The notes under the pieces were generated by a model, which saw nothing but the letters and a program-made list of their open reading frames with translations, did no database searches and was not told the DNA's origin. From NCBI GenBank assembly GCA_950097015.1, contig CATNEN010000003.1:9300001-9364000 (forward strand): a stretch of DNA of 64,000 bases. Direction: 5' to 3'. A program made the translations under genes and the position numbers. The stretch comes from Macrostomum hystrix (taxonomy: Eukaryota; Animalia; Platyhelminthes). Below are positions 1 to 64,000 of the stretch, piece after piece; position 1 is the stretch's first letter, and each line of letters starts with the position of its first letter.

Positions 1-261
1 TATACTGTTTATTGTCTATATCTTTTACCAAAGAAGGAAATGAATCTACATGCCTAAATGAGTTTATATTTATTATGTAACAACTCCCAAAAATTCAATT
101 CAATTAAATTCAATTCAAATTCAAGCCAATAATCTACAGAATAGGTTCATGAAAAAAAACAATAAAGTTTGCTAGCTAGTACCAAATCTAAAAAAACTTT
201 AAAAAATTCAAAACTTAAGACTAAGTACAAGTAGATATAATTACAAGATATTAAGGCTTAC

Positions 262-328
262 CGAGAACTTTCTTCTCTACATCCTTGTCAACTTCAGGTG
301 ACTTCTCTGCGGTCTTAGCTGCCATCAT
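262..328 (-). CDS. Probable first coding exon of a gene continuing off the left edge (MMAAKTAEKSPEVDKDVEKKVL|G)
   Basis: ATG ATG at 328/325, open frame, phase-1 GTAAG donor at 261; more GC-rich than its AT-rich flanks. Identity cannot be determined. Confidence 0.4.
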
Positions 329-1551
329 CAACTCCGAGATGTTAAACCCACACTGGGAAAAGATGATCTTTACAGCACACTATTCTGGTTGTTAACACGC
401 GCTTAAATTTATATGAACTGTGAGAAGCATTTCAAATAGCATGATACGATACAGTGCCCTGTACACTGTGCTATAACAAAGGCATACTTATAATTTAAGT
501 TTAGTGCGGAAAAATTATTTGGATTAATTGATTTGATAAAAAAACGCTTTAAGCTATTATTCCAAAAAATTTATAGACAAAAATTTGCAAGTAATACCGA
601 AAATGCACGAATGTACCTATTCAAAAAATAGTGATAAGGGCGTTGACCGAAAAATAGTAATGTAGTCTCTGATCTGTCGTTCGTTTGGGTACATCGACGA
701 TGTAACCAGCGACTGAGTTTATTCACCAGTTTCGCAATAAAGGTAGTGATGAAGTCTCATCTAAAATGTCATCCTTTGATATATGAAATATCTAAATTGG
801 CATTTTTTATTCTATATATGGTCATTTACCGAAACAATCTAATCTTATAAAAATAACTTATTGAATCGGGCTTTATAATAAATTAGGTATTAAAAATGAT
901 TATTGAAGAAAATTCCTTCAAATTTTAAACCTTTAATGCATTTCTTCACAACTTACTATTATTATATTAAGCTTCAAGATCTTTGTAAAGTTTCTATTTA
1001 ATAACAAGGAACCAAGATTTGTTAGTTCTTTTTGTTGCAAACTATTATGCTTTTTGTTGATGTGCCACAAAATCCAACAATGCAATGTATGACTATGTTT
1101 GTTGCATAATTTGAAATCAATTTTTTTGCAAAAGCTAATGCTCCAGTAGAATTTGTTTTGAACTGTAGCTGGAGGTTCAATGAGTTATGGTTATACATAG
1201 CATTATAATAATACAATTCTTATTTATACTTTTACTGATTTAAAATTGCCTTTTTAGTTTGTATATATTAATTTATACTATATGATATTTAATGTAGTTT
1301 GTTTGACCTGAATTTCTAAAAAGTATAATATTTGAGTTAAAAATAGAGGGATAACAGCTTATTAAAACATTTTTTATAGTAACCATATAATAGAAAGTTT
1401 TTTACTCTATTTACCTTTTTGAGGATCAATTTTTTTTAATTTTTAACAATTTTCTGTGTTATTTGTATTACAAGCAATCCACATTTATTTTTTTTACCTT
1501 TAAAAGCTTACAATAAATGTTACTAAAAATTGATAAAAATATAATTTTCAG

Positions 1552-4500
1552 TATCAGGCCAAACTTTTAGCTGCTAATCTACAACAGGCTATTGCAAGCC
1601 ACAGCTTATCTGAGGCAGCCTGTCTAGTGGAAAAATTATGTCAAACTAATCAGAAAGTAAGTTTTTTAAGCTGTTGTTTTTACAAAGATGTTAATTAAAT
1701 TTAAAGTCTCTAAAGTTTTATAAGTGTCACACACTGAGCAGTTAGACAAATCACATTCCATAGTGATCTAAAAGCAGAATTTATCTTCACCATCAGGTGA
1801 CAATTTATCCAGATTGGTCTGAGAGACTCGTACCATTTGATCAGCAAGGCCCACAGCAGCAGCTGCAGCAGCCTGCCCAATTTCTTGTATCTGTTAGACT
1901 ACAATCCCGCGATGGGTACCTTAGTAGGCCACTTCGCTTGTGCATTCCACAAGGTCTGGATGCCACCATTGCTGATCTCAAAGAGCAACTATTATTGACA
2001 TTTGGATTGCCAGTATCTGCTCAGCGTTGCATTGTAAATCACCAGCTGCCTGAGGATGCTACTAGGCTAAGGGATCTGGCTCGACTAGCCAACTCTGGAC
2101 TGTTTGGCATCGAAGCTGTGGTCTATTTACTGCCTAAGTCGAATTATGAAGATGACAATGTTCCAATAAGTGAACGTTGGGAACGATTGACACCAGAGAG
2201 ATTAGATCTGATTAAACAAGAACTGATTGAAAAACGACAAGCTGCTGAGGCGGCTGCAGCGGCTGCGGCAGCTGCTGATGATCAAGGAGCACTTCTCGAT
2301 GATGCAGCATTGAGGGTAAGATAGTGAGTCCTGCTTCGCTTATAATTAAATCTTTAGACATAAATTACAAAAGGAAGACAATCGTTATTTCTCTGATCCT
2401 CTCCCAGATCTTCAGATTTAGATCTCCGCTCTCCCAGATCCTCAGATTCAGATCTCGACTCTCCCAGATCTTCAGATTCAGATCTCCACTCTCCTAGATC
2501 CTCAGATTCAGATCTCCGCTCTCCCAGATCCTCAGATTCAGATCTCCACTCTCCCAGATCCTCAGATTCAGATCTCCGCTCTCCCAGATCCTCAGATTCA
2601 GATCTTCACTCTCCCAGATCCTCAGATTCAGATCTCGACTCTCCCAGATCCTCAGATTCAGATCTTGACTCTCCCAGATCCTCAGATTCAGATCTTGACT
2701 CTCCCAGATCCTCAGATTCAGATCTTCACTCTCCCAGATCCTCAGATTCAGATCTTGACTCTCCCAGATCCTCAGATTCAGATCTTCACTCTCCCAGATC
2801 CTCAGATTCAGATCTTGACTCTCCCAGATCCTCAGATTCAGATCTTGACTCTCCCAGATCCTCAGATTCAGATCTTCACTCTCCCAGATCCTCAGATTCA
2901 GATCTTCACTCTCCCAGATCCTCAGATTCAGATCTTCACTCTCCCAGATCCTCAGATTCAGATCTCCGCTCTCCCAGATCCTCAGATTCAGATCTCCGCT
3001 CTCCCAGATCCTCAGATTCAGATCTTCACTCTCCCAGATCCTCAGATTCAGATCTTGACTCCCAGATTCGACTCTGCCAGATCCTCAGATTCAGATATCC
3101 TTTAGAGAATCCTATAGATCCTATCTTTTCTAGATAACATCTCCTTTTTACTTTCTTTAGAACTATATGCGACAAATAGACAAAAATTTTAGTTTTTTTA
3201 ATTCAGATTTTTAACGCTTTAAATGCTTTGACATGTAATCTTATCTTCTTGATAAAAGAACAAACTTTTGTGTCTCAATTAATTTAGAAGCTAATTTAGT
3301 TGAAAGGTGGCTTTAAAGGCTAGAGTGATTTTAGTATTTTTCTAGCTACATAAAAGTTTTGTTAGACAAAATCTGTTTTAATCTAATGTACGTTTACTTG
3401 CGAAATAATTGAAGTATTACGGATTTTTCGAAATAAAACGATTGGTCAAAATTCTTTTAGCCTGGTTGGCAATGCCCCACCTGCACCTGCTGGAATCCGC
3501 TGCGTCGGCCCGGCTGTCAGATTTGCGCAACCGATCGACCAGCCGATGCATTGGAGCTGTGGGCTGATGCAGCCGCAGCTGACGACGACTACCTGGAAGT
3601 TGCTGATGTGCTTGACGACGAACCAGATAATGTAAGCTCTGAGGCTGAGGTGGGTGGTTGTAAATATAGACTGGTTGGGGTGGTTGTCATTATAGAATAT
3701 GTGGGGTGGGTGTCACTAAAGAATATGTGGGGTGGGTGTCATTATAGAATGGGTGGGGTGGGTGTCAGTATAGAATGGGTGGGGTGGGTGTCAGTATAGA
3801 ATGTGTGGGGTGGGTGTCAGTATAGAATGGGTGGGGTGGGTGTCAGTATAGAATGGGTGGGGTGGTTGTCAGTATATAATAGATTGGGTGGTTGTCAGTT
3901 TAGAATGGATGGGGTGGGTGTCAGTATAGAATGTGTGGGGTGGGTGTCGCTATAGAATGGATGGGGTGGGTGTCAGTATAGAATGGGTGGGGTGGGTGTC
4001 ATTACAGAATGGATGGGCTGTGTTGTCGGTGTCAGCGGATTGTTTGCCATTTAAAGTCAGGTGTCCCTGAACCCCGTGTATCTTAGCCTGGCTGGCGATG
4101 TCCCAACTGCACACTGATGAATCAGCCGCACAGGCCTGGCTGCTCGGCGTGTGCGGCAGACCGGCCCGCAGACTACCAGCCGCCAGATGGCTATGAGCAG
4201 CCCGATGACCCGGAGCTGGAGCAGCAGCGGCAGCTTTTGGAGCAGACGATAGCTCAGGAAATGCTGGACAAGGTATTTTGAGTTTTGTATTCGGATTTTT
4301 TGCTAAACAGAATGCTTGTAGCTCAGTGATAAGAGCTTCACTTCACTTCACCCGGGAGTAAAATTGCTACCAACCTGGGCAGATATGGATATGCCGGCCT
4401 CCCTTGACCACGTTTAGGAGAAAAAGTTGCGTTCAACTTTTCGATGGCTCAGGTTGTGCTCCTGGCTGTACTCTAGTCCAAATCGTCTAATTGCAACTTT

Positions 4501-6966
4501 ACAATACGATTATAATATAAACATCAGATTTTCCTTATCCGATATGTATCGAAATATGTATTTTTTCAGTCAGATTTTCCTAATCCGAATGTGTCTGAAA
4601 AGGAATTCTGTCTAACTTTTTGAATTCTGTTTGAATTATTTTTCTAAACTTACAGCCGGGCTGGTTGTGTCCAACCTGCACGTATAAAAACGCGCCCTAC
4701 AGGCCAGGCTGTCAGGTGTGCGCAGCCGATCGACCTGAGGACTATAAGCCACCGGACGGCTACCAGCCGCCAGCTGAGGAGATCGCCAGAGCTCGGCAAC
4801 AGCAGCGAGAATATCTGGAACTGGTCAATGTGAGTTGAAGACAACTGCTGGCAGTATAAAATGCCGAAAATATAATGTGAAGGGGTATTTTAGAGACGGA
4901 TCAATTAATGAGATCAGAATTAATAAGTGATTTGGAGAGACTTGCATGATGATTGCTATGAGGTTCAAATAGACGGCTATATGAGATACGGATAAACTGC
5001 TATTTGGAGATAAAAGCATCCGATTTAGATAGACAGTTAAGTTTTTGATAATTGGTTAAGCGTGCATGAGATTCGGAGATCCAGGTTTCAGATGTGGAGA
5101 GATGGGGTATGATATTTCAATGCATAGGGGTATGAGATTTATTATAATATGTATGTGAGCCAAAGACACGTGTTATAGAGTCGAAGAGACAGGTATGGGA
5201 TTCGGAGATTCGGGTATCAGACTTGAAGATTCGGGTATCAGACTTGAAGATTCGGGTATGAGGTTTGGAGATACAGGTATGAGGTTTGGAGATACAGGTA
5301 TGAGGTTTGGAGATACAGGTATGAGATTTGGAGATGCAGGTATGAGATTTGGAGATGCAGGTATGAGGTTTGGAGATACAGGTATGAGATTTGGAGATGC
5401 AGGTATGAGGTTTGGAGATGCAGGTATGAGGTTTGGAGATACAGGTATGAGATTTGGAGATGCAGGTATGAGGTTTGGAGATGCAGGTATGAGGTTTGGA
5501 GATACAGGTATGAGGTTTGGAGATACAGGTATGAGATTTGGAGATACAGGTATGAGGTTTGGAGATACAGGTATAAGATTTGGAGATGCAGGTATGAGAT
5601 TTGGCATTATACAGGTATGAGATGGTACAGCTGTTTGAGGATTTACATATTTGATAGGAAGCGATCCTGGGAGATTTAGACAGACTTAAGAATATGAAAC
5701 TGATAATAGAGACAGAATTATAGTAAGACACCAATTATTATTCTGTGATTTGAGATATAATTTACTTTTACCTTAATAGGACGGCCTGATGCAAAAGGTG
5801 ACCCGTCGGTTTGACTGCGGCCACAAGGAGAAGATCTCGTGGTACGCGAATTTTCGCAGAGTCAACAACCAGTTCTGCTCCCAGTGCTGGTCACTGGCTG
5901 CCCAGATACACAAGGAGAAGCTCAACGCTGAGGAGGAGCTAGAGGGTGCCGCCCCGGTTATTAAGAGAACCCCGCTGACTGAGGACAATGAGGACACGGC
6001 TGTTGAGTACTTTAAGGTTAGGAAAATTATATTTATGGTTCGCTAGAATTAACCGCAGCCGTACCGACCTTCTTCATCCCACCCCACTCAAGCCCACAAC
6101 TTCCCGATCCCAACTCAATTACCATTTCTAATCCCACAACATTCTCAATCCCCACTTCTAACCCACAACATCCTCAATCCCCATTTCTTATCCCGCAACA
6201 TCCTCAATACCCAATTTCTTATCCCACAACATCCTTAATGTCCCATTTCTTATCCCACAATTTAACATCCTCAATCCCCATTTCCTATCCCATAACATCC
6301 TCAATCCCCATTTCTTATCCCACGACATCCTCAATCCCCATTTCTTATCCCTTAACATCCCAATCCCCATTTCTTATCCCACTACATCCTCAATCCCCAT
6401 TTCTTATCCCACTACATCCTCAATCCCCATTTCTTATCCCACAACATCTCCAAACCCAGGTGTACGATCGCGTCATGCGGTACGTGAAGCCGGAGCATGG
6501 CATCAAGGTGCAGATTCAAAGCCTAGAGCGCATTGAGAACAGTAGATTAGATGGACGCCTATTTGAGTGCTACAATCTGCTACAGAAGAAGGACTGTATT
6601 CCTGAGCTGCTCATTCATGGCACTCGCAACGAAATCGCCGAGAAGATAATTCAAGAAGGCTTTCGCGTTGGCCAGGGTGGCATGTTTGGCGCCGGGATCT
6701 ACTTTGCCACGGATACTACTAAAAGTGCCCAGTATTGCCGCGAGAATGGAATCAAATCTTTGCTTCTATGCGATGTTGTGCTAGGCAAGACTAAGGTTTG
6801 CGCCGCCCCTAGGCAGGATTTGAATCTGCAATTAATCACAGCCGAAGGATACGACTCTGTGTTTGCTAAACGCAATACAAATCAACTAGGCGGCGTGGCC
6901 AACGATGAGTACATTGTCTATCGATCTGAACAGGCCACGCCTAGGTATCTGGTAAAGTTTCAGTGA
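1552..6966 (+). CDS. HOIL-1L/SHARPIN-like LTM-UBL-3xNZF protein fused to a PARP (ART) catalytic domain; start exon not identified
   Basis: Exons 1552-1656 (LAANLQQAIASHSLSEAACLVEKL, LTM-like), 1797-2315 (UBL: TIADLKEQLLLTFGLPVSAQRCIV...VVYLL), 3461-3631 (PGWQCPTCTCWNPLRRPGCQIC; alternative donor 3649), 4087-4272 (PGWRCPNCTLMNQPHRPGCSAC), 4656-4829 (PGWLCPTCTYKNAPYRPGCQVC), 5780-6016, 6460-6966 (HGT...GGMFGAGIYFA..SAQY...NDEYIVY). All introns are GT..AG and phase 0, giving an open frame of at least 632 aa. Confidence 0.82.
2400..3100. repeat. Intronic minisatellite, 30-nt unit (ctcccagatcctcagattcagatcttgact)
   Basis: About 22 tandem copies; explains ORF 2665..3105. Confidence 0.95.
3690..4020. 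repeat. Intronic G-rich minisatellite, ~26-nt unit (gggtggggtgggtgtcagtatagaat)
   Basis: Tandem copies visible just after the NZF1 exon. Confidence 0.9.
5190..5600. repeat. Intronic minisatellite, 21-nt unit (aggtatgaggtttggagatac)
   Basis: Tandem copies; explains ORFs 5117/5173/5195. Confidence 0.95.
6110..6450. repeat. Intronic minisatellite, ~30-nt unit (tcctcaatccccatttcttatcccacaaca)
   Basis: Tandem copies ending about 9 nt before the PARP-exon acceptor at 6459. Confidence 0.9.
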
Positions 6967-7166
6967 CTAGAAATTCGTCTTTTTATAAAAAAAAGTCAAT
7001 GATCAATGTTTTCAATCTGTAATTACTCTAGAGAACTATTTCCTACAATGCCTACTAAAGACGGATTAAATGGGCGACTTCCAGTTTTCGAGGCCTTTTA
7101 AAACCGCAAATTTTATACACATTATTAAATTAGATGTGTATAAAATTTGGCTACAAATAGCCAAAA

Positions 7167-7455
7167 GAGGTTGTAGCCTAGTGGTTAGGGCGTCGGACTC
7201 ACGACTTGAAGGTCGGGGGTTCGATTCCCGACTCCACTGAAACAATTTGTGTCCTTTAGCAAGACACTTAACTCTGCATTGCTTCAGTTCACCCAGCTGT
7301 TAAATGGGTACCAGCATCAGCTGGGATAATTGAAGGTGGGTGTGGCGTCCCCCCAGTCCATGAACTGAACAGCTGTACGCAGCAGATTTCAGATGCTGCG
7401 GCTGTGCTGTCGGCTGCACATCTGGCCCGATTGGGGCAGGTGTAATAAAAAAATT
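7167..7455 (+). mobile_element. tRNA-derived CORE-type SINE, apparently full length
   Basis: tRNA-like head with A box (tagcctagtgg) and B box (ggttcgattccc) at 7167-7236; CORE-like segment tgtgtcctttagcaagacacttaac...ctgttaaatggg; 3' tail shared with the copy at 63355-63557; A-rich end. Confidence 0.75.
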
Positions 7456-7627
7456 AAATTAGAAAATTTCATCTTCAAATCCGATATCACTTAAATTTTA
7501 CATCCCTAAAAATTTGGTAAGTAAAGTTATGGAAATTTCAGATCGATAATTCTGGAAATTCGTGAGAGAGGTGAAGTTTTACAAAAATTAAAGTGTCCAG
7601 ATTTTTTATTTTTTTGCTACCTAATAC

Positions 7628-7775
7628 ATATATTACATATTATATATATATATTTATATATACAATATAAATATATATATAATATATATAAATATAAATA
7701 TAAATATATAATATATATAAATATAAATATAAATATATAATATATATAAATATAAATATATATATTACAATATAT
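7628..7775. repeat. AT-rich microsatellite (ATATAA-like)
   Basis: Low-complexity AT run. Confidence 0.85.
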
Positions 7776-10042
7776 TTTCAATAATTGAGCTAACGTGTGT
7801 ATAAATCATGATTTTTTCTTTTTTAGTAAATGCTTCTTTGTCAATAAAATTTTATTGTCTTTCGCAACATTTTCTGCTAAATTCAACTCGTCACTCAAGA
7901 TACGCTATGGAATTAACAACGATTGGCCAATTGATTGACGGAAATGATAAACTAATGTGTAAAATGTGAAGTTAATTGTAAAATATCTTTGAAAATTTAC
8001 GAAAACAGTCTTTACCTGTTGTTCCTTGACGATCTTTATAAAAGCAGACTATTCAAATTACTTGAAAAAAAAAGAAAATTGCCTAGAGTGCTTTTTATCT
8101 TAAAAAGAAACTGTATTGCTGTCTCCAACTCAATAAGTTTCAAGGGATCAAATTTTGCCATGGTCAAGACTCGAACTCCGGACCTCTCGTTGTAACAGTC
8201 CAAGACTCAAGCTGTAATATTCTGATAGTCTTACTTTAAACTTAAGCTTATTATCTATGATTGTGTTTAAAAGTAAAATTTTTTTTCTTGTATTCGATAA
8301 AATCTAGTACGATCGTGTATGTACTAGCATACCGCTTGTCACAAGACCACGAGATAGCAATAATGCTACATTAAGTAAATACACGAGCAGTCGTGTTTAC
8401 TCTGTGCATTATGTCAACGGAACAGGATCTGTAGAATCAGGTTTACTTATTATTCATGCTTGCTCGGATTAAACATGTAAATACGAGTGCAGGTTGTCAT
8501 CTGAATTTATATCGCATTTTTTAATTGAGAACATTTTGCACAGCTATATCAAATATTGACCGATTATTAATATCAAAAAACGTCAAAATTCAAAGCTACA
8601 CCAAGCTACCTACCAAGTTGCAAGTGACATGTGTGACTTCATTTAAAGTAATCTCTTGATTGGTTAGAAAAGATCTGCCATAGAGCTGCAAGTGTAGAAC
8701 CTGCATGGAGAGACGAAGATAAACTGGACAGATAGGAAATTGTTGGCAATTAAGGCAATTAATGATAGTAGTATTGTAATAACAACGATATAAAATCCGA
8801 TTGCTTATTTATTGGATGTTGAACATTGGATTGGACACTTCTAAGTATGGAATCTGTTGTCTATGGTTTAAACAGTCTGCATTACGAGCCCGTGATTATC
8901 TATCCGAGCCTTCATAAATGTAGTAAATTGCGTGCATAAATGTCGAATTTCTATGGTCAAACCCGATTTGTTGAAACATACGAATGTTTCCCACATTATT
9001 ACGATCAATACTGCTCGTAAAAAGCGTGCTGCTAATGCATTTCCGTGCTGTTAACGGGCAGTGCATTATATTTTATACGTAGTAAATTGCGTGCATAAGA
9101 GTCGAATATCTATGGTCAAAACTCGGGTAGCAACGGACAGAAAATAATGGACTCAAACTAGGCTTTTTGCGTGGCCATGGGACCATTGTAACACGCAATG
9201 CGGTGCATTAAACGTTAGACAGCGTGCGTGTAACGCAAGTAGTCTATGGTAGAAACTCAACCGCACTAAGAGTTTTCATCATGCGTGTAACGCATTTAGC
9301 GTGCGTCTAACGCTACAAGCACAAAAACAGTTTATTTCAAAAGTGGAACAGATGAAGCATACAACGTTAACAAGTTTACTAACGTTAAAGTGTCTATGGC
9401 CCAGCTTGCATATTACAACGCAACTAATATATCGCCGCTTTGAACTTTAACGGTCTCAGCGGCGATATATTAATCCTACATTAACCATTATGGCACTAAA
9501 AAGCCTATAGTGTAAATCTATAATTATTTCATTTAATGGGCTTCGGGACGATTAAATGATTTAATGAACTCGGAATGAATCCGTTGTAAACGCCGCTTTA
9601 TTTATCATACGAGTAGTCTATGGTTAAAAAGTCCGAGGCAAGCAAAGCTCGAAGCTTTCTAACCACAGTGTGAAATAGAGGGCGTTTATCATCTACTTAA
9701 TTCAGGGATTCGAACATAGACTATGCATTATAAGCGTGCATTAAGCGACTGTTTAAAAAAGGCATTTTTTTAATTGCCATCGTTTAAAAATAGTCTCTAA
9801 ATTCATAGATACTTTTGTGCGTCCGCCTGTTAATTATATACGAGCCGTAGCTAATGAGCTGTGCCTTTAGAAAGTTTGAGAGAGACAGAATGTGTCCTTT
9901 ATCAGACATAAATTCGAAGTTACTATACTAAGCTCTCGAAGATTGTGTATGTACTGCTACATGGATATTTATTCATTTCTTAAACAACCTTTAATCACAG
10001 GTCCCTAGCCAAAACAGGCAGACACACAAGCCTCAGCACAAG

Positions 10043-12047
10043 TTAATCCACCTTTGGTAGAGCGCTCGCTCTGGTTTCCGTTCCGGGCAGCACTTTTCTC
10101 ATCCTGCCACCAGCGTCTTCCGGGTTGAATAGCCGACAGCTACTGGCAGAGATCGGCAGGAAGCCGCAGATACGTATTTGATGCGGCCTCTGCATCCACC
10201 TGCCAAACAGCTTGTTGAACGCGCACCTTATCCAAAAATAGTCGCGCTCCAGAATATCAGCTACGAGTAGCATCACCAGATACCTGCTCTCAACATCGTG
10301 CTCAATGACGTGGTTCACAGCGGAGGAAAGAACTCCGACCACAAAGTTGATGAACAGCACGGGCACGAACAGCACGTAGGTCATATGCGTGATCAGGAGG
10401 TCGATTCTTTCCATCCTCGCTACGTACAGATTGGTGTCCACTATGTTTAAGGACACTTGGAACGTAGTGTAAAAAGTACTGAGATAGTTCAGGATTGTGT
10501 CACCATCGGTCGTAGAGTTTCCTCCATTAGACAGGTAGTTGCTGCTTTGAAACATTCGTGTGAAAACGCCTGTGATTATCAGGTAGAATGCCATGAACAT
10601 GATGAAGTTCATGAGGCTGCGGTGGAAGCTGGTCATCAGGGTTGCGATTGGCGGCACAAGGCGCATAAACCACACGATGAAGCTGAGGACTGTGAGCAGC
10701 AGGGTCTTGATTGCGCACCCGCTGGCGGGGTAAATCAGTTTGTCGAACACTCTGCAGCTCCACTCGGTGTCCAGGTACACCCACATGAGGAAGGCAGTTG
10801 AAAGCAGCGACGCTTCACATGGAATGAGCCACGGCAGCAGGTCCCTGTAGCTCCTCCGAGGCCATGTGGGATAGCCGACACGCCTTCTGTAGTGCAAACA
10901 TGGATTTCGTACATATAAGATTTCCTTCTTTCATAGCTGCAGGTTCTGAACTGCGCACATTCTGGCTTAACAAAATATGTTTCATGTGCTGAAACACTAA
11001 CCTGTAGAGCTCTTTTCTCATTAAGCCCATTGCAGCAAAGATCAGACCAATTAGAGAGCCAGAAGCCCATAGGAACAGCACAATCAGGATGCCAGTCTGC
11101 GATGATAGTGGCATCCGCACCTGCTGATTGGAGCATCGACTCTGCAGGTAATTGTTGACCCCGGGTCCCAAGAGGACAACTGTTCCCAGAGTCTGCGCGA
11201 AGATCAAGAAGACAAGTGACCGGATGAGCCAGCGGTTGCGGTTGTACAGCGCCTCGACCCAGCGCCTCCACAGGAAGCCGTTGCGAAACACGCCAGCCGC
11301 CTTCAGCTCAGCCAGCGTGGACTGACTGTACACGTCGAGCAGAACGCAGATCGGGCTAGTGAAGAAGGCCAGGTTGTCGCCGAAGCAGTCGGTCACGTCC
11401 ACACTCACGCGCTCTCGAATGCCCTCCGAGTCCGAGTGCAAGTCGCTGCTGGCCAAGTAGTGCAGCATGATGTACTCAACGTGACCAGCCAGTCCCAGGT
11501 ACACGCCCCAGCTCATGGGTGTCATGCCTTGGCTGCTGACCTGCAGCATCTCTGCCTGCTGCCGTCTGCTGAACAGGCAGCGGTGGAAGAGCTCCACGAG
11601 GTCGCGTCCGGTGCCGAGGTCCGTCCGCTGCTCCTCCCGCCTGTCGGACATGAAGCGAATGGCGCTCAGTAGCATGTGGTAGGCCGTGAAGCCTCGCTCC
11701 CTGAGCTGCGCAAAGTCCACGCCGTCCTCGCCTGCCTCGGCCTCGTGCATGAGTCGCAGGCACCGCTGCGCGTTGTAGAACATGGCCACGAAGAACGGGC
11801 TCGTGGGGAACGGCAGCTCACCGCCGCTCTCCTCCGGCTCGCTCCAGTCGGGGTGATCACGAGCTCGAGCCCCCAGAAAGTCCGAGCTTGTGAGGAAGCC
11901 GGCCCAGTTGGAGCGTCCGAGAGAGTCGCGGAACTGGCGAAGCTCGTCCGCGTTGTCCTCGGACAGGCAGCGGACGAAGGCCAGCCATCGAGTGCTGTCC
12001 ATCAGTAAGTCTTCATTTCGATTGCTCTGAAAACTTGCCATTTTCAT
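10043..12047 (-). CDS. Divergent TRPV-like 6-TM cation channel (~629 aa)
   Basis: Exons 12047-11002 and 10886-10043 joined by a 115-nt GTTAGT..TACAG intron (ELYR|RRVGY, in frame). Degenerate ankyrin region (GFTAYHMLL, GMTPMSWGVYLG), about 6 hydrophobic segments, pore TTFQVSLNIVD, S6 YVLFVPVLFINFVVGVLSSAV, TRP-helix-like ...ILER. Confidence 0.72.
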
Positions 12048-14001
12048 TGTACTCCACAAATCAGATTGAATTTCTGCTTCCAAAATTGGCTCTACTTTGC
12101 AAGTCCTGGATTTCGTTCGACTTCTAGAGGTCAAATCAAGCTAGTGGTGACGTTAAGAGAAACAGTGGTCGTGCATGAGGCTTTATTTGATTATCCTATC
12201 GCATTTGATTGTTTGCCTTGGGTGCACAGCTTAACTGGCAGTGCTCGGGATCATGTCTGTGTTCGTGAGTTGCCCCGGTGTGGCGATGAATGAATTGTAC
12301 AAAGCCAACCATTATTGCTGAAATTCCCTGCAATATGTCAGGTGTTCACTATGGCTACTAATAAATTGCTGAACAATTTAGACAGAGCTTTGTGTGCTTC
12401 TGAGCCAAGTGCAATTAATTAGCTCACCTCGTATCAAAGCTCATATGAATAAGCAGACTTTTAACTAGATACTTATGGATACTATTCCAGCTCTCCTGCA
12501 GGCCTCCAGTTTGATGTCTGTACTGGAGGGCACCATCTCGTTCAGCTTGACCTGAGCTTAACTGAAGCGTGGTTTGCGACTAGTGCTTGATTAAATGACT
12601 GCCACTTCATCAACGAGTTACTATCGTTTTAGCTATAGGCTTTTTGCAGATAATGCCGCACCTTTGAGAGGCCATTTGTTAGCTAGCCATTTAATCCAGA
12701 AGCTGCATGGGCTTACACTTATGCAGCCAATTGCTGGCATGGACTACAAAGTATACGTTACTTTAGTAGTCCTTGCTGAACTTGAAAATAAATCTAGTCA
12801 AATAGACAGATTATACGTGTCCTTCTTCATTTGGCTAGTTTCAACATAGCGATGAGTCGTCGACATGCGATGTATCAAACTGTGAGGACTTGTACATACG
12901 TGAAATGTTCATAATGGACGAAAATTCGGGTTTTTCTATTATTATTAGTAATTCTGCATCCGCACAGTATATATTATGATTTTTAGTCAGTTGTAGCTTA
13001 AAAATTTATTTTCATGCGTTAAGCCTATTCTAGCTGAATAGGCTTAAGTTCAGGTCCTAAATTCAGGCAATGTAAACACCGGAAGATGTATCGCAAAGTG
13101 TCTGATGCGAATAACACTGGCCTGCAGTGCAGACCATTTGTGAATGCACTTAATATCTTCGAAAAAAATATCGAAATATTAATTTGAAACCTTGTATCTT
13201 AATTGATTAATCGCATTCGAAAAAATTAATATTTGTCTGATTCAAATACGACTCCTGCATTATTTTACAATTTAGGATAAAAAATATAACAAATACTACC
13301 CACTTATCTGAGAATATATTTACTAAGGTGTCGATAGTAATTACTATTAAACAAAAGAATAAGTCTAGACTTGAATTATTCGTGTATTTATTACGAACCA
13401 TATTTTATTTGCAACGGAGAATAAGTGTCACTACATTCAAAAACCTTCCCGATTACAAGGTACTAAATTTGAATCAGTGTAGACTGAACGTTTTTTCTTA
13501 ATGCAGGCTCAAATTAGTTTACCTGTATGTATCTAGTAGAAATTTAAAAATTATTTTAATTCTTTGCTAATTTTGGTCATCGATATGTGTCGATTTAGTT
13601 TTTGACATAGCCATATTCTTTTTTTATTTATTTTGTAGCAGTAAAATTCGAAAGTTCCTTCTTCGATTTTTCAATATATTTTATGATGAACTGTCATTAG
13701 CTAGTCAGTTATGAACTAGATCACTAAGCCAGTTCAAAATAAAAAGGATTATAACGAAAAGTTTTTACTTATGATTATAGTGATTAAAGATTAAAGTGAT
13801 TATATAATTTATATACCGGTATTTTCTTAATTCTGTTGAAGAAGGTTGGCTTTTCTTATGCTTTTATTTTCTTAAACATATTGTTTTTCGTTGTATTGTC
13901 ATCACCGTGTTTTTCTAGCCTTAGCGTTTTATAATTCATATAAACCCTCGATAGTTATAATGGCACTTATCTATCGTACATGATTTTTTTACTAGTGACT
14001 C

Positions 14002-14890
14002 GTGAAGGAAACCGTTCTTGAGCTCGCTAAGCCTTTGGAGTCAGAGCACTTTCTCTTTTACCCGTTGGCCGTTCTGCCTCTGACTGTACCTCCAGACGAG
14101 TTAGAAGTTAGGCAGGACAAGTTTGCCCACATATATACTGCATTGTTTTTGAGTGCCTTATCGAGCTGCAGTCGTACATCTGGGACAAAAATGAGCTCCT
14201 TCGTCTAGCCGGACAGCTGCCCGACTGCGCTGTGCCTCACTGTCATGATTCACTAGAAGTCTGAAGACAAAGAAAGTGCTAGAACTTTGATCAAGACTGA
14301 GAAGCAGCACAAAAGTATGAGGCGCTTGAGTCCTAGCGATGTACAAGACCTTAAAAACATCAGCTCAGACTGGCTGTGGCGATTCTGTTTCATTCACCGC
14401 AAGCTTCCAGAGATGGAATTTCTGCCTGAATTCTCCAGGTCCTTAATCTGCGCCAAGAGTCCTGATCGAGGTGCAGCTCACCTGTACGTGAACTTCCGCT
14501 GCCTGTGGTAAAGCTTCATTGCAGAGATTCTTGGTGATTCTCAATAGACGGACAGCTGCATGGTATCAGGAGCTAATGGACAGTCCAGCTAGGTAGCGAG
14601 GACCTGGAAGAACTGCGCACGCTAGCTGAATTCAGTGACAAGCCGAATCACCTGGACTTTTGCATGAGGCAAGCGGTGAATCTGAAGCAGGAAAACATAC
14701 TTCTGTCAAGAGATTATAATTTTCTGATAAAATTAAAGGTGAAACAGAGAACTACCTTTGCTGAACAGAGAAGTCCGTCGATTTGTGACCACGTACTATT
14801 GCTCGTGTTCTGCGTGTCTGTCTGCTACTTCTGTTTTCACTTGGACGTGATTAGGATGCTAGCATCACTGCTTAGCGATGCCTACCGCGC
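14002..14890 (+). pseudogene. Decayed 3' fragment paralogous to the cGLR gene at 15705-22104
   Basis: FYPLAVLPLTVPPDE, DWLWRFCF...RGAAHLYVNFRCLW* and VFCVSVCYFCFHLD match 21020-21860. Contains stops (14206-14208, 14509-14511) and frameshifts; no catalytic exon is present. Confidence 0.82.
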
Positions 14891-15704
14891 TGATTTTACG
14901 AGAGTGAAATTATCTATGTCAAGAGCCTCGAGTAAGATGAAAAAATATGAAATCAAACCAATTCGCTCATTTATTTTTTTATTAAAGCCTTCCAGATCTG
15001 ACATGTTATAGAATATTTAGGTCAGAATATAACGCCAAACCTCTACAAATTTACTATGTTTTACAGCTGGTTAAGCCACAAATAATTAAGTCTAGCTTAA
15101 AAACAAAATTAGTCTCCGTTTAGACTGAGATTAGATCTCCTGACCAAGTCCTCGACGCTCTAACAGCAATGCTAGCAGCTCCTATCCTATCTAACTACAA
15201 AAATGTACATCGGTTTGAAATTTTTCCGTTTGCCACTCAATGCTGAATTATTTTTTACATCAAGTCATGAATAAACGGAATTTTTTGCTTTATGTTCAGT
15301 CTAGTCTAGTTTTGCTTGATCTTATTGATTTTTATGAAACAATTTGCACCATCGAATTGGGGCCTTGTGTATTGCATAGACTTCACGCATTTGTATAATA
15401 CCCTTGGAATAGTAGCTTGCCTCATCCATGATTCGTGAAGATTTTTGTGAAGATTTGGGACACAGTTTCTCTGCTAAAACAGTTATAGTTTCTGAAAATA
15501 CGAGTAGTAGCAGCGTTGATAGTTGTAGTATTATTAATATTATAATATATAAAGCCCATACATGTAACAGCATGTGATGGTTTATATTTCAGTTTTTTGT
15601 TGATACTATCGTAAACTGTCATAAAATAATTTCATGACTGCATTTAAATTTCAGAAAATCTTTGCCGCTATACTACAAGTACATCTGCGTGAATTCTAGG
15701 AAGC

Positions 15705-18700
15705 ATGGCACACGGTGTGCCAGAACGAAAATTTAGCGAAAGCAGCGCTTTTGCGCAGCTGCTGGTGAATTCCAAATGGGAGGAACTGCAGACGCTGCTG
15801 CGAAGCAACCCTTCCAGTGACAATGCGCTCGTCCAGAGAATGCTTCTCTGTGCAGCTTTGAAAGCTGCTAATGAACAAAACTGGCAGGCTGTAGTGAGTC
15901 TGGCTTCAGATCTTAGTAGCAGAGGTTGCTCTCAAAACCGGCTGTCATGGCGCGATGTTTTTAATCAGGAAAACCCCGACAACCCCGACAATCCAAGTCC
16001 AAGTTTCGCAGTCAGAAAATTGTTTGATTGCATGGAATTCGGTGCCAAAGACTTTTGCTGCGTGACAACAGCAAAAGCTGCAGCTGAGAAACGACTGTGG
16101 GACATTGTCGACGAATGCACTAAAAATGCCGAGGCCCTCGCAGCGAAAGACATGTGCCGCTTCTTCGCGATTGGTGCAGCAGTTAAAGCCAGAGAATGTG
16201 GTTTAGTGACAAGGATTTTAGAGGAAATACAAAGCTCCGACCTCAAAAGAAACTGCCTGTTAGATGCAGTTCAAAAACTAAAAGAGTATGTCATGGAAGA
16301 CAACCTTATGAAGCTCATGGAAATCGCAGAGACAACCGAGTTGACTTTAGAGTGCTTCAAAATAGTGCTGACACTGAATTCGAACCATTTTACCAAATCG
16401 AACCAAATTCTGCTTCTGTTGTTGACAAAAGTTACGTATAGCGCCAAAGCGCTCCGTTGCTATGCAGAAGTTGTTAAATTTGCATTCCGTGACTTGGATA
16501 ACGAGCAGTTCGAAAGGTGGGGTCTACTTTGCGACATGCAAAAGCTCGCTAGAGAAAGTAGACTCGGTAAGTTACGTTCTAGCAGTGAGAGTGCAGATGA
16601 TTCAGTCTGGAGTTTCATTATGGACTGCCTAATTATGGAGCCCGATGACAATCAACAAGTCTACTATAATGCTTTGAAAGTTGCGATTCAGCACAAAAAG
16701 TGGTCTGTGGTCTGCCAGATTGTACAAATTCTCGGAACCGGTCGAATTGATGAAGCTGTTGAATATAACAGTTCCTTCCAGGATGTTGTTGCTCGATTCT
16801 TAGAGCTTAAAAGCAGCAACGCGGTTCTCGGGGCTCGCTGCAGTGCCTTGTTATTTTGCCTCGCTTCCGAAGAATGCAAATCTGAAGGTTTAGGCCAGTC
16901 TCAGATAGCCGATATTGTTAAGACTATTATAAATCGTTACAATTGTATGGATCAAGAAACAATTGAAATCATGAGATGTTTTATTCAATCCACTCGTGAG
17001 TTCAAAGATGCGTTTTTCTATTCTGCCTGCTCCTTAGCAATTGAATATAGCAACTGGTCTCTCGTCTGTAACTTGTTTCAAGCTGCTGAAAGCAAGACCA
17101 AACTGACGAAATCATTTCAAAGGTATGACTTGGATGATACAAAAAAGATAGTTGAAAATGCTAAAGAGACTGAGTATCGCAACTTCATATTGAGTAAACT
17201 GCCTGTTATTAAAACAAATTTGTACCCATCAGAGTGCGCAGTATTTGAACGGCAAAATCAACCGGAACTAATTCGCTGTGACGAGCGCCTCTATTCCGTG
17301 TCAGTAAGAAACACGGAATTCAAAAAGACACCGTGCTGTTCATTGTCGTTTTCCCGAAATGAAGAAGAAAACTTCGATACAACTCAAGAAGAAACAATAA
17401 TCGAAAATGAGCAACCAAGCGCTTTTGGATTTTTTATTCGTTTCTTCGCTGAGCCCAGGAGATTGTCACGGACTGTACATCGAGTTGTAACACGACAAAG
17501 AATTGTGACATATGAATGCTGTATCTGCCAGTGCAATTGCAAAAAGCCAATGGTGTGCGGTTCAAAACTTATTGATATGGCTAGGAACGGAGACGATTGG
17601 AATAGCGTGGTCAGAATTGCAATGCGCCATAAAGAGCTTGAAAAAAAGGCTGTCGATTACTTTCTGAACCACTCAAGCAATTGGCTCAAATCATTCAGTT
17701 CAAATGAAGAATACAGAGGTAAAGTTTCAGTTTATTTACACTTTGTTAGACTCAGTGTGCGTCTAAAGGACGTAAACTACGTCATACAAATCATTAATTT
17801 GTTTACCGAACCGGACATTCAAGGCAGAGGAATTTTAACTGCCGTGGGTGCTGCCCTCGATTCCCTCAAAGATAACACGGCTTTAATTCATAATTTGATT
17901 CTTTCCGCAATGAAACATCCCATTTTCTTTGCTGAACAGTGCTGCAACAGAGCATATGACGGGGCTTTCCATGACTCTTCGATTAAGGAGTTTCGAAAAG
18001 AATTGCTCCAAATAGCTGGGGACATATGCCCTGTAGTTAAAGGTCGTCTGATGGCCAAAGAAAAAAGCGAAACCTTCACGAACCCCGTCTTATCCGAGAC
18101 AAATGTGACTTTTCGTCTAGGTCTTAGCCTTCAAAAGATAAAAAACTATACTTGTCGATGCGGCGAATACTCATTGAAGTTTTTGAACGAAAGAGCTCTT
18201 TCACAAGGATTTTCCACAATGTCTTTTCATCCAACAAGAAACTCACTTTGCCAGATGTTGTGGTCCATTGCTGTCGACATAGAGCACTGGCAGCTCGCTG
18301 TTGACCTTCTTCTGGAAATCACTGATCCTGACGACAGAGACGTAAAGTGCCTTTCTGTTTTGCCGAAAGTATTTATAAAAAATCAGCTAAGGCCTGCTTG
18401 CGCAATTCTAATGCTTTTGAGTAACAAGCATGAGCAGGAAAGAAATATGTACTGCTCAAAAGCTTCATATTTTATCGGAAAGTCAGAGACTGTTGCACTC
18501 CTGAAATGCCTGCTCCGAATAGTTACTCAGAAAAAGCAGAAAAAGCGCTGCCACTTCAGAGCCTTCGTTGGAGCCTTAAGAGTACGCAATGTTTCTCTGA
18601 TACTCTTCATTATCAGATCGATAAAAATTGACTTCACAGAACCAGATATCATGCACTTTTTGGCAAATGAAGTACTTTGTGGAGAATTCGAGCTGATAGA

Positions 18701-21700
18701 TCTTATCTTCGGTGAGATGAAACAGTGCACTGAGATTCAAAATGAAAGTGAAGTTCAAACTAGTGCAGAGTTCCATGACATGATTGCAGCCGTGCTGTTC
18801 AAGAGCATGGCAGAGGGTCATGTATCTCTCGCAAGTGCGATCCTCGAGTATGCAGATATTAACTACCGGACTAAGGACGGCAATCAAGACTACAAGGCCG
18901 GAACCACCTTGCTGATTGCAGCTTCTCATTGCGGCCACCACGAACTCGTTGAGGCAATCCTCAAAAAGAAAGCTCGTGTCGATGAAGAGGACAACGAGGG
19001 TCGAACCGCCCTTTGTTGGGCTAGCATTGGTGGAAATCTGCGAACAGTGAAGGTATTAGTTGATGGAGGCGCTAGAATACTACACAAGGATAACACTGGC
19101 ATGACCTGCTTAGCTTTAGCTGATTCGCACTTTGGAAGGCTCAACATTTGTGCATCAAACGCTGATGATAGATCAGATGTCGTGAAGCTCCTTATGCACC
19201 TGGACAAGCAAAAGGATTCCAAGTGAGTTCAATGCGTTTAAAACATCCTTACAGTGAGAGCTACACACGTTAGGAACGAAATTTGAATTTGATGGCATTT
19301 GGGCATAGAAATAATTAATTATAACCAACATCTTTAGGGTATAACTACGGTCGAAGTGAGACTGGAAGAAGGAGTTCCAAAGTGGTGCGAGATGGAACTT
19401 CCATAAACTGCTAACTTTATGTCCTGGAAAGCGCAAATGCTAATTGCAAAAATTACCCTAGAAAGCAACATTTCCCGATGCATGTCAAAACATGATAACA
19501 ATGCCTTCAGGCTGAGAGAAAGTATCCGCAATTCAAGTAGTATTTTTAATATCAACAAATTATACAAATTTATGATAAATTGTTTTTTATCACCTAAATT
19601 TAGAAAGCCGAGGATATCAGACGAGGAAATGAGCCTGGAGTTGCACGATCTTCTAAAAAAGTCTGGATTCACACACCAGAGAGCGCGCCTACAGCAGAAG
19701 ATGGCCGACTTTCTAGAGCAGCTGATGCGAGACGTCACTCAGGAGGACTGGCATCTGACTGGCAGCTATTCCGATGGCTGGGGCAACAGCCTGGAGCAGA
19801 CAAACGGCCGTACCGCCTCAGACTCGGACATTGACTGGACGGTCATCGTAGGCTCTTTAACTAGAGACTGGGGCGAGAACGAGGACACAGCCAAGAGACG
19901 GGAGAAGCTGACGTTTCATCTGTCTGCAGACGCGTCATCAAAAGAGGGCTGCAAATGCTTACAAAGACCATCGCTACTAAGAGTTGAAGACGGACATGCT
20001 AAAATCAAGCGACCTGCAGGTAGGTCGGAAGGATTTATTTGGAGAAGAGCATAAAACTGTATTTGTAACTAAGGCGAGCATGAATGCGAGTATAATCACA
20101 CTCATAAATTTACTCCCAACTATTCCTGTATTATATATTTACACTGTAGAGTAAACATAAAGGATAATTCTGTGGAAGAAAAGAAATGTTATAACATTAG
20201 ACGCTAGAAAGCAGTTCTTTGAAATGGGAATAAAAATGCGAACAGAACTTCCAGCAAGCAAGCCAAATATATACTAGGCCTTTTGCTGTAAGATGAATAG
20301 ATCATGATCTTTATTGCTACAATGCCTTCTTTTCCTTACTGTATACACTTGAATTGCAGGCAGCCAGCCAGCTTCAGCGTCAAGTTTATGTGGGGTCCGT
20401 CCCGCACAGGACATCTGCCACGCATACGCATGCTGCAGCAGCTACAGGCAGGACAGAGTTTCGAAGCTGCTTCCTCAGGCAGCAGACTCACCAGTGCACC
20501 TGGTGACAGCCACAGGGCCAATTCAAAGCAATGAGATGCGTCTGAGCTTCAGCTTCTGGGAAAAGCAGATAATGAGAAAGCTCACGACTGAAAAAGGCCA
20601 ACTGTTTGTCATCATCAAGTTCTTGTTCAAGCGGCTTATTTCAAAAACTTGGCAGACTAGTGGTTTGAAAACTTACCACGCAAGAACATGTCTGTTTTTC
20701 CTTCTAGAACAAAAGCCTGAACCAAGACACTGGCAACCAAAGTATCTTCTAAAGTTACTGAAAGACGCTCTGACGCTTATTATTTCCCAAAATCAAAATA
20801 TCCAATCAAGTCATCCGAGCAGACAAACAAGTGGCGCATTAAATGATGTTTGCATGAAACACTTTTTCATGCCGGACTCGTTCTTGTACTACAAAAATGC
20901 AGGCTTGGGATATCCATTCGACGACACCAATAAGAAAGTCATGGGACGATTATCTGATATATTGAATGATCAAGACGTTTTAAAGCACCTCAAGAAGCAC
21001 CTCAAGCCACTGAGTGCTCGCGAGTTTCACTTTCACCCGTTTGCACTGCTGCCGCTAACAGTGCCACCCGAAGAGTTTGAGAGCCAGTGCAGCCAAAAAT
21101 TCGCTCTTACTTACTGCATTGTCGCCAAGTGTTTGAGGGAACTGCAGTCTGATGAGTGGGACAGGCAGGAGGTCATGCGCTTGTCCGAGCGATTGCCAGA
21201 CCAATGCAAAACTGTCCGATTCTGTCTCACTGTTATGGTGTACCTTAAGTCCGGCAACGCTTTTGACGCGAAAGAATTGCTTCAAAAAGAAGCCAACCAC
21301 AATGTTCTTAGACGGCTCTCAGAAGATGATGTTAAAGATCTGAATAAACTAAAAAAGGACTGGCTGTGGCGGTTCTGCTTTGCCAATCAGGACCAGGAGG
21401 AGATGAAATTCCTGCCTGAATACTCAAGATCATTGTTCTGCGTCAAACGACCAGAACGAGGTGCCGCTCACCTGTATGTGAACTTCCGCTGCCTCTGGTG
21501 GAGTCTTGGAGCAGAGATTCTGGGACCTCCAAACGTTGACAGCTGGTATCTGGAGTTACTTAAGGACCCAGATAGCGAAGACTTTGAGGAGCTACGGACT
21601 TTAGCCACATTCAGCTCAAATTCGATTCATCAGAAGTTTTGCAAAGCGAAGATCGGAAACTTACATAACGAAAAGCGACTTCAGCCGTCCGATTTTGAAT

Positions 21701-22104
21701 GCATGGAGAAGGCAAAAAAAGAGAAGGAGAAGGAAATTATGCGTCACTTCGGTTCTCTTAGATCACTGCTGAATGTGGACCAAATCATATGGATTCTGTT
21801 TGCCGTCTCTGTCTGCTATTACTTCTACTTTCATCTGGACACAATTCGGCTGGTTTTGTCTCCGTTGGCCAATTTTCCAATCGATTTGGTTTGTATCGTC
21901 TTCAGTACCGTGAGATTTGCAGTGCTAGCAGTCGTAAAGCTAACTTTTAACGTACTTTTTTTCACCCTGAAAATACCCTTAATGATTATATTTTTTGTTC
22001 TGAAGCTATTATTTTATTTCTTTCTACTCGTTATTAAGTTAATGATAGGTACGACAGTTCTTCTTCTATTAATGCGTTTTTTACTTAAGCACGCTGAAAT
22101 TTAA
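15705..22104 (+). CDS. Large helical/ankyrin-repeat + Mab-21 nucleotidyltransferase (cGAS-like receptor, cGLR) + C-terminal hydrophobic/TM protein (~1,892 aa)
   Basis: Exons 15705-19222 (AA|GTGAGT), 19604-20019 (TTAG|A; LTGSYSDG...SDIDW), 20360-22104 (QDICHAY; MRLSFSFWEK; LKTYHARTCLFF; CMKHFFMP). Phases 2 and 1 match, and the total of 5679 nt is divisible by 3. Ankyrins GTTLLIAASHCGHHELVEAIL and GRTALCWASIGGNLRTVKVLV. Confidence 0.82.
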
Positions 22105-24184
22105 GTTATACTGATTTAGGTTCAGTATTTTTTGCCATACTTCTGATTGTTGCTTTACAATTTTTTATATTAAAATTTTGGTTCGTTTAGTGACGATGGC
22201 AATCTTTAGAACTATTACTTCAGGGAGAAGTCCAAGATATTCTAAAATTCCTATCTCCTAGTTATAAATTCTGTCCAAGACAATAATTATAGAAACAAAA
22301 AAATTGGGATACCAGCTACCAGATGATTATGAATGACTTAAATGAAAAGTAATGGGGCGAGGAGCTCGTCTGGAGTCTGCATGGATTATACTTATCCTTA
22401 CTTATACAACTTGTACTTAGATTATTAATATTCCAAAATTGTCGCAAATATAGGCTTTAAAGTTATAACAATTATCTCAGACTCTTATTTCTACAATTAA
22501 CTGGGATACCAGCCGGAATATCCGTATTTTTAGAAGCCAATTTTTATGTCGCTTAAAACTGGCACTTACATTTAAGTACAAATTAAGCGATCATTAAAAA
22601 ATAATTAATTTGCCATCCGTGATTTCAAACGACCATAATGATCGAACTAAATTGTCTTCTTTTCAAACGACCATTGTCTTCCAACAATGAACTTCTGTCA
22701 GCTTGCATGCTATCTATAATTTTCTTGCGGTGTCACCCTCGTGCGCTGGCGCCCGCGCGTTACTTACGTAATTTTTTTACGTGCATTCACTAACGTACTT
22801 GAATTACGTTGCGCGCGTCACTTATGTACTCTAGCAACCAATCTATCCGTCCCCATAAACAGACAGACTTATAGACTATTATAAAATATTTTATAACAAA
22901 GCTCACCTCTAGCTTTAGTATTCGCACTCGAACTCACACCTGACTCTGATCCACTACTTTTTTATGTTTCTCTCTGTCCACTTTTACGACGGAAGTTATT
23001 CCACTTTTTAAAGCAGAGCTAATTGTAAAAAATTCACTATCCAAGGATTATTTTCAAGTTAAAAAATTAGTTTTTAACAATAATTCGTTAGGTACATTAT
23101 AGATTTTTTCGCTAACTAAAAACTTTGTACCCATGCATACATAAAACTATTTTTTGCAGCACTCGATTTTCGCGTAAGTTTAAGATCGGTAGATAGCAGT
23201 TTTTACACAAGAATGAGCTACAGGTTTGGTTTGTAATTAGCAATTTAACTTGCGAACTGATTTAGCTAATTATTGTATTTCACTGCTACTTTTTGTGGAT
23301 TGCAAAGTCAAGTTCGCTCCGTATATATAGGATTCGCGCGATGTATAAATATGAATTATATTACCCTAAATATGGTTTTGTGTGATGTTTTTTTAAACAT
23401 CACATTCGTGTGATTTAAACTAAACATTTTTTCCAATACTTCTAATTTTTACCTATTAGACCAGTGTCGTAGTTTCTTAGTTCGCTTCTATCGTTCAACT
23501 ATATATTTTTCCGTTCGTGTTCGCAGATGACGCACTACTCAACTAAATATACGGCTAGTTTAAGTTAACCATATTATATTTTTTCGACAATTTAACAGCT
23601 TTTGACCGACAAATGGGCAACGCATAATCATGAATTTGCGCTCTCATTTTATATGCTTATATCAAAATAATTTAATAAATTGTCTTCCTAGATCGATTTA
23701 AATATGCGCATTTAGCTTAATTTAGAAAATCGAAAAGATGCACTATATACTACACTCTCGGTACAGAAAACAATGCACTTAATACAGATTTAAATTGAAA
23801 ATAACTCTCTAAATAGTTCTCTAGTTAGTTAGCTGGCCAAAATATTATACACTCGTAGTTCGGATGAATCCAAATTTTCACAGCAGACACAGAGTATATT
23901 ACTTAAAAATTTGCGTCATCAGTTTTGCCTGTGTTATATTATAATTATAACTAAGTACAATAAAAACGGCCTGGATGCCTGCATGCTATCAGCTAACTGA
24001 TCGAGCGGGCTACGACGAGGCGACAGAGCATTTTTTAGGCAAAAGCAAACCTGGTAATTCCGTCAGCGTGTATTTGAGACCCCTGCATGACGGCAGCAGT
24101 GCAAGATCAGGGCGCGATAGTCCGATAGGCGATAGTACCGGGCCAGGTAATCGACAGAATACACCAGTATATTATATGTATTAT

Positions 24185-26327
24185 AGACAGGACATTCTAG
24201 TTCCCCAGTGAGCTCCGCGAACGCCAACAACACACAGGCCACGCGCGAAGCGCGTGGCCTGTGTGCTGTTGGGGTGAGCGGAGCGAGCGCGAAGGCACGA
24301 AGTGCCAAGCACGAGGAACAAACAGCCAGCCAATGCGCGAAGCGCATTGGGTGGCCTGGCTTGTGACGAGTTAATAAGTTGAGACGTGTGCAGAAGAAAA
24401 AATTTGAAAAATGCTCTCACTAAAAATGCTGTAACTTCGAAACCACTGCACCTAACTCGACAAATGGGGTATCATTTTAAAGAGAAGATTCTGCTCTTTC
24501 GTGTGAATATAATTTTGTAATGGTAGAGCCTACTATTGTATCACAGTAAGACAGTGAACAAATCGTTTCGTTTTTTTGCGCCCACAAAAGTGCATTTCCT
24601 CATGCACTTGAAGAGTTTGAGAGGAAATGTCTGAGGGTTATATGTGCGCCTGTCTAAGTCACATGATAATATCGGGTTACTTTTTTTAATTGGTTCAAAA
24701 AGTTGGCACTTTGGTGACAAAACGTGCAAAAGAAGCAAGTGTGCACTTTTCGTTTTTTCGAAGTTGTGCTGGAACCAAAGAAGCTAGAATGATGCACTAT
24801 GCGTCAATCGATGCGAAATTCGAAGTTGCATAAGTGTGTAAAGTTTCAAATCTTAATCTTCTTGCATGCCGAAGTTATTTAAGGAATACTGAAAATCCCG
24901 TTCTCAAACTGCTTTCCGAAAAAGTGCTCATTATAATTTATGGAATGTGCTAGAGACAAGCGAATGCCATCATTTGTTTCCTAACTTACTTTAGTTTAAT
25001 GGTATGCAAGGAGTTTTTTCTATACGGAGTGGATCCCTGTGAAAATTGCTGTCGAAGTTGAAAAAGTAACTTTTTTCTTCAGCTCTGTATTTTTGGCAAG
25101 TCATTTCGCCGATTAACTATCACTGTGATAGTTAGACTTAGAAGTCAGAGTCAGAACCCAAGGCCAACACAGCCAAACCATAGGCAGGCTGCCTGCCTTT
25201 CCTTCCTAACCTATCCCTCCCGGGGTATCCCATCGTTCCTTCCTTCCTTCGCTTCGCATGAATCTCGGATGTACATTGACACTCACTAATGTACACATTA
25301 CTTCCGAGCGAGACAAACAGTCTACACCCCTTTCCGCCAGCCGCCACTCAGTAAGCAAATGCCCTTCCCTTGTGTGGTATTGGAGAAGCCAGCCCTGCAA
25401 TGCGATAGGATGCAGAGGATTGGTTGGCGTTGGCGGAAGGTGGAGCCTTGGACTGTGGGGTGCGTGCACAGACGGAGGAGACGAAGGAGAAAGAGATTCA
25501 CCCTGGACTGTACACTGAACACTGTTGCAAGAAGGGATTGGGGAAGAAGGGACAGACAGTGCGTCCTTTCCAAGAGGTGGATGGGTTCAGTCGACTGGGA
25601 TGAAACGATTCAGGCTTTCTCAGGCTTTGTTTCAAGATGCCATTTTAATTGTAGCGTAGAGCGCATCATATCTTCGTCTCTGACTATTAATTAACATACG
25701 TGCTTAATATTTTCCATTCTTTGTTTTCAAGCTCAGTTCTGTATGACAATATTATATTTATATTTGAAATTTTGCTCCTCATCATGTTCTTAAGGATTAC
25801 ACGCCTGACACATGTATGTCCATATGCCAAGAGATATTTTTCATCAAGCTGGTGATTCCTTCACGGATGTCTCTCTAACATTTGAATTGTCATACCGGAA
25901 TTACACAGTAGATTATATATAGGCTTTTCATTTTGCCGCTTCCAGAACCAGAACCAGATCCATTTTGAGCAGCATAACTTTTTGCGCCTTAGCGGGTGAG
26001 ATAGTTGCTTTGGAAAATATTTTTTGAAAAATCAGGAAGTTGGCGAAAATCCTGAGAAAAATATTTTTTGTGGGCATGTGAGCAAAAATCGATGTTGTTA
26101 TTCTCTCTTTTCTTAGAAATTCCAAACCGATTCTGGTTCTGCAATCGGCAAAATGAAAAGCCTAATAGATTATATACATAGTAGAACCGGAACTTTTCCA
26201 GTGTACTATGCTGAAATTTCCATAGCCGAAAGTGGCTTGCACCATTTTCAACTTCAATCGATTCAAAACTAGGCCATATCAACTTCTAACTAACCTGTTA
26301 GCTCACTGGGGCGAAAAGACTTTGTCT
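24185..26327. mobile_element. Possible non-autonomous DNA transposon bounded by imperfect inverted repeats
   Basis: ccccagtgagct (24203-24214) / agctcactgggg (26300-26311), weakly extendable to agaca/tgtct; no TSD or transposase found. Confidence 0.35.
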
Positions 26328-27582
26328 TCATTAACTAGTAACTGTGATCCTGCTTAAAAAGACGCTGGAAATTTACTGTCATAAAAGGAAAAAAACCGTC
26401 TGAGAACACTTTCAATTTTTTGACAGTAACAAATTGTTTAAAAAAAGATAAGACCGCATACTCTTTTAAACGGATTTCGGTATCAGAGTCAGTTTTGTTT
26501 AAATTTTTATTTAAAACAAAAAAGTCGTGCTTTCCTCTGAAGAAAATAAATAAATGTATACTAGTAAAGTAACCGAACCCGTAGCATCAATTAACTTTTA
26601 GGCTTTATATTGAACTCACAGCGTGATTAAGAATGCTTGATCACTGTGCATAAGAGCGGAGTTTTATACTTACAGTCCACAATACCATAAATAGAAATAT
26701 TTTATCTTTGTGTTCTAATTTGTCATCGACTTTCACTACGTCCACAGGTCCACTGACCACTGTTTAAGACTAAGTCTAAGACTTAGTTAAATACTAATAT
26801 AATGCCGCTAACAGAGTCACTAAGAATAGACATGTGTACTGTAGAATCATCCACATTATCCTTACCATCGATGTGTATTAATATCATTAGATTCATCCTG
26901 CTTTTAAAATGTAAATCATTATTAATGTCATGTCATTATCATATCAGTAGGCCTAATACTATCAATACATTTTGCTGCCCAATTTAATACCAAGGGAGGT
27001 AATTCCTAATGAACCTGTTAGTTGTGCTGCACACAAATGAAGCAACAAAAGTACACAAAACACAAGAACACAGTTGAAATTTTTGTTGCACATCTTCTGA
27101 AACAATAATCAAGGCTTACCATGTCGAAACAGCCAGAAGTAATAAAACATTGCTCTTTAAATTTAACTATTATACAATGAATAATGAGAGATAAAAACAT
27201 TGTAAGAAGCAATAATTAATTTTTTATTCACATACATTTCTTATGAACACAGTAAAAAATAAGTAAATTTGTTTTGAGCATAAACAGCAAGACACATATC
27301 TATTCAAGCAGATTGATATGTTTCAAAAAATATATAGTGAATTATTTGTTATAATTATATTATATTATATAAGAATAATAACACTTCAATTATTTGTAGC
27401 CATTGTTTATTGTTTAACAAATTAGTAGTCTCTTTTGTATGGCTATTAAATCTAGCCATTCTGCCAGCTGCTATTCTGTTGTGTGACCATTTTGGATATA
27501 ATGGCCATTTTGACATGTACTAGAATCAAGTTGAATGTCAGGTTTTTCCAATAAAAATAATAGGACAAAACTCAATATTATT

Positions 27583-27620
27583 TGCGACGTGTTTCGGCTA
27601 AAACTAGCCATCTTCAGGCA
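27583..27620 (-). ncRNA. Second minimal hammerhead ribozyme motif in the inverted pLTR
   Basis: Minus strand reads tgc-CTGAAGA-t-ggcta(gttt)tagcc-GAAA-cacg-TC^gca; stem I intact. Confidence 0.78.
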
Positions 27621-27982
27621 CTAGGCCTATCGAACAAAATTTATTTCAACCAATTAAATACTGTGTAGACAACAAAATCAGGTATTGAAAAGATATAAAA
27701 GGACTAAAGGATCAATGTACAGTATAGCAATGTTCATCAAATTTTTGTGGAATGACAAGACAGAGAAAAGGAGAGAGAGAGAGAGAATGAGGCGTAAGCG
27801 CCCCAAATGTACTCTAGCCTAGAACACCAACAGCTGTTCACTCGCACCTCCTCCAGATAGTTGGACATTGAGAGTGGGTTTGTGTAACTTAATGTGCAGA
27901 GCTTCAAGAATGCTAAGTTTATGCTCGTTTTTGCTGTTGTCTATGACCTTGAAATGAGAGGCTGTCTGGCTCATCAAGATCC

Positions 27983-28780
27983 TTGATATCAAGATCCATT
28001 AAGTTACACTGCGCTATTGTGACCGAAGTGTATCGCAAGCCCACTTTCACTAACTTGATGCTTAATTTCCAGGCGATGTGCCCCAGGGAATGGAAGACGG
28101 GAGTCATTTGTTGTCTGCTTCATCGTGCCTACACAGTATGTTGCTCTTGGTCGTTGCTGCACAACAAGTTTACCAACATTATCAATATTCTCACTGCCAA
28201 TGGATACCCTATCAACTACATCATGAAGGTTATTGGTAATTTCTTAGATGAAAAAATTGAAAATAAGCTTAAACCTAAGCAGCCAGATAGAGAACCAGGA
28301 GAACCAATCTTGACTCTTCCTTTTTTGGGCAACTCTTCGATTGTGTTTAAGAGGCAAATTCGCAAAACTTGGCAAAAATTCTTTAAGACTAAGATTCATG
28401 TTGTGTTCTGTACTCATAAAGTCAGTCAATTTGTTGGGAGTTTAAAGTCTCGTGTTCCATGTGCTCTCAAGGCAGGTGTCATCTATCGTTTTCGTTGCTC
28501 TGTTGACCAGAGCATTACCTACATTGGTAAAACCAAGCGACACCTACTCACGAGAGCCAAGGAACATAGGCAACGAAACTCTCCGATTCACGAACATTTG
28601 CTGCAATGCCATGGTTGTTGTGATGAGCCAGACATAGCCTCTCATTTCAAGGTCATAGACAACAGCAAAAACGAGCATAAACTTAGCATTCTTGAAGCTC
28701 TGCACATTAAGTTACACAAACCCACTCTCAATTTCCAACTATCTGGAGGAGGTGCGAGTGAACAGCTGTTGGTGTTCTAG
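27983..28780 (+). pseudogene. PLE RT-thumb + GIY-YIG endonuclease remnant
   Basis: GVIYRFRC...TYIGKTKRHLLTRAKEH...ILEALHIK.KPTLN. The RT core is missing and the upstream LDIKI motif is out of frame. Confidence 0.85.
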
Positions 28781-28974
28781 GCTAGAGTACATTTGGGGCG
28801 CTTACGCCTCATTCTCTCTCTCTCTCTCTCCTTTTCTCTGTCTTGTCATTCCACAAAAATTTGATGAACATTGCTATACTGTACATTGATCCTTTAATCC
28901 TTTTATATCTTTTCAATACCTGATTTTGTCGTCTACGCAGTATTTAATTGGTTGAAATAAATTTTGTTCGATAG

Positions 28975-29012
28975 TGCCTGAAGATGGCTAGTTTTAGCCG
29001 AAACGCGTCACA
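28975..29012 (+). ncRNA. Minimal type-I hammerhead ribozyme motif in the PLE pLTR
   Basis: tgc-CTGAAGA-t-ggcta(gttt)tagcc-GAAA-cgcg-TC^aca; palindromic stem III, one stem-I mismatch. Confidence 0.8.
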
Positions 29013-31236
29013 AATAATATTGAGTTTTGTCCTATTATTATCTGTTAAGAGTGCTGCTCTACCGCAATACTATATTTGTACTCAATCTCCTATACATGAA
29101 TTTGAATTGCACCTCAGTTTTGGCTTGCTAGACCTTTTGACTTGATCAAAATGTCATGTATGATATATCACCTGAATGTAGCTGCATGATATATAATCTC
29201 TGATTTAGGTAGGCCTAGTCTCACACTTTTATTTAGACACTGCATTAGACTTGATTGATCAAGCTTAATTTTAGGAGTGACAGCCTAAAGGCATGTAACT
29301 TAAATATTTTTATTTAGAATCTAAATTTGGATTTTATAGAAATTTCACCAGATCTTAAATATTTTTTAGAACTTCGATCCTTTTTATTATTCTCTCTTGT
29401 AACAAAATATTATGGTTTGGTATAAATGACATTTAGGATATGCATTATATTTTTGTGTAAATATAAATGTAGTATAAATAGGCTTTTACTATAATTTATA
29501 TTATATACACTATACTTAGCAGCATAGGTCATGGGTGTTCTAGAAAGGTGTGTACTTCAAATTAATATTGCTAGCATGACTGTTAAATATTAGCAACCAA
29601 TTTTGTGGCATTTTTCATAGTTTTTTTGGAGCTTTCTTTATCAGGGCATACAATATTATATTTTTCATGTCAAATAACTTAAACCTATACAGAATGTTGT
29701 AATGTATAATTTAGTTTCATCTCACAGATAAAAATTTTTAAACCTAGCAAAAGGTAATAATTTTTTGTATGTTTTGACCTTGTTTTTAATTTAAGGATTT
29801 CTTATATATTTTCAGGTATTCCTTTTAAACCCAGTGCAGTTCATAACATTATGCATTTGTGTTCTTCTTATTTTGTCAATTTTTTTCTACGTTTGCTTTA
29901 TTGTGTAATCATGTTATTTGGCTCAGTTGCAAGATGTAGTTGCATTTTTCTTTAACAATCATTTTCTTTATTGCATGAAATAAATTTTTGTAAATCTCTA
30001 AGGTAACACAATTTTATCTAACCAGGTTTAAAAATTTTGACAACTGTTGCCTATTAATGAGCTCTGTCTCAATTATTTTGTTAGTACATTTTGTAAGCCA
30101 AGCAGAATTCAGTTGTTCTGGCTCTTTGAAACTAAATCCAGTTCTTTAAAACTAATGGGTCTAGCTTGTTTACAGTTTAAAGTTCTGAAATATATATCTA
30201 TCAAATAAATCAACCCTTACTAATCATTCCTTGTTTAGTTAATCTTTCTGGTTAAAATGTGGAGATAGTGAAATTTGGCTGAGATCATCAGTTTTCACAG
30301 GCCACTGTGTGGGTATCCAAGGCCAACTAATTCTGGGCTCCTGGGAGACACCAAATCTTCCCAACTGGTGTTTCTGCACAATTGATATGTATTAGATATG
30401 GAAAATCTACTTGACAGTATTTGTTCATGTTGATTTAAAAATGTTTTGCTTTACAGTTTGGACTTTTTTAGCCTTTTGAAAAGTAAATATAAGGTTCAAA
30501 ATAAACAGGCTAAGATTTTCTCACTTTTAAACTTGTTTGAGATTCTGAGTATTTGTATTTTTTATTATAAAATAATTTTTTGTTTGTCTAGAAGAAACAC
30601 AAATTACTTTTTCGTACGAATATTAAATTTCAGTCACAGTTTTCCCAAATGACTACTTGACTAAGTAGCATGGAATTAATATTGTTATATTTAGAGAACA
30701 ACAAAAATATGTATTTTTTAATGGCTTCGGCTTCAATGCAATTATTTTCAGTTGAAATAATAACTCAATGGCTCCTAAGGCGCAAAGAAAGACGCAACAG
30801 GGCAAAGTATGTTAAACAGAAAGTAGATTTCTTCGGTTTCCTAAAAAATGCGTACTTCTGTTGTGACTTTCTGTTCACTTCTAGGTGTTGATACGAGTAA
30901 TATTTGCACGTCTGCTAAATATGCCTTATCTTGCTTAATAAATATCGTGACAAGATACATTTTTTGCTAAGGCTTCCTTGTATTCCACTGATTATTTTTT
31001 AGCTTGATTATTAAGTTTTACTTTTGAGTGTTGTTGTGTGATATTTATTCATTTTATTTTTACTTTATCATTTTGCCGTTGCACTCTGGTAAACTTGGCA
31101 TTGGCTTTCTTTTCATTCACTTTCCTTCTTTTATGTTCTGCTAATTTATTGATAACACGGGTTGGCAAATTGTGGAATACGACCCGAGGGGCTCTTCAAT
31201 CAGTTGAATTATCTTCTCGTTTTCTCATCTTTCCCA

Positions 31237-31745
31237 TGTCTCATCTCTCCCCTGTTTCATCTCTCCCTTGTCCCCTTTCTCTTCTGTCTTCTCATTTCTC
31301 CATTGTCCCATTTCTCTCCCGTCTCATCGCTCTCCTGTCTCATCTCTCCCCAGTCTGATCTCTCCCCTATTTCATCTCTCCCCTGTCTCATCTCTCCCCT
31401 ATCTCATCTCTTCCCTGTCTCTTCTCTCCCCTATCTCATCTCTCACCTGTCTCATCTGTCCCCTGTCTCATCTCTCCCCTATCTCATCTCTCCCCTGTCT
31501 TATCTCTCTCCTGTCTCATCTCTCTCCCGTCTCATCGCTCCCCTGTTTCATCTCTCCCCAGTCTGATCTCTCCCCTATTTCATCTCTCCCCTGTCTCATC
31601 TCTCCCCTGTCTCATCTCTCCCGTGTCTCATCTCTCCCCTGTCTTATCTCTCCCCTGTCTCATCTCTCCCCTGTCTCATCTCTCCCCTGTCTTATCTCTC
31701 CCCTGTCTTATCTCTCCCCTGTCTCATCTCTCCCCTGTCTCATCT
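31237..31745. repeat. CT-rich minisatellite, ~18-nt unit (tcatctctcccctgtc-)
   Basis: Tandem copies upstream of the RPL6 coding exon. Confidence 0.9.
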
Positions 31746-31871
31746 CTTTTCTGACTCTAACCGGTTGTAGTTTTCTAAACTCTTTAGGTTTGCGAGGCAT
31801 TAAAGTTTACCAATCCTTGCCTCCGCAATAAAATCAATCTAACCCAGTCGCACCTGAATGGTTTGCAGCAA

Positions 31872-33190
31872 ATGGCCAAGACTAAGGGTCCACACAAGCC
31901 GAAGAACTCGGCTATCAACGCCGGCCAGCTAATGAAGTACAGCAGGGCTCGCGTCTTTCAGCGCAAGGCGGCCTACAAGGTCAAGAAGGTCAAAACTGCG
32001 GCAGCTAAGACCGCCACAAAGAAGGCTGCAGCCGCTTTTGTTGTCAAGCAGATTAAGGGCGACAAGAATGGCGGCGAGAGGAAGGTCTACCGCAAGTCGG
32101 TGAGTTTTCCCTTTACCTTGAAAGAGCTCAAGGGAAGTTTGTAGCTCATTCATTTTTTGTTTCGTACTTCTTACCGATAGGTCGGTGGTTCGAATTCGGC
32201 AAGACAATTTAAAGTAATAAGACAAGAGATAAGTTAACGCGAGAGACGAGACACGGAAGAGATAAGATTCGGGAGAAATATGATACAGGTAGGGGTGGGA
32301 TGAGACACGGGGGATATGAGACATGGAAGAGATGAAACATACGACATTAAATGGGAGAGATGAGACACGGGAGAGATTAGACATAGGAGAGATTAGACAC
32401 GGTAGAGATTAGACACGGGAGAGATTAGACACGGGAGAGATAATATTCGGGAGAAATCAGATACGGGTACGGGTGGGAGGAAACACGGAAGAGATAAGTT
32501 TCGGGAAGAATGCGATACGAGAGGTATGAGATATAGAAGGGATAAGATAACGGGAGAGATGGGATTAATTGCTTACCGTTTATATGACACCCAAGTCATG
32601 ACTCCACCCTAAATCGGTCCTACCTTCTTTCCTCCCAGCCCAAGTCCCTGCCGACCCAGGTGCCCAGCCGCAAGGTGCAGCTGCGGCCCAAGAAGACTTT
32701 CAAGAAGCACGTGCGCCGCCTGCGCCCCAGCCTGGTGCCCGGCGCCATTTTGATCCTACTGGCCGGCCGCCACAAGGGCAAACGGGTGGTGCTGCTCAAG
32801 CAGTTGGAGAGCGGCCTGCTCCTAGTCACCGGTCCGCGCAAACTCAACGGCTGCCCGCTGCGCCGCGTCAGCCAGCGCTATGTCATCGGCACGAAGACCC
32901 GCATCGACATCGGCAAGGTGGCGTTGCCGGAGCGCCTGAACGACGCCTATTTCCGGCGCCAGCGTTCGGCCGCTGCCAACAACAAGAAGGCGTCGGGCGC
33001 CGGCGACATCTTTGCCAAGTCCGAGGCCGCCTACGCTGTTTCCGCTGAGCGTCGCGAAGATCAAGCCGCCGTTGACAAGGCCGTGATGGGCGCCATCAAG
33101 GCTACTGGCGATGGCCCAATGCTCAGGTCCTACCTGAAGTCGCTGTTCAGCATTGGCTCCGGTCAAAAGCCGCACGAGCTGCTGTTTTGA
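31872..33190 (+). CDS. RPL6: 60S ribosomal protein L6 (eL6)
   Basis: Exons 31872-32099 and 32639-33190, phase 0. Motifs KYSRARVFQRKA, GDKNGGER, PGAILILLAGRHKGKRVVLLKQLESGLLLVTGP, PHELLF*. Confidence 0.96.
32240..32565. repeat. Degenerate GA-rich repeat in the RPL6 intron
   Basis: gggagagat(g/t)agacac units; reverse complement of the 31237-31745 array. Confidence 0.7.
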
Positions 33191-34104
33191 AACAATATTC
33201 AATCAGATTTCCAAGATCAGATGGGTCGGTGCAATATTCCTATTGCTGTGCGTTTGTGTGTCCGCTTAAAAGTTTGATCAAGCCGCGCTGACTATAATTC
33301 CAATTTGAAAATATAATTATTTGGCTATTTGAAGCCATCTAGACATCGGTTTGAATCCGCATGCAACCTGCTGGAACAAAAAAAATTAATTAAATATTGC
33401 TCTCAACTTTATCGTCTTTTGCTTATTTTATATTATTTATTCTAGTTGTGAGTTCAATAGAGCAGTTCTATAACGGGTTGCATATTTCAATATTATTGAC
33501 TTTCCCTCTAAATTTACATAGTGAAACACAAAGCTAACAGTAATTAAAACTCAGAGTCACTGGCTGACTAGCCATCAAGTTATTAAAAAGTGTTTACCTT
33601 TGCCTATGTGTACCTAGGATACCTTGTTTCACAATCAGATAGACTGGTTCAATGTCTAGCGCCCACCCTGACATGCCACTTGAAATTTGTCGCCAATCCA
33701 ATTTAAACGGGAGAGAAAGTTGATGCAAAGGAATTTATCTGTAATCTGATTTTTAACATCATAATTATAATTGCTAACCCTCTTTATAAATCACTTGCTG
33801 CTTGAAACGTGACAAAATTCTGGATAGCAACACGATGGCATGAAAATTTTGCTGTTTAGCTTTTAACTTGTCAGCCTAATAGCCCTGTTTATGTTACACT
33901 CGGACAAGTGGTCTGGTTGATTGAATTGTTTAAGTTGTTGTGTTGCCAACCTCAAATCAACTAGGGGCAAACTCTTGTTTATTTGTGCAAGGAAACACAG
34001 TTTGAAAAAAATGTTTTTACAAAGTGAACTAAGTATTCGAGTTTTATCATAGCTGTGCAGTGATTTTTTCGTTAAAATTGGATTTTGGAAATTCGGTTAA
34101 GAAA

Positions 34105-34730
34105 GCTTTTGGATTCCCTATTGAAAAATGGGATTTTGGGAATAGGGATCAGACATTTCTTTGGATTCCCTATTGAAACATGGGATATTGAAAATTGAGA
34201 TGAGAAGGCTTTTAGATTCTCTATTGAAAAATGGGATCTTGGGAATAGGGATAAGAAGGCTTCTGGATTCTCTATTGAAAAATGGGATCTTGGGAATGGG
34301 GATAAGAAGGCTTTTGGATTCTCTATTGAAAAATGGGATCTTGGGAATAGGGATAAGAAGGCTTTTGGATTCTCTATTGAAAAATGGGATCTTGGGAATA
34401 GGGATAAGAAGGCTTCTGGATTCTCTATTGAAAAATGGGATCTTGGGAATAGGGATAAGAAGGCTTTTGGATTCTCTATTGAAAAATGGGATCTTGGGAA
34501 TAGGGATAAGAAGGCTTCTGGATTCTCTATTGAAAAATGGGATCTTGGGAATAGGGATAAGAAGGCTTTTGGATTCTCTATTGAAAAATGGGATCTTGGG
34601 AATAGGGATAAGAAGGCTTTTGGATTCTCTATTGAAAAATGGGATCTTGGGAATAAGGATAAGAAGGCTTTTGGATTCTCTATTGAAAAATGGGATCTTG
34701 GGAATAGGGATAAGAATGCTTTTGGATTCT
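34105..34730. repeat. Minisatellite, 51-nt unit
   Basis: Tandem ggattctctattgaaaaatgggatcttgggaatagggataagaaggctttt. Confidence 0.95.
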
Positions 34731-35470
34731 CCTAAAAAGATCAGGAGTTTGTTACTTCCCATTGAAGGTTGGGATTTTAGAAAGATCAGGAGTCTATTAC
34801 TTCCCATTGAAGGTTGGGATTTTAGAAAGATCAGGAGTCTATTACTTCCCATTGAAGGTTGGGATCTTAAAAATATCAGGAGTCTATTACTTCCCATTGA
34901 AGGTTGGGATTTTAGAAAGATCAGGAGTCTATTACTTCCCATTGAAGGTTGGGATCTTAAAAAGATCAGGAGTCTATTACTTCCTATTGAAGGTTGGGAT
35001 CTTAAAAAGATCAGGAGTCTATTGCTTCCCATTGAAGGTTGGGATTTTAGAAAGATCAGGAGTCTATTACTTCCCATTGACGGTTGGTATTTTAGAAAGA
35101 TCAGGAGTCTATTGCTTCCCATTGACGGTTGGGATTTTAGAAAGATCAGGAGTCTATTACTTCCCATTGAAGGTTGGGATTTTAGAAAGATCAGGAGTCT
35201 ATTACTTCCCATTGAAGGTTGGGATTTTAGAAAGATCAGGAGTCTATTACTTCCCATTGAAGGTTGGGATCTTAAAAAGATCAGGAGTCTATTACTTCCC
35301 ATTGAAGGTTGGGATCTTAAAAAGATCAGGAGTCTATTACTTCCCATTGAAGGTTGGGATCTTAAAAAGATCAGGAGTCTATTGCTTCCCATTGAAGGTT
35401 GGGATCTTAAAAAGATCAGGAGTCTATTACTTCCCATTGAAGGTTGGGATCTTAAAAAGATCAGGAGTCT
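34731..35470. repeat. Minisatellite, 45-nt unit, abutting the 51-nt array
   Basis: Tandem aggagtctattacttcccattgaaggttgggattttagaaagatc. Confidence 0.95.
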
Positions 35471-35510
35471 GTGAATATCTCATATACCAGCTCTTCCTAA
35501 AAAACTGCAG

Positions 35511-38500
35511 CCTCCCAAACGCCGTGTCTCTCCGTTCAATCGGCGTCTGATTTTCTACGCCAGCGCCGCGTTGCTGATTTTCGCCGGCCTAACAGTGCTA
35601 GACCTTAGCCAGCTGCCGGCATCGGTTGCTAATGACGCCGATCTGGTTGCTAAGCACGAGAAAGAGTCGCAGGATCTGGGCCCATCTGGTCACATCGCCT
35701 GGCGACTGCAGTCCAATCGACTGTACGAGCACCGGCGTCACGAAGGCTTGCCGGATTTTCGACCGGCTGTTAGCGGCCTTGAACTGCGAATTCAAGACCT
35801 CCTGGCTGTTGAATGGCCTGTCGAAGCTCGAGACAGTTTGGTTCGAGTGAATGACAGCCTGGCTCTGAAGACTGGACTCTATGATGCCTATGCTGCCATG
35901 GTAAATTGTTTCTCGATAGGCCTCTTATTTCGCTTATCCTATAGGGATTTTTCTGGTCATCTTTTATTCCAAGAATTTTATCCCAATCTAATTATTTTTT
36001 CGTTCGATTTTTATCTTAAATTTGGAAACTAGTATCAAACCTTGGATTTTTATCCCAATCTGGGAGTGCATTATGAGAATAATATTTTTATCCCATTCTA
36101 GTTAGTATCACACTGGTATTTTTATCCCAATCCAGGAATGTAGATCAGACTGGGATTTTAATCCCAATCCAGGAATGTAGATCAGACTGGGATTTTAATC
36201 CCAATCCAGGAATGTAGATCAGACTGGGATTTTTATCCCAATCCAGGAATGTAGATCAGACTGGGATTTTTATCCCAATCCAGGAATGTAGATCAAACTG
36301 GGATTTTTATCCCAATCCAGAAATGTAAATCAAACTGGGATTTTTATCCCAATCCAGGAATGTAGATCAGAATGGGATTTTTATCCCAATCCATGAATGT
36401 AGATCAGACTGGGATTTTAATCCCAATCCAGGAATGTAGATCAGACTGGGATTTTTATCCCAATCCAGGAATGTAGATCAGACTGGGATTTTTATCCCAA
36501 TCCAGGAATGTAGATCAGACTGGGATTTTTATCCCAATCCAGGAATGTCGTAGATCTTTATCCTAATCAAGTAATGAAGTATCGGATTGGGAGTTTTATC
36601 CCAATCCAGGAATGTAGATCAGACTGGGATTTTAATCCCAATCCAGGAATGTAGATCAGACTGGGATTTTTATCCCAATCCAGGAATGTAGATCAGACTG
36701 GGATTTTTATCCCAATCCAGGAATGTGATCAGAATGGGATTTTTATCCCAATCCATGAATGTAGATCAGACTGGGATTTTAATCCCAATCCAGGAATGTA
36801 GATCAGACTGGGATTTTTATCCCAATCCAGGAATGTTGATCAGACTGGGATTTTTATCCCAATCCAGGAATGTAGATCAGACTGGGATTTTTATCCCAAT
36901 CCAGGAATGTCGTAGATCTTTATCCTAATCAAGTAATGAAGTATCGGATTGGGAGTTTTATCCCAATCTAGAAGTTTAGCATCAGACTATATTTTAATCC
37001 CAATCTTGGAATGGGGTATCAGATGTGGATTTCCCGATTTCCCACGCAAACGCATTCACCAAAGCAATTCGGCTCCCATTTTTTACTCACCAGTTTTCCC
37101 AACACGCGTCTAATCCCAACGGAGAACACCGCCTGTTGCCTAGCAACAATGCCAGCCGTTTGCTACTTCGCAGTCTGGAGGTTGCCGCGGCTTCGGCACA
37201 CATCTCCAGTGTGTCTGAGTTCTCGGCGGGCAGTCAGCTCAAACTGCTGCTCAGACTTGGCGAAATCAATCAAGGCGCTGTTGTCTTCAAGCCCAGGGTC
37301 TATGATCGGGACAGGGTCATGACTGGCAGCGCTGTGGCTGGCAGGGACAGGTTAAAGATGCTCCACTGACACTTCAGCAGCTGCTCTTACATCCTCCACC
37401 GACACTTCAGCAGCTGCTCTCACATCCTCCGCCAATACTTCAGCAGCAGCTCTCACATCCTCCACCGATACTTCAGCAGCTGCTCTCACATCCTCCACCG
37501 ATACTTCAACAGCAGCTCTCACATCCTCCACCGACACTTCAACAGCAGCTCTCACATCCTCCACCGATACTTCAGCAGCAGCTCTCACATCCTCCACCGA
37601 CACTTCAGCAGCAGCTCTCACATCCTCCACCGATACTTCAGCAGCTGCTCTCACATCCTCCACCGACACTTCAACAGCAGCTCTCACATCCTCCACCGAT
37701 ACTTCAGCAGCAGCTCTCACATCCTCCACCGACACTTCAGCAGCAGCTCTCACATCCTCCACCGACACTTCAGCAGCTGCTCTCACATCCTCCACCGACA
37801 CTTCAACAGCAGCTCTCCCATCCTCCACCGACACTTCAGCAGCTGCTCTCCCATCCTCCACCGACACTTCAGCAGCAGCTCTCACATCCTCCACCGACAC
37901 TTCAACAGCAGCTCTCACATCCTCCACCGACACTTCAGCAGCTGCTCTCACATCCTCCACCGACACTTCAACAGCAGCTCTCACATCCTCCACCGACACT
38001 TCAGCAGCTGCTCTCACATCCTCCACCGACACTTCAGCAGCTGCTCTCACATCCTCCACCGACACTTCAACAGCAGCTCTCACATCCTCCACCGACACTT
38101 CAGCAGCTGCTCTCACATCCTCCACCGACACTTCAGCAGCTGCTCTCACATCCTCCACCGACACTTCAACAGCAGCTCTCACATCCTCCACCGACACTTC
38201 AGCAGCTGCTCTCACATCCTCCACCGACACTTCAGCAGCAGCTCTCACATCCTCCACCAACACTTCAAACAGCTGATTTCCCTTTTTAAAAAATGTTTCC
38301 CTAAACGCTAAAAATTTTTCCCCAGAGACAATGCCGAAGTGATTGGCTACCACTTGGGCCGGCTGCTAGGCTTTCATCGGGGCCCCGTGGCATCGCCTCG
38401 GCTGTTGAATCTGACCTCAGCCTTCGAGTTAGCCAGCCCGAAACTTCGCGCCACCTTCTATCGGCGAAGTCGCGACAACCGGCTCTGCCTCTGGGGTGTC

Positions 38501-41499
38501 TGCCGCTACTGCACTGGCAAGCGGACTGGCGTCTGCTCAGATGCCAACGGAATCTTGGAGGGAGCCGCTGTGCTGTTACTGCCTGCGGAGCGACTCAAAT
38601 TGACCAGGTATTTCGCTGGGTTGTTCTTTGTTTATTTACCCAATCAATCTGTCAGTGGTTTACCATCAATCTGTCAGTTGTTTACATATCAATCTGTTAG
38701 TTGTTTACCTATCAATCTGTCAGTTGTTTACCATCAATCTGTCAGTTGTTAACCCATCAATCTGTCAGTTGTTTACCTGTAAATCTGTCAGTTGTTTACC
38801 CATCAATCTGTCAGTTGTTTACCCAATCAATCTGTCAGTTGTTTACCCAATCAATCTGTCAGTTGTTTACCTATCAATCTGTCTGTTGTTACCCAATCAA
38901 TCTGTCAGTTGTTTACCATCAATCTGTCAGTTGTTTACCCATCAATCTGTCAGTTGCTTACCTATCAATCTGTCAGTTGTTTACCCATCAATCTGTCAGT
39001 TGTTTACCTATCAATCTGTCAGTTGTTTACCCAATCAATCTGTCAGTTGTTTACCTATCAATCTGTCAGTTGTTTACCCATCAATCTGTCAGTTGTTTAC
39101 CTATCAATCTGTCAGTTGTTTACCTATCAATCTGTCAGTTGTTTACCATTAATCTGTCAGTTGTTTACCTATAAATCTGTCAGTTGTTTACCTATCAATC
39201 TGTCAGTTTTTTACCTGTAAATCTGTCAGTTGTTTACCCATCAATCTGTCAGTTGTTCACCCAATCAATCTGTCAGTTGTTTACCCATCAATCTGTCAGT
39301 TGTTTACCCATCAATCTGTCAGTTTTTTACCTGTAAATCTGTCAGTTGTTTACCTATCAATCTGTCAGTTGTTTACCCATCAATCTGTCAGTTGTTTACC
39401 TATAAATCTGTCAGTTGTTTACCTATCAATCTGTCAGTTTTTTACCTGTAAATCTGTCAGTTGTTTACCCATCAATCTGTCAGTTGTTTACCCATCAATC
39501 TGTCAGTGGTTTACCCATCAATCTGTCAGTGGTTTACCTATCAATCTCTCAGTTTTTTACCTGTCAATCTGTCAGTGGTTTACCCATCAATCTGTCAGTT
39601 GTTTACCTATCAATCTGTCAGTTGTTTACCTATCAATCTGTCAGTTGTTTACCCAATCAATCTGTCAGTTGTTTACCTATCAATCTGTCAGTTGTTTACC
39701 CATCAATCTGTCAGTTGTTTACCTATCAATCTGTCAGTTGTTTACCTATCAATCTGTCAGTTGTTTACCATTAATCTGTCAGTTGTTTACCTATAAATCT
39801 GTCAGTTGTTTACCTATCAATCTGTCAGTTTTTTACCTGTAAATCTGTCAGTTGTTTACCCATCAATCTGTCAGTTGTTCACCCAATCAATCTGTCAGTT
39901 GTTTACCCATCAATCTGTCAGTTGTTTACCCATCAATCTGTCAGTTTTTTACCTGTAAATCTGTCAGTTGTTTACCTATCAATCTGTCAGTTGTTTACCC
40001 ATCAATCTGTCAGTTGTTTACCTATAAATCTGTCAGTTGTTTACCTATCAATCTGTCAGTTTTTTACCTGTAAATCTGTCAGTTGTTTACCCATCAATCT
40101 GTCAGTTGTTTACCCATCAATCTGTCAGTGGTTTACCCATCAATCTGTCAGTGGTTTACCCATCAATCTGTCAGTGGTTTACCTATCAATCTCTCAGTTT
40201 TTTACCTGTCAATCTGTCAGTGGTTTACCCATCAATCTGTCAGTGGTTTACCTATCAATCTGTCAGTGGTTTACCCATCAATCTGTCAGTTGTTTTCCTG
40301 CTTTCTGACCAGCGACATAATCCTACGCAGGCACCGCCATCCGTGGGCTAGGAACTACGCCAGCAACGACGCCAAGGCTGCCTGGCAACTGGGTAGCAAC
40401 CCGTGCAACGCTGAACTACTCAAGCGGCTTGGCGCCGGAGTACTTTTAGACCTTATCGACACGGCCGTGTTAGACTTTCTGCTTGGCAACGCTGACAGGC
40501 ACGAGTTTGAGACTGGCATTGGAGCCAGTGGCACTAAACTGGTTGTCACCCTGGACAATGGCAAAGGTTTGGGCAATCCGATGCACGACGAGTTGAGCAT
40601 TCTGGCGCCGTTACAGCAGTGCTGCCGACTCAGGTCTGTCACTAGAAACCGCCTGGAGGCTGTGCAGGTGAGCTTGGATAAAGACTGTTGGTTAAGCTTG
40701 GATGAAGACTGTTGGTTAAGCTTGGATGAAGACTGTTGGTTAAGCTTGGATGAAGACTGTTGGTTAAGCTTGGACAAAGACTTTTGGTTAAGCTTAGATG
40801 AAGACTGTCTGCTAAGCTTGGATAAAGACTGTCGGCTAAGCTTGGATAAAGACTGTCGGCTAAGCTTGGATAAAGACTGTCGGCTAAGCTTGGATAAAGA
40901 CTGTCGGCTAAGCTTAGATGAAGACTGTCTGCTAAGCTTGGATAAAGAGTATTGGTTAAGCTTGGATGAAGACTGTCGGCTAAGCTTGGATAAAGACTGT
41001 CGGCTAAGCTTGGATAAAGACTGTTGGTTAAGCTTTGATTAAGACTGTTGGTTAAGCTTTGATTAAGACTGTTGGTTAAGCTAGGATAAAGACTGTCTGC
41101 TAAGCTTGGATAAAGACTGTCGGCTAAGCTTGGATAAAGACTGTTGGTAAATGCTTGGATAAAGACTGTCGGCTAAGCTTGGATAAAGAGTATTGGTTAA
41201 GCTTGGATGAAGACTGTCGGCTAAGCTTGGATAAAGACTGTCGGCTAAGCTTGGATAAAGACTGTTGGTTAAGCTTCGCTGTCTTCGCCACACAGGGCAT
41301 CCTAGGCGCGGCAGTTCAAGCAGCTCTGGCGAGGTCGGGCGCCTCCGAGATGCCCGCTAGCGGCCCGCTGCTCACAGCCGAGCATTCGGCCGCTCTCGAC
41401 AGGCGACTGGATCGGGTTCTGCGCGAGCTGGAAAAGTGCGACAGGAGGCTGGGAGCTGCCGGCGTGCTGGTGCCTGACGATGCTAGTCTGCGGCTGTAA
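35511..41499 (+). CDS. FAM20B: FAM20B-like glycosaminoglycan xylosylkinase (type II Golgi kinase); start exon not located
   Basis: Exons ~35511-35900 (signal anchor LIFYASAALLIFAGLTVL), 37094-37350 (GSQLKLLL..VVFKP), 38326-38607 (DNAEV..YHL, GVCRYC), 40331-40667 (HRHPW, DLIDTAVLDFLLGNADRH, LDNGKG.GNP..DELSILAPL.QCC), 41296-41499. Splice phases are consistent. Confidence 0.88.
36050..36970. repeat. Intronic minisatellite, 37-nt unit (atcccaatccaggaatgtagatcagactgggattttt)
   Basis: Tandem copies with an internal ATCCCA/TGGGAT inverted motif. Confidence 0.95.
37357..38270. repeat. Intronic minisatellite, 33-nt unit
   Basis: cagcagctgctctcacatcctccaccgacactt; explains ORF 37352..38353. Confidence 0.95.
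38630..40295. repeat. Intronic minisatellite, ~23-nt unit (tcaatctgtcagttgtttaccca)
   Basis: About 70 copies, with a ~622-bp higher-order duplication (ORFs 39230 and 39852 are identical). Confidence 0.95.
40668..41276. repeat. Intronic minisatellite, 24-nt unit (aagcttggataaagactgtcggct)
   Basis: Begins at the splice donor gtgagcttgg. Confidence 0.95.
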
Positions 41500-41900
41500 C
41501 TGCATGCTGTAGAGTGTCTGTAACTGCAGGCTGTAGATTGTCTGTAACTGCAGGCTGTAGAGTGTCTGTAACTGCAGGCTGTAGAGTGTCTGTAACTGCA
41601 TGTTGTAGAGTGTCTGTAACTGCAGGCTGTAGAGTGTCTGTAACTGCAGGCTGTAGAGTGTCTGTAACTGCATGCTGTAGATTGTCTGTAACTGCAGGCT
41701 GTAGAGTGTCTGTAACTGCAGGCTGTAGATTGTCTGTAACTGTATGCTGTAGAGTGTCTGTAACTGCATGTTGTAGAGTGTCTGTAACTGCAGGCTGTAG
41801 AGTGTCTGTAACTGCAGGCTGTAGAGTGTCTGTAACTGTATGCTGTAGATTGTCTGTAACTGCAGGCTGTAGAGTGTCTGTAACTGTATGCTGTAGAGTG
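41495..41900. repeat. 3'UTR minisatellite, 24-nt unit (tgtaactgcaggctgtagagtgtc)
   Basis: The first unit overlaps the FAM20B stop codon. Confidence 0.95.
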
Positions 41901-42179
41901 CCTGAAAATGATAATTTGATTTCATTGCATTTTTGCTTGCTACATGTTCCTTATGTTGCATATGTCTTATGAGCTATATGACCTGCTTTTATAATGCCGC
42001 GAAGCTTTCAAATATTGTAAAATACAGCACACTTAATAGTGTTGAAAATTGACTGTTCGATTGCCTTTAAGCTAAAAAAATATCGTAAAACTATATTCTT
42101 GTCTTGCGAATCCTTTTTATGTCCTCATTTTAACCTCACTCGCGGTTGATTCGCTATCATTCAATATCAGCAGGCATAG

Positions 42180-42610
42180 TACACAATTCTCCCATATTCT
42201 ATGGCCAGTACATAATTATCCCATATCCTATGGCCAGTACATAATTCTCCCATATTCTATGGCCAGTACATAATTCTCCCATATCCTATGGCCAGTACAT
42301 AATTCTCCCATATCCTATGGCTTGTACACAATTCTCCCATATCCTATGGCTTGTACACAATTCTCCCATATTCTATGGCCAGTACATAATTCTCCCATAT
42401 TCTATGGCCAGTACATAATTCTCCCATATCCTATGGCCAGTACATAATTCTCCCATATCCTATGGCTTGTACACAATTCTCCCATATTCTATGGCCAGTA
42501 CATAATTCTCCCATATTCTATGGCCAGTACATAATTCTCCCATATCCTATGGCTTGTACACAATTCTCCCATATTCTATGGCTAGATGACAATTCTCCCA
42601 GATCTTATGG
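42180..42610. repeat. Minisatellite, 29-nt unit (aattctcccatattctatggccagtacat)
   Basis: Tandem copies. Confidence 0.92.
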
Positions 42611-44704
42611 CTAAACGGCTATCCTCCCAGATCCCCTATGTTAGTTTGCTCCCCTCTCAAGCGGATATTGGAATGGCCTGCCCAGCCCAGACTGGTACTG
42701 TCAGGTCTCAATCGTGAGGTGAATTGCTCGGCAACACTGCATGTGATTAGGTTTAATTAAGCTTGGGAACTGCAAAGAGACTAACCAACTATCTCGTGAG
42801 CCCTCATAAATGTTAATCTTGAATTTGGCGGAAGTAAGTGCCGTGTTCAAGTCTATTTAGTATACTCTAGTGGTGTATATGGCAACAAGATAACAAATCA
42901 TAAGTGCCCCGTTACCTGTATGCAATTTTCGCTGTCAAACGTGACCTTCCAACTGTACAATTGTCTGTATCGGATGAGAAATTAACCACTGGCAGATCAT
43001 TGAAAACCCAGTCAAGCATTTTTTAGATTAGTCCCGCCCACTTTCCCTATAAGCTTAGTTGAAGAGCTCCTTAGAAGGGATAATTAATTAAACTAGGTTA
43101 AGCCCTTGGCTGTCCCACTGTGAAAATACCTCCTAAATTCATTACCACTGTGGACTCAACCCAGCTCAAATTCATTGTACTCAAAGCCCTATTCTTGACC
43201 GTTTCAATGATTAATTGTTTTTTAATCCCATTTTTGCAGGAGGCAGTTTATAAATCCTATAGTCTTAAAGGTGGGAATGCAAATGTCACCTGTCACTTGA
43301 GTATAATGGTGGGATTATAGAAGATCAGAAAATTCCTAAATTGAGAACTTTGACCTGAACTGCAGTTCTGCTAAGCTTATTGTGTCAATCAACCAGTCAA
43401 TTTGACAATTCTACAAGGGGAGTCAGGGGTGTGTTAACACATTGCTTTCTTCATTTTGTCTCCCTTAGATGGACAATGTGAGGCGTTTAATATTATTGCA
43501 TTTGATACCATGGTGAATTGAGGTGTCATTTATGATTACACCAACACGTCATCACTGGACAAGTTCAAAGGCTGTTTCTAAATAGATGCCGATTGACAGG
43601 CTTTAGATGTTGCCGACAATATGATAGATAAGATTTACAGGTTTGTTTACAATTAATACGGATGACACCGACAAAGGGAAGCACAATCATGCCAAGCTGT
43701 TTAGGCCTAGTGAAATCTCGGGTTGAACAGAACAATCAGATGTCTCACCTAGATTGCCACTGTGTGTTTTACGGTGGACACAGGAGAACACAGTAAAACT
43801 AAAATTTAGCTTTGAGCTCAATGCAATATTGCGTCATTGTACGTGAGAACACATGGTCAATGCGAGTTTTTTTTCAGTTGAGACATCACCACAGCTCAGC
43901 TAAGATCTGATATTAACATGAGAGTTATTCCGATATAGATTCGACGCCAGAGGCATTTAATGAATTGACTCAATGTGAAAATCTGTGAGATTATCTTACC
44001 CTTCTTCTGTGACAGACGGATCAAATTTAAATTCGATAGAAGATCAGGTTTTGTCCTCAAACAAGCTCAAATATTTGCTCTGAATTGAATGCACACACAC
44101 ACACACACAATCATCAGGTGAATTGCATCGGTGTGTGTGCAGTATGAAATGAGATGTTTGTTTTTTTGGAATTCAATCTGCAGGACTATCAATTTTGTAT
44201 ACCTGGCAATTTCCTTTTTTCCAAGTCTATTGGAGTATTTTACTGGTCATTTTTTAGCAGACTGGCGATGCGGAAAATCTCTTTTGCTTACTTGATCATT
44301 TGATTATGGGATTCAAATGGGATAACTATATATATACACACTCCCTATTAAGGGATTTCGGTCCATTGCATCATGAAACCAATTTTTTGAAATCTAAACA
44401 CAATGCAGAAACGCGTAACTTATTTATCACTCAATGGCTACAAGACAAAAAATGTCGATTTTGGCACATTTGTCTGACTGCCTGTCTGTCTATCGATCAA
44501 TTATATAATTAATGCACGCACAATGGACACAGCTGATGTCAGGTGTTACAAAACAAATTGCCAAGTTGGTTTAGAAGAAAAATATATATTATGATACTGA
44601 GATCATTGTGAGTGGCCACTTTCACAGTCCACAGACTGAAACAACCTTTGGAGACTCCGCGCAATAGCTGCAGCTGAGCCGCTGGCTGTACATCTGGCCC
44701 CAGC

Positions 44705-45210
44705 CCTCTTCTTAACCTCTTCCTCCTCTCACCCTCTTCCTCTTACCCTCTTCCTCCCACCCTCTTCCTTTTACCCTCTTCCTCTCACCCTCTTCCTCTC
44801 ACCCTCTTCCTTTTACCCTCTTCCTCTCACCTTCTTCCTCTCACCCTCTTCCTTTTACCCTCTTCCTCTCACCCTCTTCCTCTCACCCTCTTCCTCTCAC
44901 CCTCTTCCTCTCACCCTCTTCCTCTCACCCTCTTCCTCTCACCCTCTTCCTCTCAACCTCTTCCTTTCACCCTCTTCTTTTTACCCTCTTCCTCTCACCC
45001 TCTTCCTCTCACCCTCTTCCTCTCACCCTCTTCCTTTTACCCTCTTCCTCTCACCCTCTTCCTTTTACCCTCTTCCTCTCACCCTTTTCCTCTCACCCTC
45101 TTCCTCTCACCCTCTTCCCCTCTCAACCTCTTCCTCTCAACCTCTTCCTCTCACCCTCTTCCTCTCACCCTCTTCCCCTCTCAACCTCTTCCTCTTACCC
45201 TCTACCTCTT
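44705..45210. repeat. Polypyrimidine minisatellite, 14-nt unit (cctcttcctctcac)
   Basis: Tandem copies. Confidence 0.92.
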
Positions 45211-45849
45211 CTTACAATCTCCCTCCTCTCACACTCTCCGTCCACTCACTCTCTCCCTACTCTCACCTTCTACCTCCTCTCACCTATCTCTGTAAGTGTA
45301 ATTTCTGTTCTATTCTCCATTCCATGATGGTCAATGGACATGCATGGCAACCACTTGGTCAGCCAAAAATTAGATTTCTATCGAGTCACAACTGATGAAG
45401 TGTGGGATAATTCCAAACCGTAATTATATGAAAAATGAGGATAATATTGCACGTATTTATTTAAACCCATTTCGGCTGCCCAGTGAGTTAACTATACCAG
45501 CATACCAATTACACCTGAATAGATAAAGAGAGAATTACTTTAACCGTGAACTTGCTGTCTCCATGAGGTGTTAAAAAGCATTGTACTGTTCTTGTTAGTT
45601 GATCCTATATATGCATGTTAAATTAACTAGCTCATTAGAAATGATTCGCGCAGGGTATTGTGACACTTCACAGCAAAATATTAATTATAGTTGCCATTGT
45701 CATCAAACACTGCCAACCTAGTGACCAATTATTATAACTGACCAACTATGCGATTTGACTAATATTGTGACCAGTTGAACAGGGATATGAATGAGCAGTT
45801 AAATTCATGCACATCACATCTCCCAAATTCTATCTCCCATTCTCTCTGT

Positions 45850-47385
45850 TCTCCCAGTCTCTCCCTACTCTCACTCTCTCCCTACTCTCACTCTCTCCCT
45901 ACTCTCACTCTCTCCCTACTCTCACTCTCTCCCTACTCTCCCTCTCTCCCTACTCTCACTCTCTCCCTACTCTCACTCTCTCCCTACTCTCACTCTCTCC
46001 CTACTCTCACTCTCTCCCTACTCTCCCTCTCTCATTTCTCTCATTCTCTCCCTTCTCTCACTCTCTCCCTACTCTCACTCTCTCCCTTCTCTCACTCTCT
46101 CCCTTCTCTCACTCTCTCCCTTCTCTCACTCTCTCCCTGCTCTCACTCTCTCCCTACTCTCCCTCTCTCCCTGCTCTCCCTTCTCTCACTCTCTCCCTAC
46201 TCTCACTCTCTCCCTTCTCTCACTCTCTCCCTTCTCTCACTCTCTCCCTTCTCTCACTCTCTCCCTTCTCTCACTCTCTCCCTTCTCTCACTCTCTCCCT
46301 GCTCTCACTCTCTCCCTACTCTCATTCTCTCTCACTACTCGCACTCTCTCCCTACTCTCCCTCTCTCCCTTCTCTCACTCTCTCCCTGCTCTCACTCTCT
46401 CCCTACTCTCATTCTCTCTCACTACTCGCACTCTCTCCCTACTCTCCCTCTCTCCCTGCTCTCACTCTCTCTCCTCTCACTCTCTCCCTACTCTCATTCT
46501 CTCTCACTACTCGCACTCTCTCCCTACTCTCCCTCTCTCCCTACTCTCACTCTCTCCCTACTCTCACTCTCTCCCTTCTCTCACTCTCTCCCTGCTCTCA
46601 CTCTCTCTCCTCTCACCCTCTCCTTACTCTCACTCTTTCCCTACTCTCAATCTCTCCCTACTCTCACTCTCTCCCTACTCTCACTCTCTCCCTTCTCTCA
46701 CTCTCTCCCTACTCTCACTCTCTCCCTACTCTCACTCTCTCCCTACTCTCACTCTCTCCCTACTCTCACTCTCTCCCTACTCTCACTCTCTCCCTACTCT
46801 CACTCTCTCTCCCTACTCTCACTCTCTCCCTACTCTCCCTCTCTCATTTCTCTCATTCTCTCCCTTCTCTCACTCTCTCCCTACTCTCACTCTCTCCCTT
46901 CTCTCACTCTCTCCCTACTCTCACTCTCTCCCTTCTCTCACTCTCTCCCTGCTCTCACTCTCTCCCTACTCTCCCTCTCTCCCTGCTCTCCCTTCTCTCA
47001 CTCTCTCCCTACTCTCACTCTCTCCCTACTCTCACTCTCTCCCTTCTCTCACTCTCTCCCTTCTCTCACTCTCTCCCTTCTCTCACTCTCTCCCTTCTCT
47101 CACTCTCTCCCTGCTCTCACTCTCTCCCTACTCTCATTCTCTCTCACTACTCGCACTCTCTCCCTACTCTCCCTCTCTCCCTTCTCTCACTCTCTCCCTG
47201 CTCGCACTCTCTCCCTACTCTCCCTCTCTCCCTACTCTCACTCTCTCCCTACTCTCCCTCTCTCCCTTCTCTCACTCTCTCCCTGCTCTCACTCTCTCCC
47301 TTCTCTCACTCTCTCCCTGCTCTCACTCTCTCTCCTCTCACCCTCTCCTTACTCTCACTCTTTCCCTACTCTCAATCTCTCCCTC
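45850..47385. repeat. Polypyrimidine minisatellite, 18-nt unit (ctctccctactctcactc)
   Basis: About 1.5 kb; explains ORFs 45775/45807. Confidence 0.95.
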
Positions 47386-47589
47386 GAATCTCATCATAAA
47401 CCATTTTTTTACTGTCTACTCTGCAAGCCCCTTACAAGAAAAAATCTTCCCTAGTCACAATGTCTGAGCTTTTAATTAGTACCAAGCGAATAAGATGAAG
47501 AGGATTGCTAAAGTAGTTACCGCCATTCTTACCTGCTCACCCGACCGTGTCTCGGGTGTCCCGTAACTGAACCGGTAATTTTCTAGAAC

Positions 47590-47700
47590 ACCTCCGCCCA
47601 TAATCTCGGCAGAGCTTTGTGGGCCACGCAGCCAATAGGAATCAAGCCGACAACAGAGATAAGGTGGGGGGCCAACCAGTTTAGCCAGCCAATGAGCGAT
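47590..47700 (+). promoter_or_regulatory. Candidate RhoGAP promoter: GC box and two CCAAT boxes
   Basis: ccgccc at 47594-47599; CCAAT at 47632 (agCCAATag) and 47689 (agCCAATga); 200-300 bp upstream of the ATG at 47903. Confidence 0.45.
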
Positions 47701-47902
47701 CAGCTGCACACTTCCTGTCTATACTTATATGAGCCTATTCACGGAGGCAGACAAGTAGGACAGAAATTACTACAAAGACCTTTGCATAGTCGACATAGCA
47801 AAGATTGCCAGACAAAACATTTTCCCCCAGACAGACAGACAAACAGCGTAAAGTCCCAGCCATAAATTAAAGAAATTACACTGGTAATATTAGTCATAAA
47901 AT

Positions 47903-50900
47903 ATGACGGTCGCTGCGCAAAAACGGAGCCAGCAGCAACAGCAGCAGCAGCAGTTTCAGCTGTCGCCACTTAATCAGCTGATAGCAACAGCCGCAGCGCC
48001 TGTAAGTATCCCATATTGATTCGTTCTTTATTCCCAATGTGGGAGAATAGGGGAGGATCCCGAATTCCCAGACACGTCCGTGGGGGGGGGGCGTGGATTG
48101 CACTGGAATCGGACTGTCAGCCAACTGACGAGATGCAGACAGCTGCTTTTCTACTGGCGCAATAAAAATTTGCTCCCAGACCCCTGAGACTTATTCGGCT
48201 CTCGTTATCAGCAGCGAAGCATCTATGGCTGCCATGGGAGGTCTTTGTTCTACATGTCGATAGCAAAGCAGCACCCACCTAAAAATTTTCGTCATGTATA
48301 GATCCCACTTGAACCCCGCAACAAATATCCCATATTCGGGACTCTTTTCCTCCCCAAAAGGAATGACAGTTGCGCCTGTCTCTCGTCCAAAGCCTGTCCC
48401 ATCCTCTCGTTATCCCATATCTTTACGACTAACAAAGACTAAGAAAGACCAGCTTAGTTCGTAGAATTTAGTATTTAAACCGCTTTTAACTAAATTCCAA
48501 GATTCCTTCTATGTTTCAAGTTTTTTGTCGACTTTATATTATAGCAATGGGTGGACATTTGGCAAAAACTTTTAGCACATTTTTAGCTTTTTAACTATTA
48601 AGTGGGCCTGAGTCTGCTCTACTCAGCAATTTAGTCCGTGTTTCGAGTACTGTACTCAGCTATAAATAGAATTCAATTAAAATCAAGAATGTATATTTGC
48701 CTTCCCTATATATAAGCTTGTCAATTGCTGTGTTGATATATTGAAGCAAGTTTGACATAATGAATGAAGTCAAAACAACCCCTCTTAACTTTTACAAGCA
48801 CCTTTAATTAGTTGGACAGCCATTGTGAGCCGTTTAGCCGTGGGAATAAACTTATTCAACTTTTCTCATAACTGAGGCAAAATATGTTCGTCTCAAAGTT
48901 TATTTCTTCAACTGCGTGGTGCTTAAAACCGGCTGTATAGGAAAATGCGAGTTATTCCCAGACTAATTTTTACCTGGGATTTATAGCGGGTTCGAGATCC
49001 TATGATTCATCCCTGTCAAGTGAGTCAAGATCCCAGAATTATCCCTGCTTATTGGGTCAAGATCCCAGAATCATCCACGCTTAGTGGGTCAAGATCCCAG
49101 AATCATCCACGCTTAGTGGGTCAAGATCCCAGAATCATCCACGCTTAGTGGGTCAAGATCCCAGAATCATCCACGCTTAGTGGGTCAAGATCCCAAAATT
49201 ATCCCGCTTAGTTGGTCAAGATCCCAAAATTATCCCCGCTTATCGCAGAAATATCCTAAGTAAAATAAACTACTAGAATTCCGCCTCAAATCTACTCAAT
49301 CTTTGCCCATTAACTCCACCACAGCCTTCGAGTCAAGCCGCTCACGAGCTGACTGTGCTGGCTTACTGTCATCGGCTAGTCAGCGCGCTCGACCCGTTCG
49401 CAGAGCCCGACACGCCAGATCACCAACTGGCGGACTGGGCGCGCCAGTTTCAGCGCCAGTATCCGGCTAAATTTAGCGAACTAACCAGACTCCATCTGGC
49501 CTTCCTAGTTGAGCTGCCGCATTTCGAGTCGCCGAGTTCCCCGGCAGCAGCCACCGCAGCCGCCACCGCAGCAGCCTCGCCAGTAGCCGACGACGGAATT
49601 AGCCGTCGAGGCGTCGTCCTGCGCAGTCGACGACTGCACCTGCCACGACTCATCATTGGTCCGATTAGGCAGAGTGAGTTCAGGGAAGGGAGTCGGGGGG
49701 TTCAACGGATTTGCCATAGACACTGTAGCTTTGGGGGGTCAATGGATTACCCATAGACATTTTAGATTCGGGAGGGTCAATGGATTACCCATAGACATTT
49801 TAGATTCGGGAGGATCAATGGATTACCCATAGACATTTTAGATTCGGGAGGGTCAATGGATTACCCATAGACATATTAGATTCGGGAGGGTCAATGGATT
49901 ACCCATAGACAATGTAGATTCGGGGGAGAGTCAACGGATTAGCCATAGACACTGTAGATTCGGGGGTCTAAGGATTACCCATAGATACTTTGGATTCGAA
50001 TGTGTCAAAGGCTATTTTATTTTCCCCTATTTTATTTCTTAAGTCAACTGACCATAGCACATTTAATCCAATGAGTTTTGTATACTTCATTTCTCCATAG
50101 CAACTTGGAGAAATGAAAGAAGAGAACGCCAAGGTTAACATGATCTCAAAATGACACGCTACTAACGGACTCGCGGCCTAATGAGTTGTAAATCGAAGCT
50201 TAAAAAATCAAGATGAAAAAAAAGATTTTTTTAATCTCAATGGAATGGTTCACATTAGTTTATACTTTTTTAATTTTAGAGATCCCTCTAAAATTAGTTT
50301 TTTAATTACCATAGGATAATTTAAAATTAATGGTTAGTGTCCTTGTCACCATCGTATATTTAGATGCAGTTTCTGTGAGAATGGGACGATGTTATTAAAT
50401 GTTCTCAAGTGTGAATTGAAGTATCCTCAATCTGAGAAGTTTACTACATGGGAACAGAACAAATTACTTTTTTTGGAGGGAAATGAATGTTAATTTCTAT
50501 TCGATCGCTCCGTTGCGTCACCCAGGTGTTAAAGGGGAAGTGATTTTCGACTAGTGTCGAGAACCGCGGACTCTCTCTGGCCAACTATGGCCAACTATGG
50601 GGTTGGATTTGGGGCAATTAGAGATATCTGTATTAATTTTTTCTCCACTTATTAGACTTCAAGTGTAGTGGGCAGTTTTGGCGTCAAATATTAAAATTGG
50701 GAGCTTCGATTGGAACTAGAGGTCGAGAGTTCGAATCTGTGAAGCGAGTCAAGAACGTGTTAAAACTGTGTTAAAAACGACTCATACTCATGTATAAATT
50801 CATTTTTTGTCATCCATTCGCAGCTGTCTCAGCCGGGCGCACAAAATTGACCTCAGCAGCAGCGAATTCGTCGACAAGCACGTCGTCCTCCGTGTCAAAG

Positions 50901-53900
50901 TCTGATAGGCAGCGCCGGCTATTGCTGAAGCTGATCGACTACCTGTTGGAGTCGGATCGTGAGTTGATTGTGCCTATTTTAGATTGTAATTGTAGAGCTT
51001 ACCAGTGTTATACCCGACAATGATTAATGCCTAGTGCGTGATCGGACAGCAGCATTGTACACTAGCTAGACATTTTGAAGCGACGAAGCGAAACGAAGAC
51101 TTCAGGGCAGAATAAAAAAAATAAAAATAATAGCTGGAGCTTTTCTTCTGTACAAAGACTGGTGTCTTTGTTAATTCACTCTACACCCTGGGGGGCAAAT
51201 TGTTAAGCTGGGCAGAATTTTTTATTGTTAAACAGGGAAAGTGGCTTGACTTTGGCCTTTGTCTCATTCAATTCTTAGCACCGTTGGCAATTTGAACGTT
51301 TTTTTTAATGCTTCACCACCAGTAATGGATTTTTAGGCAAATGAAAGTGTGTGCAACACCTGAGGTTTTGTGACTTTTCAGGTGGGTCTGTCCTACCCAC
51401 CCGGATGCATGTGGGGTAGGTACTGCAGGTGGCCATCCATTTGTTAGTAGGCCCAGGTGTTTTCTTAGAATGTGGCCCGGGTTTTTTTTATCCCAAAAAT
51501 CTAGCGCGCAGGTAGGTAGAATGCGACTTATAAAAAAAAGAGAAAACTTGGTGACGTCATCGACTGGGGTTGCATCACACCTCGCTTGTCAGGCAAAAAT
51601 AATTAAAACTGTGGAGTTAACAAAGTGGCTAACCAAATTCTTAACCTTCGTGTAAGCTGTTATTTTCGTTGTCAGCATTCAGTTGAGAACTAACAGACGC
51701 GTTAGAAAAGTCAAAATTCAAATTATAGCTATCATTCCGGGTGGATGTGTTTCATGTCTAAATAGTAGAAACTAAACGCAATTTTCCCCTTCGGGAGAGA
51801 CCACAGGTGTATTGCCTACTTGCCGATGGCTAGATCCTCTTTCCCCAAATGACCAGCCTTGCAGCCATTTATGCCTGTTTTTTTTGCCAAATCGCAGGCT
51901 ACAAAACTGAGGGCGTATTTCGCAAAACTGGAAGCTGCGGCCGTCAGAAGGAGCTGTCCCAGTTGCTGGCCAAGATCCCGGCGGAGCAGTGCTCAACTTC
52001 TCAAAAGCTCCAGCTGGACACATTCACGGTGCACGATGTTGCCAGCGTGATGAAGCACCTGTTGAGGAGTCTGGACGAGCCGCTAATTGCCGAGGCCAAA
52101 CAACTCGAGATCCTGGTGGCCATATCAGGTGAGATTTCCTCAGAAACTACTTACAAAGCCTATATATGCTACTGCCAGTAGGACCAACAAAATGAAAAAA
52201 AAATTTCTCAAACCTTTCCCAGACCTGTCGGAGCCACGTCTGGACGACAATGGCGAGCCGGTTCGTCGCTCCGAGATCGATCATCGCCTTCTTGCGGCTC
52301 GCCAGCTTCGAGCAGTTCGCCTGTTGATGCAGCTGCTGCCGGAGACCTCCGTGTCGCTGCTGACGTCGGTACTGTCTTTTCTGCGCACAGTGGCAGCCGC
52401 CGACGGTGTCACCAAGATGACAGCAGCTAGTCTCGGCACCGTCTTCGGACCCGTGCTGTTCTGCTGCGGCAAGTCGGTGAGTCCCAATTAATCCCAAACT
52501 GGGATCTGGGAACTTTTCCCGCTTCTCTCTCTCTTAGTCATCGCTTAATCATAATTTTTCCTCCATTTTCTCTTTAACGCAGGTCGACGCGGTGAATTTG
52601 CAAAAGAAAATTGCTGGCATCAATCGACTGACCGCATTCCTGATTGAGAACTGCGACACCATCCGCTTGGTGAGTTTCAGTTAGGTCGGGAGTTCGAATT
52701 TCAGCCCCAGAGGACACACTATTAGAAATTTGGGTGTGTCTGAGTTCGGTGAACTCAATTTCTGTCTGCCTATTGACGATTGAGAATTTCTACAGCATTA
52801 TATCAAACGATTTCCCCTCTCTGTCCGTTCTCAGATTCCTCGTTCCTTCGCCGAAGATCTCAAGCGCAATCTGGACAAACTGCAGCCGCCGCAGCAGCAG
52901 TTCTCGTCGGTGTCAACGCCGACAACCGTCGCGTCGTCAGAGACAGCTTCGTCCACACCTTCGACACCTCTTGAAGTATCGTCAGCGTCAACAAGGCGAC
53001 ATCAACAACGCGGACGCCGAAGCAGCGACGATGGCGCCGTGGACGCAGCGGCCAGATTCTCCGAGCGGCGTCAGCCCAGCCAGCAGTCGTCGATGGCCTA
53101 CAGCCGGCAGCAGCTGGCTGCCCTCTGCGCCCACGTCAGCAGCCTGCCGGAGTCGCGCGAGAAGCGCCGATTTGAGAAGCGCCTCCTCGGCAGCCTGGTG
53201 AGCGGCGTCCAGATGGCGACGGATTCGTCGTCGGCAGTTGGTCAGCTGCGCTGTCCGCCGGTGGCCGTTGGTCGGCAGTTCGCTTCGTTCAGAGTGAGTT
53301 CTTCTAACTCAATGACTTCAATCCTTGAATGAGCCGTCAATCAATTCTTAGAAAATGATTGCCGTGACGCTTTATTTAAAAGTATATATTTCTCTCCCTT
53401 GGCTTTGCAGAGATCGCCTTTCCGTTTCGCGTCACCAGCAGGTCGAAGCGCCTCTATTTCGGTGAGTTGTCACCGCCTTTGTCTCTCGCGCCGATGTTCC
53501 TGAGCTCGATTCCGCGGCGAGGCCGCATTCATTTGGGGCGCAGCCGCGGAGAGGTTTGGCGGCTTGTCGTGAAATTTACTCGAGGGTCAACCACCAAGGC
53601 GCAGTGAGAGTACAGTATCTGAGAGCGTATGGTCAGGGGTCAGACGTCAGCAGATCATGCATTTTCTCCTGCCGGTTGCTGGTCTACTGTCTCATTAAAT
53701 GATGTGTCATTGCCCGCAACCCTCCTGTAAGTTATCATTATCAAGCGTACAACAATTCGCTATTTCCATTCAACTATTCAGCGCGAGCCTCGAACTCCGG
53801 TTAGCCGGTTCTTCAGTCGGGACAGACGCCTGATGCGCGCCTTGTCTAGTATCCGGGTGTACAAGTCCTGCCACAGGCATCAGCAACACCTGGTCATCAA

Positions 53901-54234
53901 TCATCATCATCATCAGCAGCAGCAGCCGCAGTATCAGGTGTCTCGATTAAACTTCGAAAAACTGGACGAAGAGCCAATGATTGACGAGCCAAAGCAGGCC
54001 TCCTCGAATGATGGCATGAAAAAGAGGCGCCGTTTGATGCTGGGCGCATCGACGCCAACAGCGGCTAGCAGCAGCCGGTCCCTGCCTCGCCTGCTCAGAG
54101 TGTCATCGCCAAGGCTGGACTTCTGCAATTCGGCCACCGAAGACGCGACTTTCTCGGCGTCGACCATCTTTGAGGATTGCAGCTGCAGTCTGCCATTGGC
54201 TCTGAAGAAGAGGTTCAAACAGACCGCCTTGTGA
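47903..54234 (+). CDS. ARHGAP19: Rho GTPase-activating protein, ARHGAP19/RhoGAP54D-like
   Basis: Exons 47903-48001, 49325-49673, 50824-50958, 51898-52128 (EGVFRKTG arginine finger; HDVASVMKHLLR), 52223-52476 (KMTAASLGTVFGPVL), 52583-52669, 52835-53293 (LAALCAHVSSLPESREKRR), 53411-53461, 53782-54234. All splice phases are compatible. Confidence 0.82.
49020..49240. repeat. Intronic minisatellite, 32-nt unit (gatcccagaatcatccacgcttagtgggtcaa)
   Basis: Tandem copies. Confidence 0.9.
49700..49995. repeat. Intronic minisatellite, 38-nt unit (caatggattacccatagacattttagattcgggagggt)
   Basis: Tandem copies just after the donor at 49674. Confidence 0.9.
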
Positions 54235-54494
54235 ACAACTTGATTTTCCAGACCATGCTGTTGAAGAGAAGCATTATAGTTTTCTTAGTAGATTTTACTT
54301 TTTTAATCGTCTTTCTGCTTCCGTTTTTTCATTGCCGTAGTCGACATATTGTTTATTAACAGTCGAGCAACAAGTCACAAGTCACGAAGCACAGAATCAA
54401 AGGTCTTAAGGTTGTAGCTTTAATGTACAGTTATCGGGTCAAGAGTACACTCTAAGTACACTCTAGGGAGGGGTGCAAGACGTCTAATCCCAAT

Positions 54495-55103
54495 CTATAG
54501 TCTATGGGAGGGTTAGAGTTAGAGGTCTGAATGTACAGTCTATGGCAGGGTTACAGTTTGAGGTCTGAATGTACAGTCTATGGTAGGGCTATAGTCAAGG
54601 ACCACTAGGAATTACATATATAAGTTGTCCTTGGTTAGAGTTTGAGGTCTGAAAGTACAGTCTATGGCAGGGTTACAGTTTGAGGTCTGAAAGTACAGTC
54701 TATGGCAGGGTTACAGTTTGAGGTCTGAAAGTACAGTCTATGGCAGGGTTACAGTTTGAGGTCTGAAAGTACAGTCTATGGCAGGGTTACAGTTTGAGGT
54801 CTGAATGTACAGTCTATGGCAGGGTTAGAGTTTGAGGTCTGAAAGTACAGTCTATGGCAGGGTTACAGTTTGAGGTCTGAAAGTACAGTCTATGGCAGGG
54901 TTACAGTTTGAGGTCTGAAAGTACAGTCTATGGCAGGGTTACAGTTTGAGGTCTGAAAGTACAGTCTATGGCAGGGTTACAGTTTGAGGTCTGAATGTAC
55001 AGTCTATGGCAGGGTTACAGTTTGAGGTCTGAATGTACAGTCTATGGCAGGGTTAGAGTTTGAGGTCTGAATGTACAGTCTATGGCAGGGTTAGAGTTTG
55101 AGG
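54495..55103. repeat. Minisatellite, 38-nt unit (gtctatggcagggttacagtttgaggtctgaaagtaca)
   Basis: Tandem copies between the convergent RhoGAP and TTLL genes. Confidence 0.93.
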
Positions 55104-55896
55104 CCCCCGATGGGCAAGATATACGCACAATCGTAAACGAAAATTCTGTAAAGTGGTAACAGAATATTGTATGAATTCATTATCCAGATGTCTGTTGTGC
55201 TTCCTTTGTTCTTCCATCGCATGCTTGTATTTAACTGTTGAATTTCTCTACATGTGCACAAATAAATAAAATCGCTCACTTTTTGATCATTTAGCAACGC
55301 ACGAGTTTCTTGTTGCACTACTAATTAAGTAGTAAACTTCGTTGTTAATTTCTTTTCATTAAAGTCTACGAGTAAAAACAAATAATCTAGAAAAACTCGT
55401 AATTATAAAATCTTATTTAAAAAATAATATAAATTTAATCAGTCATTCGCGATAAAAACTTTCGAATCGCAACGAAAACGTATACAAATAATGCTTTTAG
55501 TTTCCATATAGAAATATGTTTGAATATTTGTTGATAGAGGATATATAATTCACGTGTATTTCAATAAAAAATAAAGTGCGTGTGTAAAGGACTGATAGGA
55601 TAAATATAAGCACATAAGAACAAAGAGACAGTAACTGCAGTTAAAAAATCGACAATATTTGCAAGAAATCTGTTACAAAAAGACTAGATCAGAACAAAAA
55701 TATACCTGATAGTCTTACGGAGAAGTCGAAAATGAAATTAGGTAAACAAAATCGGTTATCAAAAAGGACCGTTAGCAAAAATTTTACGCACGCAATTTCA
55801 AGCTCAAAACAAGACTTCAAAGATGTAACCATCGACCTTAAATGATCTTTAACTCATGCGCTTATGTTAACATCTGTTCTTGAGTACACTTAAGCA

Positions 55897-58800
55897 CTAG
55901 GCAACCAGAGCTGCATCTGCTCCATTCGCAGGCGCATTGGCGTTCAACCGTTTCAGAGCCTCCCTCTGAGGCCGGGCCACCTCCGAGTACAGGTAGACAG
56001 TCAGCAGGCAGTCCTGGCACAGCTGCACAGTCCGACGGCAGCACTGAAGCTCCGTCTCAGTCGGCTGCTGGCGTCCGATGACGCCCTCCCAGCCGGCCGT
56101 TCGACCGCTAAACGTCTCCCAGAGGCCGTGTCCGTTGCACCACAGCAGCCGGTTGAATAGTCGATCAAGTAGACGCGACAGTCGATTAGCCTCCGGCCTC
56201 TCGCCAGCGCCGCCGATGTTGCGAAACGCCTTCTCGAGAGCGACGCGAACGCAACGCTTGACAATGTCCAGAATTTTGGCTCGCTTCTCGGAGTCCAGAC
56301 TGAGACGCCAGTAGCTGCCCACCAGCGGCTTATTGATCTGCCAGCTGGAGCAGAGAGCGCTAAGAAGGCGGTCGGCTTCTCGATCAGACTTTCCAGGAAA
56401 TCGGATCCGTAGCTCGTTGAGGCACTTCAAGGCCAGGAGAGAGCGCGCCTCGTCAGCTGCATCGGCCGCTGAAATCACCGCAGACTTGCCTGTTGGCGAG
56501 CTGTTGCCTGTCTCGGTACCATTCTTGCCGCTGTCCGTCTTTAAGTCTGTCGGCTTCTGGTTCTTTTCAGACTGTACCTTCTTTCGACGACCAGCAGCGT
56601 CGTCTTCAGAGTCGCTGGTGTCGCTGACTCGCTGACTACCAACTGTAGACGCGAGCTGCTTATTGACCTCCTCGAGGCTGAGCTTGTTCGAGTAAAACGC
56701 TTCCAGTTCTTTCAACAGCCTGTTGGAGCCAGTGTCAAGGGCAATGGGAAAGGCGGCCAGCAGACTGGCTGTCAGTTTGGCCTGCCGCTCTCCGTCGTCA
56801 ACTGGAAAGATTAGACGAAAGCCTTGACAGACGCGCGCTTCGACATCCTTGCAGGAAGCTTGTTGACGTAGCCGAGCCTGCAGTCGAGCGAGCTCGGCTA
56901 TGGCAGCGTCTTTCGAAGCGAGCGACGCCGCCTCAGCACGCTTCCGATCAGACGGGCGGCAGTTGAGCAGCATGAGGGTCTCCTCTAGCAGGCCGAGTTT
57001 TATCTCGCGCTCCACCGGATGGTCGACATCCAGGCTGGGTGAACGGTTGACCTCCATGAGCCAGGGGCACAAATTTTGGTCTAGAAGGACGTCGAAACCG
57101 AGCAGCTCGAAGCAGACAGAAGCGCTACCCGGCTGGTCCGAGGGGCGGCACCGTCGGTAGGACTTCAGAACGTGCGGATAGGCCAAGAACACAGTCTTGA
57201 GCACCAGGTCCAGTATGTTGTGCCACATTCGGGCCACATCATAGTTCCGTTTAGCCAGGTACTCGTTGAGAAAGCGTAGAGGTCGGATGCTGTCTGCTGC
57301 GATGCGACCACCGCGACGGTTAGTCCGGCGTTCTCGATCGTCTTCAGCGGCAGCGGCTGCCGCCTGCAGCTGCAGCTGCGGGCTGGTGAGGTGCATCAGC
57401 AGGCTGGTTGACTTGGTTTTCAACGGCTCAACGTAGGGCTCGCAGCTCATGCGCATGAAGCCTTCATTGTAGAAATACACGCGCAACGGGTCACACGAGG
57501 TTACTAGCACAAATAGCCGAAGGTCAAACTTCATGCCATCGATGAGAAACGGGTTGGACACGTACTCCTGCACAATGGACGGCGCCTCAGCCGTCTGTGG
57601 CACATCTTCGACTGTCTTGTGAAGCGCTATCCCGTGCCCCATGGCTCCGTCGATGGGCTTAGAGATAAAAGATCGCTGCTTCTCCGCCTTCAGCAGCTCC
57701 TTGCAGCGTTGCTGCAGCGAGGCCAGGTCGGCTGGAAGAATCCAGGTACGCGGCGCGAAATTGTACTCCTGGGGCAATGTGCCGGCAGCCTTCGCCAGAT
57801 TCTTAGCCAGCAGATCCTTCCTTGTAATCTCAGCCATTCCAGGAAAGTGGTTCACCCGTTGGTGCGGTCGCAGATCACTCAGTCTTTCGGTGGAGATAAA
57901 GTTGTCAATCCAAATTAGAAACGGGGTTCTGAAGTCGTCATCGGCCGACGGTAGGAAGCCAACCTTCTTCGCAGCGTAGTGCACAGACTCGTAGCGTGTG
58001 CCACTCAGATTGACCGGCAGGGGCTGCTTCAGGCGCACGAGACGCCGTCTCTGCTCGGGTGGCTGATCAGCCTCGTCCAGGTCGCGACGCCGCCGGCTGG
58101 ACAACTCGTCACCTCGACGCTCAAAGTTACTACTCCGACCACGATCCAACCGGTCATCGTCGAGTTCTTTTCGAATGCCGGAACGCATTGATGACAAACC
58201 GTCTGAGCGCCTCAAGAAATCGCCGTAATCGCCTGCACGTGAATTTGATGAGCCAATTCGGTCGTCGTCGTAATCAACTTTTCGACGCAGCGGTTGGTCG
58301 TCATCCCGCAGCGACGACCTTGGCGATTGGCGAGACTTGCTGAGCTCGCCAGATCTCTTGTCCATGTCCCGCGACCCGCGTCCAACTGGAATGTCATCGA
58401 ATGTCGATTTCTTCGAAGACTCCAGATCTCGGGATGTTTTCGCCCGGTCCTTACCATCAAGTGGCGACTTACGACCCAGCGGCTTGTCGTCCACCGCCGG
58501 CTGCCTTGGCGATCGACCTCGGTCGCCAAGTCTTGATCGGTCGTAATCGTCGACTGGCGTTTTTTTACCAACCGGGATGTCGTCGAACTGAGAAACCGTT
58601 CTACCGCGATCCAGATTCCGTCGATCGTCATGTAGAGCACCCTTTCGACCCAATGGAAGTTCATCGCGAGCAGATAACTTCCCAGATTTACCACCGGCTG
58701 CTCTACGATCGCGATCGTCGAGGACAGCTTGGCGACCAACTGGAACTTCGTCAAAGTTGTTTTTAATGCTGCTCAATGTGGAGCGAGGCGATCGACCAAC

Positions 58801-59466
58801 GGGCTGCTCATCGTACGGATCGGCCCGGCCTTTAGATGAACTGGTGCGCCCAACCGGTACATCGTCGAATGTATTCTTGCTGTAGGAAAGTGCGCGATCA
58901 TCAGGAATATCGTTAGGAAAGGTACGACGTTCAGCTATGCCTGAGCGCCCATCGGAAAGTTTCTTTTTACTGGAAAGACCTGGGCGACCTGCAGGGATGT
59001 CATCATAGGGACTTGGGCGAGTCGAAGTACTACTGCGACCAACTGGTGCCTCGTCGAAAGGTTTAGAAAGCATCGAAGATCCAGAGCGACCTATCGGAAC
59101 ATCGTCGTGTGAGTTATATCGAACTGAAGATCCAGAACGACCCACAGGTGTCTCGTCTAAGTGCTTAGAACGAGCAGAAGAGCCAGAACGACCTACTGGA
59201 ACTTCGTCCAACGGATTTGGACGACCCGAGATGCTGGAGCGACCTACGGGCACATCGTCGTGCGGATTGATGCGACCAGATGCGCCAGAACGACCCACAG
59301 GTGTTTCGTCGAGGTCTTTGTATCTAGGCGAAGCGCCCAATGCTTTGCGACCACCGACCGGGACATCATCGTGGGAATTTCCCGCTCCGTTGCTGCTGAA
59401 ACGCGACGCGTTCGGAGTCCCAGATCCGACCGAGGAGCCTCGCATCATCTGGCTGAGCGCGTTCAT
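55897..59466 (-). CDS. TTLL7: Tubulin polyglutamylase TTLL7-like, intronless CDS, with a long repetitive N-terminal extension
   Basis: TTL domain (QRVNHFPGM.EITRKDLLA, IVQEYV.NPFLIDG.KFDLR, CFELLGFDVLLD, PWLMEVNRSPS) plus a TTLL7-type C-terminus (SYW..LDS.K..KILDIVK, FNRLLW..G.GLW, QCC.R.V.LC..CLL.VY). Confidence 0.85.
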   Translation of the reverse strand: MNALSQMMRGSSVGSGTPNASRFSSNGAGNSHDDVPVGGRKALGASPRYKDLDETPVGRSGASGRINPHDDVPVGRSSISGRPNPLDEVPVGRSGSSARSKHLDETPVGRSGSSVRYNSHDDVPIGRSGSSMLSKPFDEAPVGRSSTSTRPSPYDDIPAGRPGLSSKKKLSDGRSGIAERRTFPNDIPDDRALSYSKNTFDDVPVGRTSSSKGRADPYDEQPVGRSPRSTLSSIKNNFDEVPVGRQAVLDDRDRRAAGGKSGKLSARDELPLGRKGALHDDRRNLDRGRTVSQFDDIPVGKKTPVDDYDRSRLGDRGRSPRQPAVDDKPLGRKSPLDGKDRAKTSRDLESSKKSTFDDIPVGRGSRDMDKRSGELSKSRQSPRSSLRDDDQPLRRKVDYDDDRIGSSNSRAGDYGDFLRRSDGLSSMRSGIRKELDDDRLDRGRSSNFERRGDELSSRRRRDLDEADQPPEQRRRLVRLKQPLPVNLSGTRYESVHYAAKKVGFLPSADDDFRTPFLIWIDNFISTERLSDLRPHQRVNHFPGMAEITRKDLLAKNLAKAAGTLPQEYNFAPRTWILPADLASLQQRCKELLKAEKQRSFISKPIDGAMGHGIALHKTVEDVPQTAEAPSIVQEYVSNPFLIDGMKFDLRLFVLVTSCDPLRVYFYNEGFMRMSCEPYVEPLKTKSTSLLMHLTSPQLQLQAAAAAAEDDRERRTNRRGGRIAADSIRPLRFLNEYLAKRNYDVARMWHNILDLVLKTVFLAYPHVLKSYRRCRPSDQPGSASVCFELLGFDVLLDQNLCPWLMEVNRSPSLDVDHPVEREIKLGLLEETLMLLNCRPSDRKRAEAASLASKDAAIAELARLQARLRQQASCKDVEARVCQGFRLIFPVDDGERQAKLTASLLAAFPIALDTGSNRLLKELEAFYSNKLSLEEVNKQLASTVGSQRVSDTSDSEDDAAGRRKKVQSEKNQKPTDLKTDSGKNGTETGNSSPTGKSAVISAADAADEARSLLALKCLNELRIRFPGKSDREADRLLSALCSSWQINKPLVGSYWRLSLDSEKRAKILDIVKRCVRVALEKAFRNIGGAGERPEANRLSRLLDRLFNRLLWCNGHGLWETFSGRTAGWEGVIGRQQPTETELQCCRRTVQLCQDCLLTVYLYSEVARPQREALKRLNANAPANGADAALVA

Positions 59467-59681
59467 GGCTGACAGACGGGTTCTAAGACTGAACTGAGTC
59501 TTTGAAAGCCTCTAATTAGTTCGTCTTTCACGCAGTCCTTAATATCTTCTTAAGAGAAAAATTCGGACTAATTAAGCGATAAGTTCCACTATAGCTGTGG
59601 CATGCTTCAATCTGTTTAATAGTGTGTTTCTCTCAGTCAAAAAACCCAACTGTACTCTTGTACCCTCTAGGCTCTCTTCCT

Positions 59682-59695
59682 GTTGCCTTGGCAAC
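59682..59695. promoter_or_regulatory. RFX X-box (GTTGCCttGGCAAC) upstream of the TTLL7-like gene
   Basis: Matches GTNRCC-N0-3-RGYAAC with perfect 6-bp arms; 216 bp upstream of the ATG; CCAAT nearby at about 59713. Confidence 0.65.
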
Positions 59696-60195
59696 TGAGC
59701 GAGCGCTGCTCAACCAATAAGCCCAAGCTGTGTTGTCAGCCCAGTCTTCCACTGACTGCAATTATCGCTGTACAATAGGAACTCATTCCCATTTCACCGA
59801 GAAAGCTTCTCAACCCGTTTGCTTTGGTCGCCAACTGTACTCACGAGGTAGTTAAGGGGAGGGACAGAGTCGCTTACAGCAAGTGCTCACAATTCACACT
59901 CTTTTTTTTCAAATTCCTCGTTGTATTTGAGAGTGCAGGAGCAAAAAAGAAAAATATGAATCTGGCTTTCTAACTTAGAAAGTTTTTGAAATCTGAAAAT
60001 AAATATTTTTGATCTTTTTAAGCTTAGCAATCGCAACAGCAGCTTTTATTCGTTTATTTAGAACAAAAAATGCAAGCCAAGTGCCAGTTTCAAAACGAAA
60101 GAAAAAATGCCATTCTCAGTTTTTAGCGATTTTAACAGATGATTAACGGATTAAACAAGTTAATCGTTGTTTTTATAAATAAACTGACCACCCAG

Positions 60196-63100
60196 CTACT
60201 GCACTCGCTCGGGTCGATACCTATCGGCAATGTCTCTCGCGTAGTCTATGGCCTCCCTCAATTCGTCAGCTTCCAAGTTCATCGACGAGGCGCTGACGCA
60301 GCGAACACCGTCGGATTGTACAGCGACGGCCAGGCTGTCAAACGAATCGGCCGCGCCGGAGTTGTTGTCTAGCAATGCCCAGACGCCAAGCGTACAGGAC
60401 GGCTGCTGAAGCAGTCCTTGGACAGTCTTGCTAGTCAGCGACACGCCCGACGGTAGCAGGCTAGTTGGAAATGGCACCTTGGCAGTCAGCGCAGGCTTTG
60501 GCAGGTGAAAATGACGCGCCAAATGACCAGCGCCTGGTGCGCGGACTTCGCTGAGCCAGCGGGCGACGATGGAGCCCGGCTCATCTGGCTGCTGCTTCGG
60601 CTGCTGCTGCTGCTGCTGATCAACGTGCGAAGGAAGAGCCCGACCAACCTGCGAACCAGGAAAATTTAAATTTAATTTCATTAAAACGCAAAACATGTAA
60701 AATCATTCATCAGGATTAACATGATTTAATAAAATGACTTACAATGTTCCCTTATCTCAGAGACTTGAAATAATCCCAAATTTCCCCTAATCTAATAGTG
60801 TCTTAAATAATCCTAAATTTCCCCTAATCTAATAGTGTCTTAAATAATCCCAAATTTCCCCTAATCTAATAGTGTCTTAAATAATCCTAAATTTCCCCTA
60901 ATCTAATAGTGTCTTAAATAATCCTAAATTTCCCCTAATCTAATAGTGTCTTAAACAATCCCTAATCTCCCCCTAATGTCAGTGTCCTAAATAATCCGAA
61001 ATCTCTCCTTACCTCAGTATCTTAAACGACCCTCTCAGTCTCATAATCTTAGCCTCTTAAAAAAGCCCAACAGCAGAAGGTGAGCAGTGACTCACCGATA
61101 AGCAGGCAACGCTAAGTCCATCATTGTCAATAAATGGTCCCAGGGCAGGCGGTATCTGCCGCAGCAGATTAGGCAGACTGGCAAAGTCCGAGCCGTCATC
61201 ATCGGTCCGATAGAAGCGCACAGAAGGTGAACAGAACCTGCGATTCGACTGACACAGCAGGCGTTGAACATCGCCAAGATCTGGCAGCTCGAACAGGCTG
61301 CTAGTGTTGCGCAATCTGGTTGGCAAGGTGACACTGTCAAGCCAAGCGGCTGCCAGAGCAGTTGACGCATAGCGCGACACAGTCTGCTCCGCAGATGCCG
61401 ACGTCGTTGATTTCGATAGCCACGGCGACGGTTCAGGCCAAGACGGCGATGACAGGGCGACAATCAGGCCAGCTAGAGGATCTAGGCGAACTAGAGATAA
61501 CAGCGAGCTCAAGCGATAGGCCGGGTATGACGCAACCTCCAGCCAGGTAGGGTCGGGCAGGCAGGGCAGAACTAGGCTGGCCTTTTTAGGGAACTCTTCA
61601 GCCAGGTGGGCTAGAGTGGAGACGGCTAAAGTGCAGCCGAATAGCGGGTCATGCGCATCGGCCAAGAGCTGAAAGCCCTGTGGAAGATAATGGACTCGAA
61701 CTACTAGTTTGAATGAGAATATTAATAATAATAATTGATAAACCTGACCCAGCAGGGCCAGATGTGTAGCCGACAGTACAGCCGCAGCAATCTGAAGGGG
61801 GTTGTAGTCTATAGTGGTTAGAGCGTCGGACTCATGACTTGAAGGTCGGAGGTTCGATTCCTTACTCAACTGGAATTCCCATTCCCGACCTTCAAGTCGG
61901 AAGTGCAGCGGTCTAACCACTAGGCTAAAATTTAACCGGGAATCGAATCCCTGGGAACCGGGAATCGGGAATCGATCCCCCGACCTTCAAGTCGTGAGTT
62001 CAGCGCTCTAACTACTAGGATAAAATGAAACTCCTATTATCTACAACAGCGGTTCTCAACCTTTTATTCAGGCGATCCTAATTTTTTCCCTTGCATCTTT
62101 TTTGTTTGTTTGCGACCCCTATAATAAGCATGCGACCATGCGATAGCCAGCGAACTTTGGTGTGGAGAAGGAGGGAACTGTGCTCAGCCCCCATTTCCTT
62201 GCACAGCGCTGTGAACAGTCGATGATTCAGAGGTCAGCTTTTGATGAAATTCACCACGGGAACGTCTGTCAAGACGGCGTCAGTCAGCTGACAAGTCTTT
62301 GGCTGCCAGTGCTTCACGATGGATGAAGCAATGTGTCCAGCTAGCGTCAGGCGTGACATCCTGGATGCGATTCACAGCACCACTGTTCTTTCATGTGCAC
62401 GCTGCCTGTGCACGCTGGTTCAGTGATACCAACTGATGGAATTTGACGCCTTAACTTCTCCATGAAGTATACTCGCGTGGCTTAGTCGCAACTTCAGGGT
62501 GCTGGGTTTGCAGATGGCGCTTGAGATTTTTTGGTTTCATTGACTCCTTTGACAATGTGACTTCGCAGATAACACATTGTGGTTTTTCATTCGCAGTTTT
62601 GAAACCTAACTCAAGAAATGCTTCATTATAACTGCGCTTAGGTGAGTTTGCAGACGATGCCATTAACAACAGATGAGATTGAATATCTAAATAGATGCCT
62701 CTCTAATCCTAATCTAACCCTAATCCTAAGCAGGTTATTGTGCCTCCAATCGGCTAAGCCAAAAGGAATGGGAATGCGTTTAAATGTGGAGGTGGATTGT
62801 TGAGAGGAGTTCGTCCTCTGGGTAAGGAGTTGCGATCGTTCGTTTTAAGCTCGCTGGGGTAACAAGGTAAAAGGGAGACCGAGAAGGAAAGTTTGTTTTG
62901 CTTGTCGTGTGGTGTCGTGTGACTCAGCCCATATCTAGCAGAACAGGCTTAGCTTGCGACTGCGTGCATATTTTGTGTTGCGACTTCAAGTTGAGTGCTA
63001 GGCCGCTAGTGCTATAGCCATTGCAATGTAGCTAACAGCCTTTGACTTACTTTTACTTTTACTAAAAATGTTTTACTCTAATATCTCTAAAGGGTTCTTC

Positions 63101-64000
63101 CCCAATAAAAAATACATTTTTTATTTTTCTTTTTGCTGCGACCCCCAGAAAATGGTCACGCGACCCCCAGTGGGGTCGCGACCCACAGGTTGAGAACCAC
63201 TGATCTACAATATTGAAGTGAAGGGCAAATGTACACAAACCTGTGTGTGTGTGTGTGTGCGTCTGCGCTCAGGAATCAGCGAAATGGACTTATGCGGTTA
63301 ATTGTCGTCAACTTATGCGCCAGTGCCAAATATTATTAATCTTACTATAATACAAAGGTCAGGGGTTCGATTCTTGACTCCACTGCCCCACTTATTCTCT
63401 TTTAGCAAGGCACTTAACACAGTACTGATTCCGTTCACTAAGCTGTTAAATAGGGGTCATTAGGTAAATAGGGGCGGTTGTGGCGTCCCCCCAGTCCATG
63501 GACTGAACAGGCAGTACGCATGTCGGCTGCACATCTGGCCCAATTGGGGCAGGTGCAATTAGTTAGAAATTAGGATTGGGATTTGAAAACAATCAAAACC
63601 CACCTGCAAGCAGTCGCACTCTTCAGCAAACAGACGCAGTCTAGATTCGATTTCATCCCTGACTTCTCCAGCTCCGGATTCCATAGCTGTGACGGATGAC
63701 AGGTGCAGCAAGGATCGCGGATGAAGCCGGGTGCCGAGGCAGTCATTCCAAGCGCGAAAGCTGGACTCCGAGTACACAGAGGAGCCAGTGACACCATCGT
63801 CACCGATACTGAAAGCCTGCCTTTGAAACTCGTGTCTCTGGCTTGTCCGAGTTCGCACCTCAACTGGTAGGCCGCGCGAGGCAACAGCGGCTGCAGCTGC
63901 GGCAATTGTCGCTGAATCGCCGTCATCGGGGATGCTTCCGGAGGCAGCCGTGAAATCGTGTCCATCGAAGCCGTCGACTTTTGGATTCCGAATATATTGA
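60196..64000 (-). CDS. MSTO1: Misato/DML1 tubulin-related protein (5' end outside the window)
   Basis: Exons >64000-63604 (AWNDCLGTRLHPRS, EIESRLRLFAEECDCLQ), 61677-61096 (GFQLLADAHD...LAEEFPKK), 60648-60196; phase-0 GT..AG introns. Confidence 0.85.
60765..60990. repeat. Intronic minisatellite, 37-nt unit (aataatcctaaatttcccctaatctaatagtgtctta)
   Basis: Tandem copies. Confidence 0.88.
61797..62025. mobile_element. Cluster of three tRNA-like SINE heads (one on +, two on -)
   Basis: 61797-61872 resembles the 7167 head; ~61883-61928 and ~61970-62022 are reverse-complement heads (...ccgaccttcaagtc...ctaac(c/t)actagg). Confidence 0.7.
62047..63202 (-). mobile_element. Internally deleted Buster/Charlie-type hAT DNA transposon
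   Basis: TIRs CAGCGGTTCTCAACC / GGTTGAGAACCACTG; perfect 8-bp TSD ATCTACAA (62039-62046, 63203-63210) with central TA; BED finger PQCVIC...MKP..LKRHL.T.H (62451-62669) and an HCFIHREALAAK remnant at about 62300. Confidence 0.93.
63355..63557 (+). mobile_element. 5'-truncated copy of the CORE-SINE
   Basis: B box, CORE-like segment, and a tail gtggcgtccccccagtccatg...ctgcacatctggccc.attggggcaggtg shared with 7167-7455. Confidence 0.78.

Follow-up and report, generated by a model that had tools for sequence, protein, structure and literature searches.

A single transcribed gene of the flatworm Macrostomum hystrix joins the LTM-like helix, UBL and NZF fingers of an RBCK1/HOIL-1L-type protein to a PARP domain. 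Its predicted product of 633 aa is read from one frame, intact over seven exons, in a window of 64,000 nt (the whole stretch of DNA analysed here: contig CATNEN010000003.1, forward-strand positions 9,300,001 to 9,364,000; positions below are those of the window). We consider it fairly probable that this is a functional, expressed chimeric enzyme, in which an RBCK1-derived adaptor would tether the PARP to LUBAC-type platforms and ADP-ribosylation would take place there.

Gene structure and transcript

1551..1552, + strand: trans-splice acceptor; AG ends at 1551, spliced leader ...TTGCATG attached
1552-1656, + strand: exon 1, phase 0, 35 codons; LTM-like helix-loop-helix
1797-2315, + strand: exon 2, phase 0, 173 codons; end of the LTM strand (VTIYPD), HOIL-1L-type UBL, helical Ala-rich linker
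About residues 29-111 of exon 2, + strand: UBL, from PDB sequence, BLASTP and fold matches
3461-3631, + strand: exon 3, phase 0, 57 codons; NZF1
4087-4272, + strand: exon 4, phase 0, 62 codons; NZF2 with RBCK1-type tail
4656-4829, + strand: exon 5, phase 0, 58 codons; NZF3 with HOIL-1L-type tail
5780-6016, + strand: exon 6, phase 0, 79 codons; N-terminal extension of the PARP module, with knuckle
6460-6966, + strand: exon 7, phase 0, 168 codons and stop; PARP catalytic domain
6616-6618, + strand: H53, triad His (exon 7)
6700-6702, + strand: Y81, triad Tyr, in GIYFA (exon 7)
6907-6909, + strand: E150, triad Glu (exon 7)
6967..7100, + strand: 3' UTR; the longest transcript contigs run ~94 nt past 7100

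All seven exons were found, joined into one open frame as had been predicted, in transcript contigs of 2012-2151 nt with 0 mismatches (three public runs from one study), and these contigs lack precisely the six predicted introns, all of them GT..AG. Both junctions singled out for checking in the original prediction, 4829/5780 and 6016/6460, are spanned, and a single mRNA carries both halves, so the NZF exons and the PARP exons belong to one gene and not to two. The 2151-nt contigs covered 6458-7100 and then continued into further sequence. Because each exon is present in the genome as a single copy at ~100% identity, the contigs do not derive from a retrocopy. Expression was steady, with a transcript word depth of ~25-39 across the three runs.

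Upstream of 1551, three contigs carried 23 extra letters corresponding to the 3' end of the M. lignano spliced leader, which is 35 nt long (PMC8629364), and the M. hystrix genome contains spliced leader RNA genes whose donor is GTAAG. The gene itself lacks an ATG; the leader's terminal ATG, which is in frame, serves as the start codon. The introns are packed with minisatellites, and the surrounding region abounds in shuffled gene families.

The N-terminal half

The N-terminal half is colinear, over exons 1, 2 and 5, with the M. lignano protein P0003, whose RBR matched human RBCK1 with an E-value of 2.8e-68. As judged by sequence, P0003 is a true RBCK1 ortholog and the N-terminal half of the fusion protein is RBCK1/HOIL-1L-derived. 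Exon 1 aligned colinearly with residues 12-41 of P0003 (BLASTP, 37% identity, E 3e-4). The Pfam LTM model (PF25393) gave no match to exon 1, alone or in the genome scan, and missed the flatworm RBCK1 genes too; the Pfam ubiquitin model gave none in exons 1-2 and likewise missed bona fide flatworm RBCK1. By inspection, the equivalents of HOIL-1L L15/A18/V19 in exon 1 are L/A/I, all hydrophobic.

The top PDB match of the UBL in phmmer was the LTM-UBL of RBCK1 (5y3t_A, E 0.0024), with 2lgy, 7v8e and 4dbg also in the top five, and exon 2 was 46% identical to residues 68-136 of P0003 (BLASTP, E 4e-14). In the AF2 model the UBL core had a pLDDT of 72-84 and beta-grasp topology, and Foldseek ranked the HOIL-1L UBL structures 5y3t_A and 7v8e_D in places 1-2. 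The kinship to RBCK1 proposed for this domain was thus borne out, the HOIL-1L UBL being the best solved-structure match by both sequence and fold, and we assign the domain to the HOIL-1L type, noting that among solved-structure matches the lead of HOIL-1L over plain ubiquitin was small.

Pfam zf-RanBP (PF00641) was detected in exons 3, 4 and 5. NZF3 with its tail (exon 5) matched PDB 3b08_B, the HOIL-1L NZF with linear di-ubiquitin, over both core and tail with an E-value of 2.6e-13, the next-best family being TRABID at 0.009, and this exon aligned with residues 208-261 of P0003. In HOIL-1L, R208, P209, Y228-x-P230, E233, E234 and R237 serve in proximal-ubiquitin contact and in packing of the core on the tail, and the NZF C-terminal tail is unique to this protein (PMC10511788). 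NZF3 preserves all of these residues, that is, it keeps the T-Y, R-P, YxP and E-E motifs and the tail R, and has Ala at HOIL-1L K205. By sequence, NZF3 is an NZF with the HOIL-1L-type tail, to which HOIL-1L owes its linear-chain specificity. NZF2 (exon 4; PF00641 E 1.2e-6, above the cut-off) is encoded by an exon 65% identical to exon 5. NZF1 (exon 3; PF00641 E 0.0014) has an intact core, 67% identical to that of NZF3, with T-C instead of T-F as the ubiquitin-contact pair and an acidic, divergent tail. Of the close likeness to HOIL-1L originally claimed for NZF2 and NZF3, the part concerning NZF3 held for core and tail, and NZF2 does have an RBCK1-type tail, but with altered YxP spacing.

In RBCK1 paralogs the RBR follows the NZF. 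Here the PARP exons follow, no exon gave a RING or IBR match in Pfam, and the mRNA stops after the PARP exon; an H-Y-E PARP domain occupies the RBR position of the paralogous RBCK1 genes, in agreement with the proposed replacement of the E3 module.

The knuckle-PARP module

The C-terminal 247 aa (exons 6-7) form a zinc-knuckle and PARP module. Pfam PARP (PF00644) matched exon 7 with an E-value of 5.6e-25 and 88.5 bits (cut-off 26.7), the best PDB sequence match of the domain was tankyrase (E 3e-11), and its AF2 model (pLDDT 89) had tankyrase in the first Foldseek rank with a TM-score of 0.84-0.85. H53, Y81 and E150 were invariant across 22 family members. The H-Y-E triad is therefore intact, as predicted, with one correction: the Tyr of SAQY, earlier named as the triad residue, is a second, non-invariant tyrosine, and the canonical one is Y81 in GIYFA. 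Sequence and model together identify an H-Y-E class PARP catalytic domain of ART fold, although such a triad is no guarantee of poly-ADP-ribosylation.

Exon 6 carries an invariant C-G-H...C-S-x-C-W knuckle and a ...TAVEYFK linker, and the columns of the knuckle and of ...EYFK were invariant in five aligned members. In paralogs, including locus L009, this extension adjoins the PARP domain without an intron, the module being contiguous, and it also stands directly before the PARP domain in M. lignano P0013 and P0009. The CGH...CSQC segment noticed earlier is thus present, and its alignment with PARP-family paralogs places it in the PARP module; its reading as a RING1 was rejected on the same alignment. 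The knuckle resembles an NF-X1-type finger element, and P0014 has such fingers upstream. Other copies of the module in the genome were 58-73% identical to it and those of M. lignano 48-64%, and they share its invariant residues; its closest paralogs are fusions of a ZNFX1 domain, an SF1 helicase and a PARP. Exons 6-7 belong to a knuckle-PARP family expanded in Macrostomum.

Origin and candidate partners

By exon shuffling, the adaptor half, with its LTM-like motif, its UBL and three tandem copies of an NZF+tail exon, was probably joined to a ~245-aa module, CHCC knuckle plus H-Y-E PARP, from the lineage-expanded PARP family. Against paralogs, dN was 0.21-0.38 with dS saturated, and synonymous sites were saturated between the duplicated NZF exons and between the PARP exon and its paralogs; the substitution pattern indicates an old duplication under long-term purifying selection. 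No ortholog of the fusion gene was found among the annotated proteins of M. lignano, and the gene has so far been seen in one species. The combination of LTM-UBL-NZF with PARP was not found in the protein libraries searched or in the literature examined, which agrees with the original view that no described family has this architecture.

Elsewhere in the genome are two RBR-bearing RBCK1 genes, additional LTM-UBL-NZF genes and LTM-bearing candidate partner genes. HOIP-like genes are expanded (at least 9 LDD copies), and one of them is a 1233-aa ORF with NZF, IBR and LDD, whose UBA_HOIP match scored 21.8 bits against a cut-off of 22.4. Sharpin_PH had no match above noise in the genome.

Proposed function and alternative explanations

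We infer docking into LUBAC, reading of M1 chains, catalysis and mono- or poly-ADP-ribosylation as follows. Through its LTM/UBL end the protein would attach to HOIP-like linear-ubiquitin ligases, to a SHARPIN-like partner with an LTM, or to both. Met1-linked ubiquitin chains would be bound by the HOIL-1L-type NZF+tail units (NZF3 at the least), and the PARP could then ADP-ribosylate proteins at ubiquitin platforms, its targets being LUBAC components, substrates that bear chains, or ubiquitin. A role in innate-immune or cell-death signalling is probable, given that ZNFX1-type helicases of this genome carry the same PARP module. On this view the protein would be an alternative third subunit that writes ADP-ribose in place of the ester-linked ubiquitin of HOIL-1L. 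A further step seems unlikely to us: an alternative LUBAC with the fusion protein replacing HOIL-1L, its LTM bound to a SHARPIN-like subunit and its UBL to one of the many HOIP paralogs, and with linear-ubiquitin platforms and possibly ubiquitin directly ADP-ribosylated. If such a complex exists, animal innate immunity would have a naturally hard-wired writer that combines M1-ubiquitin and ADP-ribose signals.

The strongest competitor of the tethered enzyme, possible in our estimation though somewhat doubtful, is an ADP-ribosyltransferase guided by ubiquitin chains outside LUBAC, the RBCK1-derived half serving only as a polyubiquitin reader, with avidity from its three NZFs, and the partners of the LTM and UBL having been lost or changed; proteins near any suitable ubiquitin chain would then be marked, as by PARP10 via its UIMs. 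In its favour, no other N-terminal signal comes near the NZF+tail homology (E 2.6e-13), the LTM signal is weak, the UBL shares only 46% identity with that of flatworm RBCK1, and triplication of the NZF suggests selection for chain binding. However, the LTM-like helix and UBL remain in frame and undegenerated despite saturated dS (NZF duplicates; PARP exon against paralogs), the hydrophobic positions equivalent to L15/A18/V19 are, on inspection, kept (L/A/I), and candidate partner genes are present in the genome.

A different substrate is also conceivable, and we rate it improbable: the fusion would bring to ubiquitin platforms a PARP acting on RNA or DNA ends, or on ubiquitin or ADP-ribose-ubiquitin hybrids. 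The H-Y-E triad and tankyrase-like fold, typical of protein-modifying PARPs, argue against this, while the paralogs would fit it, the closest combining a ZNFX1 domain, an SF1 helicase and a PARP and the module sitting mostly on ZNFX1-type RNA helicases, as would the likeness of the CGH...CSxCW knuckle to an NF-X1-type finger element. Ubiquitin-ADP-ribose hybrid chemistry, which reportedly exists according to published work, points the same way. Least credible of all is a lineage-specific chimera that arose neutrally by exon shuffling and is transcribed without any selected function. The frame of 633 codons is unbroken over seven exons, every catalytic residue and zinc ligand is kept, dN is 0.21-0.38 with dS saturated against paralogs, and expression is steady in three runs (word depth ~25-39); against these stand the restriction to one species, with no ortholog among M. 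lignano proteins, and the minisatellite-filled introns in a region where shuffled gene families are common.

Much current work concerns the cross-talk of ubiquitination with ADP-ribosylation, with Deltex/PARP9, ADPr-ubiquitin esters and tankyrase-RNF146 as examples, and in mammals LUBAC is not known to meet PARPs other than in trans. A HOIL-1L docking and linear-chain-reading half coupled to an active-looking PARP, as predicted here, could offer a simple system for studying the effect of ADP-ribosylation at linear-ubiquitin platforms and would supply a ready-made tool, an M1-chain-targeted ADP-ribosyltransferase. Seen beside the ZNFX1-PARP fusions and the expanded HOIP-like genes, the gene indicates that signalling proteins of innate-immune type are remade in flatworms through the shuffling of a PARP effector module.

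Comparison with known systems

Like tankyrase 1/2, the fusion protein has H-Y-E and the string GGMFGAGIYFA, and in both the ART fold lacks a preceding helical regulatory domain; however, their PARP domains are only 25-29% identical, and the CHCC knuckle extension is specific to the Macrostomum family. The segment of tankyrase 1 that we take to be its catalytic-domain zinc-binding loop had no counterpart and no Cys/His pattern in the alignment. Ankyrin repeats and SAM, which define the tankyrase clade (PARP clade 4; PMC2964712), are absent from every exon in Pfam. Tankyrase is thus the nearest solved structure, as the earlier label 'tankyrase-like' implied, and membership in the tankyrases was ruled out.

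PARP10 and PARP9-DTX3L also tie an ADP-ribosyltransferase to ubiquitin recognition or ubiquitin enzymes, and PARP10, a UIM-bearing mono-ART, reads K63 chains. These systems, unlike the fusion protein, use a UIM or a Deltex partner for ubiquitin, belong to a PARP clade of H-Y-I/L type and are without a LUBAC-derived scaffold. PARPs with a UIM or with other domains of the ubiquitin system have been catalogued (PMC2964712). The ZNFX1-helicase-PARPs and short PARPs of Macrostomum (those of this genome, and P0009-P0013 of M. lignano) have the same PARP module, including the knuckle, but with ZNFX1 and SF1 helicase, other N-termini or a short MG-start leader before it, and none has a UBL or NZF.

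SHARPIN likewise has the order LTM-UBL-NZF without an RBR, but it has an N-terminal PH domain and its NZF is without the HOIL-1L tail. The fusion protein has no PH domain, because the spliced leader is joined immediately before the LTM-like helix, and its NZFs carry the tail, which rules out identity with SHARPIN. RBCK1/HOIL-1L has the same N-terminal order of LTM-like helix, UBL and NZF with the HOIL-1L-specific tail, and in the RBCK1 paralogs NZF and tail are likewise a single exon. The fusion gene differs in having an intron between LTM and UBL, where RBCK1-A has none, in carrying the NZF+tail exon three times, and in ending with a PARP module where RBCK1/HOIL-1L has the RBR.

Gene structure and transcripts

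The exons of the gene at window positions 1552-6966 were found by translating pieces of window 1400-7100, and their boundaries were set by hand; searches, folds and comparisons were run exon by exon, with single-exon queries. As the original prediction had described, seven phase-0 exons (E1-E7) read as one open frame containing three NZFs and a PARP domain, and Pfam agreed.

Exons of the gene (window coordinates)
E1, 1552-1656, forward strand, phase 0: LTM-like helix
E2, 1797-2315, forward strand, phase 0: UBL
E3, 3461-3631, forward strand, phase 0: NZF1, RanBP2/NZF zinc finger (Pfam)
E4, 4087-4272, forward strand, phase 0: NZF2, RanBP2/NZF zinc finger (Pfam)
E5, 4656-4829, forward strand, phase 0: NZF3, RanBP2/NZF zinc finger (Pfam)
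E6, 5780-6016, forward strand, phase 0: knuckle of the knuckle-PARP module
E7, 6460-6966 with the stop, forward strand, phase 0: PARP catalytic domain (Pfam)

All six introns are GT..AG, and the PARP domain of E7 scored 88.5 bits (E 5.6e-25; cut-off 26.7). Four sequencing runs from one study contained about 35% of the words sampled from the 5.9-kb stretch, of which the exons make up 1899 of 5901 bases (about 32%). In three of these runs one contig per run, 2012-2151 nt long, spanned E1-E7 with 0 mismatches and omitted precisely 1657-1796, 2316-3460, 3632-4086, 4273-4655, 4830-5779 and 6017-6459. Since the genome has just one copy of each exon at an identity of about 100%, these contigs represent cDNA and do not come from a processed copy. 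The 4829/5780 and 6016/6460 junctions, which the original prediction had singled out for checking, were thus both seen in three runs, and the NZF and PARP exons belong to one transcript, not to separate genes. Two of the gene's junctions were also seen in run X1 of a second study. Other transcript contigs matched the window only at 6679-6714 (coding for GGMFGAGIYFA) and 2241-2277 (coding for poly-Ala) and then diverged, so the words at these two places are common to expressed paralogs or unrelated genes, which matters for k-mer-based estimates of the expression of this gene.

Most of the length of four of the six introns consists of minisatellites (2399-3061, 3652-4017, 5185-5623 and 6114-6448), all different, with units of 30, 26, 21 and 30 nt in 11-22 copies each. 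Intron 6 splits the knuckle-PARP module at a place where no paralog has an intron, and this suggests its gain, or its expansion, by tandem repeats.

A start codon supplied by the spliced leader

In all three transcript contigs 23 extra letters precede position 1551, and these letters plus the G at 1551 are identical to the final 24 nt of the 35-nt spliced leader of Macrostomum lignano (PMC8629364). The terminal ATG of the leader is in frame with E1, and no further in-frame Met occurs upstream of E4. The gene itself therefore lacks a start codon: the leader ATG is the only possible start for the UBL-containing protein, which consists of M and 632 residues (633 aa), with the start codon supplied in trans. 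The 24-mer of the leader has 29 exact copies in the genome (220.45 Mb in 42 contigs searched). Tandem arrays of spliced leader RNA genes, with a spacing of about 11.6 kb, were located on contig 15 (G000:C15:9730-33043), contig 17 and contig 42 (loci L037 and L038); the two copies read, one on contig 15 and one on contig 17, both have the leader at its full 35 nt with a GTAAG donor after it. We also observed a dispersed copy (L003) that differs by one mismatch and whose ATG is followed by GC.

An N-terminal half of RBCK1 type

When the UBL part of E2 was compared with 1.84 billion representatives by HMMER, four hits were obtained, none with a PARP domain, and the only true relative among them was P0003 (M. 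lignano PAA76215.1). The C-terminal RBR region of P0003 matched human RBCK1 (E 2.8e-68) and its NZF matched that of HOIL-1L; judged by its sequence, P0003 is an RBCK1 ortholog, with the order helix-UBL-NZF-RBR. Three exons of our gene aligned to it colinearly: E1 with residues 12-41 (37% identity, E 3e-4), E2 with residues 68-136 (46% identity, E 4e-14) and E5 with residues 208-261 (54% identity).

The comparison with solved structures agreed with the RBCK1 type proposed for the UBL and NZF parts. By sequence, the top hit of E2 was 5y3t_A (E 0.0024), which is the LTM-UBL chain of HOIL-1L in the LUBAC core, and three further RBCK1 UBL entries were among its top five. From a shallow alignment of six rows AlphaFold2 modelled E2 with a beta-grasp core at pLDDT 72-84, and Foldseek placed the HOIL-1L UBL at ranks 1-2 (5y3t_A; 7v8e_D, TMt 0.86), with ordinary ubiquitins close behind. 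E5 matched, over both core and tail, 3b08_B (E 2.6e-13), the NZF of HOIL-1L in a crystal structure with linear di-ubiquitin, while the next NZF family, TRABID, reached only E 0.009.

The NZF tail has been described as unique to HOIL-1L, where R208, P209, Y228-x-P230, E233, E234 and R237 contact the proximal ubiquitin or hold core and tail together (PMC10511788). In the alignment with 3b08_B, NZF3 retains equivalents of all of these; T201-F202 is replaced by T-Y and K205 by Ala. In NZF2 the tail is mostly retained, with Y-E-Q-P in place of Y-x-P, and in NZF1 the ubiquitin-contact pair is T-C and the tail is acidic and divergent. The predicted likeness of NZF2 and NZF3 to the HOIL-1L NZF and tail thus held fully for the named residues in NZF3 and for most of the tail of NZF2, except its Y-x-P spacing. 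The three NZF exons are 65-67% identical among themselves, as compared with 43-61% to the RBCK1 paralogs; being mutually closest, their sequences point to an internal exon triplication.

The Pfam LTM model did not match E1, either alone or in the genome scan, which says little because the model also misses the genuine RBCK1 genes in the two flatworms. The E1 helix-loop-helix lines up with P0003, as does the VTIYPD strand after it (...VRVYPD in P0003), and by inspection the equivalents of L15/A18/V19, critical in HOIL-1L (PMC6044281), are L/A/I. The assignment of E1 as an LTM is uncertain.

The PARP module and its relatives

The closest solved relatives of E7 by sequence were tankyrase 1 and 2 (E 3e-11), then PARP4, PARP1 and PARP2. 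Its AlphaFold2 model (pLDDT 89.2) matched tankyrase catalytic domains with TM 0.84-0.85 at 25-29% identity. In an alignment of 22 relatives H53, Y81 and E150 (numbered within E7) were invariant, so the triad is intact as proposed; however, its Tyr lies in GIYFA, and the Tyr of SAQY, which the original prediction had given as the triad residue, is not invariant. "Tankyrase-like" is likewise correct only as regards the nearest solved relatives. Tankyrase identity was rejected: ankyrin repeats and SAM, by which the tankyrase clade is defined (PMC2964712), are absent from the gene, and in the alignment with E7 the Cys/His-containing loop of tankyrase had no counterpart.

The CGH...CSQC segment of E6 had been set apart from the ART domain. 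In paralogs the E6 sequence abuts the PARP domain from upstream with no intron, and the spliced E6/E7 junction, ...TAVEYFK/VYDRVMRY, is continuous sequence in paralogs and in the M. lignano relatives P0013 and P0009. C-G-H...C-S-x-C-W and ...EYFK are invariant among five aligned members of the module. By this conservation E6 belongs to the PARP module, with the segment as its conserved knuckle, not a RING remnant. We had considered it as a vestige of RING1 (site-2 ligands C3-H4-C7-C8), which was rejected as it is conserved upstream of PARP in paralogs with no RBCK1 part.

Seven paralogs of E7 in the genome are 58-73% identical to it, and others, more distant, 39-40%. The nearest of the paralogs lacks an RBCK1-like part; it comes after a Cys-rich ORF that contains a long APVALQAAQLKPPPP repeat. 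Two paralogs scanned with Pfam are intronless ORFs of 1694 and 1803 aa with a ZNFX1 domain, an SF1 helicase (AAA_11/AAA_12) and PARP at the end; in a third, outside that scan, the same knuckle-PARP module ends a 1786-aa open frame. Three others have a helicase and then two PARP domains. The expanded set of ZNFX1-PARP fusions is possibly an antiviral sensor-effector family.

PARP-module paralogs in the M. hystrix genome
C3:10062854-10165657 (L009, L011, L014, L015, L035): cluster of the closest paralogs (58-73%), about 0.76 Mb downstream of the gene, on the contig that carries it
L029:2085-7166 (C3:4.52 Mb): long intronless ZNFX1-helicase-PARP ORF
L030:1332-6740 and L013 (C8:3.43-3.46 Mb): L030 the same; L013 the 1786-aa frame with the knuckle-PARP module at its end
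L016-L018: ORFs with a helicase and two PARP domains

Three short M. lignano members (P0010, P0012, P0013; about 230-250 aa) start with MGNCYSK, MGLFHSK or MGNSKSK. These starts are similar to N-myristoylation signals, and the three proteins may represent the module in a stand-alone form anchored to the membrane. In the comparison of E7 with its paralogs dS is saturated and dN is 0.21-0.38, and likewise among the NZF exons. Since saturation leaves the dN/dS ratio not computable, we can say only qualitatively that the parts of the gene are old and have been under purifying selection.

Candidate LUBAC partners

Genes for LUBAC-type components were found elsewhere in the genome.

Candidate LUBAC components in the M. 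hystrix genome
C24:4552275-4561451: RBCK1 gene with RBR
C38:5624209-5628464: RBCK1 gene with RBR
C10:395020-395882 (L034), near-duplicate C41:282098-282961: LTM-UBL-NZF gene, no RBR detected nearby, weak Pfam LTM hit
C38:5633358-5634586: LTM-UBL-NZF gene, no RBR detected nearby, above-cut-off LTM hit at C38:5634479, beside the NZF
C11:5373096-5397348 and C39:12492561-12507208 (L022-L026): HOIP-like LDD loci

The genes with no RBR detected on contigs 10/41 and 38 are candidate SHARPIN-like partners; the Sharpin_PH domain was not found in the genome. The HOIP linear-ubiquitin-chain-determining domain (LDD) had ten genome matches, nine above cut-off; a 25-kb stretch of contig 11 holds seven of the ten in tandem. 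One HOIP-like copy is a 1233-aa intronless ORF with NZF, UBA_HOIP (21.8 bits, cut-off 22.4), IBR and LDD. All Pfam UBA_HOIP matches in the genome were below this cut-off (20.4-21.8 bits), that in the HOIP-like ORF being in the expected position; a PDB phmmer search with the UBA_HOIP region matched the NZF only. Given the RBCK1, LTM-UBL-NZF and HOIP-like genes, LUBAC-type machinery is present and expanded. A linear-ubiquitin ligase expansion of this size is unusual. Co-folding of the UBL (window:1797-2225) with the UBA region of this HOIP-like ORF (L026:3040-3582), run without controls and with an uncertain partner fold, scored 0.00, a value that counts neither for nor against binding.

Distribution of the architecture

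No UBL+NZF+PARP protein was found in annotated-protein libraries within length windows, the only flatworm genome searched being that of M. hystrix, and literature searches for this architecture or for flatworm LUBAC gave nothing relevant; within this scope, the earlier statement that no described protein of this kind is known stands. A word-indexed protein search with the RBCK1-type N-terminal half matched only the query itself, and the ESM Atlas returned generic PARP clusters and nothing else. Against proteins of 92-294 aa, the PARP exon found M. lignano members of the PARP family at up to 64% identity, which is below the in-genome paralogs, so that none of them is a clear ortholog. Absence elsewhere is weak evidence, because the search tools are blind to longer or unannotated proteins. 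In its passages on ubiquitin, zinc fingers and tankyrase, the PARP family survey lists combinations with UBCc, UIM, U-box and WWE, and none with UBL+NZF (PMC2964712). We rate the gene as a new domain architecture made of known families, so far in one species.

Proposed function

The best-supported reading is that of an RBCK1-derived adaptor which carries a PARP effector where the RBR would be. Such a protein would be recruited to linear-ubiquitin platforms and/or HOIP-like ligases, and local ADP-ribosylation would follow. Among the alternatives, an ADP-ribosyltransferase guided by ubiquitin chains independently of LUBAC is unlikely but deserves the most weight; it would share the chain-reading NZFs and the PARP module, and dispense with the HOIP-like and SHARPIN-like partners. 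It is improbable that the PARP substrate is non-protein, or ubiquitin itself, and we consider a neutral chimera very improbable indeed.

The mechanism proposed for the adaptor with a PARP effector builds on what is established for the homologous parts: HOIL-1L is tethered to SHARPIN and HOIP by its LTM and UBL (PMC6044281), the NZF and tail read M1 chains (PMC10511788), and H-Y-E PARPs are the class with demonstrated activity (PMC2964712). In the RBCK1 paralogs, too, the NZF and its tail are encoded by one exon.
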